DNA of 64,000 nucleotides from Spironucleus salmonicida. Taxonomy: Eukaryota. The notes beneath the pieces were generated by a model. That model was not told where the DNA came from. It was given only the letters and a program-made list of their open reading frames with translations, and searched no databases. Numbering within the stretch: the stretch's first letter is position 1; every line of letters begins with the position of its first letter. Positions 1 to 64,000 of the stretch are shown piece by piece. Where the stretch lies: NCBI RefSeq assembly GCF_000497125.1, contig NC_090601.1, positions 1,240,001 through 1,304,000 of the forward strand, written 5' to 3'. The position numbers and the translations under genes are program-made.

Positions 1-85
1 CTTGTGCGAGCTAGAAGTCGCTGAAGCTGTTGTAGAAGCGCATTTTCTGATTGAAATTTAGCTTCATTCCGAGCGTTCGCACCGC

Positions 86-910
86 TCAGCAGCTCAGTTC
101 CTCGTCGATTAGCATGTTCTGCTGAGCGACCTTGCTCACCTGGCATACCTGCTGGTAACTTACGTCATACTCGCTGCACTTGTCGCGAACGAAGCCCGAG
201 ATACGCTCCCCACGCGATTTCGCGGCTGCCAGTAGTGCAGCCAGTCCCTATTCGAACGCTGTAACACCGATAAGCTTCTCGTCCTTAACCAGCGAGTGTA
301 GCGTCCTGCTAGCACGGCCCAGCAGGTATACCAGCCGTGAATGGTCGTTCGGGCCGTCCAGAGGCGTCTCGGGGCGTGAGTTTCCCAGCATTGATTCGTC
401 TAGCTGATTAGCTAGTACCTCTATTACGTTCAGCGGCCCCGGCCGGCACACCTGAAAATCTAGGGTTTCTAGGACCAAAGTTTCCGTGTTTAGGAGCTAT
501 TTTGCGGTGATATTGAAGGATTTCAAGATTGATCGCGCGATTCCTGTAGAGGCCTCTGTTTTCGCTGCAATATCGTAGACTATGGCGGCTGCGAATGTAT
601 AATTGTCAGATTTTGGAACTTCGAATGCTGGATGCTTGTAGATTGAAGTTAACTTCGAGAGTAATGAGTCAAATAGTGAGATTGCACGTAAATCCACTGA
701 GGGGGAGAAGTTTTTTTAGATAGTCACCTGGTGAAACCAGTCGATTAATTGGACACGTAACTACGGCTTAAAATGATCAGTTTATGTTGTTTTAAAATAG
801 TTTGGATGCGCTGTCTAAATCTATGCCTATTTAAGTATATAAATAGCCTGTTCTTTTTCGTAAGGGTTAAATACAGACGACGAAAACCCCAACTCATATT
901 ATTCCTGCAT
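86..910 (-). CDS. Cyclin (cyclin-box protein), 274 aa
   Basis: Code-6 ORF MQEQYELG...EELSC*. QLRVQLIDWFHQV..SVDLRAISLFDSLL matches the cyclin box (MRAILIDWL..V..A+.L.DRFL); ETLVLETLDFQVCRPGP matches the E..IL..L.F....PTP helix. Confidence 0.85.
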
Positions 911-967
911 TCGAAAGGAAGTAAAATATTAGAAATTATATGGTACAAATATATAAAATTATCGATT

Positions 968-2935
968 TCACTCTACATCAGCCTTTTTATCGCTGACTTC
1001 TGCGTCATCATCCATTAAAAGAGCTTTCTCTTCATCAGATTTCTAAGTTTTCTTTTAGCTGCAAACAACACCAAACCAGACTATGAAACCAAGGATAAGA
1101 GTCGCAGATGGGATTCCAATAGCCATACCAATGTATAAATCATTTCCACTCCAAACACATTATCTCCCAATTAATTTAAAACCATTAGAACATTTTGTGC
1201 ATGTTTTGTCGAAATTATCAGGACATATATCGCAATAAATACCTGCAAAGAAATCTTCGCATATACAGCTTCCACTTTAGCAGGATCCATGATTACATGC
1301 CATATCGTTCTCTAAGCATCCATAACTAAGCGTTTCTGCCCAAATATTAGGGAAAATATTGTAATAACCTTCCGGTTATTTTTTAGCCTACGTAGAAAAA
1401 TCAAAAGGAGGAATTTCCGACTTTCCACCTTATATCGCACCAACAACAAAGTCAAATACTAAAGCATGTGCTTACAGTAAGTTAACAGTCTTAGAATCCG
1501 TGGCACCCATCAAAGAACTTTCACGATGAGTTACCTCAAAATCACGTAAATCATAGCGAGAAGAGATAGATTATCCAGGATCTTAATTAGAACATGAATC
1601 ATGCTTATAATCATTATAGCGCATAAAACTCTTAAATTCTTCGTAGTTATATACTTTATGTAATTATTTAAATGCAATACAATATCTTGAAGAACGGTTG
1701 TAGCTCCAATAGTCTTCATTTTTAGCATTATAGCCTGCTAATTCAAGAAGGTCCTCATTTGTAGGAACATTAATTGATATATAAAATTTTTATTCTAATA
1801 GAGTGTCAGTGGCATCCCAGAACATTGGACTCGTAGGAACTACTTCTAATGTATAAAGGAGAGATAAATCATGTGATTTAACATAATTAAACCGGTCGCG
1901 CTAATTAGTAGCAGAATCTTTCATTTCCTAAATTGCTAAATAGTCTAAGAACAAATAGTTATTATTATAAGTATATGATGGCTCCGTATTAAATGATTAG
2001 TTCCATTATTATGGTGTCATTGACTGTAAATTGCTTAACTAACATCTAAGCCAAGTAAGGGCAGACTAGTTACCAAATTTATCCATAGAAGAGAATAATT
2101 CCTCATTGAATGTATGATATGTAGTTTCAAGAACTGCTATATTGTTTGAGGCTGTCTCATTAGTGTTTTTAATGACATAAAAATCATCAATAGAAAAGAA
2201 CACACCAGGCATTGAGCTAAAAGTAATGTTCTACTGTTAAGTATATTATAATTTCCAGTTAAAATTGTAAGTTTTAGCTATTCTGACAAAACCTGAGTAG
2301 AAAGAAGTCCATGTATCATGACTGAACCATGCATCGTCAAGTTCAGGAGAAAGTACAATAGCAGCAGAACAATGGTGTTATTAACCTTTTTCAATTTTCC
2401 ACTTAAACTGATCATAAGTTTCTGGATATAAGCCTTCAATATCTTCTAGATCCCCTTAAGCGTTCATCATAAAAATATCAACCATGGTTATTTAAGGATA
2501 TTTTTACTAAACACCCTTTGTGATTCCTTCTAACCAATCATTAATGATAAGGCTAACACCTTACCACCATAAATTATCTGGATTCATAACGGATTTTTCT
2601 TGTAAATACTTTATATTAGTATTTGCATAGTCTATATAAATCTAGTTCCAGTTGGCATTTTTATCATCATATTAATCATTTTTAATATTAAACAAATGGG
2701 CTTATATTAAATCAGCTGTTGCATAACCCTCAGCATATCCTCCGAAATAAGCCTAGTCTTTAGATGTAAACTATTTTCTAGTTTAAACCAAAAGTTCCCA
2801 ACGAGCAGATGTTTCGTTCAAATCATTCAATACGACAGATGCAATACTATCCTAGTTATAAATATTGGAAATAATAACGTTATCTCTGGCACCACTGAAA
2901 GAATACTACATAGCTTTAGCTAGTACCACTAACAT
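968..2935 (-). CDS. Phospholipase B-like (PLBD, Ntn-hydrolase) with C-terminal EGF-like Cys-rich segment and transmembrane helix, 655 aa
   Basis: Motifs QAYFGGYAEG, HCSAAIV..DAWFSHDTWTSF, ITFSSMPGVFFSIDDFY, VLETT. Followed by CNHGSC..CICEDFFAGIYC, a TM (IGMAIGIPSATLILGFIVWFGVVC) and stop GAG-TGA. Confidence 0.9.
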
Positions 2936-3086
2936 TATCAAAGATTTAGTCTCTCCTATTACTATTTTATATTATAAATAAATATATCAAAATTCATTAT
3001 AAATATTATATTATATATAATATAATATTCATAATTTTATTTTGATTTATCCAAAAGTTATTAGTAGTTTCTCGCAGATAAAACAG

Positions 3087-4223
3087 TCATTTCCTCCACG
3101 CCCTCTTAGTTGCATACCTAGTCCTACCAATAGCCCAATTTAACAATACCATTCCTTCCCATACACATTGATATCTTGGCAGCCTCCATTTTTCATTACC
3201 ACGTCCCCTTTACTACAAAATTTCTTAATAAAATACTGTGTTAGGGCCACTAGTTGCAAGAGGCAATTTTTTTCGTAAAAACTATCTTACAGCACCTCTA
3301 TCGCTCAGTCTGACCACCTTATCTGCCCCTGGCAAGCAAAATAATCTCCCAAATCCAACCAAGTTGCACTATTTTAAATCTAGAGCATTCTAGCCCTCCT
3401 AGATGCTATAAAACCCACCTGTTGCACAAACAAGACATTATAGTTTCTTTTCCATCAAAGCCTCTGAGAATTCAGCAGAATATCGCTTCTTATGATTCTC
3501 TATAAGTTTCAGTGGTTCTGAGTAACTACCAGCACTCATCTCAACAAAATCAACGTCGTTTTGAATTTTTTCTATGAATGGAACAGAGAATGCATTTGAA
3601 TTCAATTTCACACTAAATATTTTATTCTTTGGAACGTTTTCTCTACAGCTTTAGAATATTTTATCAGCGAATTCCGGACAGTTTTCAACACAATCAGCAC
3701 CCAAATATCCATGAGCGAAGTGAAGTTATACTCCATCAAACCCGCATTTCAACGCGATCTGGCATGCCTCCGAGAACTGCTCAATTACATAATTTCTAGG
3801 CGGTTCTAGGGTGCTTGGGAACATGAACATACCATTTTTAACAGGTTTGAATCCATAAACATGGCTAGGAAACAGAATTTTTGGTGTTTAAGAACCAGAA
3901 TGTGAGATTTAAGCGATAATCGGTGTCGTGGTCGACGCTTTATATTATTTTATCATTCTTTTAAGGTTTCTGATTGTTAGGGTTGAATGCGTTTTGTCAC
4001 GAGATGAAAAATAAATTTGGTTATGTTCAGCCCGGCCATCTCTAGAGACTGCTATATGACCACTAATTAAAAGTCCTATTTATCTGTTTTGAGCAATTTT
4101 CTTATATAGTGTAGAGTACTCCTCATGAGGAGCTCCTGCACTATCAGCTAATCGTTCAGATGTCGCAGATTTAATGTATGGTTTTTAAATAACTATTTTA
4201 GAAACTGGGAGAGTGATTGTCAT
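3087..4223 (-). CDS. NADH:flavin oxidoreductase / Old Yellow Enzyme family, 378 aa
   Basis: KSATSERLAD, GLLISGHIAV, IIAQISHSG, GFDGVQLHFAHGYL, VDFVEMSAGSY and GFGR motifs. Confidence 0.9.
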
Positions 4224-4350
4224 TGCAAGGCGGAGTAGAATAAAAGATAAAAACGATTATAATATATATAAACTTGGGTTAGTGAAAGTGAGAATAATAA
4301 TAGTTCATATAATTATATTATGCTAGAATAAAATAATAATTTATTGCAAA

Positions 4351-6561
4351 TCATGAGATTTCAAATTTAAAATATTAACCAATTTACACGTATTTTACTT
4401 TATTAATTCCCCTTATATTCTTAATTTCTTCTTTAGCATTTCCTTTAGCTAGGTATTTGCCAATTTTGATACCCCCTTTGAAAATACTACAGTCTTCTAC
4501 CTCAATAGTAAACTTATACATTATCTTTGATATATTTTAAATGGTTACAGCCGATATAACTTTATGGATATCAAATGAGATTTCACATAACATCTCTTGT
4601 ATAAGTATTGATATATTTGGTATTTATTTATCGAAAATCAATTGAATATATTCATTATTCAGTTATTTTAAAATAATTTATTTAACTACACTTAAATCTT
4701 TACAAAAGTATCCCATTTTTTGATAGTAATACTCCTTAAACTAATTACAATCAGGCAAATTAAATTCATTGTCCCTAACATGGTCATGTAGTAAAATATC
4801 TGGAGCATTTAAATAAAGGTTTGTTTACGATGTCAAGTTCCAAGTAAAGTCTATATTATAGTAGTTCTTATTTATTTCTTAAATAATCCATGAATGAGGC
4901 CTCGATCCTCCAAACCCTATCACCTATATAGTTTTTAAGCCTAATATATCACATAGAAATTTATAGGCACATGCAATGCCTTAACAAACGCATTTTCTAT
5001 CTATTAAACAACCAATAACTGAATGTTCATATAATAATTAACTTGATCTCTCAATGTTACGTTCGTTATATTACACATTTTTATGAATAAAGTTTTAAAA
5101 AAATTCTGAAAATTAAAATTTTTGTTACTTAAACTGTTAGATTAAAGTATCTGCAATACTAAATAAATGTTTTTGAGTCTATTCTATGTTTGAGTTTTAA
5201 TTCTTGATAATTTCTATGCTAGTAATACAGTTATTTTAAATTTCAAATTTACTTATATATATATAAAATAGCTCCGGATAGTCTAATTAGATAACTTTTT
5301 ATAATATTTTTAGATCATTTTCAACTACTTTTAAGTTTAAAGGAATTTTAATTTATGGAGTTATTGTTATAGCTGAAGAAATAATTAAATTAAGAATATT
5401 TACTTGATTTTTGCTTAAAAATTATGTGTAATATCTAAACCCATTAGTAATTCTGCAAGTACCTTTACTAATAATTTTATTTATAGTCACATTAAAAACA
5501 AAATAAAACCCTGAATCTTGCCATTTCAATGCCGAATTTGTTTAATATTTAGCATCATAATTTTATAATTGTTGCATAATAATATTCTTTGCCGTATGAT
5601 TTTCTGAGACAATAGGCCGTTAGCTATTAAAATCGATATTAATATTATTCGCATCAAAAAATTATACACTTTGCTAAACAAAAACTAATTATAAATAATA
5701 ATTTTTAACTGAATATGACTATAACTCAAACAACTGATCTTATTTTTTGTATTATTAATACGCAGCGTACTGTATATCTTTTATTATCTACTTGATTTAG
5801 TCTCTTATTTTAGGAAATATCAAAAGTGTTGTATTGCATTAATAATTTATTTTATAAACATCTTCATTTTGTATAAGTAATTAATTTGTTACTATTGGAG
5901 AATTATACCCAATAAACTAACTTACTTAGAACTAGTCTGATTTCCATTAAAACATATTTTAATGAATGAATTGTTAGAGTAAATTCTAAACCATAAAGAA
6001 TCCTTACTATTGCTAGCTATTAATTTATATTGAATCTAAATATGGTATTGATAATTAATATTAACGATTTATAATCGAAACTACGGCAAAAATATCAATA
6101 TTTTAATATCCAATAGTCACAACAGTTGCAGGGATATTTTTCTGATGTAAACCATATGTAAATGCTTAAGCAGAATTTAAAGCATTTCCTTAAAAGCTAA
6201 GCAATGTGCTAATATCTAGACTGGAGGAAAACTATTTTACCTAACCCGTGATATATTCATATAAACTCTAAGGAGAAAGGTTTGATAAAATACTTAGTAT
6301 TTCTTTATGCCGTTTTTCATCTAAACATCTAAAACTGACTTATGTCTCTTTATTGGATTGTCTAATTTATTAAGGAATGAATAAAGAATGCTCTGGAAAA
6401 TCAGAAAAATATTCATTAAATATCTCTTTAACCTAAAGCTCAGTTATTTTCTGGTTGAAAGAGAAATATACAGGCCGGTCCTATTCGACAAAATATTCAT
6501 TCAACTATCTCAAATATTCTTTGTTCTGTGAGCCCTAATACGTAAGTCTCAAATTCATCAT
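4351..6561 (-). CDS. Transglutaminase-like (Cys-His-Asp) domain protein, 736 aa
   Basis: Frame checked free of TGA. C-terminal part has GCLIDRKCVCQGIACAYKFLCDILG, RPHSWII and YYNIDFTWN, matching the VCxGYA / HAWN / DxTW transglutaminase-like pattern. Confidence 0.8.
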
Positions 6562-6618
6562 TTTTTCGGTCAAATGTTTGGTTATTATATAATATGTACA
6601 AATATAAGTATCCTCTAT

Positions 6619-8061
6619 ATGAACGTATCAATCGGCTTATTGGGCCACGTCGATTCGGGAAAAACAGCACTAGCCCGTGCCCTTTCAACGACGCTATCCA
6701 CTGCTGCACTTGACAAGCATCCAGAATCGCAGCGGCGTGGTATTACGCTCGACATCGGAATCTCACAATTCGATATGGAGGATTTCCACATAACGGTAGT
6801 AGACTGCCCTGGGCACGCATCTTTCCTAAAAACTGTTTTAGCTGGAGCGTCGATCATACAGGCCCTCCTGCTGCTTGTGGACCTCTCAAAAGGGCCTTAA
6901 ATCCAGACGGTCGAGGCGCTCATCATCGCAGAAGCGCTGGGTCTACCTGTTCTGGCAGTGCTAAACAAGGCGGACCTACACGCAGATAACGCCTAGAAAA
7001 CGCAGCAGAGCATCGAGGCGCTGGCAGCGAAGATAGGGCTCAAAAATATCGCCTTTTGCACAGCAGCAGCTGCCAAAAGCGAAGTTTCCGAAGTTAAAAT
7101 CGCACTGCTCGAGCTGCTGAATGGCATGAAAGACAGCGTCCTAGCACTCTACGCGCAGCTGAAGACACGCCCGCTGTTATTAAACTTCGACCACACGTTC
7201 CCACAGAAAGCAGGCACCATCCTCACGGGGACGCTCATCTAGGGCGTCCTGTCACCTGGAACGCTGGTACAGATCTCCCCGGGTTCCACGATCCACAATG
7301 GCGTTTTCACTTCTTTTCCAATCAAATCTATCCAGAAATTCAAAAAAGGAGTAGAAACCGCCTTTCCGGGCGACCGCGTGGGGGTTCAGATTGCAGGTGT
7401 GCAGGTACCGTCTGAGCGCGGGATTTTGTGCCAGAGCATGACCAAAATTCGCACCGTTTATGCGACCATCCGCATGCTCAAAAGCTACAAAAACGGAGTT
7501 TCAATGGGGCAGATTTTCAGCGTGAACCTGGGGGCTCTGCAGGTCAAGGCGCGTTTATTCGTGGCCGGGGTCGTTAAAAAGAAGATGATGAATAAAATGC
7601 TGGATAACGCATATAAGCCGAAGTAAGAATTCGACGGAATTATCATTTTTGAAGAAGAAATTGACTTTGTAGATTCTGGGAAAATTCTTGGTGTTCGCAC
7701 GGATTTCTGCGCTAAAACCAACCAGAGCACCAGTAGGATCGCGTTTGTGGGGTAAATTTGCAGTGTCAGCGCCTAGATTGTGAGTTCGATTTAATACGAG
7801 TAGGATAGAAAGTACACTTGTGTTATTGACAAAGTGGTTGGGGGGAAGCTTGTTATTAAGAAAATTGATGGAATTGGTGAGAAAACTGCGGTTGGAATGA
7901 CTGTGTATTAGGGGTCCAAAGAGGTAGGTGTAGTTGAGAGGGAGTTTGGGCAAGGGAAGTGGAAAGCTGATATCACAGAAGAGTATAATAGTGTTATTTA
8001 GGAAGAAATATGGATTGGAGAGAGTGTTTTGGCCGAATGGAAAACAGGGTTTGAGCAATGA
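6619..8061 (+). CDS. EEFSEC: Selenocysteine-specific translation elongation factor (eEFSec/SelB), 480 aa
   Basis: MNVSIGLLGHVDSGKTALARALS..LDKHPESQRRGITLDIG, VDCPGHASFLKTVLAGASII, LNKAD, FDHTF..AGTILTGT, C-terminal GVVEREFGQGKWK. These are eukaryotic eEFSec signatures rather than EF1A. Confidence 0.92.
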
Positions 8062-8357
8062 TGGGTTTATGTTGCTATTTAAATTGTGAAAACGAATTTA
8101 AAATAAATTTTAGAATGGTATTCTGTGCTAAAAACGAATTTAATTTCAATTCTCCCAATTATATAGAAAACTAATGTTTTTCCATAAACAATTTAATTTA
8201 TATTATGAATTATTTAAGCTGTCAGCCGATTAGGTAAATTTTCCATTTATGTTTATAAATAAATAGATCAATCTATACTATCTTTATTATTCTTTCTATT
8301 TCACAATAAAATAAAATAATACTAGTAGTATAAGTATAAAATTACTTAGTCTGTAGA

Positions 8358-8798
8358 ATGATCAAGTCAAAGTATTAATAGCTAGCTCGAGTGAAAGGAG
8401 CTATGCACCATCAGTAACAAGCTAATCAGACCAAACTATCAACAGACTGGAAAGCATTCTAATTAAACGATGATGGTTAAGAATCCTAAGATTCATAAAG
8501 TATTAAGGTTGTAATTTCGATTGACTATACAAATGAACATGCTAGCTTAAAAAATAATATAGAAAATATGAGTAACTCTTTTGAAGTAAGCTGCGAATTT
8601 GGTAGATTAGCATGCCTATCAGGGAAAGTTAAATAGTAAACATAAATTGCAAAAGATCTTAGACGAAAAGTCAATAGTCTGTAATTAAAATAACAACGAC
8701 TATAAGAATCTATTATATCCAATCATCAAAGTTAAAAGATTATTTATGAGGAATTTGGGTTTCTACGGAAGTTTTTATCATAATCAGTAGATTTCTGA
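8358..8798 (+). CDS. Hypothetical protein, 146 aa
   Basis: Code-6 ORF MIKSKYQQLARVKG...SVDF*. An upstream in-frame ATG lies in AT-rich DNA, so the start is uncertain. Confidence 0.55.
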
Positions 8799-8860
8799 GA
8801 TTTAGTTTTGATATTCTTATAACATATTTGCAAAATTCAATTTTACTATCTCATTCATTA

Positions 8861-9100
8861 TCATTTACTCCCATGATATTATTCCATGAACTCTTTTATT
8901 ATCATTTCGTTTAATTCCTAGTCATTATAAATATTTTATTTGTAATAGCTATCTTCATCGTCTAAATCACTATTTAAAATATTCTGAATATACTATTTTT
9001 AGAAGTATTTAGGATTAATAGAGTATTTTATATCAAATAACTTCTTAAGGAGATCATAATTTTTGACTGTTCGTCCAAACACATCAATTATATCGGTCAT
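8861..9100 (-). CDS. Small hypothetical protein, 79 aa
   Basis: MTDIIDVFGRTVKNYDLLKKLF...YHGSK*; protein-like composition with AT-rich TATA-like DNA upstream. Confidence 0.55.
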
Positions 9101-9222
9101 TTTACTAAGATTTGTATACAATGCTAATCAGTAATAATATTATTATACGTATATATAAGATAGTAATTTAGATAAAAATATTAATACACAGTATATATAT
9201 CATAAAACAAATAATATAGTTC

Positions 9223-10677
9223 TCATAATTCATCTTAAACAAGTCCAATATCAACCTCAGGATCAGCCAAATTCTTATCTAATATACCCTCATCGCTCAT
9301 CAAAAGTTCACCCAAAACAACTACAATCTAACTGAAAACGACATCACGATGTCCAAAACTCGCTTTCTTAAACACCAAATCAATGTCTAAATTGCTGTTA
9401 AATTCTGTTAAAAATTCACAAAAATGATCATAATTAAGTTTTTACAGATTCAAAGAGTCGTATTTCTTAAATTGCTAAGTGAACTTAGAAAGTTTCTAAA
9501 TATGTTAATTAAGTTTCTTTAACGTAAGAACATTGAAAAAATCCTACAAAGAGCAACTCTGTTATTCTTTAAAAATAATATTTAAACTATCTAATTCGTC
9601 GAAGTCTCTGGTAATTAGCATATTTAAAAGTTCATTTTTAGTATACTTGCCGTCATTTTTAACTGGTTTCACACCATTCACTTATTTTATGCCAGTTTCT
9701 TCATATTTACTAATCATGAACTTGAAAAATTCATCAATTTCCGTTCCCAATTCAGCTTTGAAAATCCTGCAGATTGCGTTATTTTATGAATAAAACCCAA
9801 CACTCGCAGCAAATTTTTAAGGCTAATTTGATGTTCTTATACCAATTTTTCCAAATTTCTAAGTAAAAAAATCAGCAAGAAACTATCTTGCTGTTCCAAT
9901 TTATCTTCCCTAATTTTTTGCCACTACATCTTATTTTGCCTTCGCTGCCCATATTTCATTGATTTGAGCAATGGTTTGTTTTAGTGTTAAAACGGTATAA
10001 TTCGATTTTTTTGGCACAACTTTTGTCTAAGTCAACGTTAAATTGGCAGTATTTCGTTAGTTGAACTATCGCGTGAGGCCATCACAAATGGTGCACTAAT
10101 CTATCAGGATTTTATCAAAAACGTTTAGTTTGAGATCGAAATTCAGGCTGTTTTCAGTTGATTTTTATGAGTTTTCTTAAGTTTTTTTATGTAGATCTTG
10201 AAAGAAATCTTAGAAGATTTAGGTTGTTGATTGGTAGTATGTTAGATATAAGTCGAATGGGGAGGAGGGTATTAAAGAATTATGCTATTGCGATGAAAAA
10301 TTCTGTTATGATTATTAAGAATTTTAATTCTCAGCTGATGTGGGTGTTTCTGGAAGGATTTAAGATATTTGATCCATTAAAAATTGCCATATTTAAGCCG
10401 AAAAACCCGTACGCAGTGCTTTTACATGTGATAATGAGTCAATTTTGGTGAACTCTATTTGTAGAAAATCTGGATGTGGGATTGATGCATCCAACATATC
10501 TGAAAGTTGTAGAATGAACAGCTCAGTTGTCTGATTAACAAATTCCTGTATTTCCTCAGTTATTCTTATTCTGTTTAAATTAGTTGGGGGTAATTAAGAT
10601 AGAATCTCACCTGCAAAGTCAAATATCTCATCAGTTTCCTGTTTAAAAAGTGTTATTTCAGAATCGATGTCAGACAT
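9223..10677 (-). CDS. Hypothetical protein, 484 aa
   Basis: Long code-6 ORF MSDIDSEITLFKQETDE...VQDEL*; no family recognised. Confidence 0.75.
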
Positions 10678-10942
10678 TTTTCGATTGAAAAGATTACAAA
10701 CTAATGATACATTATATAATAATTATAAATAGTTCAAAATAGTTATAGAATTATTTTTATGTGAGAAAGAACTAAGCAGAATACTGAGAACACATAAACT
10801 TATATAATTTGCTATAGTATATATCAAGTTATCCCATTTTGTTAAAAATATAATTATTATACTAATGATCATAATAATAAAAAACTAGTTTTTAATTTCA
10901 AATATTAACTAGTATTTAGGAATAATTTACTAAATTTATAAA

Positions 10943-11602
10943 ATGTTTAGTATCATTAAAAATAAGGGCTTGTTATTTCCGGCATAGAACAATATTAAAA
11001 ATAGTAAGAAAAGCAAAAATATACTAAAATAGATAAATATAGTACAGACATCAGTTCAAACAAGTGCATGTCAGTCTGTATTAAATTTTTAGATTTAATA
11101 ATTAATTGATATTGATAAGGAGATAGTTTAACTGGAGAATACTACACTCCATTTATTAGAAGATCCTATACAAAAATAAAAACTGACATCTTTAAAATAA
11201 AGTTTATTTGTTCCATAATAGTAGATGAATTTATTGTAACAAAAGTAACCATTCGTCTCATCAAAAGATATGACCATTAATATTAAAGATATAATCATAT
11301 CAATGTATTTACCTCCTATTGAATAAAAATCTAATATAATAGACGAATATGAAGAATTAAATAGAACAGGAAAATATTGCTAAGCCAAAAAGTTATCAAT
11401 CTCTATACTACAAGATTTTATTATAAAAAACTTCTAAATATAAAAGTATTAAATCAAAACACACACATAAGCAGATAAATTATTCAAACCTATAAAACAT
11501 AAACAGAATTCAATTCTAATGTCAGTAGACCAAATTACTACAAATGTAGAAACTGAGCTATTTAAAGATAAGATGAGAAAAATAATACGCACCTAATACT
11601 GA
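10943..11602 (+). CDS. Orphan family member A (paralog of 17365-18081 and 18737-19453), 219 aa
   Basis: MFSIIKN start, INIKDIIISMYLPPIE and ADKLFK..KQNSIL..VETELFKDKMRK shared with the two downstream paralogs. Confidence 0.75.
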
Positions 11603-11851
11603 CTAAATCTGAAATACTATATTAAATATGTGCCTTACTTATTTCCAGTTTTATCACCTAAACATTTAAAGTCTTGTAAAAGTATCTTTTAATAAACATA
11701 TCTGTATAATGCTGTATTCACAATTATTTTAATTACTTATAAATGTAAATTTCTTCAGTAAATTCTATTATGAGTAGATATCCAGTAGTATTTATTTCTG
11801 ATCTACGTTTTTTCGTCACAAACCGACCCAATAGCATCAATAAATAAACCC

Positions 11852-12802
11852 TCACTTTGTAATCTTCACAATACCTAAAACCACCAATAGAAGCACTGCG
11901 AATCCAGCTATACCCAAAATTATCATACAACAAATGCATCCCTTGCTTGCTTTTCCAAGTTTATTTGCCTTTATCAGATTCTGCACTCCCGTTTACACGC
12001 ACTCACGCGATAGTGAAACACTATTTTCTATACTGGTAAGCTTCTCGCTTTATGCTTCAACTAGTGCTGAAAATTGCATTGTAAGTTCTAAAAGTTCAGC
12101 TGTTCCTTTTGCGAAGTCAACAGTCTGCTAGTGCTTCACCTACGCATCCTTTAAAATTTGTACAGCCTCTTGGTGTGTTGAAATCATGACGCTTTTGAGT
12201 CCATTCTCACCCTATGATACAGCTAGGTCGATATCATCGTCCGTAAGATCTGGTGAGAGGTACCTACACATTCTGCGTATTTTAGCCTCTAGTGCTTATT
12301 TTTGAGCAGCAGATGCATCTGAAAATTTTCTAGTCGCTGAAAGATATGTCTTTTGAGATGATTATAATAAAGCTTATTTCTATAAGAATGTCTGTGAAAA
12401 TTTCTAGTCACCTGACTAATTCGCATCTTCTAGTTCTTCTTAACGCTCAACTTAAATGATGTCGTTGAGCTCATCCAATATACGCCTAGCCTAGTCTAAA
12501 GATTGCATGCCTATGTTGTAAGCTTCCTACCGCTTTTCGTTCGTTTTTGAGTTTTCTTAATTGATTTCTAACGATAGCTACTGTCTAAATGAGTTTAATT
12601 CTGTGACTGAGTGATTTATTTTAGCTATGAGTTTCTTAAAATGATCAATTCTCTTTACAAACTCAATTAATGACTTTTTCTGTTCCTATGTCTAGGTCTA
12701 CATCTCTTCATCTGATGATTATGACTCTTCCTTTAACTCTAAATCCGGTGGTTTCCATTCGTCTAGTTATTTTATTTTGTTTACTGTTTTAAGTAGGTTC
12801 AT
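11852..12802 (-). CDS. Syntaxin (Qa-SNARE), 316 aa
   Basis: Helical Habc-like region, SNARE motif ELLELTMQFSALVEAQSEKLTSIENSV..GVQNLIKA, C-terminal TM CICCMIILGIAGFAVLLLVVLGIV. Confidence 0.88.
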
Positions 12803-12906
12803 TAACTAAACTAAAGATGGATAATATTTATATAAAATATAAGATATTTATATTCAATTTAGATTATATGTTAATATATCAATATACTAAATACTGGTTT
12901 TAATAA

Positions 12907-13035
12907 ATGAATTATGAAAATTAAGTTAAGCAAGAACTTATTAAACGTCTTGATTTAGCACAGAAAGAAAGATACACACTTATACTTGAAGAATAAACAC
13001 TGATGTAAGAAATAGATAACTATAAAAAATAGTGA
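12907..13035 (+). CDS. Candidate micro-protein, 42 aa coiled coil
   Basis: MNYENQVKQELIKRLDLAQKERYTLILEEQTLMQEIDNYKKQ*; ends in the typical TAG-TGA-AAT context. Confidence 0.45.
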
Positions 13036-13248
13036 AATATTAGTTTTTTACTTTTTATTTAATGATAAGTTAGCATTTATAAACTAATTGACTTTAAAAT
13101 ATTAATTTTTAAAACAACAATAATATAAAATTTTTTGTTGAAAGTTAAAGATTACACTAGTGAGATAAAGTTATCTTGTATAATATTAATTTACACTAGT
13201 TGCTATATTATATATTAATACCTTTAGTATACTAAAATCAAATCGACA

Positions 13249-14811
13249 ATGACTTAAGTATATTCCACGTTATCTCATAAGTAAGTCCCCGTTTTTCTTT
13301 AATCGCCATGCAATTAAATACCAGGAACAATTATGATAAGTGGTAATCAAGCTATTTTTGCACCATTGGACGAAAAATTAATCACACAAACTATATTATT
13401 GGATTCAATTTCTAAAATTGCTATTAAAAAACTAGATAATGCTCTTCATCTAGTAGATATTCTTACAAATTTTACAAAAGAACCAGATGCAATATAGTAA
13501 GAGTAGTATTTTACGTTAAACTCGGGACCAAAATTAATATAATAACTGTCTCATGAAAAATTATCAGCTTTTAGTCAAATTGAGTATAAAAAATGTTTTT
13601 TAGAACTTATAAATGATCCGCAGTTAATAATAATAGCTACCTATAGTCACGAAGAAATCCAATTTTTTGGAAGCTCTTAAAATATATAAACTATGTTTTC
13701 CGAGCTAGCCATGTATACAATGAAAGCACCTATTGATTCAATCGAACATTATACAGAAAAAGTTGATTCTGGTGAAAATTTTCACTTTATTGTATTCCAA
13801 CCTTCATTTGATGTTGAATAGACTATTATGTAGACTATTAAAAATTAGTAATCTGAAAATAGTCTTTTTATTAGAAGAGCTGTTTGTTTTGAGCCGGTGA
13901 AAAAAGGAGAGATTTTCAATAGTTAACTTCTAAACTAGCGAAAATTTGATAAAAATATTAATATATAATGGGCAACCTAATTTCCAATTAATAATGAATT
14001 TAAATATCACAAAAATTTTGTAAAATAATACCCTAAAATGATACCCGTTAAAATTATTTTCCCTGTTAAGAAATATCCTTCAGATGTGTGGCGCCTAGAT
14101 TCGGATATGATAAAATTTGCAAGAAAAAATAATTAAAATTCACTAGAGACATTAAACGAAGCTATTTTAGATTTATTAGAGTTATCAGAACCACAAGATT
14201 TAATTATCCATACTACAGAGGAATCTAATTTTCCAGGCAGATATTCTAAAATTCTTAACACTTCTTAATTTAAAGATATACTCACAACTTTGCATCTTTC
14301 TTGTCACTAGCAATTGTATCTATAATATTGTTCTGCTCTTGATGGGAGATTTTTAGGAAATTTGTATTCATCATTTGACAAACATAGAAACGGAATATTA
14401 TAAATTATTGATAAAACCATTAAATCTGACGAAAAGTAGGATGTTCATAACTCTGGATAATAATTTTTAATGCTTATTAAAACTGAAAGCTAAAAGGTTA
14501 TTGGAGTGTATCTAACTGATAAGCCATCCGTTCAGGTTCACAGTAACAGCAATTCAATACTTTTTATATTTGAAAATGGTGAATACCGACACTGGATTAC
14601 GACCGGTAAAAATTAAGTTTATGCAATCGCATAAATAGGTAATTATTCTGTTGGAGCAAATAGGCCAGCTATTATTTTGAATTAAACTCTCTTGGAGGTT
14701 AGTTCCAATGCATGTTAGACATTTGGAAGCCCTTGCTTGATTGATGGTAAATATCTGCCTATAGGATAGACAGAAGGTGTATCGGTTGTAGAGATAGTAA
14801 GATTCCTATGA
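13249..14811 (+). CDS. TLDc (OXR1-like) domain protein, 520 aa
   Basis: C-terminal SKILN..LQYCSALDG..L.NLY, LMLIKTESQKVIGVY, LFIF, SVGA..AIILN..L, SNACQTFGSPCL, VEIV. Confidence 0.8.
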
Positions 14812-14897
14812 AAATTTATATTTCATTTTCTGATCGAGTCTAATTTGTTTTATCTCTAAAGATTTAATTATTGTATATTGTGTTATTAATTAAATAA

Positions 14898-15215
14898 ATG
14901 CAAAAACTTAATGATTTTATACAGCCACCTTCTCCTATAAAGAAACACCGTTAAAATTAGTTAATAGAAAGTTTACAGTAAAATCATTTAGGAGCTTCAC
15001 AATATTCATATAGTTTAACTTAAAACTCAGTTGACTTACTTGAAAAAATACGTATAGACAGTCTTTATTATATTCACTTCTAAAGATTAGAGAAAATAGA
15101 GGAATAAAATTAGATATACAAGGCAGGACTTTAAAAATTAAGGTAAGAATTTGAGCAGCTGAAATAAATTCATTTAAGTAACTAATTTGATATCAATGAT
15201 ATCATAGGAATCTGA
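14898..15215 (+). CDS. Hypothetical protein, 105 aa
   Basis: MQKLNDFIQPPSPIKKHR...DIIGI*; code-6 ORF. Confidence 0.6.
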
Positions 15216-15304
15216 GTGAAGTGCGAATATTTATTACTGTACCTTGACTTTACAAATTATTAATACTGTAAAATTTGATATATTCATAAACTATGAGAAA
15301 TTAT

Positions 15305-16735
15305 TCATTATTCAGCCCTCAAACATTTCCAAGGTGCAATTCCTCTTTTATCCGGTTCGTCAAGTTTGCATACATTGGCCCACTCACTTATTGAAAACAC
15401 ATAGTACTTCTAATTTTTAATGATACTAATTTCGTTAGGATTTTCTGCTTTAAATTTATGTATTCCTATTGCTACACCAATCGAATCCGAAGGTATTTGT
15501 TCCTCCTTAACTTTGAAAACTTCTCTATCATGTTTGATAACTGGGGAATAAAGCTCTGGAATTTCTGCAAAGTTACATATATGGTACAAATTAACATATA
15601 TATCTGGTAATATTATATTCAATCCTTGCATAACTGTTCTGAACTTCTTAAAGACTACGAATTCTTGCTAAGAGAATTAAGAACAAAACTATTCAAACTC
15701 AGCATAAACCATTGAATATTCTGATACTTTTTCATTTAATAAAATTTATTTTTTCTCATTATTAGCCTTTGGGGTCAGTTTCATAATATCCTAAGCTAGA
15801 AACTCAATATTTTCTTATTTAGACTTCAATTCGTCTAACATACCTAAATAAGTAGAGTTAAGTTCCAAAATACTATTTGTAATATTATCAGATTCTTTCC
15901 TGAAGCTCAAGAAATCTTTTTCTTTCAAAATAGCACTATTTGCCAAACTCTAACAAATATCTTCAATCCCGATACTAGAACTCAAATTAAGTGTTTTCTA
16001 TGATTCTTTCAAATACTGATATTCACGCTTATTTACTTCATTTTTTAAGACTGAAATAACTCCCCCTGAACACCATATAGGTACATTTTAATAATTTCCA
16101 AATGAGCATGTCTTAACTACAGATAACTAATTCAAAGTTTTATCCCCAAAAATTTTTTTAAAGATATTCTAAGGCAATGAAATCTCTAGATTTATGGGTC
16201 TAAAAACTGCATCTTATTCAATTTTTCTCACAATTAACCCCGGTCTAAATGCATCTTAAGATAACTGGTATTATAAAGTCTCAAAAATGAGATTTTTAGG
16301 CTCTTCAATCTCAAGCCTAAAGGTGCTAACAAGTTATTAATTTGATAACACCTTATAAGCAACTGCGAACGTGATTTAATCATTCTATATTTAACTCTCG
16401 GTGGTTTATTAATGGGAAATAAGCTAGGTTAAAAGATTTTATTTTTATTTTATAAGATCTTCTGAAATTTATGCATAAGTGGACTCGATTTCTTAGATAG
16501 CTAAATTAGTATTTAATTATAATGTATTTAATAGTTAAGTCTTTGGATTCACCCCCAATTCGTTTGGTAATTTTCTAGAAGATTATAAATCTGAGAATGA
16601 GAGTATGTTTAATGTTTCTGGGGAATCTTACAATTGTATTGACTTGCTTACATAAGATGCTGCAGGAAATAATACTGTATTTGGTTTATTTGACGAAGAA
16701 ACTAATGATACAGTACCTTGCTGGTTCTAATCCAT
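15305..16735 (-). CDS. SH3-domain protein with long helical central region (possibly BAR-like), 476 aa
   Basis: C-terminal AIGIHKFKAENPNEISIIKNQKYYV..SEWANV..KRGIAPWKCL is an SH3 consensus. BAR-like centre is inference only. Confidence 0.75.
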
Positions 16736-17364
16736 TTTAGTCTCTAAATATATATTATATTATATTTAATTAATTAAAATATATAGAATTATATATAAGT
16801 TGTTAATATTTTCCCCTCTATGTATAAATAATAATATGTACTTATCAAATTTTAAATTAATGTGATTCCTAAATAGAATTATATAACTGTAAACTAATTA
16901 CTATTAATTCATAAGGTTTCTTTTACTAAAACTATTTTTGTAAGTTTAGTTTATTAATAATGTTATTTATATTAATAGATATCAATTACTTTATAATTAT
17001 TTGAGGTGTTATCGTATACTGACGTTCTAAAAGTTACAGTTACACTTAACCGTAACAGTAAATTTATAGTATATTTATTCCATTTTATTTTATATTCAAA
17101 CTTTCTTTTATTAAAAATTAAATTTCTATAATAGAAATTAATCTTAGTAAAAAATTATTTGGAATTAAAACTTGCAAATTCTAGATCACGAATGCATATA
17201 TTCAATTATTATTATAAACTTAAATAAGATTTATGTCGTAATCTCAGCACAAACACAATAAACTGCCTAAAAATTTTAAAACATTATCAAAAATATAAAG
17301 AATTAACATAAAAAGAATAAATTAATATGAATTTTACGTCCATTTATATATAAAATACATCAAT

Positions 17365-18081
17365 TCACTAAATATTAACCTACAATTTTATCATTCTTTC
17401 TATAAATAGTTAAGATTCAATTTTGGCTGACATAGGATTCTAAGGAATCAAATTGGAAAATAAAGTCTGTTATTCATTAGATAAAATTATATCTGAGTTT
17501 TTATTGAGTGAACTTTATAACTTTTGGAACTCAAAACTATCCAATATTTTAGTTTTTATAGACAATGATGATATTCTTTTTTATCTAGATATCATACCAA
17601 CTTTTTACAAATCTTCAATATCTTCTGCTTTTTTAAACAAAGGTTCAATCGTAGGTAAACACATTCTTATTATGATATCACGAATATTGATTGGTTCCCA
17701 AGAATTGCTTGATTTGAATGGTGTTTTTGATGGAGAAGTTTCCCTATAATCTTGAGGGATAAAGAATTTTTTCTTTTTAATAACTATTAATTTTTGAAAA
17801 TTATGTTATGTATCATCGTCTAGAAGTTCATGAAAAGATGGTGATACTTAGATTATTGACGAATTATCAGAAGTAAATACTTGCTATTGATATGTTATTT
17901 ATAATTTTTCTTGATATGTTTATAAACGTAGTTCCGATGTTTCAAGAGAAGACTACTGGGAGTTTTCCAATAATTAAAGATCAGATGAAAGATTTCTCTT
18001 TATTCCAGCTGCAGTTTAAAATGCTGTAATGCTTTTTAATAATTAGTTTGATGAACAACTATTCCGTATCATATTAAACAT
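17365..18081 (-). CDS. Orphan family member B, 238 aa
   Basis: MFNMIRNSCSSNQLLKSITAFQTAAGIKRN...SWEPINIRDIIIRMCLPTIEPLFKKAEDIEDL; tandem paralog of 18737-19453. Confidence 0.8.
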
Positions 18082-18736
18082 TTTAACAAATTATTGCTAA
18101 TATATCCAGTTAATACTATTTTTTCATTAAATATATATATTTTTTCTTTGGTTTAACTAAACAGGTGTAATATTTTAATACTCGATTAAGCAGTTTTTAA
18201 TTTATAAATAATTAATATCTATACTATTATTTTTCTAAAAACCTAAAATATTCATTAGGAATAATAACTTATATTAATATATTTTAAAATATTAGACAAA
18301 AAGACCTAAATACAAAATTATTAGTGTCTCTATTGATACCTTTAGCTATCTTATACTAACTTAGTACTAATACCATGATTTGGTACAGAATTATATAGTA
18401 AATTTAGGGAGCTTTATGATTATTTTTTTAAACTAAGATAAGAGTTTATTTTTATTCTGTTGAATAAGTAACGTATCTCTCAAAAAAGCCAAAATAGACA
18501 TAGTTAAAAATATTTTACTATAATATGTATAAATAATGCGAATATTTTGATTGTACATTCTACAAATCAATATTTATATACTAAATTAAGTTATGCTTTA
18601 TAGTATCGAGGTTATATTCAATAGTATTTTGATTAACATGAAATTTGTTTAAAATTGCAATGAATTTATACTTATTATAACTAAACCTTAGTAATCTTAA
18701 TTTAGTAAATCCAATATATATCAAAAATTATAAAAC

Positions 18737-19453
18737 TCAATGCATATCCATTTATAGTTTTCGCATTTTGTCCATAAATAATTAAGTTTCAACTTTAGCT
18801 GAAACTACTTCTGTTGGTAACAATATAGAATTTTACTTCTTAAATCCTCCTTTAAATAGCTTGTCAGCTTTTGTATTTGATTAAATTTGTTATTTTTAAA
18901 ATGCGAATATATCCATAATCGATTTTTTAATTGTTACTACTGTCATTCTTTTTAATTTTGATTTCATGCCTATCTTAAGCAAATCTTCAATATCTTCTGC
19001 TTTTTTAAACAAAGGTTCAATCGTAGGTAAATACATCCTTATTATAATATCACGAATATCGATTGGTTCCCAAGAAGTAGGTGACTTTGTTTAAAACTTT
19101 AAAGCAGACGATTAACGTTCGTCTTCTGGAGTAAAGAAAATTTTTTTATTGTATGCAATAAGTTTTTCGAAATCATCTTATTTATCATCCTCAAGAATCG
19201 CTTAAAAAGAAGGTTAAAACTAATGTTTAGATACATTGTACTATATGTCAAAAGATTTTTCCTTTGATATTATAGGCTTATTTTCATTAAGTGAAAGGTT
19301 TAGTATTGATCTATTCCTCCGCGGAGATGGCGCTGTTTGAAGTAATTTAAGATTAGAGGAAGGATTTCTTTTTATTCCTGGAGATGTCTGAAATGCAGTA
19401 ATATTTTTTAACAGTGAATTCGATGAGCAATTATTTTTAATGATGCTAAACAT
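18737..19453 (-). CDS. Orphan family member C, 238 aa
   Basis: MFSIIKNNCSSNSLLKNITAFQTSPGIKRN...SWEPIDIRDIIIRMYLPTIEPLFKKAEDIEDL...VETQLFMDKMRK. Confidence 0.8.
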
Positions 19454-19805
19454 TATTAACGTGTGAATACTTACTAATATATATTATAATATAATTATAA
19501 TGATTTTATTAGTTTCGCGTTTCTACAATTATTAATTTTTAACTTAATAATATAATTCATGGTCAGATGAATCGCATCATCCTACAATAGTAGTATACAT
19601 AACATATAAATTTAGTATTAAGTAATTATTAAGAATATTGAGCAATCTATCATATTATTTATTTAATATCATATTTAACAAGTTAAATAAGGAAAAATCA
19701 TATTTTAAATTCCTTAAATTTTTATTTAATAAAATATAAAAACAAAACTATAAAATTATTATTATATTTATATTTATTACAAATTCGTAAGTAGGGGTTT
19801 CTGAA

Positions 19806-20252
19806 ATGAAAAATTCCGTTATTCCCAAACTTCCAATAAACACAATAACTTACAAGAGAATGCAAAAGACATCTAATGAATATACTTGTTAATCAGCTAA
19901 ATTATTGTCTACAAAATTACAACAAAGGTCAAAAGAATTTGCTTTTTCTCCACGAAAAATCATTACAATGAAAGCAGAGACTCACCGGCCTCAGAAGTAG
20001 TAAAATATGTTATAAATTAATGAAATACACGCTAATATGGATTTACAGAAAATGTTCGACGTGGATTTTGTTGTAAACAATACTCTTGAGGAAGAGTTGA
20101 TTAAGAAACTGTAAGTACAAAAGTTATAGATTATGCATATGTAGATATAGGTAGATAAACTTTTGTAGGGATATTTCTTTTGTTTGAAGGAAATTAAAAA
20201 AGTTGGACTTAAAACATCCGAGTTATATGCTTAATATATAGCATAATTATGA
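19806..20252 (+). CDS. Hypothetical protein, 148 aa
   Basis: MKNSVIPKLPINTITYKRMQK...YIAQL*; code-6 ORF. Confidence 0.6.
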
Positions 20253-20278
20253 TTAGTATCTAAATTCACTCTATATTG

Positions 20279-20755
20279 TCAACTAAACATATCTTAGGCT
20301 TTTTCAAATGATAAACTTACTAAAGATTGTATTACCTCCTCGTCATAGTAACTATATTTTTGGTTGTACTAAAATTAATTATATAACGTTTTAGTTAATA
20401 TTTATAAAGATTATAATATTCCCAAAATTTCATATATTCTTCTAGAATCTTTATTACCTAAATAATCTATTATTTCTTTAGGCTTACTCTCTTGTAACAT
20501 AATTAATTATAGTATTTTACCAGTTAAAGTGTACTAAGTTACTAAAGGATATATGAAATCTGAATTTATTTTATAAACTTTTGAACATCTATGGACTAGT
20601 CCAATTTCTTCCATTACAATTAATGAATCATACAATCTTCTTCGATTAACATTTAATACTTATGATATCTATTTAGTTGTTATTCCTTTAGAAGAATGTT
20701 GTCTTAATAGTTATATTAAAGATTAAGTAATCTCGTAGGCTTTGTTTTATTTCAT
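20279..20755 (-). CDS. Atypical E2F-like protein with two tandem winged-helix DNA-binding domains, 158 aa
   Basis: ISQVLNVNRRRLYDSLIVMEEIGLV and DSRRIYEILGILQSLQIL, each matching the E2F/DP RRxYD..NVLE.IGL signature. Confidence 0.75.
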
Positions 20756-20952
20756 TATTACAGTAAAGAGAAATAGGTAATATTATTTGTAAGCTACTAT
20801 ATAAATATAAAATAATGTAGGAAAGTATATACTTAGTTTGAAAATTCAACAAATAAATTTATTTTATTATTAATTCCAACAATTTTAGTAATTGCTAATC
20901 TGTAAAATATTATTTTCAATAGTTTTAAAGGATGTATATCTCCACTCCTTAA

Positions 20953-22401
20953 ATGGACCAGTTTTAAAATATAACTGATTTTGTACAGGCATATAATTAG
21001 TAAGCTATTAAATAATAAAAGTCGATCATTAGTATAACAAATATGATAAAATTATTGAAAATATCAATAGAGTTACTATCAAAACTACCAAATGTTATTG
21101 ACTATAATTCTGATAATTTTATTGCAATTGGAGATTTGCATGGTACATATATTTCTCTATTAGAAATCTTACCTGGAACTATAAATAAAGATGATAAATT
21201 TATATTTCTTGGTGACTATGTTGATAGAGGTTTTTTCTCAGTTGAAATACTATACGTTTTGTTAAGCTTACTTATCTAGTATCCAAATAATATTATTCTT
21301 TTACGAGGAAATCATGAGACGGAGAGTATGTCTTCGCAGAATGGGTTCTTTTTAGAATTGTTTATTAAATTCGTTAATTAGTAGTATTCGAATTGTAAAG
21401 AATTTTTGGAGTTATATTCGCTGTTTTTGTAACTATTCAATTCGCTTCCAATAGTTTGTACTACGCCCAATTATACCTTGCTGCATGCTGGTCCCGCTCA
21501 AATTCCACTTGAATAGATAAACTTATTGAACCGTTTTAAGGACCCTGAAAGTGATACCACAGATTATACATAGAATGACCCAATTTCAGATATTATCTGG
21601 TCAGATTTTGAAGGATAGTAGAAGTTCCCTTATGGAGAAAATTTAGCGCGAGGGGTATCAATAACTTATAACAGTTAGGCCATCAAAATATTTACTGGAG
21701 ATAAATTACTGATACGGTCTCATACGTGTGTTTCAGATCCAATTATTGAATAAAATTTTATCAATATCTTCTCTGTAGCTATGTATGATGGTAGTAATAA
21801 GGCTAGTTTTTTCAATAAAAACCCTGTATTATTTACAGTAGACAATAAATGGAATATGGATAATTCTGCTATTTTTAATGAGTTTGACACCGATAATAAC
21901 TTTAATGCTGTTTTTAGTATTCTTAATGGAACTACTGAACTTGAATTCAACGACAAATTTAATAACTTAATATGCTCAGATGGTATTTTTGAAATTATCG
22001 ACTAGTAAATTACAATTATTGAATGCATTGGGGAATATTTTTTAGATGAAGGATTTTAGAGCTTATAGTTTATATCGATGCTTGAATTTCCTGAAGTAGT
22101 TTGTGAAATTTATGGGGAAAGTTTCCAGTCAAAAGGTTGGAAATTTCCAAGAATTTTTAATAAAAAGTTAAGTTTGGCAAAAGTTTAATAACTAATAGAT
22201 ACATGGGTAGTCAATGAATGAATTATCGATTGCCGTGAACTAACTGGCATTCTAGTATCAATCTTATTAGTTTTATCAGGTTAATTATAATCTAATTCAT
22301 TTGTAAGTAATGTTATCATATAGTTAGTGTGTAACAAATTAATTATTATTATCTAATAGTCATTAGAATATCTTCCAAACAAGGTTAGCAAATTGTAGTG
22401 A
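20953..22401 (+). CDS. Ser/Thr protein phosphatase (PPP family) with C-terminal extension, ~482 aa
   Basis: GDLHG, GDYVDRG, LRGNHE, LHAG, DIIWSD, RG, IRSH motifs. Start chosen after a TCCACTCC motif; an alternative in-frame ATG lies at 20932. Confidence 0.92.
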
Positions 22402-22711
22402 AGAAAATTATTATAATTTAGAATTAACAGCCTAAAAACTCTTTAAATAATATTTCACTATCTTTATCATACTTCTAATACTTCATTAGTTCCACTATTT
22501 CTATTAATTCTAGTTATAAACTTTACTAGGACTTCTAAAATACACTCTCATTATATACAACAACATTATATATTATTATTACCCTTTAGCTTAGCTATAA
22601 TATGCATCGAGCCATCAAAATCCTATCTAAAGCAGCCTTTACTTGCAACCTCAAATTTTTATTTTATATTAATATATCTTTATATATCCAATATCTCCAC
22701 TCCACTTCAAA

Positions 22712-23884
22712 ATGCAGCAAGGCACTGTTATTATTTCACCTGTGACATAAAATTAGTACCAGATCCTTGAGACAATTGGAACGGGCACCTACGCCACTTG
22801 CTACGCCGCTATTAACCTCAAAACAAACCTGCCTCTATGTCTCAAACAAATTCACTATTCGAGTCTGGAACCTGCCAACCAGCAGCTTTCAGCGCGCGAA
22901 GCATAACTACACGCCACATTAGTCCACCCATCAATCGTAACCTTCCAAGAGGCATTTTTCATCACACACAACGAAGAAACCTCGCTGCTTATTCTCATCG
23001 AACTCTGCGCGTGCTCACTAGAAGAACACATTCAGCTTCGAAAATGCCACTCCAATTTGACTTTTCCGATATTAACATTATTATACATATTCTAGGATAT
23101 TATTTCTTCACTTTCCTATTTGCACTCGAAAAAAATCATACATCGCGACGTGGCGAGCAAGAACCTGTTGTGTATTTTCGCGGAGAACGATGTCTATGGC
23201 GAGTAGATTGAAAAGGTCAAACTCTGTGATTTTGGTGTCTCGAATCAGGGAAATTAGCTCCTGAAAACATAAATTGGGACGCCGCAGACAATGGCCCCTG
23301 AAATTTTCGATAATTTGTCGTACAGCAACAAATGTGATATTTGGAGCTGCGGGTGTGTTTTTTACGAAATTTTGACTCTGAAACCGCTGTTCGAAAATAT
23401 GAACATGGTTTAAATCATATAATAATTAGATAATTTCAAATTAACTTTTGACCCGATTCTCGAGAGTTAGTATCAAAATTTTGAGTTTCTTAGCTTTGTT
23501 TTTGAGCTTGTTACGTCAATGCTCTAGTTAGATTAAAATTTGCGGCCTGAAGCAAAAGAAGTGGAAATTCAAATTCTCAACGCAATTTAGCGATTTAGTA
23601 AAGTAGAAAAAAGTGTTGAAAAAGTATATTTGGACTTCGACGGCGACAAATTTTTTAAAACAGAGGAACCGACTTTCTCCCCTCAAATCAAGCCTGTCGA
23701 GATGAAAAATAAGAGTCCTATTTTGACAGAAAAAATTCCTTCTAAATTAGGCAAGCTTGACAGTAAAACGATGAGTTTGTAGCAGATAAAGCAAAAATGG
23801 AAATCAGAAGGCCAAAAGGGTGGATAGGTGGAGATTTTAAGTGGTCTTACGCCTGAATTGGAAGAGTAAATGAATCGATAGTGA
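22712..23884 (+). CDS. NEK-family protein kinase, 390 aa
   Basis: IGTGTYA, CLKQI, HRDVASKNL, KLCDFG, IGTPQTMAPE, YSNKCDIWSCGCVFYEILTLKPLF. Confidence 0.9.
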
Positions 23885-24548
23885 GGAAGATTTTGGATGT
23901 AATTGTAAATTACTTATTTTGCTTGCTTAATAAAAAGCTGTGGGAATGTTATGAGTTTGAAATAGGAACAACTTATAATAGATTGATAAGTATAGAGAAT
24001 CATCATAAAACCTAAAAATATTGCAGTATTCTTTCATCTTACGTGATTTAATTATAAATTTTATATTTAAAGTATATACAGATTTATTGATAACCATATG
24101 TGTTTTGTAAAAAATAATAATACTCTTATAGTTCTAATAATATGAACTTAAAGCTACTAAGTACTTAATTTGAAAAAATAGGGGTTCTTTATTGTATAAT
24201 TTTTTAGATTTAGAGTTTAGCATTATTATTACGTTACAAAAAATACATTCTTAAATTAGTGATAATTCACTAACATTTCGATAATTTAATGTAATAATAA
24301 TAATGATTAAAAATCTGTTTTCTAGTAATTGAGTAAAAACCAGATATTATTACAGTTTATTAAAATTCAATATTATTGAAATATAATTAACTTATTCAAT
24401 AATTAAACATTATCATTTTCCTAATTTTATGGTTGTATTATAGATAATCCATAACGTATAAACCGTTATACTTATTTTTAAAGGGTTAATAACTTAGTTT
24501 ATCTAGATATATTATCTGTCTTCATTTAAAAACTCTAGTTATTTAAAA

Positions 24549-25769
24549 ATGAAGAATCATAATTCATAACAAAACGTCACGACTCTTGAATTTTCACCTG
24601 TTCATGAATATTAAACTCTCAAGAATAGGCCAACCCGCAAAAATAAAATTATTATCATATGTATAATTTCCCTTATAGTTACTGTCTGCATAATTACTGC
24701 TATCGTTTTATGGGTTATTTTATCTAAACCTAGGCCAAGTAACCTTAAAAAAGTTATAGTTATAGCTAGGCATGGAGCAAGAACATCATTTTATTCTATT
24801 CCTGTAGAGATTGTACCGGATTGGAAGTGTGATTTACCATAAAAAATATCTTATGAAATGTAGTTAATGTTACTAAATACAACATCACCCACACCATGTC
24901 CCCCAGGGGAACTCGTTAAAAATGGATATCTATAACATAAAGAACTATCACAAAGGCTTAAAAGATAGTATATCAACACCAAGTTTGTGGCAGCAGATTA
25001 TGATAATTCATAGATCAGACTGCGTAGCACGAATACAACTCGAACTCGTGCATCTCTATTGGGTTAGCTATCTATTCTGTTCCCAAATTAAGACTAATTT
25101 GATGTTGAAATGGCCGATAACCTAAATGATGGCTATCATCCACCATTCCCCTGCGCCTGGTAATCTGCATTTTAAGATTAAATCTATAAAACTCATGCTT
25201 CTAAATTTCCTATGAAGTAAGAACTTGATAAAGTAAATTCGGCATTAAAAACCAATAACTTAGACTGGAATAAAATTTGGGATGCACTGCGAGCTATAAC
25301 TGGACGTGGTGACTAATTGCCTATATAAATTTCATAAGATACTTATTAATAAGTTGAAATAGCGAATAATATGTTTTGGCGATAATGGTTTTGTAATGAA
25401 AATACTATAAATTCCACTAAAATAGTACAAATTAATATCGGACCCATATTCAATGATATTATTCAAAAAATGACTCAAGATGCTCATAAGCTGAATATTA
25501 TAACTGCTCATGATACTGTTGTAGCTCCGCTAATGACGGTATTAACCAACAGCAATTGGGACTGTAATTAGCCTAAGTTTGCAGCAGATATAGCAATAGA
25601 GCTAGACCAATAAGATTAAATCAGCATAAAATATAATGGATAGAAGGTGACTACACTTAACTGCGCATCTAAAACTTCATGTACATTATAAGAATTTATA
25701 GAACTTTTAACCCCATATGCAGTTTCTGGTTAGGCTAGAATAGATTTATGTAATGTTAAATTTAACTGA
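24549..25769 (+). CDS. Histidine acid phosphatase, type II membrane, 406 aa
   Basis: N-terminal TM IIIICIISLIVTVCIITAIVLWVIL; catalytic RHGAR and AHDT; cytosolic YQTL (Yxx-phi-like). Confidence 0.9.
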
Positions 25770-26156
25770 TTTAAAATTAATATATATATATATTAAGATT
25801 ATTATATCATAATTTAAAAATACTAAAGCACTTATTTTAAAAATCTAATTCTCTAAATTAAAAATTAATCATCTATTTTCATGTTTTGATACTTAATAAT
25901 TTTACATCTCTTATAATTAAATGACTTCTATAAGAATATAGAAAATAAATATCAGAGTTTTTCTTAAATATAAAAAAATTAATTGCATTTAATTCTCATA
26001 AGACAAGTATTATAACACAAATAATAGCTATAAGATAACAGAATTTAATCAAATTTACTATTTAGAAATAATATTTTATGAAAAAAATATATATACAAAT
26101 AATTGATGAGTATTAAAAATTATTCAGGATAATAAATATAGAGATTTTAATTTTCA

Positions 26157-27137
26157 TCACTAAGAAATAGTATTTTTTCGTCTGACTATAACAAAACCGA
26201 TGATACAACCAGCCCCAATACTAACAATAACAATTGAAGCTATCAAACCTACTATTGCTGCGACACTAAGCCCAGTTTTTAAAGCGGGGTCATCTTTATC
26301 TCCTGATACATTATAGGGCGGGTGTAAAACTAAATCTTAGCCATAATAAAATGAATCTTCTAACCCACAGTCGTATCCCTGGATAATTTAGACCCAATGC
26401 GCACCCATCGGAGTTTGCACAACGTAACCTGCACCAACAGAAGTATACCATGCAGTGGATAACATGATGGACTTGAACACATAGTAGTCTATCCAATAAT
26501 CAAACGCTTCTTGTGGCGTAAACTGTGCATCATTTATTACCCAGAGCATGTCAATCCTAGAAACAGGTGTCGCAAAGGCACCAGTCAGTGCAGATAGATC
26601 GCCGTAAATAGGAGATTCTTTACTTTCATAATCATTCGCCGCCATATCTATAGCTTTCAACCGAGACATTTGATTAAGTTTTTTCGAGGCTAACCATGGT
26701 TGTAACCCATTTGTAGCGCGATATTCGATCGTTAATCTGACACTCTCCTTTTCCCATGCTACTTAATTAGCATTATCAAGGCGATAATAAATGAGCACAT
26801 TAAAAGCTGGGGATGGTAGACTATTCAGCTTAGATTTGATTGAGGAGCCGAAATACTGAATTTGGTGTACATCAGTCCCATTTTTAAAGGATAATCTAAT
26901 TAAATTCCCAACAGTATCGATTTTAATAGGGACGCCACGGCTTGGATGTGCAAGAAATTCTTCTGGGAGACCGCCAACAATAGGAATATTAAATACTAGC
27001 TGATAAACAGTATAGTTAGATATATCATCATATTTAATGTTGAAGATAGGCTAGAAGTCGAGAAGTACGGGTGCTTTCGTATGGTCATACTCAGTAGGCA
27101 GGTTATCTTTGATGGATTACAGAAGTAATATTAGCAT
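26157..27137 (-). CDS. Type I membrane protein with CAP (SCP/PR-1) domain of bacterial YkwD type, 326 aa
   Basis: LTIEYRATNGLQP..KKLNQMSRLKAIDMAANDYESKESPIYG..TPQEAFDYW..YTSVGAGY..HWVQ, then TM VAAIVGLIASIVIVSIGAGCIIGFVIV and RRK. Confidence 0.75.
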
Positions 27138-28235
27138 TTGTAAAATAGATAGTTTATCTTTAAAGTGTATAATATAATATTAGTTTTTGAATTATAAAAA
27201 AATATTTATATAACTAAATAAAATTAGTATATTTAAGTTTTTATTTCGGTAAAATTTGCATAATTTAATAATATACCAACGAAATGTTCGAATTTAAGTG
27301 ATATTTAATGTGAAATATTCAAACTTTTATTCTAATAACATATTAAAATTATACTTATTATGTATTTTTACTCTGTTTTATCTGTCATCTTTTTATTAGG
27401 ATCAGTACTAAATAATAATCATAACTAACTAACGATTTTTATTTACTAATTTTGTTATACTAATTTATTATAATAACGTAAGTTTGTGCCTATATTTTTA
27501 TAATTATCAGCTTGTTCTATTAAATTATTTAAAATCACAATTAAAAATACATTTATACTTCAATTGGTACTACTTAAAAATATATATTATATTATAACAA
27601 TATATTATTATCAGTTATATTTGCAAAATATAAATATATAGACAGGCATTTTATACTTTACCTATATAGTTAATGAGTAGTTAACTTGCATAGCTATCAT
27701 TATAAAACCTGTTTAATAAATGCCGAAATTTTTAAATAAAAATTAAATTTATTGGTTATCCTTCATAAATTAGCATATCTTTTATCGTTATCGACTTTCT
27801 AAACCATCGTTTACAATGATACTCATACCTACTTGCTACTTTAAACTATATCTATAATTTTTGCTCGTAAAAATTTAACCATATTAAATGAAATATTCAT
27901 TTTGCTTATTATCTTAAAAATTTAGCTAATTTTCCGGTGACTCTTCCAATACTGTGTGTTTAACTAATTTCGATCATTCATTAACTTAGATATTCAGATT
28001 TAGATGCCACTTCTTGAAATGATAATCCTATTACCACATCTGTGACCAAATATTTAATATCAACCTGTCCTGTGATTCCTTTTCCATCTAAAAATAGAAC
28101 TTTGTGACTATCATAATTGACGAAAACACAAATAACACCTATTTTGTACACTCACTCCCAAAGTTCCAAATATCTGATACTATATCTCCCCATCTAGTCT
28201 ATTTTCTGTCTTCTACCCTAATTTTAATAAAACCC

Positions 28236-30056
28236 TCACTTAGCATACAGCTGGGTTTCATTAATTAAACCTGCCGAACTATTGCCCTTAATCTGCGGCA
28301 TTCCTACCTCCCTGCTAGGCATCACAATTGAGTTCCTCCTAGGAATTTAGCTGCGCTTTTTGAAATAGAAGTAAATGCCAAATGCTGCTAAACCCAACAC
28401 AATTAACACCATGACGACGATGCCTACGATCAAACCGGTCGAGTTGCCTTTCTGGTTTTGCTCGATTGGTTCACAACCCAGAATCGATGGGTTAAAAACC
28501 TCGCCTTTGGGGCAGTTCACGTCTATGCATTATCCGTGTACTATCTCATATCCAGCCTTACATATGGTGCACAATTCGTTGATCAGTGCATTTTCGGACT
28601 TGCAGGCGCTGCACTTTTTTCTGTCATCCAGAAGGTTTGTCTGGCAGACGCATTGCTCACCATCGCACGTGCCGTTGCGGTCACATTCCGTGCCATTGTA
28701 GACACAATTTTGGTGCACGCAGTTATTATTTATGAGCTAGAATGCTGGTAGGCAGTTAGAGCAACCAGTATTCGGATCTGAATGTTGATCGATACATTTA
28801 CATATTCCAGTGTTCAGGCATGTGCCATGACCGCTGCATAGTGAGTCTCCGGTGATGCATTTTTCTGGGCGGCAATCGCGGTTATCGATGTGACCATAAT
28901 ATGTAGATCCTGACTTACACTCATAGCAGCCTTTGCGGGGATCATTGTAGATATAGTCACCGCAGTCTCCACAAACTAGCTAAACTCCTTCAATTATGCA
29001 GGTACCACGATGATAGCAGCTTCCAATCGGTGATTTACAGAGGTCTAAACCGCAGTTAAAGTCGTTATAATATAATTCGGAGTATCCTTCTTTGCATTAG
29101 CAAACCTTTCCGCTGGTTCCATTTTCGCATTGGCATTTATACCCTGAAGATTCCCCGCAGTATCCATTGTCGCTGCATATTTTATCACCTCTTACACAGT
29201 CAGGACTCACACATTCTGTGTTATTGTTAGCGAAAACTAAGCCATCTGCGCATAATTCACACGAAGATCCAGAAAATCCTGGGACACATCTACATTCAAA
29301 AGTGGTATAATCACAATTTCCGCGATTATTACACTCAGTATCACCTGTTTTGCAAATATTATGGATACACTTCCCATTATGAAGTGTAAAATCAGTAATG
29401 CATGTTGTACAGACGGAAGTTGGGTCAAAATTTCCTTCGCAAGTACATTTACCTTCACTATTACATTTACCTTTATTGTTGCATTCAATACCTCCGATAA
29501 TGCAAGCGGTATCCACACAAATACGGTCAGATTATGGATTTACAAAAGCTGCTCCAGTAATACATTCTCTACACGCTTAACGTGGATCGTTTTTAGTATA
29601 AATACCACATCCATTACAAACGAATTCTTGTGCCTGTACATTCAATATACAATTAGAACGACCATAACATTCACCTTTGTTGGATTTGCATAAATCTACT
29701 GCACATTATTAACTATTGGGTATCAAACGTGTCCCAGTTGCACATTGGCAATAATATTCTGTAAATCCGGTGTTACAGCGGCATATATTTTTATTAACAC
29801 CACCGCAAATCCCATTTCCAGAACAAATTGTATCATTTATAACACAATTTTAGTTTACACATTCAGTATTATTATTGACAGGGATCAAACCGGCTGAGCA
29901 TTCATTGCATTTAAGGCCTGTAAAGTTAACGGCACACCTACATGACTAACTATCATTCTGACACTCTCCGTGACTACTGCAAATTATATTACCGATGAGA
30001 CATTCATCTGCATAACATTTACCTTCAATAGACGTTTATCCTGATGGGCATGTCAT
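28236..30056 (-). CDS. Cysteine-rich membrane protein with EGF/tenascin-like repeats, 606 aa
   Basis: Repeated CxxxGxC..CxC..G..C..C units, TM GLIVGIVVMVLIVLGLAAFGIYFYF and KKR. An alternative in-frame ATG lies at 30143. Confidence 0.9.
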
Positions 30057-30658
30057 TTATAATATTGGAGCGGGATTTATAAGGTGTAATTTAAGGTTAT
30101 TTCCAAAGCTAATAAAATATTAAAAAGTATTTAAGAATTGCATATTGATAATTAAACATAATTATATAAATTTGTGGAAACATGTAACTAACATATTTAT
30201 ATATAAATGGTAAAGTTTCAGATTTATCATGATTCGCTTAAAGGATCTATAATTATTATATTTATTAAATTATATTTTCGTATTAAACAATGTTGTAATA
30301 AATTTTGTACTATGTTTATATGTATATTTGGCATAATCAAAAAAATTCAGCTATACATAAAATAAACAATTAATTTAATATTTTAGGGAAATACGTTACT
30401 AACATTAATATTATTTAAAGTAAGTCAAAAATAGGTTTTTTTGAAGAAGCAATATGTTAATTACTAGATATTGTATCAAAATTCACTAAAATCCGCTTAG
30501 AACCAATCACTGTCAGAATAAAATTAACCAATAAATAATATATTTATCCATTTAATCAGTTAAATCATTTGAGTGGTTACATTTTATAATTATAAGATAA
30601 TAAAGATATAATATCTATAATTTTCTATTTACATAAATAAAAATCTCTCAAAACTTCT

Positions 30659-32998
30659 TCATATACCTAATATATCCTCAATACTCATTTAGTTTCCATT
30701 TTTATCTTCTTTTTCAGTCAATAGACCCCCAAATTTTTTATCAAACCCGCAAAGTACGCGCATTAACGCCTCTATTAGCACGTAAATTTCAACTTCGAAA
30801 TCATCAAACTTCAGCATGGTAAAAATGCTCATACGCTCTATTTCGGTAACTATAAAACTCGTATTGAAATCCATTTTCCATTCCTTCAAAATTGTTATTA
30901 AATTATTTGCTAAAACTGGTCTGGAAAGTGGAAATTTAAGGATTCTAGATTCGAATTGTTTCGGAAATTTGAGTTCTTTGTTCCTAAATACGGATTTAGA
31001 TGTAGAAAGTGGTAGTATAACAGTTATATTGTTAGTTGATATTTTCTACAATTTAGACTACTTCAACAGAAACTTAAAGAGTTAGGCAATTATGATTATT
31101 ATATAATTATTAGATGATATATGTGCAGCCTCTTATTATGTAATTCCAGAAGTTCTGTGTGGAATGAGATCAGTTGCATCTTCTAAGTCTAGTTGAAAGT
31201 TGTTAAGAATGCACAAAATTCTAGCGGCTGCTGAAATTCGGTAAAATCGTTATGCAGTGTCTTAGATTTCTTCTAAATAAAGTTAGGTTTTCTGGACAAA
31301 CCCGATTTTAGCTGGGGCATATATTGTGTTCATAAAATTGTTAAAAGTGACTAGTGCAAGCTCTTTGGGCTAAATTTTCTTAAATTGTGCTACTTTTATA
31401 TGTTTTTAGTGCTTTTCAACTTAATTTGCTATATGTTAGTCATATTTAAAAATTATATCCTAAAGCTACAAATTAAGCCAAGTCAACGTCCTCTTCGTTG
31501 GTAAATAAGGATTTAGCAATTCCTTTGTTATCTTGTTTTATTACTACTAAATATAATTTTCTCTATTATTACGGAAATTTGTAATTTCTGTCGAAAATTA
31601 AGACTTTGGCTATTTATCAGCAGGTATCTCAGATTTAAATATAAGGAACTTAAACATTTAAATATATTAATTATTATATGCATCCTTAACCTTTTGATTT
31701 TATAACATATTTCTTAAACAAGAAACTTGAACTTCCATATCCCCAGTAGAAAGAACATTAACAATAATTTCAGATAATTCTGACTCTAATAAACGTAGAA
31801 TTAGAAGCTAATCAGAGTGAGTAAATTGTGAAAGAGGTATAACAGCTAATTTCGTTGCTTAGCTAGATTTTCGTAAAATTGATGTTGCTTGACTACCTTT
31901 AGCATGTGAAAGTTAATTTAATTATAACGGGCTTGATGCTGATTTGTATTAATCTATAGCAACTTGAATATTTAAATTTTCATCAGATTGGTATATATTA
32001 TTGATATTAATATCATTGTTACTTTGGATAATTTATGGTTTGATGTCTTTTATAATTTATATTGGAACCGCTTCTGGGGTTGGAGCATCTTCTCGAGATT
32101 CTTCTATTTTTTCTAAATCATCACCATCTAGCTCATAGTCCATAACTAATTATCCGTTTTCGAGTACTGCTTCTCCTGGAAAGAATTTGGTTTTATCATT
32201 TTCGTATAATTTTTCTTACAAAATACGTTCATCTTTTTATGGTTTAATATTTATTTCAATTTTTGTGTCATCAATTTCAGAAATTTATTTATCAATTGAT
32301 ACATTTTAAATACTGCTATTACTCTGAAAAGAATTGTTATATGAGATTGATTTTTATTTTTGTAATAAATCAAAACCTTAGTTTATTTTTGGGATTTTCG
32401 AATCACTAGTGTTGTTTTACCTCTTCGACAGTGGAGTGTAGTTTGAGTTTTTGGTTGAGATAATTTTAGTATTTTTAATTGCTTATTCATTTACTATCTT
32501 AGTTTCTATTTTCTTAGTTTCAGTAAGTGTTTATTATTCTGATATTAAACTTTCGTCATCTTCGAAAACGGCAAATGGATTCATGAGTAAATCAGGTTAC
32601 ATTTATTTTGGTAGTTTCTTCGGAATTTCAATTTTAATTGGTTATCCAAATGCCTCTGATGTATTACTCAGATTACTTAAGTTGCTTAAATTACTAAACT
32701 AACGATTTATAGTTTTTTTTAAATTTGAAGTTTCAGATTCACTTTTTTCATTTAAAGATGTAGGTATTTATGGAATTTCATTTGTTAATAGATTCAATGC
32801 ATCATCTAATGACTGTGAATTTCTTGCACTAGAATTATGTGATGAAAGTTCAATTTGTGGAATTTATTATTTTACTTTTTCTTAATTATTTGGAAGATAC
32901 AGACGAATAGCATCTTTATTGAATTCGATAGGATTATGTTGAACCTTAGGTCTGAAATCTGCATCGATGTGAATATTTTTAATTTTATTGAAGATCAT
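30659..32998 (-). CDS. Hypothetical protein (low-complexity N-terminus, helical C-terminus), 779 aa
   Basis: MIFNKIKNIHIDADFRPKV...EDILGI*; contains the ORF-track fragment 30689-30889 in frame and an SNLSNLSNLSN repeat. Confidence 0.75.
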
Positions 32999-33964
32999 TT
33001 TGTCTCAAAATTTACTACTTAGTAAAATATATAATAATAAATGTAAAAATCATTTGAAATAAAATAGAAGATTAGAAAAATTTGCCATTTTATAAAATAG
33101 TTTATATTTTATAATGTTCTAATAATAAAATAACATAAACATTGATATATATTGAGTTCTAATACTTACTAGTCACTATTTTATTTGGTTACAGTATTAT
33201 GTTAGTATAATTATTAAATTAAGAAAAATTAAGTTATTTGATAAGTAATAAAGTAATTTTTAGATTTCGTTTATTTTATGTAAGATAAACATTTATTTAT
33301 TAATAAAATTAGATTAAACTTGTATCAAGCGATGCATATTTAAAATTTTATTAAGGATTTAGGAATTACTAAAAGAAATATTATAATTAATAAGGGTTTC
33401 ACTCGAATATGTTATTCATGGGGTAAAATTGTTATAATAATAAATTTTATTGTACCTTTATGCTTTAATTTTGTTCCTATAGAAAGAGCAATAAAATATT
33501 TATTTCGTTACTGTATTTTCTTAAACTTAGATAATCACGTATTGCTTATAATTTTTATTAGTTCATCTTATTTAGACAATCTAATTTTACTAATTATATG
33601 AAATTAAATTCATACTATAAAATTACTTATCAATTTTTGTTAATCTGTGATTTTATGTTATTCGATTAATATGGAAAAACAACTAGTAATATAAGTATTC
33701 TAATATTACTAATATGCGTGTAATTTTTTATTTTGAATACCACGTTCTTTAGAATTGTAAAATGAAATATTGAAAGTAGTTTGAATCTAAATAAAATAAA
33801 GTATTTCGACGATACCAGAGTCTCAAAGAGTTAATACCCGGCCTTGATTTTTTAAATAATGGTAATTAGAGATTAATTATTTTCTATGATTTACACTACT
33901 TAATTGTAGATTATTAAATGATTATTATCAACTATTTAATACTATTTCTACTGAACCAGAATAA

Positions 33965-34456
33965 ATGCACAGTTAAACTCCAGAGCTTCCATGCATTACT
34001 AGGCCCCATTGTAGATAATATATTATGAAAAAGAACTACACATTCATGGTTAAAAAGAATAAATCTAACTTAGATAGATAGCCTTCATAATTAAGTGTCC
34101 CTGAAAAGCAAACTAAATTTTTAGACTTGTAAGTTGTAGATTTATCTGAATGTGAAGTGTTTTCACATATTAAAATGTAAAGAGTCATAGATATCAAAGA
34201 AAATATAAGTCTAGACGAAATATAAAAATAAATTATGTTTGATGAAAAAATAAGCAGCTTAAAAGTGAAATTAAAAGTTAACATATTAAACTTCAAAACT
34301 TATTAAAGCATACCACTTAAGAAAATGAGCTAAAGTATTAATAATATAATTGATATTTTTAGTAATATAGTCTAATAATAAGAAGATACTTATGTGAAAT
34401 TAGGTTACGGAATTAAATTTATGAAGATGAAAAAGGAATTACTATCAATAGTTTGA
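33965..34456 (+). CDS. Hypothetical protein, 163 aa
   Basis: MHSQTPELPCITRPHCRQYIMKKN...ELLSIV*; protein-like ORF in an AT-rich zone. Confidence 0.5.
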
Positions 34457-35492
34457 TTTAATTAATAAAAATAGTTTAATATAGGAATATTTGTATAATT
34501 AAAATGTATTAAGACCATTTTAGTGATTATAGATTTGTTCATAAATATTAGAGTTTTTATATTAACTCTAATAAATAATATAGATCCTAATAATCTTTAT
34601 GTATTTAATAGTTCTAATAATACACGAAAATTTATAACTTATCATACTTATAGGATCTTATCTAATACTAATTTAGATGAAAAATTTAAGTAACGAAAAT
34701 GAGTATTGGTAGATAAATTTAAGTTATCATGAATTATATACTTTAAACTACTATCTGCTAATACTTGAACGAATAGGATGTGCGAATTTCCTTGTTTTGA
34801 CATAATATTTATTAGCCGTTAAATATTACCAATATAACGTATCGAATAAAAATAGAAATTGTAAGATATTTAATTTTATTAAAAAATTATCGAGACTTTA
34901 GAAAATAGAAGTCTGCAGTTAACATAAGCTTCAATTTTTATTATTATGCCTAATTAAATTTTCTATTATATATTATAGGAGCTCTATGATTCAATATTAT
35001 TCGACTTTACCACTCATCTAAAGTATACACAGGTTAATAATTATCATCATGAGTGATTTATATATTATTGGTAAGACAGGTTATTGTAAATTACCAGCAG
35101 TAATGAAGATAATTAAAATAACAATTAATTCAAAATTTATGTTATTAACTTATAGAATCCTTTACGGTTATATTTATGATAAAAATTGTTTTATTTATTG
35201 AAAATAATGTCAATTATTATTCACTAGCCAAATTTGATAAATAAAAGTATATTATAAAATTTATTTAAATTGAATCATATCGTACTAAGTAAATTCATTT
35301 TGAATTCAAGTATAAATAATCTATCGTTTTATATATTTTATAGTAATTTATATTTTTTAAGTTTTAGATTTATGATTTATACTAATAATATATTTTAAAA
35401 ATTATTATTAAAATTTGCAAGATAATAAAGATTATAAAATATATATTAATTATATAATTGCCACTCTAAATTTCCGCATTCCTTAACACTAA

Positions 35493-36434
35493 ATGCCTCA
35501 AAACGTTAAGTACCCCGAAATGACATGCTCTCGTGCTGACGACTATGCAAAGGCTGCCGATGAATTAAATGCAGCTATGGTTGGTAAAGGTAACAACAAG
35601 GATGAACTTATTCGCATCACCAAGCAATTCAATGCCTTAGAACGTCTGGAAATTGCCAAGCAATACGAAGCCAAGCAAGGAAAGAATCTCATAGCTGTTT
35701 TCAAGGACGAGCTTAAGGGTGATCTTGAAATGTACTTCTGTGTTCTCTATAGCGGATATTACAATCAGTGGGCTACCTGGATCTTTGAAACTATTCAGGG
35801 CAAGAAAGATAACATAGACGACTTATGCGAATTACTATTCATGCTTACCAAGGAAGATTATGACCAAGTTTCTGCTGTATATGAACAAACCTACGGTGTT
35901 AACATGAAGGATTCTATCTGCGAAGATATCAAAGATTCTTAAATTTGTGGTCTTATCAAATATTTCCTCGAATCTAACAACAAATATGGTGCCGGTGCTG
36001 AAAAGCTCGCTGACTATTTATTTGAAAAGATGGATAGTGATGAATGCGAAAAGCGTTTCACCAACATTCTTTGCAATTGCCACTCTCGTATTTATAAAGA
36101 AGTGTGCGATAAGATGAAAGAAAAACACGGTAAGGATATGGAAGAAATAATCAAAAAGAAGTTCGGTGGTAAGCAAGAATTCGCTTTCCTTGATGCTCAC
36201 CACTCTCTCCTCGATCATAAGACTGGTGTTGCCCGCCAGCTCTATCTTTGCTTCAAAGGTTTAGGTACTGATGAAAAGATGATGATCAAGATCACTTAAC
36301 TTTTCGGTGATAGAATGAAAGGAGGACTTATCCAGTAGGCTTATTCTCCTTTTGGTGACGTCACTAAGGATATCAAAAGTGATCTTTCTGGAAAGGATGA
36401 AGATCTTATACTTGCCCTCTGGGGATAAGAGTGA
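35493..36434 (+). CDS. Annexin (alpha-giardin-like), 313 aa
   Basis: AMVGKGNNKDELIRI, ELKGDLE, FKGLGTDEKMMIKIT, DIKSDLSG..LILALWG; joins ORF-track pieces across TAA = Gln. Confidence 0.95.
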
Positions 36435-36519
36435 ACATCCTTCTTTATTAATGCTAAAATAATTTTTTATCCAACTCGAATAAAAATCTTCGGTTGAAAT
36501 ATAAGATAACGACTATGAT

Positions 36520-36783
36520 ATGTATCCATATTCACTAACTTTTTTATAGTCTCTCCCAGATTGTCCTGATAAGCTACTACTAAGTAGCATTCTCAAAAAA
36601 GTTAAATCTTAGCTTATTCAGAGTTTGTAACAATATTAGGCTGAAATTTAATCATAGTAAACAAGAATTATAGAACTATAGTCAACATATCAAATTCTTA
36701 AGAAATAAAATTCTAGTTTTATACTGCCTGCTAAAATTTTGATAATTGGAATTTTTTTAGGGATACTGAACAGATATATATGA
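36520..36783 (+). CDS. Small coiled-coil, tail-anchored membrane protein, 87 aa
   Basis: MYPYSLTFLQSLPDCPDKLLL..QYQAEIQSQQTRIIELQ..ILIIGIFLGILNRYI*. Confidence 0.55.
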
Positions 36784-36809
36784 ATATATAATATTGCTTT
36801 TATCTATAT

Positions 36810-37460
36810 TCACTACTCTTCACTTAACGTTGTAACTTATACAGATTCTACGTCTAAATCAAAAGAATCAAACTATAGTTCTAGCATACCACTGATAGAC
36901 AAGTTTTCCCCAATATCAAGTTAAATAAATTAACTTTTTCGATCTACTCCCTCTAAAAAATCAAAAAATGTTTAAACTGATACTTCTAAATCATTTTCGT
37001 AGAATAAACATTATTCAATTTTATATGAAAGTTCATCAAAATATGTTATCTCATTGAATTTTACATATCTAAGCATATAATCCTAGAGATTTGTTGTTGA
37101 ATATACAGACTCATCTGATACCGACATTGGGCTAAGTTCTTAATCTAGATCTAAGTCTTATGTACATTCGGATTCGCCAAGATCTTTAAAAAGACAAGTA
37201 TTTGAAGCAGAGAACGACTGTGAAATATGCAACCTCTAAGAAAAATTATTTTCCTAAGCTGTTAACTTATTAATAAGCTCAGATGGATTAAATTTTTAAT
37301 AATCTTTGGATTTTGTAGAAATTTAAGTCTAATCAAATGATGATGTGTTTAAATTTTTCTAAATAGAAGATTGATGGGATAATGTTTTATTTAAACTTAG
37401 AGCTGGGAGTATGAATGAATCTATACACGAACTCTGGCTTTCAGATTTGTTTTTACGCAT
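36810..37460 (-). CDS. Hypothetical Ser-rich protein, 216 aa
   Basis: MRKNKSESQSSCIDSFILPAL...LSEEQ*; ends TAG-TGA. Confidence 0.65.
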
Positions 37461-37580
37461 TTGTTTAACAAATTTTATATCATATTTTATATATTATTAT
37501 CATTAAATATTATTTTAAATTTTATAAACAAAATAATTCTTAGTAACTATATATGATAAGTATGAATACTAGTTCATTTA

Positions 37581-38102
37581 ATGTCGTTTTGCTGCCAACG
37601 ACAATTCGGAAAGCAAAAAACGGTTAGTATTAATTAACTATACAGCTAACAATAAGGAGGATATCTAGCAGGTTGGCTTCTCCAACCTCTCCCTCAAATT
37701 GATCAATAATTTAAAAAGGTAAAATGCATGCAACTTGGCGAACACATTGAAATTGAAGCAAAAGAGTCTTCCCAAATCTAACCTGCTAATATCCAAGAAG
37801 CGCTAGATGCAGAATTTATGACTTCGACAAAATTAGACTTTAATAGGCGAGGAAGCAACATTGATTGTTTCCACGAACAGTGGCTATTAAGCTAAAGTAA
37901 AGTATACTAAATAGGCTCACTGGATTTGGACAAATTGGCTCCAAAAGAAGGGAAATATTATGAAATGCACCAGACAACAGATTACAACATGATCGAGCGG
38001 TTTATAGACGTCCTAGAGTACTAGAACAATTAAGCGGAGGACCACATCAACTATCTGTTCAAAATGATCGAAAACAGTCTTCCCAAATATACTAAAAAGT
38101 GA
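37581..38102 (+). CDS. Hypothetical protein, 173 aa (N-terminal CC, possible palmitoylation)
   Basis: MSFCCQRQFGKQK...LPKYTKK*; ends AAG-TGA. Confidence 0.65.
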
Positions 38103-38155
38103 GTTTTTGCTGTTTCCCAAAATATATATTTAGTAATAATCTACTGTATCCCAAA

Positions 38156-38527
38156 ATGAGCATACCGAACCGAACGCTCTACGATTAGCTCCTCTAGAAA
38201 AGCCAGTGCTCCAGAATATCCAAACTACCGCAATTCAACCCGAGAGCTAGCTTCCACCGCACGCTCTCCAAGTCAGAGTGTATCGAAGAGGAGCTGATTA
38301 CGGACTTCAGAAAAGTGCCCCTACACAGATCGTATGCCTCTAGTGACCACTACGCGTTTACCCCAACTGAAAAGCGCACACCTTTCGTAGTTGATCGCTC
38401 GTCCTACCTCTACGAGTCTGTACGGCTCGCGTCGCAAGCGAGCTACACAGATGTAGAGCGGAGCTTCAAGTTTCTACAGTCGAAGAAACAGTACCAAATA
38501 AACAGATACGACAGAAAATTAAAATGA
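38156..38527 (+). CDS. Hypothetical basic protein, 123 aa
   Basis: MSIPNRTLYDQLLQKSQCSRISKLPQF...RYDRKLK*; extends ORF-track 38315-38527. Confidence 0.65.
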
Positions 38528-38529
38528 GC

Positions 38530-39657
38530 TCAGAATGCTAACAGGTCTTCGAGGGTCGGTTGCGGGGCGGGTTGCGTTTGCGCCGGTTAGGCCTAAACTT
38601 GCTCGGGCTGGAACTATTGGGTAGGCTGTTGTGCTAATTGTTGTTGTGGCGCCTGGGGCTATTACGCAAATTGCTGCGGAATGTTCTAAACCCGCTGTTA
38701 TTGCATCATTTAGGGTGGCTGCACGCACACACCACCTTGCTAGACAAACTACTACATCATTGGGGGCTGTCCCTGCATCATTGGGACAAAATTTTACTGG
38801 TTCAGTGGCTGGAATGCGCTCTGGCTACTGGTGCTGGGAGGCTCAGTTATGTGCTGTGATGGAGTTTGGGGTGCTACGTAGTCTGAAACTGAAGCTTTTG
38901 GTGCGAAATTTCCGTACTCTGAAGGCGGATCGCTGATGCTTACCGGCCTAGTGCCTGTGAATCTGCCTTTCACCATATCCTCAATAAGGTCTGGGACATC
39001 TTGGAATTCTGCACTAACGTGAACTTGCTTACAAATGGTCAGAATTGGACAAATACAGATTCTGAACTCGGAAACGTAGTTTTGAGCCCATTTGATATTG
39101 TTTCCAGCCTTGTACTCTCCCGCCAAGCTTTACAAAATCTACGACATCATTTTGATAACAAATCCGAGGATTTGGGTTATCATAGTCTGTATTTGTTAGG
39201 ATATGTTTAAAGTAGCGACTATAGATATGGTTTTGAGCACATATACTGATTCTTAAAACTAATCTTAGATCGGCTTTTTAAGCGATTTTTGGTATCTCAT
39301 CGCTGTGATAAGGCAGTTGTTCAGTGCATCTACTTCTATTGAGAGTGAGTTAAGTTTTAACAATACATTTTCTTACTTCAATACTTAATAGCCTAGATTA
39401 TTTAAAGGTCTTGGTGAGCATTACATGCCTTATTCACATTTAATTAAAATCATAAATAGTAAGTATATTGCTTTCAGCTATTACAGGTCGTGCCCTTTGA
39501 TCAGTACCTTAATGATATTTTCGACGACTTAATCTTATGAATACTTATCTACTTAACCTGTATAGAATACATAAACAGCATTAATCATAGAATCATCTGG
39601 GACTTGTTCGTCATTAGATGTTGCTTTTTTAATATTAGACCCAAGTACAGAGAACAT
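38530..39657 (-). CDS. ENTH/VHS-like N-terminus plus Gln/Pro-rich tail, 375 aa
   Basis: Starts MFSVLGSNIKKATSNDEQVPD..LQQLKAIYLL (ENTH/ANTH/VHS-like 'KKATS..P..LKAL.LL'); ends QPAPQPTLEDLLAF*. Confidence 0.65.
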
Positions 39658-40351
39658 TTAATATAAATTAATAATATAACTAGATATTATATATAAATAT
39701 ATACTAATTAAATCTAACTCACTAAAAATTTTTACTTATTTCATTGGTCTCTTCCGATATTTTTTTATCTAGTTTCGCTAATTTATTAATTTATATTTAA
39801 CATCTTAATTTAGCTACTTTTATTTATTTTATGCAATCAATATCCTAGATCTTAATTTCATGAGAGTCCTTCATATTTTTGTAGATATTATTAATTGCAT
39901 ATTATAATATTAATTGAAAATTCAGTACAACATTACTAATATTTTTACGGTTAAATCCATAATATATTAACTATTCGTATTGATTTAATTTTAATGTAAT
40001 TGGAAATCCATTGTATATTATCGAGAGTAACAATATCCTATTAATATATGTTAACTTAATTTACGAATCCATGATGGTGCCTTAATTATCATTGTAGTTA
40101 TTAAAAAATTATGTATTATTAAACAACTATTATTTTTATAATTAGTATTGAAAATCAACAAACTTAATTATATATTAATATTTTATATAATTTCAATATC
40201 AATTTTTTATAGTTATATTAAATATACTAAAAATAACGATAGCAAATATCACTTTTAGTATACATAAACTATACATGGAAGTCTAAAACATAACTTGTTT
40301 TTTTAATATAAATATAAATAAACAATTTAAATTTATTACGTAGATTAAATA

Positions 40352-41884
40352 ATGTTGAGTCTACTATCCGAATACACAATTCTTACATAATGTTATTCAG
40401 ACTAAACAAACTTAGAAATTAATGAAGTTAAAAGTTAGATACAAGTTTACTTGTTTCCTACCGGAAAAGATGATTGTAACGAGCTCCCTAGTGCAGTTAT
40501 TCTGTAAGTTACTTTTTAAAATCCAGCTCTTGACGTCTAAATAGTTAGCACAGTATTTTAATATAAAAATTCAATTAAATTTAACATACCGATACCAAAT
40601 ATTGCTTTATATTTCGATGTTAAAGCTTCTTAATTAAAATTAAAAAGTTATAATCAGGTACTTGTCTAATAGATATAGGAAATAACATTAACTAGAAGTA
40701 AAGATACAAATATACTCTATAATTTAGCCGTATCTTACGATTAAAAGATATTTACCACTACTGCTAATTTTCCTAAAACATTTACAACTATAAATGTGAT
40801 AAATGCCATGCTCATAATAACAAACTCAATTAAAACATATACTATTCCATATGACGGAAAGTCAACGGTAGATTCTGCAGCTAAAACTGTGGTATTGATG
40901 TTTGAAAACACAGATCTTTCTCCTATATTATATGACACTGGTGTACTAAATATTCGTCTAGAAAGTGAGTATGGATCTGCAGATGTATTTTCAAGTTGTT
41001 ATGCAAAAACAAATCTACTAGAATATAAAAACCAACCATCTCCAGGTAATATTTTAGAATTTACACCTTACAGTAATAGCCTCTATATCGAAATAAATCA
41101 ATCAGAATATTTTGTATAAGAATTAGCTAAATGTACTTCATTAAAAATAGTAATAACTGTGAATGATGGAGTATGTTAATTAATAGGTAGACTTCCTGCA
41201 GCTTCAATGCAGTTTAATATATAAGTAAATACAAAGTTTTAGGCAAATCTTGATCATAACGGATTTCCAGATCTGGAACCACCGGCACTTTCTTTTGTGG
41301 AATGCATGCATGTTTTAGAAAAAAATGGTTAAAAAGCCCATATTAGTGTGTCTTATTATGATGCTAAAAATATTGCTATTAATAGAGTGTATATGGATAC
41401 AAAAAGTATACAGTAATCCTGTTTTGAAAATGTACACATGAATCTAGAAGATAGCACAATAACAGTTACTGCAACGCGGATTTGTCCGGTTGTACTAAAG
41501 TAAAGAGCTTAGATGATACTGAAAACGTATAGTTCATAGCACACATATTTTTTAGAATAATCAGATGATCTATTAAATATTGAGTTTGATCTAGAAGGTG
41601 ATTTAAAAGTATAGTTTAATAGCATATCCAACGATATAGTAGAGAAAATAAAAGATTCTTATAGTTTTAGACTATTAATCTTAACTAAAAAGGGAGTTTT
41701 TATAGATGTGTTATAGCCAACGTTCTCCACGACTACATTTGAGGAAATAATTATTATTAATATAATCATATTAATATCTACCTTGTCAATTAGTGTGGTT
41801 ATAGGTGGCTTAAATATATTTTATAAAAGAAAGTCTAAATTATCTAAAAGAATCAAGAAAACCATTGAAATAGATGAGATATGA
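40352..41884 (+). CDS. Type I transmembrane protein with spaced CY/CF motifs, 510 aa
   Basis: MLSLLSEYTILTQCYSD..SSCYAK..QSCFEN; C-terminal TM IIIINIIILISTLSISVVIGGLNIFY followed by a basic tail. Confidence 0.75.
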
Positions 41885-42044
41885 ACTAAACTATTTATTC
41901 AATAAAATTAAGAATTTTTAAATGAAACTGCGTATAATTTAATAAGAAGCTCGTGCTTACAGTTGTAGGTTGGTAAAGATAAATGTTCATTCCACTCTAA
42001 TAAAATAAAATATATTATTATATTACCATACATATGTTGTATTA

Positions 42045-42323
42045 ATGGATCTATCTTCTAGTTAAATCGGGTCATAAAGCTTAGAACAGACTCGTTCTCC
42101 CTAAATATTGCCAAATAGAATTATTTTTGAAGATAATTAGCATTTCAACAAGGATACTTAGGTTAGAAGAAGTGCTCGTAGTTCACCAATGCCAAATAAA
42201 CACATCTATGATGCTGTAGAAAGACAAGAAAAAATAAAGGTAGAGCAGTTTAAAGCCAACGAAGATCATACCACAGAACTGTTAAATAAAAGCACGTATA
42301 TGTACGTTTATGATAATGAATGA
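42045..42323 (+). CDS. Hypothetical protein, 92 aa
   Basis: MDLSSSQIGSQSLEQTRSP...YVYDNE*. Confidence 0.55.
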
Positions 42324-42502
42324 CTTGCTTTCTGATATCTTCTTTAGTTTATCTTTATCTACTAGTATCACCTTATAACTATACTATAATCAACAATTTT
42401 AATTAGTGAGCAACTATTAACCGCGCAAAATTTTGATTTTAGTAAATATAGTTATTATTATATATAATTATTAGTTATGTTCCGCTCATTTATTGTGTAA
42501 AA

Positions 42503-43159
42503 ATGTCGCAGGTATATGTCTAAGACCTCTCCGAAAAGCTAGAAAATAATACGCCGCTAACATCGCGTGAACAAGCTTATTTAGAACAATCTTATGCTAA
42601 TGCATAATACTAAAATTACACAGTTCGCGACCGCGAGGTGCGCGCGAAAAGGATCGAGAACGAGCTCAACAACAAGCTTAAAAATACAAATCAGGCAGAA
42701 TACTAGGACCAGTAGCATATTTAGCTCTTAAAACTGCAAATTTAAAAGGAAGTTAAAATCTACAATCAGCTCAAGGAGGTTTACGAGAACGCGAAGACTG
42801 AGAAGCTAATTTTGATGGAAGAATTCGATAACTTAACCAAACCAAGGCCTCCATAGGCGACCCAGAACGATGTTAGCTACTTTCAGTAGTAAATCGCTAG
42901 TTTTGAGTCCCAGAATTACGATTTGAAGCAGAAAATCAGAGACACACACAAGAAAATCGACGAAATGGCTGTATTTTTGTAATAAAATAGTGAGAAGCAA
43001 CTAATTCAAGTTCTGGACCGAAAAATTAAGGAAGAAAAGCGGCTAAATGACAAGATCAGACTCGAGGTTTACGAGAAAAACAACGAGTTGTATCTTATGC
43101 GGGAGAAGGTGAAACAGGAGAAGAGGATGTGCAAGGCTGTTTCGTCGAAAGTGGAGTGA
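42503..43159 (+). CDS. Coiled-coil protein, 218 aa
   Basis: MSQVYVQDLSEKLENNTPLTSRE...SSKVE*; E/K/Q-rich; ends GAG-TGA. Confidence 0.75.
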
Positions 43160-43203
43160 ATTGAAAATTAGTAAAATCAGGCGACAAATCCTAAATACTT
43201 CAC

Positions 43204-43623
43204 TCAAAATTTCTTGTACTTTATCAATGGAATCAAACCTGTAACCAAATTTTAGTTATGTTTAAGTGCTTTGTGCTTCACTTTTATCTGCTTTACCAGA
43301 TTGAATTTAGTTAATTTATTAGAAATATTGTTTACTTCATCTAGCTCTGTTTCTGTGAGAAACTTTCGCTCACTACTTTTCTTCGGATAACCATGAGCGG
43401 TTAACATCATAGAATATGGAGAGCTCGTGGTAGTCGCCGTCTTCTTCTTTTTCTGTACGCTATCTGCCATCAGTATCTTTGGAAACGATGAAAACAACTA
43501 CGAGCTCTTCATCGGCTTGCTATTCTGCAAGTAAGCGATGTCTATATATCTTCGTTCTAAATTAAACGCATTATCAATCACTTCTGACTATTTCAGAGTC
43601 ATGCCATGCTTAAATTAATTCAT
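43204..43623 (-). CDS. Hypothetical basic protein, 139 aa
   Basis: MNQFKHGMTLKQSEVIDNAF...LIPLIKYKKF*; includes ORF-track 43252-43497 in frame. Confidence 0.65.
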
Positions 43624-43731
43624 TATTTCAACTTACACGATATTTTATACTTATTTTATCCCTAATCAGATTTTATAGTTTGCTAGGGTTTAGTTTCGAA
43701 ATATTCCCCACTCCATTTATCGAACTTTTAC

Positions 43732-43833
<102 letters not shown>

Positions 43834-43873
43834 GCGTTAATATATAAATTATACTTCAAATTGCAAAAAAAAA

Positions 43874-46800
43874 ATGTTCACATCTCCGATTCCGACCTAC
43901 GACACGGAGCTAGCGCTACTGTCGCAGACGCTAGCAACACAGTATACACAGAACCTCACTGCATAACTTGAGCGACTCAAAACACAAATTGACGGCCGGC
44001 TCCTCTACGTGCTCTTCGAGGAGCAGCTGTGCTGCGACCCGGCGACGGATCACGAGGTGCCGAAATCGGTGCTGCCAATTTTCGAACCCTTCTTCGGCGC
44101 CGCTGCGCAGGACATCAAAGGAGACGTTTTCGCTTAAATCGCAAGGGACATCGGTACCTTCGCGGCCAAAGTCGTGCGGGAGCAGACTGCCCGGGCTGAC
44201 GCGCTGGAGCTTGAAAAGTTCTAGATCGGCGCAGAGCTCGAGACGCTGCGGGGTGTCAACGGGTTGCACGAGCGCAGCCTCGCGCGGCTGGAGAGCCAGC
44301 TCACGCGACTAGCGCAGGTCATCTCCACGACATCGCAGTTCCTACGGGAGCAGAAACACCAGCAGCAGTCGATTGGCGACATGTACCAGGGAGATAACCA
44401 GGACAAATCACAGAAAACACAACAGGAACACGAAAAAATCCCCTCAAACACCCTCTCGCGGCAATACCAGGAGCTGCAGCAGCGCTATATACAGTCCATG
44501 AACCAGCTGGAAACCGCCAGGTCGCAGGCCAACATGGTCAACTCGCAGGTGCAGATTATGAGCGAATACAAGAACAAAAACGACGAGTTGGACTTATAAT
44601 TGCAATAGGAGCGAAAAGTCAATTTTGATTTGCATTCATAATTAAGCGAAAAAGATACTATAATCGAAAAATAGTCAGACTAGTACCTTCAGCTGGTGGC
44701 TGAATTCAACGAATTGCACACCAAAAATGACGATTTAAGCGCTGCGGCGCAGGCAGCAGTGAATCCGGACCAGCTTCGCACGGATTTAGAGGCCGATTTA
44801 CGCGAGAAATTTGCGGCCCAATTCAGCGCTTTAAACGCGCAAATTTAAGCCTTGTAGACCGAAAAATCTGCTTCGGCGCAGAATCTTGAGGACCTGAAAG
44901 GCCAATGTGCAGTTTCTGACGAAAATTTCTTGTCGAAATAAGACGAATTGGAGCGATTTAAAGCTAAATATTTAGAATCCGCCGAAAGTCTCAAAACGCT
45001 CCAAATTTCGCTCCAAACCGAGAAAAAGCAGAAGGAAAATCTCGAAAATCAGCTCCAAGAGTTTCAAGTTTCTGTCGTAAACTTGAACGTATAGAGCAAT
45101 TTTGCGAATTAGCACCAGCTGAAGGAGCTTTAAAACTAGTTAAACGAGCAATCGGACCGGAATTCGGTGTTTTCAGAGCAAATTGTGGACAAGGACAAGG
45201 AGATCAAGCGGCTGAAGGCGCAGCTGGCCAAGAACATGGCCAAAATCACAGATGAACGGAGCCAGTCTTGGCAGCAATTGGACCGTTCTAGGCCAGGTTC
45301 TGGCATGTTTTAGCAAATTTAAGGTGGGTTCGATAAGGAGGTGCAGGTGAGCGCGGAATTCTATCTTTTGAGCAAGGTGAATTAGTCGTCGCCTAACTTC
45401 CACAGGGGAATATACTCTGTGTACGACGAATCCAGCAAAATGCAGTCATTTGACCGCCTCTCGACTGTCACCAGCATGTCGCAGAATACTAACAGAGCGA
45501 GCTCGTAGGCTAATTTAAAAATTGGGAAAAATTCGTCTAAAAATCTAGTAAAATAGTCCACTCGGCCGCAGGTTGACTTAGTGAATCTGATTGGAGAAGA
45601 TAGCAGCAATATTTAGGGGATTTTAGAAGATGATTTTAACGAAATAAATTAGAATAACTCGAGATCACTTTCACCTTCTGTTAACTAGCTGCTAAAAGCA
45701 CCTAAAGGTAGTGTCTAAAAGGCTAAAAATTTAAATGAGGTCATAAAGAAAGTTTAGGAGCGATATGGGACCAATTCTCCTTAGTAGTAAAGAGTTGTCT
45801 TGTCTCCTGAAAGATAGAATTCTGAAAAAGAATTTAAAAACAAAATTACGTAGTTATAAAATTCTCTGGATATCAAATGTCTGGAAAATGATTAGTTGTA
45901 GTAATAGAATTAAGAGTTAAAAGAGAATATGAAATAATTAGAAGCAAAAATTGCTGAACTAGAAGAACACATAAGAAAGTTTGCAGAAAACTATATTCCA
46001 ATTGAACATGTTATTAAAGATGAACGTGTAGCAAGTTATGTAAATGATACATCTAATGTAGATGCAGATCATAAATACAATGTTAACTATTACGAACGAC
46101 AGCTAGATGCCCTTAAAGTTGCTTAATAAACCGTCTTTAATTTATAAAATAATCTCAACTCACCTCCACATATTAAAAAAGATTTATAGGACAGAGTTTC
46201 GAAAATTAAGCAAAATTTGCACTCTCTAGAAAACTAAATTAAAAGTAACACAGATTTATCAGTTATTGATGATGTTAATGGTGAAGCACCTGATTAGACT
46301 ATGACTGAGATGATGCAACTTAATAAACAGAAAAATGCTTTATCTCTCACAAAGAATGCTATTACGAATTCTGTGATAAAAGCTACAACGAAAAATTCAC
46401 TCTTAGATTAGAAAAAGACAGATAAATCAAACTAGGAAGACCTGCACACCATTGTAACAACACACGAAAAACTGTATTCGATGGCAAGTCTAATTAGGAC
46501 TAAAATTGAGGCTATGAAAGCAGCACATAGAAATTCACGAGAAAAGATATATAATAGATATTTAGAGTCAATGCGTCTGCTAAGCAAAGAATAAATGGAA
46601 AAACTAGAGGCAGAAAGGTTGGAGCTTAAAAATTCCAACAATTCTTAAGCTACAAACTAATTATCCATCGCAGGCTTAAACTCATCTGTTAGTAATACAA
46701 ATTACTATGAGTCTGGAAATATTAATCTATCAATTGTGGATTTACAACCAGGTGGCGTTGATAATTTGGTTTTTACATACAGACCTGAAAAAATTGAAAA

Positions 46801-47014
46801 TACTCTAATTTATACAAGAAATGAGGAAATTGAAGAAAAGAATTTACCTAGTTTAAGAGTTACTAGGAACTGTAGTGGTGAACGAAAAGTTCTTACTAGG
46901 GTGTGTTTATTTGATAGTTAAACTGAGCGAAAATCGACAATAAGACATAGTGGATTTGACTACTTAGAGCCAGTAGGAGCGACAATAAATAAGTTAAGGG
47001 GAAAGTCTAAGTGA
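43874..47014 (+). CDS. Large coiled-coil protein, 1046 aa
   Basis: MFTSPIPTYDTELALLSQ...KLRGKSK*; ORF-track 44264-44599 and 46736-46921 are in the same frame. Confidence 0.85.
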
Positions 47015-47026
47015 GAATTATGTAAA

Positions 47027-47674
47027 TCATTTTGGTAATTACATTTACTCGCCTTGAAGTTTAGCCTTTATCCAGTAGTAGAAAAATTCGCTGAACATTG
47101 CTACCTAAATAATACCAGTAGTCCAAACGACAAAACCAACATTGACACCTTTAATTGCTCTATAAATCCAATTAAGGATATAAAATGCTCTATAAAGACC
47201 TAATACTACAACATAGCTTTAGCTAAAACTTTAAATAGAACTACTTTTTTGTAACATTAAAAACTGAGGTAAAAGCGTCATACTTTCGATAATAAGAGAG
47301 AAGGTCCAAAATATTTCGAAAACTCTATACTTCTTGGTGAATATTAATGAAAATAAAACGCTTGGTACAACAATTGTCCAAAGAGGAAGTTTATCTAACT
47401 ATTATTCGTAAGTATCAGCATGTTTAAAAGCAATCAAGTAGATGGTATAAAATGTAGTAGCTAAGTAATAAATTTTTAGAATTGTATTATATAAAGATCC
47501 AAAATTCCATAATAAATCAAAATAGCGAGAGGAAAAAACGATACCATACAATAATTGAGTTTTGAGAGATATACCTGTACATGAGCCACTTGACCTTATT
47601 TTTTCTATTAGTATACCATGTGATGCTGCATGTAGAAGATCACCCGTAAAACGGAAAATATTATTTGCTGACAT
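47027..47674 (-). CDS. ERD2: ER lumen protein-retaining (KDEL/HDEL) receptor, 215 aa
   Basis: NIFRFTGDLLHAAS, SCTGISLKTQLLY..VF..RYFDL, EIFWTFS..ES..LPQ, LGLYRAFYILNWIYR, FFYYW..LP. Confidence 0.95.
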
Positions 47675-47833
47675 TTTTAGCGGATGTGAAGTTTCTAACA
47701 TAAAACTATATTTTATTAAATATACATGAAATTTTTAATATTAAAATATATTAAATATATAATATTAATATAAGTAATTTACTTAATTGTGAATATTGTA
47801 CCGTTATAAATAATTTATTTTTCCTTCCAATTT

Positions 47834-48085
47834 ATGACAGATAAGACAGATTTTGCTATAAGAACTAATATTGACACAATGCATTTTATGCGTGATTCAT
47901 TGTCATAGGAACTGGAAATACGCATGAATGCATATTTTGCTTTAAAACGTCACTATAGAGATTTAAAGAACGAGGAAGCTTTATTATCGTACCACTCCAA
48001 AAATAATCTTTGGCCTATTTTTACATTCATATGTGCCCTTATTCTCGCTTGTATTGTTGTGATATATAAAATAACTTCATCGTGA
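47834..48085 (+). CDS. Small tail-anchored protein, 83 aa
   Basis: MTDKTDFAIRTNIDTMHFMRDSLSQELE..NLWPIFTFICALILACIVVIYKITSS*; C-rich motif just upstream. Confidence 0.6.
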
Positions 48086-48108
48086 TTTCAGTTTCCTTTC
48101 ACTTTTCC

Positions 48109-48215
48109 ATTCCTTTGCTTCTCAGCCGGAGCGGTGGAAAGATGAAGCTAACGCTGATTCCTTTTGTAGCTGAGTCTATAAATCACCTTTTTACGAATTC
48201 CGAAATTTTTAGTAC
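48109..48215 (+). ncRNA. Candidate structured ncRNA (k-turn hairpin plus Sm-like site; U4-like)
   Basis: Nested pairings CTCAGC/GCTGAG, CGGAG/TTTTG, GGAA/TTCC, tandem GA/GA, AGC/GCT; AATTTTTAG at 48204-48212. Boundaries and identity uncertain. Confidence 0.4.
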
Positions 48216-48229
48216 TCAAATATCTATAT

Positions 48230-49801
48230 TCACTACAGTTCCTATAACCATTCTTAGATTTATTCAATACATTAACTATTTCTCACCCCATCTTTGTGCA
48301 TTGTATTTTAACTTATATAATACTACGTATTTGGAACGTCATCAGCTGATTAGCTTGTGGCTGTGACTGAGCCATCGCCGTCTCCATATATTGGAATAGG
48401 TATTCTATTCATAATTTCCTAGTAGTCATAGATCGGTTGTGAATAGTAACAAGAAACAGGAGTAGGTATTCCTGTACAAATTATTGATTTATGTATATAA
48501 TCTAATGGATAGCTTATTTCTTTCTTTCGTGCGAAGTAATGGGCATCATACAATTCTTTATTTATACCGAATACAAGACTTTCAATAGTTTTTTCAGGGG
48601 TTAAATTGTCGTATAAATCTAGTAAAGAATACTGTTTTGCAATCCAAGGCACATTGTTAGATTTATTTATATAGCAATCATTCATAAATTTATTATATGT
48701 GGATGTTATAATATTTAGGTTTGGGGTAATTTGGTTTCGAAATTCTGGATATTTATATTTTTCGGATGGCCCCCACATGATGAATTGCTCCCATTCCCAT
48801 AACTCATCTTTTATAAACACTAGATTATCATGAATTATAGGCTTAAAAAATTCAGAGTCAGTTACATGTAAACTATGGTGATAACTTAAATGTCTGCATG
48901 GTAGAATGTATGGTATTTTTATTCTTGTAGGAAATCTACTTTTGAATCTAGATATCCAATATTAGATATCATACTAAACTGATTCAGGATGTTTTTTAAT
49001 GTATTACAAAATTTGTAATAATGCTGAATTAGGGTCATTGTTAACTATTTAAACTTTTAACCATAGACCAATGTTCTCAGTCTATTTATATTTTGGTTAC
49101 TTATATTTAATTTTTTTAATGTACACACATTAAGTAATTTTAGAATTATCTGGGGAAGGAAGTAATGCAGCTGTCATTCCAGATTAAGCCCAGATCATTC
49201 TAGTAGCATCCTCTAGAAATTTATTATTAAAATCATATCCAGCTGTTGGTACAAGTAGCCCCAAACCATTTATACCATCAAAAGGAACACAAACTGATAT
49301 TACTTTTTAAAATTATTTGTACCAATTTGGCCGTAAATGTTAATAATACTTTACTACTAACCCACCCATTGAATGTGCTAAGATAATCGGACTCTTTGGG
49401 ATATCTTACAGGTATTGATCGAATCTATCTAGTTATTATTCTGATAATAATGTTTATCTAAAATCATAAGTGTAAATAAACAATGACTTACCTTCAACGT
49501 AACCCATTTTTAATAGCTTTTTTATTAAGATATCAAAATAGTCTAGTTACGTAACGCCAAGCCATTTAGCTAATTTAGAATGCATTAATCTATCAATTGC
49601 TTTAATACCAACTTCTGGGACAATATGTGCTCCAGTCCAAGAGTTAAATTTAAACTCCTTATCTATATAACCACCTAGGTAATTAATTAATAGTTTCTTC
49701 CATTTCATAATCTAATATGTCCTGTCAACTGCCCAAACAGCTTAATGTTCGTTTCTTAGAATGTTCCCAAAAATTCCAGGAATGATAATTAATGGTTTCA
49801 T
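48230..49801 (-). CDS. LCAT/phospholipase A-family alpha/beta hydrolase, 523 aa
   Basis: PLIIIPGIFGNIL, GYVEGKSLFIYTYDFR, ILAHSMGGL, VPFDG, GDGDGSV. Confidence 0.92.
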
Positions 49802-49882
49802 TTTAAATTATAATTGTACTAACCTTCCTAGTTTTTTCAAACATATAAATTATATATAATTAAATATTTTTATGTTTTATTA

Positions 49883-50242
49883 ATGGGTAACTCAACTTCG
49901 CAGCTTGAACCAGAGCAAAAGTTACAAATAGTTCAAAATTCTAAACCAGATCTCCAGTTTGAAGAAGAATCAGATAAAATATATCCATTAGTTTATCAAT
50001 CGCAATAATTAGCTTAAGAAATTAAATCATCTACTTTAGACTAATCGATATCATATGCAAAAAATACTTCAATTTATGAATCTTTGATCCAGAAACCAGC
50101 GTAATTAAATAATCCGTTTGCGTATGATTTTGTTTCAGTTTTTGATTAACAATCAGCTATTGGGTCTAATAGCCGATTGGAATAGCAAGGCAACCAACTT
50201 AATATTAATTTTTCAAATTAGACTATAGATGAGTCGTACTGA
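49883..50242 (+). CDS. Hypothetical, probably N-myristoylated protein, 119 aa
   Basis: MGNSTS start (Gly2, Ser6); code-6 ORF ending IDESY*. Confidence 0.65.
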
Positions 50243-50250
50243 TTTATATA

Positions 50251-51237
50251 TCAATCACTCATTTCAAATACTTCACCAAATTTCAATGCATCTAATGCAG
50301 GGGTTTCGAACATACTAGGCCGAGATCCTCTTAAATCAGGAGAGTTAAAGACAACAATATTGTCTAACATATCAGAAGGGCGTAATATAGCAGACCGTAG
50401 AGCTGCCTAAGGAGAGATTGTATTTAATTAATTGTCTATGTAATGGAGATCTAAAGGACCTTAAATACTTTTAAATTAATAAATAACCTTCTCTTAGAGT
50501 CTAGGATGCTCCGTATTAGATTATAAATTACACTGTTTAGTTTCTAACTTATCTAAAATACAGTGTCCTGATACTATAAATAAGTTTGGTAATGCAGAAT
50601 TGGCATTTGTTTTGTTGAAGTAAATTTCGCAACCTCTGCATAATTCTTCATAATCTAAATATTAATCTCCTTTCATAAGTATTTACTTTTTCTCATCTAG
50701 TTCATTAAGAAGTAATTATTTTCGCTTCGCAAGGAATTTAAGTTTTTCTTTTTGGTCATTTTCAGCTGATATATGCTTTCGTTATCTTTTAGGTAACGGT
50801 GGAGCGGGTAATAAATCTGTGCTTTGAGGAATATTAAGATCTGTTTTTCTTCCAAATTTCTTTAAAAACTCTGCATTATTGCCGATAAAATTAGAGTTTC
50901 TAGTATGTTATGGTACAAAATTGAATGCACCAACTCGACAGCCAATCCAAATTATATTTATTTTTGTAGACTAAATAAGCCCCATAGCTTCTAATGGCCC
51001 AGTAACATCATATAACCTACGTTTGTTAGTAATTTTTAAAATATCTTCCTTTCCTATACATACTTCACCATCTTTTGTGCGAGCTGAAGACTATGCAATC
51101 TCAATTATTATTCTTCTAGCTAAATCAACTGATCTTGTTTTAGAATCAGCTAACATGCACTATGCATTAATTGGAGGTTATGGTAGTATATGCTCATTAT
51201 GATCATTAGTTTATGGTAAAGGTGTATTTCCAAACAT
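50251..51237 (-). CDS. E2F: E2F transcription factor (single DBD), 328 aa
   Basis: NKRRLYDVTGPLEAMGLIQSTKINIIWIG, then a coiled coil and YLDYEEL (marked-box-like); acidic C-terminus. Confidence 0.82.
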
Positions 51238-51433
51238 TAAGATTTTGAAGTGGAATTATAATATTTTGTATATTAAGGTATTATAATATACTAATACTAA
51301 TTTTATATGCTAATTTATAATATAATATTTATTAATTTATTACTTAACTCTATTTAATTCTTTAATATTATTCATATTGAATAATAGATAATACATGTAT
51401 TGACTTTAAAACTCATGTAAAATAAACATATAA

Positions 51434-51733
51434 ATGGCAGATCTTCTAGTTATTGAGTCAACTGGCAGAAATAGCAGATTCTAGACTTAGTTTACGTTTT
51501 AAATATAGACTTAAACTAAAAATTACAACATAACCAAATCTTAGTCAGAACTTTCATAGCTTTATAAATATTTACACAAAAAACATGGAGTTACTTCACC
51601 AATTAGGAACCGTTTTCTTTGGTTCTTAACTACGTAAAATTGGTAATATTTATATGAAAAATTCCTTCAAACCTCTTTCTCGCGCCCTGAAATTCTTGTT
51701 GATAGTAAAGTTAAAATATTTTTGTTAGAGTGA
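51434..51733 (+). CDS. Small PX-domain-like protein, 99 aa
   Basis: FTFQIQT..YNITKSQSELSQLYKYLHKKH..P..EKFLQ..RPEILVDSKVKIFL resembles the PX fold pattern; RRY motif not conserved. Confidence 0.5.
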
Positions 51734-51743
51734 TTTAGTAAAT

Positions 51744-53504
51744 TCATTATAAGTCAGAACTGGTCATACTAATAATACTAACATCCATAATTTCGTATTT
51801 ACTCTTTATTTCACTACTTAAGCAAGTAGTTTCTCCTACCTCCTCACTGCTTTGAATTTAACTTTCAATCCCAGCAAGAGCATGCACTAATGATCCTTTA
51901 TCCTTTAAAACAAATGTTAAACTACGATTTTTAAGACGATTAACTGCATTCATAATATCCTACATTACTTCATCATCTTCAAAACTATCTTCATGTTATA
52001 TCTGAAATTTATATCCAATTCGTCCCATTTCCCATTTAAAAACATCCAAAAATGATGCTACAAAAAAGCAACAAATCATGAAAAATATAGAGATACCACC
52101 ACATATAGCACAAACTAAGTCTAAATCGTATCCTGTATATCTCTATACTGTTGTAAATAAAGCTGTTCCGAGTGACCACGCTAATTTCGATGCTAATGCA
52201 ACTAGAGAACCTGTAATAAAAGCATATTTTCTATCCATACTATAAGTATTATAGATTTATATACAAAGCTACATTTGAACAAATGATATATTTGATAGTG
52301 CATAAAAACACTCTATTGAATAAATATTATTGAATTTAAGCAAAAATACAATTCCTATAGTGAAAATAACTATATGTATTATACTGAAGATCTACATAAC
52401 AAGTCTGTTAGTTAATTTAATTATTATAAACGGAAACATAAAATACAGAAGTGCAGTTGTAATCTCTACAATACTTTGTAAAATACCACTAACCTAGGAT
52501 GAAAATCCAAAATCCAAACGCCAAATTAATGGTTAAAACCAGCTAACTGATTATTATGCCATAACCAATAAGAAAATGCAACTTAAAAATCTGACTGCAT
52601 TTGGACTAAATATTTCAGCAGGATAAATATGATGATTCAAAGCGTATTACACATCATAAACAAAAAATCCAACTAGGAGGATCAATCCTGAAACAAAAAA
52701 TACTATTTATAACCATAAACTACCAATTCCAATAGCTATAAATGCAGCACCAACAATAGTAAATAAAATACCAAAACTAGCTAAAAAGAAGCTAATTAAA
52801 TTAATTTTTGCCCCTTTATTAATTTTAAATCTTGGCATAAAAAAACCCATTAATATTGAGTGTGCAATACCTAAAGCTCCACTAATCCCAAATAAAAACA
52901 TAGGATGTTCTGAAGCTAAAAAACCACCACCAATCATAGCAATGATACTAGCAAATTACTAAATAATATCATGAGCTGCCATACCTCTCTCTAACTTACC
53001 TTCTTTAACCATAAAATTAAGCATAGGTGTAGTAGCTGTTTACATAATTGAGCAACCAAACGATGCAAATATTCTGAAAAATATAAGCAAATATAAGCTT
53101 GTGGAAAAAAATATCAGCATTGAAGATACTCCAATTAAAAATGAGCCTAAAATATAACATCCTGGTATTGAAAGTCTTGCATGTAATTTATTTGAAAGAA
53201 ATCCTACAATACAGAATACAATATTTTCAGAATGTTAAATTATTTAAATAGTTACAATTTCTACTTTAAAATAAGCTGCAAATGTTGAAGTAAATGAATA
53301 TATTGAAGTATTTGTTAACTAGTATAAAAACTAAGGAAAAGATGCCAGTAATGCTGCTAAAAGCACAGGTGTTCCTTTACTCTTTACTGGGGTATAATTC
53401 CATGGATTAAATATAGGATGTATATATTCTTTTGATTATTGCATTCTTTCAAAATAAGAAAGCGTTCTCTTTCTACGTCGCTCTCGATAAGAAATTCTTA
53501 CCAT
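51744..53504 (-). CDS. Major facilitator superfamily transporter, 586 aa
   Basis: Many TM segments; GFLSNKL, LLIFFRIFASFG; includes ORF-track 52707-52937 in frame. Confidence 0.85.
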
Positions 53505-53620
53505 TTACGAAATACTAAAATTATATATTATTATTAAATATCTTGATAAACTATTTTAAGGTTAGTTTATTTAATATTATTATATATTTATTCTGAGTTA
53601 GCGGAATTTTTAACTTCAAA

Positions 53621-54466
53621 ATGGAGTTCTTCAGACCAACCCCGGCACTTTTTCCAGAACTATATTAAGATGCAGCTGACACACTCAAGGAAATATTTAA
53701 TTAGAAAATACCGGACAGCATTAAATTAATAGAATTGATTTCAAAATTTAACTAAGACGAACGTGTGGAAATCGCATCTATTTACGGTTCGGAACTTCTT
53801 TTTGAATAAAGCAAAAAGGCATTTAAATCAGATTTTGAGAACCTCATTCTAGCGCTATTCACACCAAGATATCAAGTTTTTGCAAACCTTTTAAATACAT
53901 TATTTAAACGTCCTTCTACTCTACTTACAACGTTGGCATTCTGTATTTCGACTCCAGATGCAGAATGCCTGTTAAAAGTATAAAATTTCGCATCACTTTA
54001 TGAATAAAATTTTGGAAAGCTCGGCCCTGCATTTTTAACTAGAAAAGAAGACTGTAGTTCTGATATTCTTACGATAAGATAAGAGCTAGATAAATCTAGT
54101 TTTGAGTCAACTTTAATTCACGTATTATCTAATTTACATTTCTCATTTTATCAGTAATTCATTCTGTAAAATCCAGATATCAACGAAAAAATTAAGTGTG
54201 ATATTAGCAAAAATTACGAGGCTTATATATCTGCATCTGATGCGAAAAATGACATGTTCCGATAGGTAGCTAAATGCGTAAAATTGACTGTAAAAGGTCT
54301 TGGGACAAAAGATGATGAATTGATAGGGTTAACAGCAATTTTCGGGGACAGAATGCGAAACTAAATTATCAAAAAGAGCTATGATGGGGATATTGTCAAA
54401 GAACTAAAAAGCGACTTAAGTGGAGATTATGAGAGATGCATTTTAGCAGTATGGGGGTTGAAGTGA
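53621..54466 (+). CDS. Annexin (divergent), 281 aa
   Basis: FKSDFENLILAL and VKGLGTKDDELIGLTAIFGDRMR..ELKSDLSGDYERCILAVWG; similar to 35493-36434. Confidence 0.92.
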
Positions 54467-55544
54467 TACAAATTTTGAGTGGCTTAGATGGAATTAAGGT
54501 TAAATTATCAAAAATACTATGTATGAACTAATTATATAAGCAATTTTTATTAAGACGAAAATAATTTAGCCTAAAGTTTACATTTAAAATTGTCGACTGT
54601 ATATCATGTAGATATAAGAATTTATGTTATACTAAGATAGGAAATTTATAACATTTAATTTAACTCCATTATCTTCCTTTTACTATCCTTTAATTATAAT
54701 GAAGTATGATTTAAAGCGGCTCATAACTTTACATATAAAGTAATTTTCAAGATCTTTATCAATTATTCAAGAAATAAGAGGATTAGAAATATTAATATAG
54801 CGAGTATCTTAAAACCATATTCATCTTGTAAACTTAATTGTTTATCTGTATTCAATTTTACGTTTAGTTTTACACTTTTCCATAATCGATGAAGATATTT
54901 TTAATAAAATTATGTTGACAAAACTAATAATAAATTTATCCTTTTTTCTAAAACGATCATTTATTATATCTATAATCCTTAATCAAATGAAACTTAGAGC
55001 TTTTTGTTAATTATATCGAAATATTTCATAGTATATCGGATAATACGACTTAAAACAATTAAATAAACATAATATAAAAATAAGATAACAGCTAAATTAT
55101 TCCAACATAAATGAAAGTCGATAATAAATCATAATATAATTATTTCCTTAGGAACATAATAGAATATTATTAATTTCTTTAAAGTATTGAGTTTTTACAA
55201 GATAAAGTTGATTTTATAGTTTGAAACGTTTCTGAGTTATTATATTATTATATATCAAAATTAAAAGTTAATCTATAAGATGTATCAACATTTCTTTTAT
55301 TATTATTGGTATTAATATATTAATAATAAAAATAAAATTCACATTACTTTATTACTACCAAGTTTTAGTTTTAATCATTTATATTATTTAGAATGGTATT
55401 AAATATTATATAGTATTATATATTATCAAAACATAACTTGTTCTAATATAATGAAATAAATGTATAGAATACATTTTTACAAATTTTAGAGATTTCAATA
55501 ATTCTATATATTCCGATATAATAGTGAGTTGCAATAACAATAAA

Positions 55545-55985
55545 ATGTATTAAGAATGTCGTTAAGGACTTGACAAAGATGCCATTATGAAGTTTGCATT
55601 TAATTAAGATAAATTTTATATTAATAAGGTTAAATTTCAGAAATCTCCTTTTGTTATATAAGATCAAATGGCATCATGTAATTACCCGTAATTATTTTTT
55701 AATGTAATTAATGCACCAAAATATCATAAAGTATTGTTTGCTTCTAATAACATAGAAGACTATACTTTAGCAATAAGTAGTGCTAAAGAAGGGCCTAAAT
55801 CTTAACTTAATACTACACGCATTAAATTCACCTAAAGAAAGTTACTGACTCCTCTGGAAATCAAATCTAATCGATATAAAGCTTTACATAAGAGTTCGTA
55901 CACCAGACATGCGTAATGTAGATAACTATTAGATGATATTGTTATTGCAGATATTAAGGATTAAGTAAATTTGTTAGCATAATGA
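55545..55985 (+). CDS. Hypothetical protein, 146 aa
   Basis: MYQECRQGLDKDAIMKFAF...QVNLLAQ*; start uncertain. Confidence 0.5.
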
Positions 55986-56280
55986 ACATTATATGTGAAT
56001 ATTTTTCCAATATCAATTCATTAGTTATTTTTATAGACTAAAAAGGTTACTATAAGTATATTTGAAATCTTTTGAATTTTTAATGTAAAAATAGAATCAT
56101 ATGTTAGTAAATATGGTTTTTTAAATTTTCTTATTTCCATGATAATTTAATTTTAAAATTATTTATCCTTAATTTTTATTGAATGAAAGTTTTATGAAGA
56201 TAATACACTTATATTTAAACAAGCAAAACGCTAATACCAATTAAAAAAATACTATTTGTTTTAAAAAAACATTAATCAAC

Positions 56281-57549
56281 TCACTAACCAGATGTTTCAA
56301 AATTACTGGCTTCTTCTTTTAAAGTTTAAAACGTCTTACCACATAAGTTTATTAATTTCTTATAAAATGAATCGCATACTTTTTAAATCTCGGTATTATC
56401 TTTTATTAAGCCCATTTTATACTCTACATGACCTAAATAATGACAATTTGCTCCTTTTAATTCATCTCTAAAAATTGGCTCCAATATGCCTTTATTCCAA
56501 CCGTAAGAGCCAAAACTATAGCTGATTTTATACTCTAGTGAATCTGTAGATTAAAATAAATAGAGTAACTCTACCAATAAAGGGCTTATATCTTAATTAA
56601 AAACGGGAGAACCAATTATAAGCCCTTATGATTAATTCATTGAAAAAGCAATTTACGCCAATGGAGTTGTGCGTACAGAGTGAATATGTACGATAACTCC
56701 TTTTGAAGATAAAAACTAAGAAAATAGTTATGCTTATTTTACACTATTTCCATAAAGAGTATCGTAAGCGATAAGAACTGAAGGATTTTTTGGTATAGAA
56801 CAACACACATCTGTATATGCATCTATTGCTGCTTATACATAATTTACACCATGGAGATACATTCCATGTGCTGGCAAAATAGATTTTATGGTATACAATT
56901 CATCTTATAATTCAAAATCTTAAGATACTGCCTTAAATTTTTAAAGATTATCAAGTAATAAAGTCTTGTATGACCCAAAAATATTTTAAGCATAATCGGA
57001 CAATTCATTTTTAATCTCGTAAATAGTTTTTGAAGCTTAATCAGTTTCTGCACCGATTTATGAAAATAAATCGCTAGAAAATAGAATATGTTTATTAACA
57101 TAATACGTCATTGTTGAGTCTGGCCAATGCAGCAATGGAATTTATATGAACTTAAATTCTAATTCCCCTAGTTTCAATGTTTCCCGTCTTGATATAAGTT
57201 AAAATTTAAACTATATAATATCTGGATACAAAAACTTTAAAGTTTGAGCACATTTATGTGAACAATAAATAGTTGCATCCTCCAATACTCGTAAAAAAGG
57301 CAATAGGCTACCAGATGATTCTTATTCCGCATGATTAATAATTATGTGCTTAATATCTGATAGTTACGCGTGATACTAGATATTAATAAGAAACTGATGA
57401 AAATATGACTCAGGTACAGTATCAATAATAACAGTTTCGTTGTTATCCTTAATCATATACGAATTATAATTTATCCCATTAGAAAGATGTAATTTATGGA
57501 AATCCTACTCATTGTAATCAACAACACCTATAGTCTCAACTCCCTTCAT
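56281..57549 (-). CDS. fprA: A-type flavoprotein / flavodiiron protein (metallo-beta-lactamase + flavodoxin), divergent, 422 aa
   Basis: GINYNSYMI, IIDTV, IIINHAEQESSGS, LLHWPD, LFSSD, PAHG, YDTLYGNS, IGSP, FGSYGW. Confidence 0.9.
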
Positions 57550-57614
57550 TATTAAATAAACTAGAAGATATATATTATATTATAATTAATACATTACATA
57601 TTTAGAGTTATGTT

Positions 57615-57788
57615 TCACTAAATTACACTTAACACTGAAACGCAGTCTTGATGGTCAATACCTTGAGAAATCATCTTTACTTCGTCAAATGCTTCGTCAA
57701 AAATCTATTTTAACAATTCTTCGTCATTTTCAGTTTACTTTTATTTATTATCTATTAACTTGACTTTGCCTTATTTTGCTGATGACAT
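57615..57788 (-). CDS. Candidate micro-protein, 57 aa
   Basis: MSSAKQGKVKLIDNKQKQTENDEELLKQIFDEAFDEV...SVIQ*; ends TAG-TGA-AAC. Confidence 0.5.
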
Positions 57789-57900
57789 ATCACCCAAAAT
57801 AGCCTATGTTAAGTTATCAGCTAAATTTAGCAGGTTCTTTGTATCAGAATTCATTATTAAAATTAAATAAAGTTATATTACCATATAATAATAAATGTAA

Positions 57901-58182
57901 TCATTCGTCATCTTTTGATGGGATCTCCATGACAACTGGCTTAACTCCTTTGTACGCAACTACCTCGTCCCTAATTTTATCAGCACAAAACTTAGAGATA
58001 AAAACTACTGAAATATCATCTCTAGCCTTCAATTGCTTAAACGCCTCTAATATATCATTCCTTGGTGATTCCGAGGTAAACTCATGAAAGTTCTACCTAC
58101 CCTCAACATCCCTGCATCCAGCTCCGGACAATAAGAATCCAGAAACTGTAGCTGAATCAGCAATAACAGCGGCAACTGTCAT
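57901..58182 (-). CDS. VMA7: V-type ATPase subunit F, 93 aa
   Basis: AVIADSATVSGFLLSGAG..NF..ILEAFKQL..RDDISVVFI..ADKIR..P.VMEIPSKD. Confidence 0.92.
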
Positions 58183-58238
58183 TTTTTTGGATTAGGTAGG
58201 AGTGGAATGAAATACTTAATATTATACAATAAATAATA

Positions 58239-60650
58239 TCATTAGCCTTCGAAAAGTAACCTTCCCAAATCTCTATCTTCGCCCTCAGTCTATGAGTAAA
58301 TATATAAGTCCTTTATGATCTACCTCACAACTTACTAAATAACGGGATTTGCATTCAATGCAGGTTTCAAACAGATCTTAATTAGCTAGAAATAGTCATC
58401 AAAAAACGGGAATGCCCATAAAGCGATTATCAGCAAACCCATCTCGTCATCCTCGAAACAAACAATCTTGCTGGGATCTACTACAATTTCCTATAGAATT
58501 TCGGTAAAATTAGCTATATAAACAATGTAGCCAATGTTATCTCCGCCTTTTAAGAACATGTTGCCAATAAAGTTTGTAAAAAGTCGTAATTGCACAATTT
58601 ATTTCTCAATTCTTTCAGATTTTTCCAGCTCAGCAATCGCTTTTTCGCGCTCACTAACCTTGTTTTTGTTGCTCAGCCACCTCAAATACTGCATGAAAAT
58701 AACGTGAAGCTGGCCTGTTAAAGTGGTGTCGCAAACGAGCTTGAAGTCGCTCAGAGAGTCTGGAATATCAAAATGAACGCTATTCAGCATCTGGCTGTTC
58801 GGCTTCTGCGTCATGCTTGGAATGTAGCTGCTGATATCAATTGCAGGCGACTAATTCTGAATTGAATTCAATTTTCCGCTTCTATCCTGCAAAACCACTT
58901 TCTCGCAGTTTAGCTTCTCTTTAATCGTCAAAGTCTGGCTCATGCTGTTGCTCAAAACGTTGCAATCACCAGTGTAATCATCATTTTCCACTTATTTTGC
59001 ATCATTTTTCGCTCCAATTTCGACGAAAATATCATCAAACTTCGTGACCCCAAAGAACTAACTCGCAAACTGCGCCCTGCAAAGTAAAATTACGTTAACA
59101 CAGTTTCTTATTTTGTTGCTGCTGCTGAAATTTTGGCTTAGTGCATAGAACGCTGTTTCTTAAATACTCTAGAAGTACGAGTTCAAGTCCAGCTACATCA
59201 AATTTTGCTCCCTCTTTGTAGACGAAATCTGCGGCTTTTTGACCAAATTTTGATATTTCTGAGACCGGGAAACGAGCGAAATCGCGTTTCCAGCGTCCCG
59301 AATCTGAGCCGTTTTGGTCAGCAGGGCGTACGAATCCGCCGTATTCGAGCTGGTTTCGAGCATTTAATTGTTCCGCTCCACGTTTAGCATAATCCGCTGA
59401 ATTTGCTCATTTTTCATTTCATTTTAGGCTATAAGCAAATCGTCTTATGTCAGTTGGTCGAGTTTCTCATTCAGCTGATTTTCGAACAGGCGCTGGAACT
59501 GCTGCAGTTTCAGCTGCTTTTTCATGCATATGTACTTGTACAGATTAGCAGTCGCCTGGTATTTTATCTCGTTCTGCTCTAACGGCGTCAGGTCCTCAAA
59601 CTGCTTGTAAATTTTGCCGTTTCTGAGCATTTGGTTGTTCACGAAATACGTGCCCTGCTGGTCCGTCAGCTGCTTCAACTGCTGCTTCTGGGCCTGAATT
59701 TCGCGTTTTACTGCCAGCTTTTGGCTGTTCACCTCATCGTTCAGGAGGCGAATTTGCTCGATGTAGTTAAACAGCTTAATGACAGGAATCGAGGCTATTG
59801 AGGCTAGAATTTGCGTTATTTGGAGCTGCTGGTTGATTTTTGGAGGTTTTGGGGCCAAATCGTGGAGGGTGAGATCAGGTGTGGAGTGGGAGTTTTGATT
59901 AGCATATTAACTGATATAATGAGGATTTGACGCATTAAGTTGCTCGATATATCTGATATAACCGGCTTCATCGATGTCGTCAACCGAGTTCTCCCATACA
60001 TTTTAGATTTCCGTTCCTTAATTAGTCGCATTTTCGTAGATTTCGTCGAAAATTTAACTGGTCAAACCAATCGATTTTAGGGCCAAATTCTCGAAATTTA
60101 GCTCTTCCTGCGGCGAAAGTTCCATTTTTTGGATCAAATTCACCATTTCGATGACCTCGCAGATCCTGAAAATTTGCGAAAATTCCTTCGTCTTCCGCTT
60201 CTCGCCTATCTCAGTTTTGAAGACTTGGAGTGTCATCTCGAGCGAGTTGGAAAGCGATTCGCGGACTTTGAAAAAGTTGTTTTTCTCGTCAAAAATCGAG
60301 CTCGAAAGGTCTGGTTGTGACTGTTTAGAAGTGGATGAAAGCGCTATTATATAAGAATACGAATATAAGTCTAAAAGTGTGATTTTTTAATTTGAAAATG
60401 CAAATAAAATTTTACGTAAAATATCGGGTTTGGCGTATTCCTACGCTTGGTAAGGTTTTAGGAAACGTGCAGCGCACGTTAAGAAATGCGGGGATGTGCA
60501 GTTCAGATCAAAATTGATAAAAAGCTGGGTTTGCGGTGTGACATTTAACGGAGTGAGCTGAAGAAATGGGGTGCTTCTGGCGATATTTAAAAGCAATTCT
60601 GCAGGTGGGGAATGCGGGGAAGCATCTAGAAGCTATTTAGCAATTTTCAT
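58239..60650 (-). CDS. Hypothetical helical protein, 803 aa
   Basis: MKIAKQLLDASPHSPP...LLFEGQ*; ORF-track pieces 60054-60236, 59445-59858 and 58599-58814 are all in this frame. Confidence 0.8.
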
Positions 60651-60762
60651 TGCGGATAATGATGCGGAGGGGTTGTTATAGTTTAATATTATATAATAGT
60701 CTAATTAAAAAAGTTTTTATTTATTATATTAATATTATACATAATTTATCTAAATAACCATA

Positions 60763-61299
60763 ATGGAATAACTAAATCTATCTATTGAGAATTTATTGAA
60801 GTAATTCAAACTACACCCAACCATAGCATTAATACTGTTTCCACTGCTTACATAATAGCCAGAAGAGTATGCAGTATCCCTTAAAGAGTAGGTTCCAAAA
60901 TTTCTTCCAGAAACTCCAGATTATGTAATGGACTAGAAAATATATCTTCAACAATTTGCAGATTCTGTGGAATATCTATCTAAAAGTAATCTAGGAAATC
61001 TCATAGATTCAGAACTTAAAATACGCAAGCTTGCTGCAAAGGCTTCATTAAGCTTAATGAAGGATGATAAGTATAAAGATATTATAAGTTAACCAGAGGA
61101 ATTTCTATAAAAGATTTTTACTGAAATCGATCTTTAACCTGAGTATATAAATGGAGTAGTATAGAATGAAGTGATGTGGAATGGAAAACCAAAATTGGAA
61201 ATGATTGATACAATTCTAGCTTTTATAGGGGTAGTTTTAGTAGGAGTTTGGTTCTTATAAAAATATGGAGTTATAGATTAATTAATGAACATTTAGTGA
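60763..61299 (+). CDS. Hypothetical protein with C-terminal TM, 178 aa
   Basis: MEQLNLSIENLLKQF...ILAFIGVVLVGVWFLQKYG..*; ends TAG-TGA. Confidence 0.7.
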
Positions 61300-61452
61300 A
61301 TTATCTATTTTAATTAAGTATCATGCGTTTAGTTATTCGTAAAAAGATTAGAATAAATCTTTTAATAACCATTAATGAATAAAATTCATGAATTTAAGTA
61401 CATGATACCTTTTTAAATTATATGATTGCATTAATTGCTAAAATAAATTTTA

Positions 61453-63096
61453 TCACTTGAATGAGTTAATCATATTGATAACATTCATAACTACCCCAAC
61501 TGTACAAACCATAGCAGACACTCCAACTGCAGTCCATCCAATGGATTTTCTAACTTTACTAACATCAACTTTCTTTTCATCACTAGTATTTGTTTCATAA
61601 ACTGGCTGTGCCTCTTCTATAGCAAGCTAAATCTAACCCTCTTCTGAAGCTTCATAAACGGCAGCTGCAGCATCAGCTACTATATTGCTACTATTTTATG
61701 AAAAAGTACGCCTATACGTAGGTCCATCGGGAGTATTTATGATTGAAACTGTACGAGTTTTCAAGAAAGATATACCACGATCTTACTTTGTCTCTGTATC
61801 CGAAATATTCGTTTAATCTGGGTTATCCATGCCAAACATTTTAATGGACAGTGCACGAGCTCTATCAACTGACATGAAATTAGATAGAATAGGAACAATG
61901 ATAGGATCCACCATTTGCTCTGAGTCAGGCACCTCATCTAGGTGACGATTTTATTCTCTTAGCCTCGGAAGTTAAATTGCAAATATAATAGGTAGACAAA
62001 ATACATAGATAAATCCAGAAAGTGACGCAAATATACCAAAAATAACAACGATATTTTCATAAACAGCAGCTAAAGCGAAGGCTAATGTAACAAAAATGAA
62101 CGAAATAATGACGGATACTAAATATCCTTTTGTTGTATCCATAGTAAGTCCAAAAATTTATAATAGAGTTTCTTTAATAGGAAACACTACAAGTGGGAAT
62201 GAAATAATAACAACTATAGCATAAAGCAAGGCTAAGATATTAAAATACAATAAATTACATTTAGCGAAATTAATAAAAATATTGCTTTATATTTAGTCAC
62301 CAAACATTGCCGCGCCAAAATATCCAACCAATGCATAGAATATAGAAGCACCAGTAATTGCTATTCCTAATGAAACTTTGAGGATCTTCTTCTTGAAAAT
62401 AGGAGGGCCTTTAAGATCATTCAAAAGAGACGGTATACCATTATGACAGCCAAAATTACTCTAAATAGATGGAATATACATCAAAAATGTTAATATAGTA
62501 ATAAAAGGGCTGGACTAAGGGAAAGCTTAGATTTTATATAAAACATCTTTCCCATCAACTTTACAAATTTAACGAGCATCTAACTTAACGAAAAATATGG
62601 CAACAATACTTACTACAGTAATGAGAATGATAAAACTAGAAATAGAAGAAACTTTAGACAGGACCCCCATTGATTTTATTAGGCAAAGTGGGAAGATCAA
62701 CACAAAAGCTATAAGAGCTTTAGCAAGATATGTGTTAAAAGAATACTTCCCAACATTTTAAATAAAAGATACAACTGAGTTTGCAGAAATAATGACATAA
62801 CCTGTACAAAATCCATAAAATGAAACAATGATACACACATTAAGCAAAATTGCCATCTTCTTACCACATATTTTTGTTGTTACTTCCATATAGCTACGTG
62901 ATTGTGTATAGTGAACGGCCTCAGTAAATATGTTCAGCAAATATAAAACGAAAATATATACTCCAATGAAAACTATTGCTGAAAGTACAGCTCCCATCTG
63001 GAAAGTAATAAATGATATAGATAGTAATGAAGCTCCCATCATCTGTGATACCAATGAAAACGAGGTAGAAGCTTGATCTTTAATATTTTTAGGCAT
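61453..63096 (-). CDS. Amino acid transporter (Aa_trans/SLC38-like), 547 aa
   Basis: SFSLVSQMMGASLLSISF, NFGCHNGIP, GYFGAAMFG, ISFPLVVFP; many TMs. Confidence 0.92.
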
Positions 63097-63414
63097 TTAC
63101 GAAGTGAAAATTTTTATAAATGTATATGATTGATAACTAGATACCTAAAAGGCGATTTATTATTTTTTAACAATATCAATTTATTTCGTATAATTATAAT
63201 ATTATTTGAGATTAGATAATTAATTTAATTCATATTTCGAGTATTACGTTTGAATGAACATTATTTATATTATATACTCGACAAATTTATGTCATAAAAA
63301 ACTAATCTTAATTTTTCCAACTAGAGTTTTATAATTTTAAGCTAATATTTATAATATTTAAAATTAAATTTTATATAAAACTCTGTATTTTTCTTAACTG
63401 AAATTAATAGCATA

Positions 63415-63987
63415 TCACTTGGGTTTACCTTAAAAAATATCACACGGACCGCAAACGAGGTTACCACAGCTGTGACCGTGTGGGAGAACGTCTTGGCAGT
63501 CAACAGCGTTACAAGTGAAGTCAGAAGTAAGGAACTTAGTGTGGTCGACCTTTCCAGTAAGCTTGTTGCACGACATTTCGATGTTGGAGATTTGACCGGT
63601 AGGAACACTGGAAATCTTGTTAAAGCCAAAGAGCCCAAATGCAGTGGTGAGGCAAGTGGGAATTTCGGTAAGCTTATTCTTGGTGAGATCCACAGTGCAG
63701 AAAGCCTTGTCCTAGAAGGCATCAGGGTGGATGCTGGCGATCTTGTTATTCGGAAGGATGAGGGCGCTGAGGTGATCTAGGCTCCTGAGGGATGCGGGAA
63801 TGGTTCCAATGAGGTTATTGCCAGGAATCTTTATCGCGACAACATTAAATTTGCTATCGCAAGTAATGCCGTACCAGAGGCAGTAATTCGGATGTTCCAT
63901 CCAGTTGAGCTTAACCTTCCAGTTGTCTCCACCAGTTTTCTCATAGAAGTCCACAAGTGCGGTAACGCTCATTATGATCGCAGCCAT
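63415..63987 (-). CDS. CWP: Cyst wall protein homolog (LRR + Cys-rich C-terminus), 190 aa
   Basis: ALVDFYEKTGGDNWK..NW..CLWYGITC..GNNLIGTIP..IPTCL..SCNKLTG..TCN..CG, collinear with Giardia CWP architecture. Start lies near the window edge. Confidence 0.8.
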
Positions 63988-64000
63988 TTGTTAGGTCTGT

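Follow-up and report, generated by a model that had tools for sequence, protein, structure and literature searches.

The stretch of Spironucleus salmonicida DNA analyzed here (the window, 64,000 nucleotides) reads with genetic code 6, its sole stop codon being TGA. The element under study sits in a 144-nt gap between two convergent stops, an arrangement that an earlier note on this DNA had pointed out and that we find as described, with the plus-strand frame ending at 48085 and the stop of the minus-strand gene lying at 48230:

47834..48085, plus strand: 83-aa open reading frame (ORF), the upstream neighbor, with a TGA stop at 48083-85 and no Pfam match.
48230..49801, minus strand: LCAT-family gene (PF02450, E 1.9e-10), the convergent downstream neighbor, with its stop at 48230-32.

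The proteins of both neighbors are present in the protein collection. The GC-richer island reported by the earlier note is also there (51% GC in 48117-48177 versus 30% and 25% in the flanks), and the element occurs once in the genome. Polyadenylation in S. salmonicida occurs ~14 nt past the stop (PMC3916229), which should leave about 48100-48216 without mRNA. Scanning for tRNA genes detected none in the window or at the U6, U2, and U5 loci discussed below. Elsewhere in the window are a gene for a SelB-like selenocysteine elongation factor (6619-8061, plus strand, 40 kb from the element; top match TIGR00475, 158.8 bits, under the cut-off of 242), one for an E2F/DP winged-helix protein (50251-51240, minus strand; PF02319, E 3e-6), and a long trinucleotide repeat (about 43740-43830), upstream of a coiled-coil gene ending at 47014, that reads as an Ile or Leu run in open frames.

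A long hairpin with a kink-turn (k-turn) and an Sm-like site had been drawn in this gap, and from it a divergent U4 snRNA or another Snu13-binding RNA had been proposed. The motifs lie at the positions claimed: CTCAGC at 48121-26 and GCTGAG at 48169-74, CGGAG at 48127-31 and TTTTG at 48162-66, GGAA at 48136-39 facing TTCC at 48158-61, the bulge AGAT at 48140-43, GA at 48144-45 and 48156-57, AGC-TAAC-GCT at 48146-55, TCCTTTGC from 48111, and AATTTTTAG at 48204-12. The hairpin built from them stood in part: it is the minimum-energy fold if 48118-48178 is folded alone, but a longer RNA prefers a hairpin at 48110-48138 plus a selenocysteine insertion sequence (SECIS)-like arm. Its CTCAGC/GCTGAG and CGGAG/TTTTG helices are absent from our working fold, where those bases pair with U6. 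The candidate U4 parts run in the order stem II, k-turn stem-loop, stem I, single-stranded stretch, and U-rich site:

48117..48215, plus strand: predicted U4 snRNA, about 96-100 nt, both ends being predicted.
48117..48134, plus strand: U4/U6 stem II strand, with 16 contiguous base pairs at 48119-48134 and 17 of 18 from 48117.
48136..48161, plus strand: 5′ stem-loop with k-turn, comprising a 4-bp C stem, 4-nt bulge, tandem GA, 3-bp NC stem, and UAAC loop.
48166..48177, plus strand: stem I strand in the preferred register A, GU-GCUGA-UCU with two single-base bulges, pairing with U6 AGAUCAGCAC.
48153..48167, plus strand: stem I in the alternative register B, GCUGAUU plus UUUUGU, 7+6 bp.
48178..48203, plus strand: central stretch, unstructured, with no predicted fold (0.0 kcal/mol).
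48204..48212, plus strand: Sm-like site AAUUUUUAG, with A where the consensus has G after the U run.

A U4 in this gap requires a complementary U6 somewhere in the genome. The U6 candidate came from the fourth search, three prior searches (two with patterns, one with the Rfam U6 model) having been unsuccessful. A pattern with an exact ACAGAG box gave eight matches (two for the control) without stem II complementarity on inspection, among them L003, which has a U6-like look without pairing to the candidate. A pattern taken from the register of the earlier note, the complement of TCCTTTGC, gave five matches (control, one), judged by matched text only. The successful pattern assumed that stem II ends just 5′ of the k-turn hairpin and sought the complement behind TCAGC; it produced 14 genome matches versus six for the control, one of them on the minus strand of another chromosome:

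G000:C5:393416-393250 (L043 1636-1470), minus strand: predicted U6 snRNA, with the ACAAAG box from 393308 and one match each in the successful pattern search and in the U4-blind search below.

This sequence reads ACAAAGA-AGAUC-AGC-A, then CCUGC-UCC / GGA-AC-GCAGG around a 6-nt loop. Its features outside the search pattern are ACAAAGAAGA directly upstream, six more complementary bases, and a 5+3-bp internal stem-loop. The ACAAAGA box agrees with ACAGAGA at six of seven positions, at the usual spacing from GAUC-AGC, and is one change away from a box described as invariant; the U6 of Cyanidioschyzon merolae has the variant ACUGAGA (PMC10158995). From these features the G000:C5 sequence appears to be the U6 snRNA that the earlier note had suggested searching for. 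The U6-pairing 5′ segment, formerly put at 48109-48126, is corrected by it to 48117-48134, and in that register the caveat that the implied U6 stem-loop was not evident disappears.

The promoter motif and the U6 box are separated by 108 nt of GC-rich sequence (L043 1636-1528, minus strand), whose first bases, GUUGAC, could pair with a later GUCAAC, and a GACUG/CAGUC hairpin follows. This region, which has no tRNA and no Rfam match, may be a long U6 5′ domain or a separate co-transcribed RNA; U6 with the long 5′ region folds no better than shuffles (z 0.38). No four-T run directly follows U6, and the Trichomonas U6 promoter is of the polymerase III type (PMC5762654). Just downstream of U6 is a gene for a La-type RRM protein with an arginine/aspartate-rich tail (L043 525-1196, minus strand; PF08777, E 5e-18), an adjacency that may be chance.

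A U6 search blind to U4, designed after the G000:C5 find, combined the U6 box with U2-derived GAUY-AGCA, allowing one mismatch, and returned six matches at five distinct loci (control, two). Only the G000:C5 locus has the stem-loop (-11.3 kcal/mol versus -1.7 to -4.3 elsewhere) and the 16-bp pairing with candidate U4 (6-10 bp elsewhere), whereas its 7-bp helix with the U2 5′ end is unremarkable among these loci (6-10 bp). The reciprocal search from U6 found two places, the U4 locus and C2:505082, the latter at a reading-frame end, and none in the control. A duplex-energy scan of the U6 segment over 11,328 sequence windows, a circular test of little weight, ranked the U4 locus as the best non-self partner (-45.0, the next being -42.7). 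In a narrow Rfam scan of the candidate U6, Giardia U6 (RF02494) was the top of four matches at 23.9 bits (E 0.0022), far below the gathering score of 100 bits. Neither a scan of 351 nt around this locus nor the Rfam U6 model run over the genome detected it as U6, the latter giving 13 weak matches, none above cut-off. The Rfam U2 model run over the genome missed the known U2, so Rfam genome searches are insensitive here.

Pairing of at least 16 contiguous base pairs was seen in none of 15,222 genomic 38-mers (best 15) and none of 20,000 shuffles (best 14). The stem II pair probability is 0.83-1.0 for 14 of the 16 pairs and 0.2 for the last two, and the dimer is computed at -51.9 kcal/mol versus -19.7 and -17.4 for the free RNAs, a net gain of about 15 kcal/mol. 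The Giardia U4 and U6 sequences were taken from the supplement of PMC3510501, and pair changes were counted by eye. The 5′ end of Giardia WB U4 aligns without gaps to 48117-48134 with 11 of 18 positions identical (by eye), and Giardia U4 pairs with the same 18 U6 positions, that is, in the same register. All seven U4 differences face a U6 difference; six of them re-pair (five Watson-Crick, one G-U), and one leaves a C-A mismatch. Two further U6 differences are tolerated (G-U to G-C and U-A to U-G), so that the 18 pairs comprise nine unchanged, six with two-sided and two with one-sided changes, and one broken. The covariation that the earlier note had proposed looking for is therefore present in stem II, against one other genus (Giardia WB), and at the level of sequence it is evidence of homology independent of the search, from one outgroup. 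Metagenomes gave no match to a pattern of U6 plus stem-loop, and a looser pattern matched at least 119 loci; among the matches listed none pairs over more than 11 bp with the candidate, and we take them as chance. These metagenome searches yielded no closer relative than Giardia.

With a complementary U6 in the genome and a pairing that covaries with the Giardia U4/U6 pair, the main proposal of the earlier note, a divergent U4, holds up: the gap at 48086-48229 very probably encodes the U4 snRNA of S. salmonicida, and the locus is, with little doubt, the single-copy gene of the major-spliceosome U4, a divergent member of the family. Its primary sequence is too divergent for the Rfam U4 model. 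The Rfam check of U4, U3, and SECIS models suggested earlier came back without a match at any scale tried (the window, 801 nt, and 126 nt); U4, U4atac, and Giardia U4 were not found at E<=10, the only matches being chance-level ones to IRES_Bip, sR28, and 7SK. This lack of a U4 match, a fold stability at chance level (z-score -1.21, with 21 of 200 shuffles as stable), and the trial of several patterns before one worked would suit intergenic DNA that is not transcribed, or overlapping UTRs, in which the complementarity is accidental. We consider that highly improbable, as features that do not depend on the pattern coincide (the U6 box, the stem-loop, the U2 helices, and the Giardia U6 match), as do the same-register covariation, the position of the k-turn, and the promoter motif.

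Box C/D snoRNAs have terminal RUGAUGA and CUGA boxes and a 10-21-nt guide before D or D′, and guide RNAs are known to carry 10-21 nt antisense to U6. A box C/D snoRNA, scaRNA, or other Snu13-binding guide targeting U6 could thus account for the complementarity, and the element has AUGA and CUGA motifs and a weak match to snoRNA sR28 (7.1 bits versus a cut-off of 39). Nevertheless, AUGA and CUGA are just 8 nt apart, RUGAUGA is absent, and the antisense segment is upstream of the C-like motif rather than before a D box. Its target in U6 is precisely the segment with which Giardia U4 pairs, in the same register, and downstream come a second stretch able to pair with U6 and a U-rich site, which makes a guide RNA very unlikely.

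Upstream of the element, where a promoter-like tract had been noticed, lies an 11-nt C-rich motif shared with U2 and U6:

48107..48117, plus strand: C-rich promoter-type motif CCATTCCTTTG, 11 nt, its last G being 48117.

CCATTCCTTTG directly precedes U4 and U2, and the variant CCACTTCTTTG precedes U6. The motif fits the text description of an 11-nt C-rich promoter motif in S. salmonicida (PMC3916229). The pattern has 67 genome matches versus 15 for the reversed control, and the ATG of an ORF of at least 60 aa follows within 12 nt at 27 of the 65 other sites, several of which are repeat copies. A search for U1 behind these 65 sites found no U1-type 5′ end. The earlier note had also recognized a U4-like 5′ end. 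TCCTTTG is there, but it belongs to the promoter-type motif of U2, U6, and many mRNAs, so its resemblance to the 5′ ends of yeast and human U4 is probably in part coincidence. The published 5′ RACE product of S. vortens Rps15 starts at the end of a similar tract, and the first G of Giardia U4 aligns with G48117; for these reasons the U4 5′ end is most likely near G48117. An alternative start at A48109 would permit seven more pairs.

In its part order and similar lengths the predicted RNA resembles Giardia lamblia U4 as described by Hudson et al. 2012 (PMC3510501). Common to both, taking the preferred fold, are a stem II strand of 18 nt that begins with a 5′ G, a short linker, a k-turn stem-loop, a stem I strand starting GU, an unstructured stretch, and a U-rich 3′ site with no terminal stem-loop. 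The Spironucleus RNA differs from that description in its 4-nt bulge (3 nt in Giardia), its 4-bp C stem (6 bp), bulges in stem I, for which a second register is possible, a length about 15 nt shorter, and a C-rich motif upstream in place of an AT-rich tract. In the preferred fold, stem II, the k-turn, a stem I GCU pairing with U6 AGC, and a U-rich, Sm-like site are shared with human, plant, and oomycete U4; the Spironucleus RNA differs from these in having no predicted 3′ stem-loop, either before the Sm-like site or after it. AAUUUUUAG departs once from the Sm-site consensus RAU4-6GR (PMC6679479), and 580,322 strand-bases contain 68 such motifs. The U5 of this genome has AAUUUUUGG as its Sm-type site. 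The candidate U6 shares with Giardia U6 (RF02494) the AGCACC junction and the 5+3-bp stem-loop with a 2-nt bulge and 6-nt loop, in which two pairs are changed on both sides. It has ACAAAGA rather than ACAGAGA, 108 nt between its promoter motif and the box (in Giardia, about 12 nt from the U6 start to the box), and, unlike Giardia U6, no long 3′ stem-loop.

For S. salmonicida, Hudson et al. 2019 (PMC6679479) identified U2 and U5, reporting that U1, U4, and U6 "escaped detection"; their covariance-model searches also missed U4. A 20-nt piece of the published U2 has one exact match in the genome, and with this U2 the candidate U6 forms helix Ia (4/4), helix Ib (4/4), and a helix II of 7 bp plus 5 bp. 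The extra 5 bp involve U2 bases that immediately precede its published start, and U2 (L053, G000:C3:71121-71280) therefore probably starts 1-3 nt upstream of that point; the additional UGGUC pairs with U6 GACCA. U5 is present in two identical inverted copies ~6.4 kb apart (L021/L022: G000:C6:884550 plus, 890972 minus), one locus being listed in PMC6679479. Counted by eye, the six U6 bases up to ACA could match the four known 5′ splice sites over 6, 6, 5, and 5 bp. The spliceosome of S. salmonicida is kept for four introns, and its 44 of 174 spliceosomal proteins are the fewest of the species surveyed in PMC6679479. Listed as present are 15.5K, 200K (Brr2), Prp8, and 100K; according to the published list 61K (Prp31), 60K, 90K, and 110K were not found; Prp3, Prp4, and SART3/Prp24 are likewise among the partners not found.

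Transcription of the predicted U4 would be driven on the plus strand by the C-rich promoter motif, and the RNA would be capped; its 3′ U-rich site would bind the Sm ring, and its k-turn Snu13/15.5K, for which 48136-48161 is the presumed site. U4 keeps U6 inactive until Brr2 unwinding (PMC10158995). By computed complementarity, stem II would open the internal stem-loop of U6, and stem I would cover the U6 AGAUC-AGC segment that later pairs with U2, so holding U6 inactive; by computation, neither the U6 stem-loop nor U2/U6 helix I can coexist with U4/U6 pairing. By the established mechanism, Brr2, for which 48178-48203 may be the loading site, would unwind U4/U6, and U6 would fold its stem-loop and pair with U2 and the 5′ splice site.

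The k-turn hairpin starts 1 nt past stem II, between stems II and I, and has the 4-nt bulge about which the earlier note had cautioned. With a descriptor written to admit such a bulge, three k-turn hairpins were found in 580,322 strand-bases of other S. salmonicida DNA. Energy models credit neither k-turns nor Snu13. In the protein-free ensemble the k-turn probability is low (0.01-0.33; C-stem pairs, 0.01-0.02). Because GCUGA occurs twice in U4, stem I has two registers, with options of 7-10 bp each. Register A keeps the k-turn and forms 8-10 bp (-43.7 to -43.9 kcal/mol for the three-way-junction models A, A2, and A3). Register B would disrupt the k-turn and mask the U6 ACAAAG box as well (-42.0 and -42.9 kcal/mol for models B+ and B2+). 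In the unconstrained protein-free ensemble neither register dominates, and the SECIS-like arm has a probability of 0.47.

A U4 with a vestigial k-turn, in which stem I uses the upstream GCUGA copy (48153-59) and continues across the ACAAAG box of U6, is an unlikely variant of the fold, compatible with U4 identity, that would leave the 5′ stem-loop as a plain 17-nt loop. Register B lies within 1-2 kcal/mol of A with an unbulged 7-bp stem I, its pair probability is higher (0.15-0.20 versus 0.06-0.08), and Prp31, which binds the k-turn/Snu13 module, was not found in S. salmonicida. Yet register A is slightly lower in energy although the model gives no credit for the k-turn or Snu13, a k-turn hairpin seldom arises by chance and this one, like its Giardia counterpart, fills precisely the interval from one stem to the other, and Giardia U4 retains its k-turn though 61K is missing there too. 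We prefer register A on the grounds that the layout of Giardia U4, k-turn included, is the same and that the species has 15.5K.

The SECIS-like arm had been noted before as an alternative fold, SECIS-core-like without the apical AA. The core is there, AUGA-AGCUA / UAGCU-GA being part of the minimum-energy fold of the free RNA, with a helix of 5-7 bp; helix II of a SECIS has 11-13 bp. A SECIS role, with the arm belonging to the 3′ UTR of the 83-aa gene upstream and the TGA of that gene read as selenocysteine, would also fit the Sec machinery of the species, for which no canonical SECIS is known, and the SelB-like gene in the window. But the helix is too short, the apical AA is missing, no Rfam SECIS model matches, and the 16-bp U6 match would be left unexplained. 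Moreover, the upstream protein is catalogued as 83 aa without a Pfam match and is not SelW-like, the account in PMC3916229 reporting three selenoproteins only, all of them SelW paralogues; a promoter motif lies between the ORF stop and the element, and poly(A) usually falls ~14 nt past the stop. The SECIS reading is thus unsupported and extremely unlikely.

In the literature searched, which covered few subscription journals and theses, we found no report of a Spironucleus U4 or U6, and a prior report is possible; the main texts of PMC9509377 and PMC11787283 do not contain the term "snRNA," nor that of PMC10158995 "Spironucleus." A joint reading of the locus and its partners, which we consider unlikely, is of a near protein-free U4/U6 particle with a U4 register switch, a U6 with an mRNA-type promoter, and possibly U1-free intron recognition. 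If it is true, U4 would alternate between a k-turn folded with Snu13 and an unfolded state masking the 5′-splice-site box of U6, a switch that would go with the missing Prp31, Prp3, Prp4, and Prp24, and U6 would have a ~100-nt extra 5′ domain and an ACAAAGA box. As U6 could form 5-6 bp with each of the four known 5′ splice sites, it may recognize introns without U1, as has been proposed for Cyanidioschyzon merolae (PMC10158995). Apart from this joint reading, and judging from sequence, ACAAAGA would be a natural variant of the U6 ACAGAGA box, and U4 and its k-turn would persist without detectable Prp31, Prp3, or Prp4. Added to the published U2 and U5, U4 and U6 would allow the RNA core of one of the most reduced spliceosomes to be drawn and tested, with only U1 left, and their sequences would serve as seeds for U4/U6 searches in other hexamitid diplomonads.
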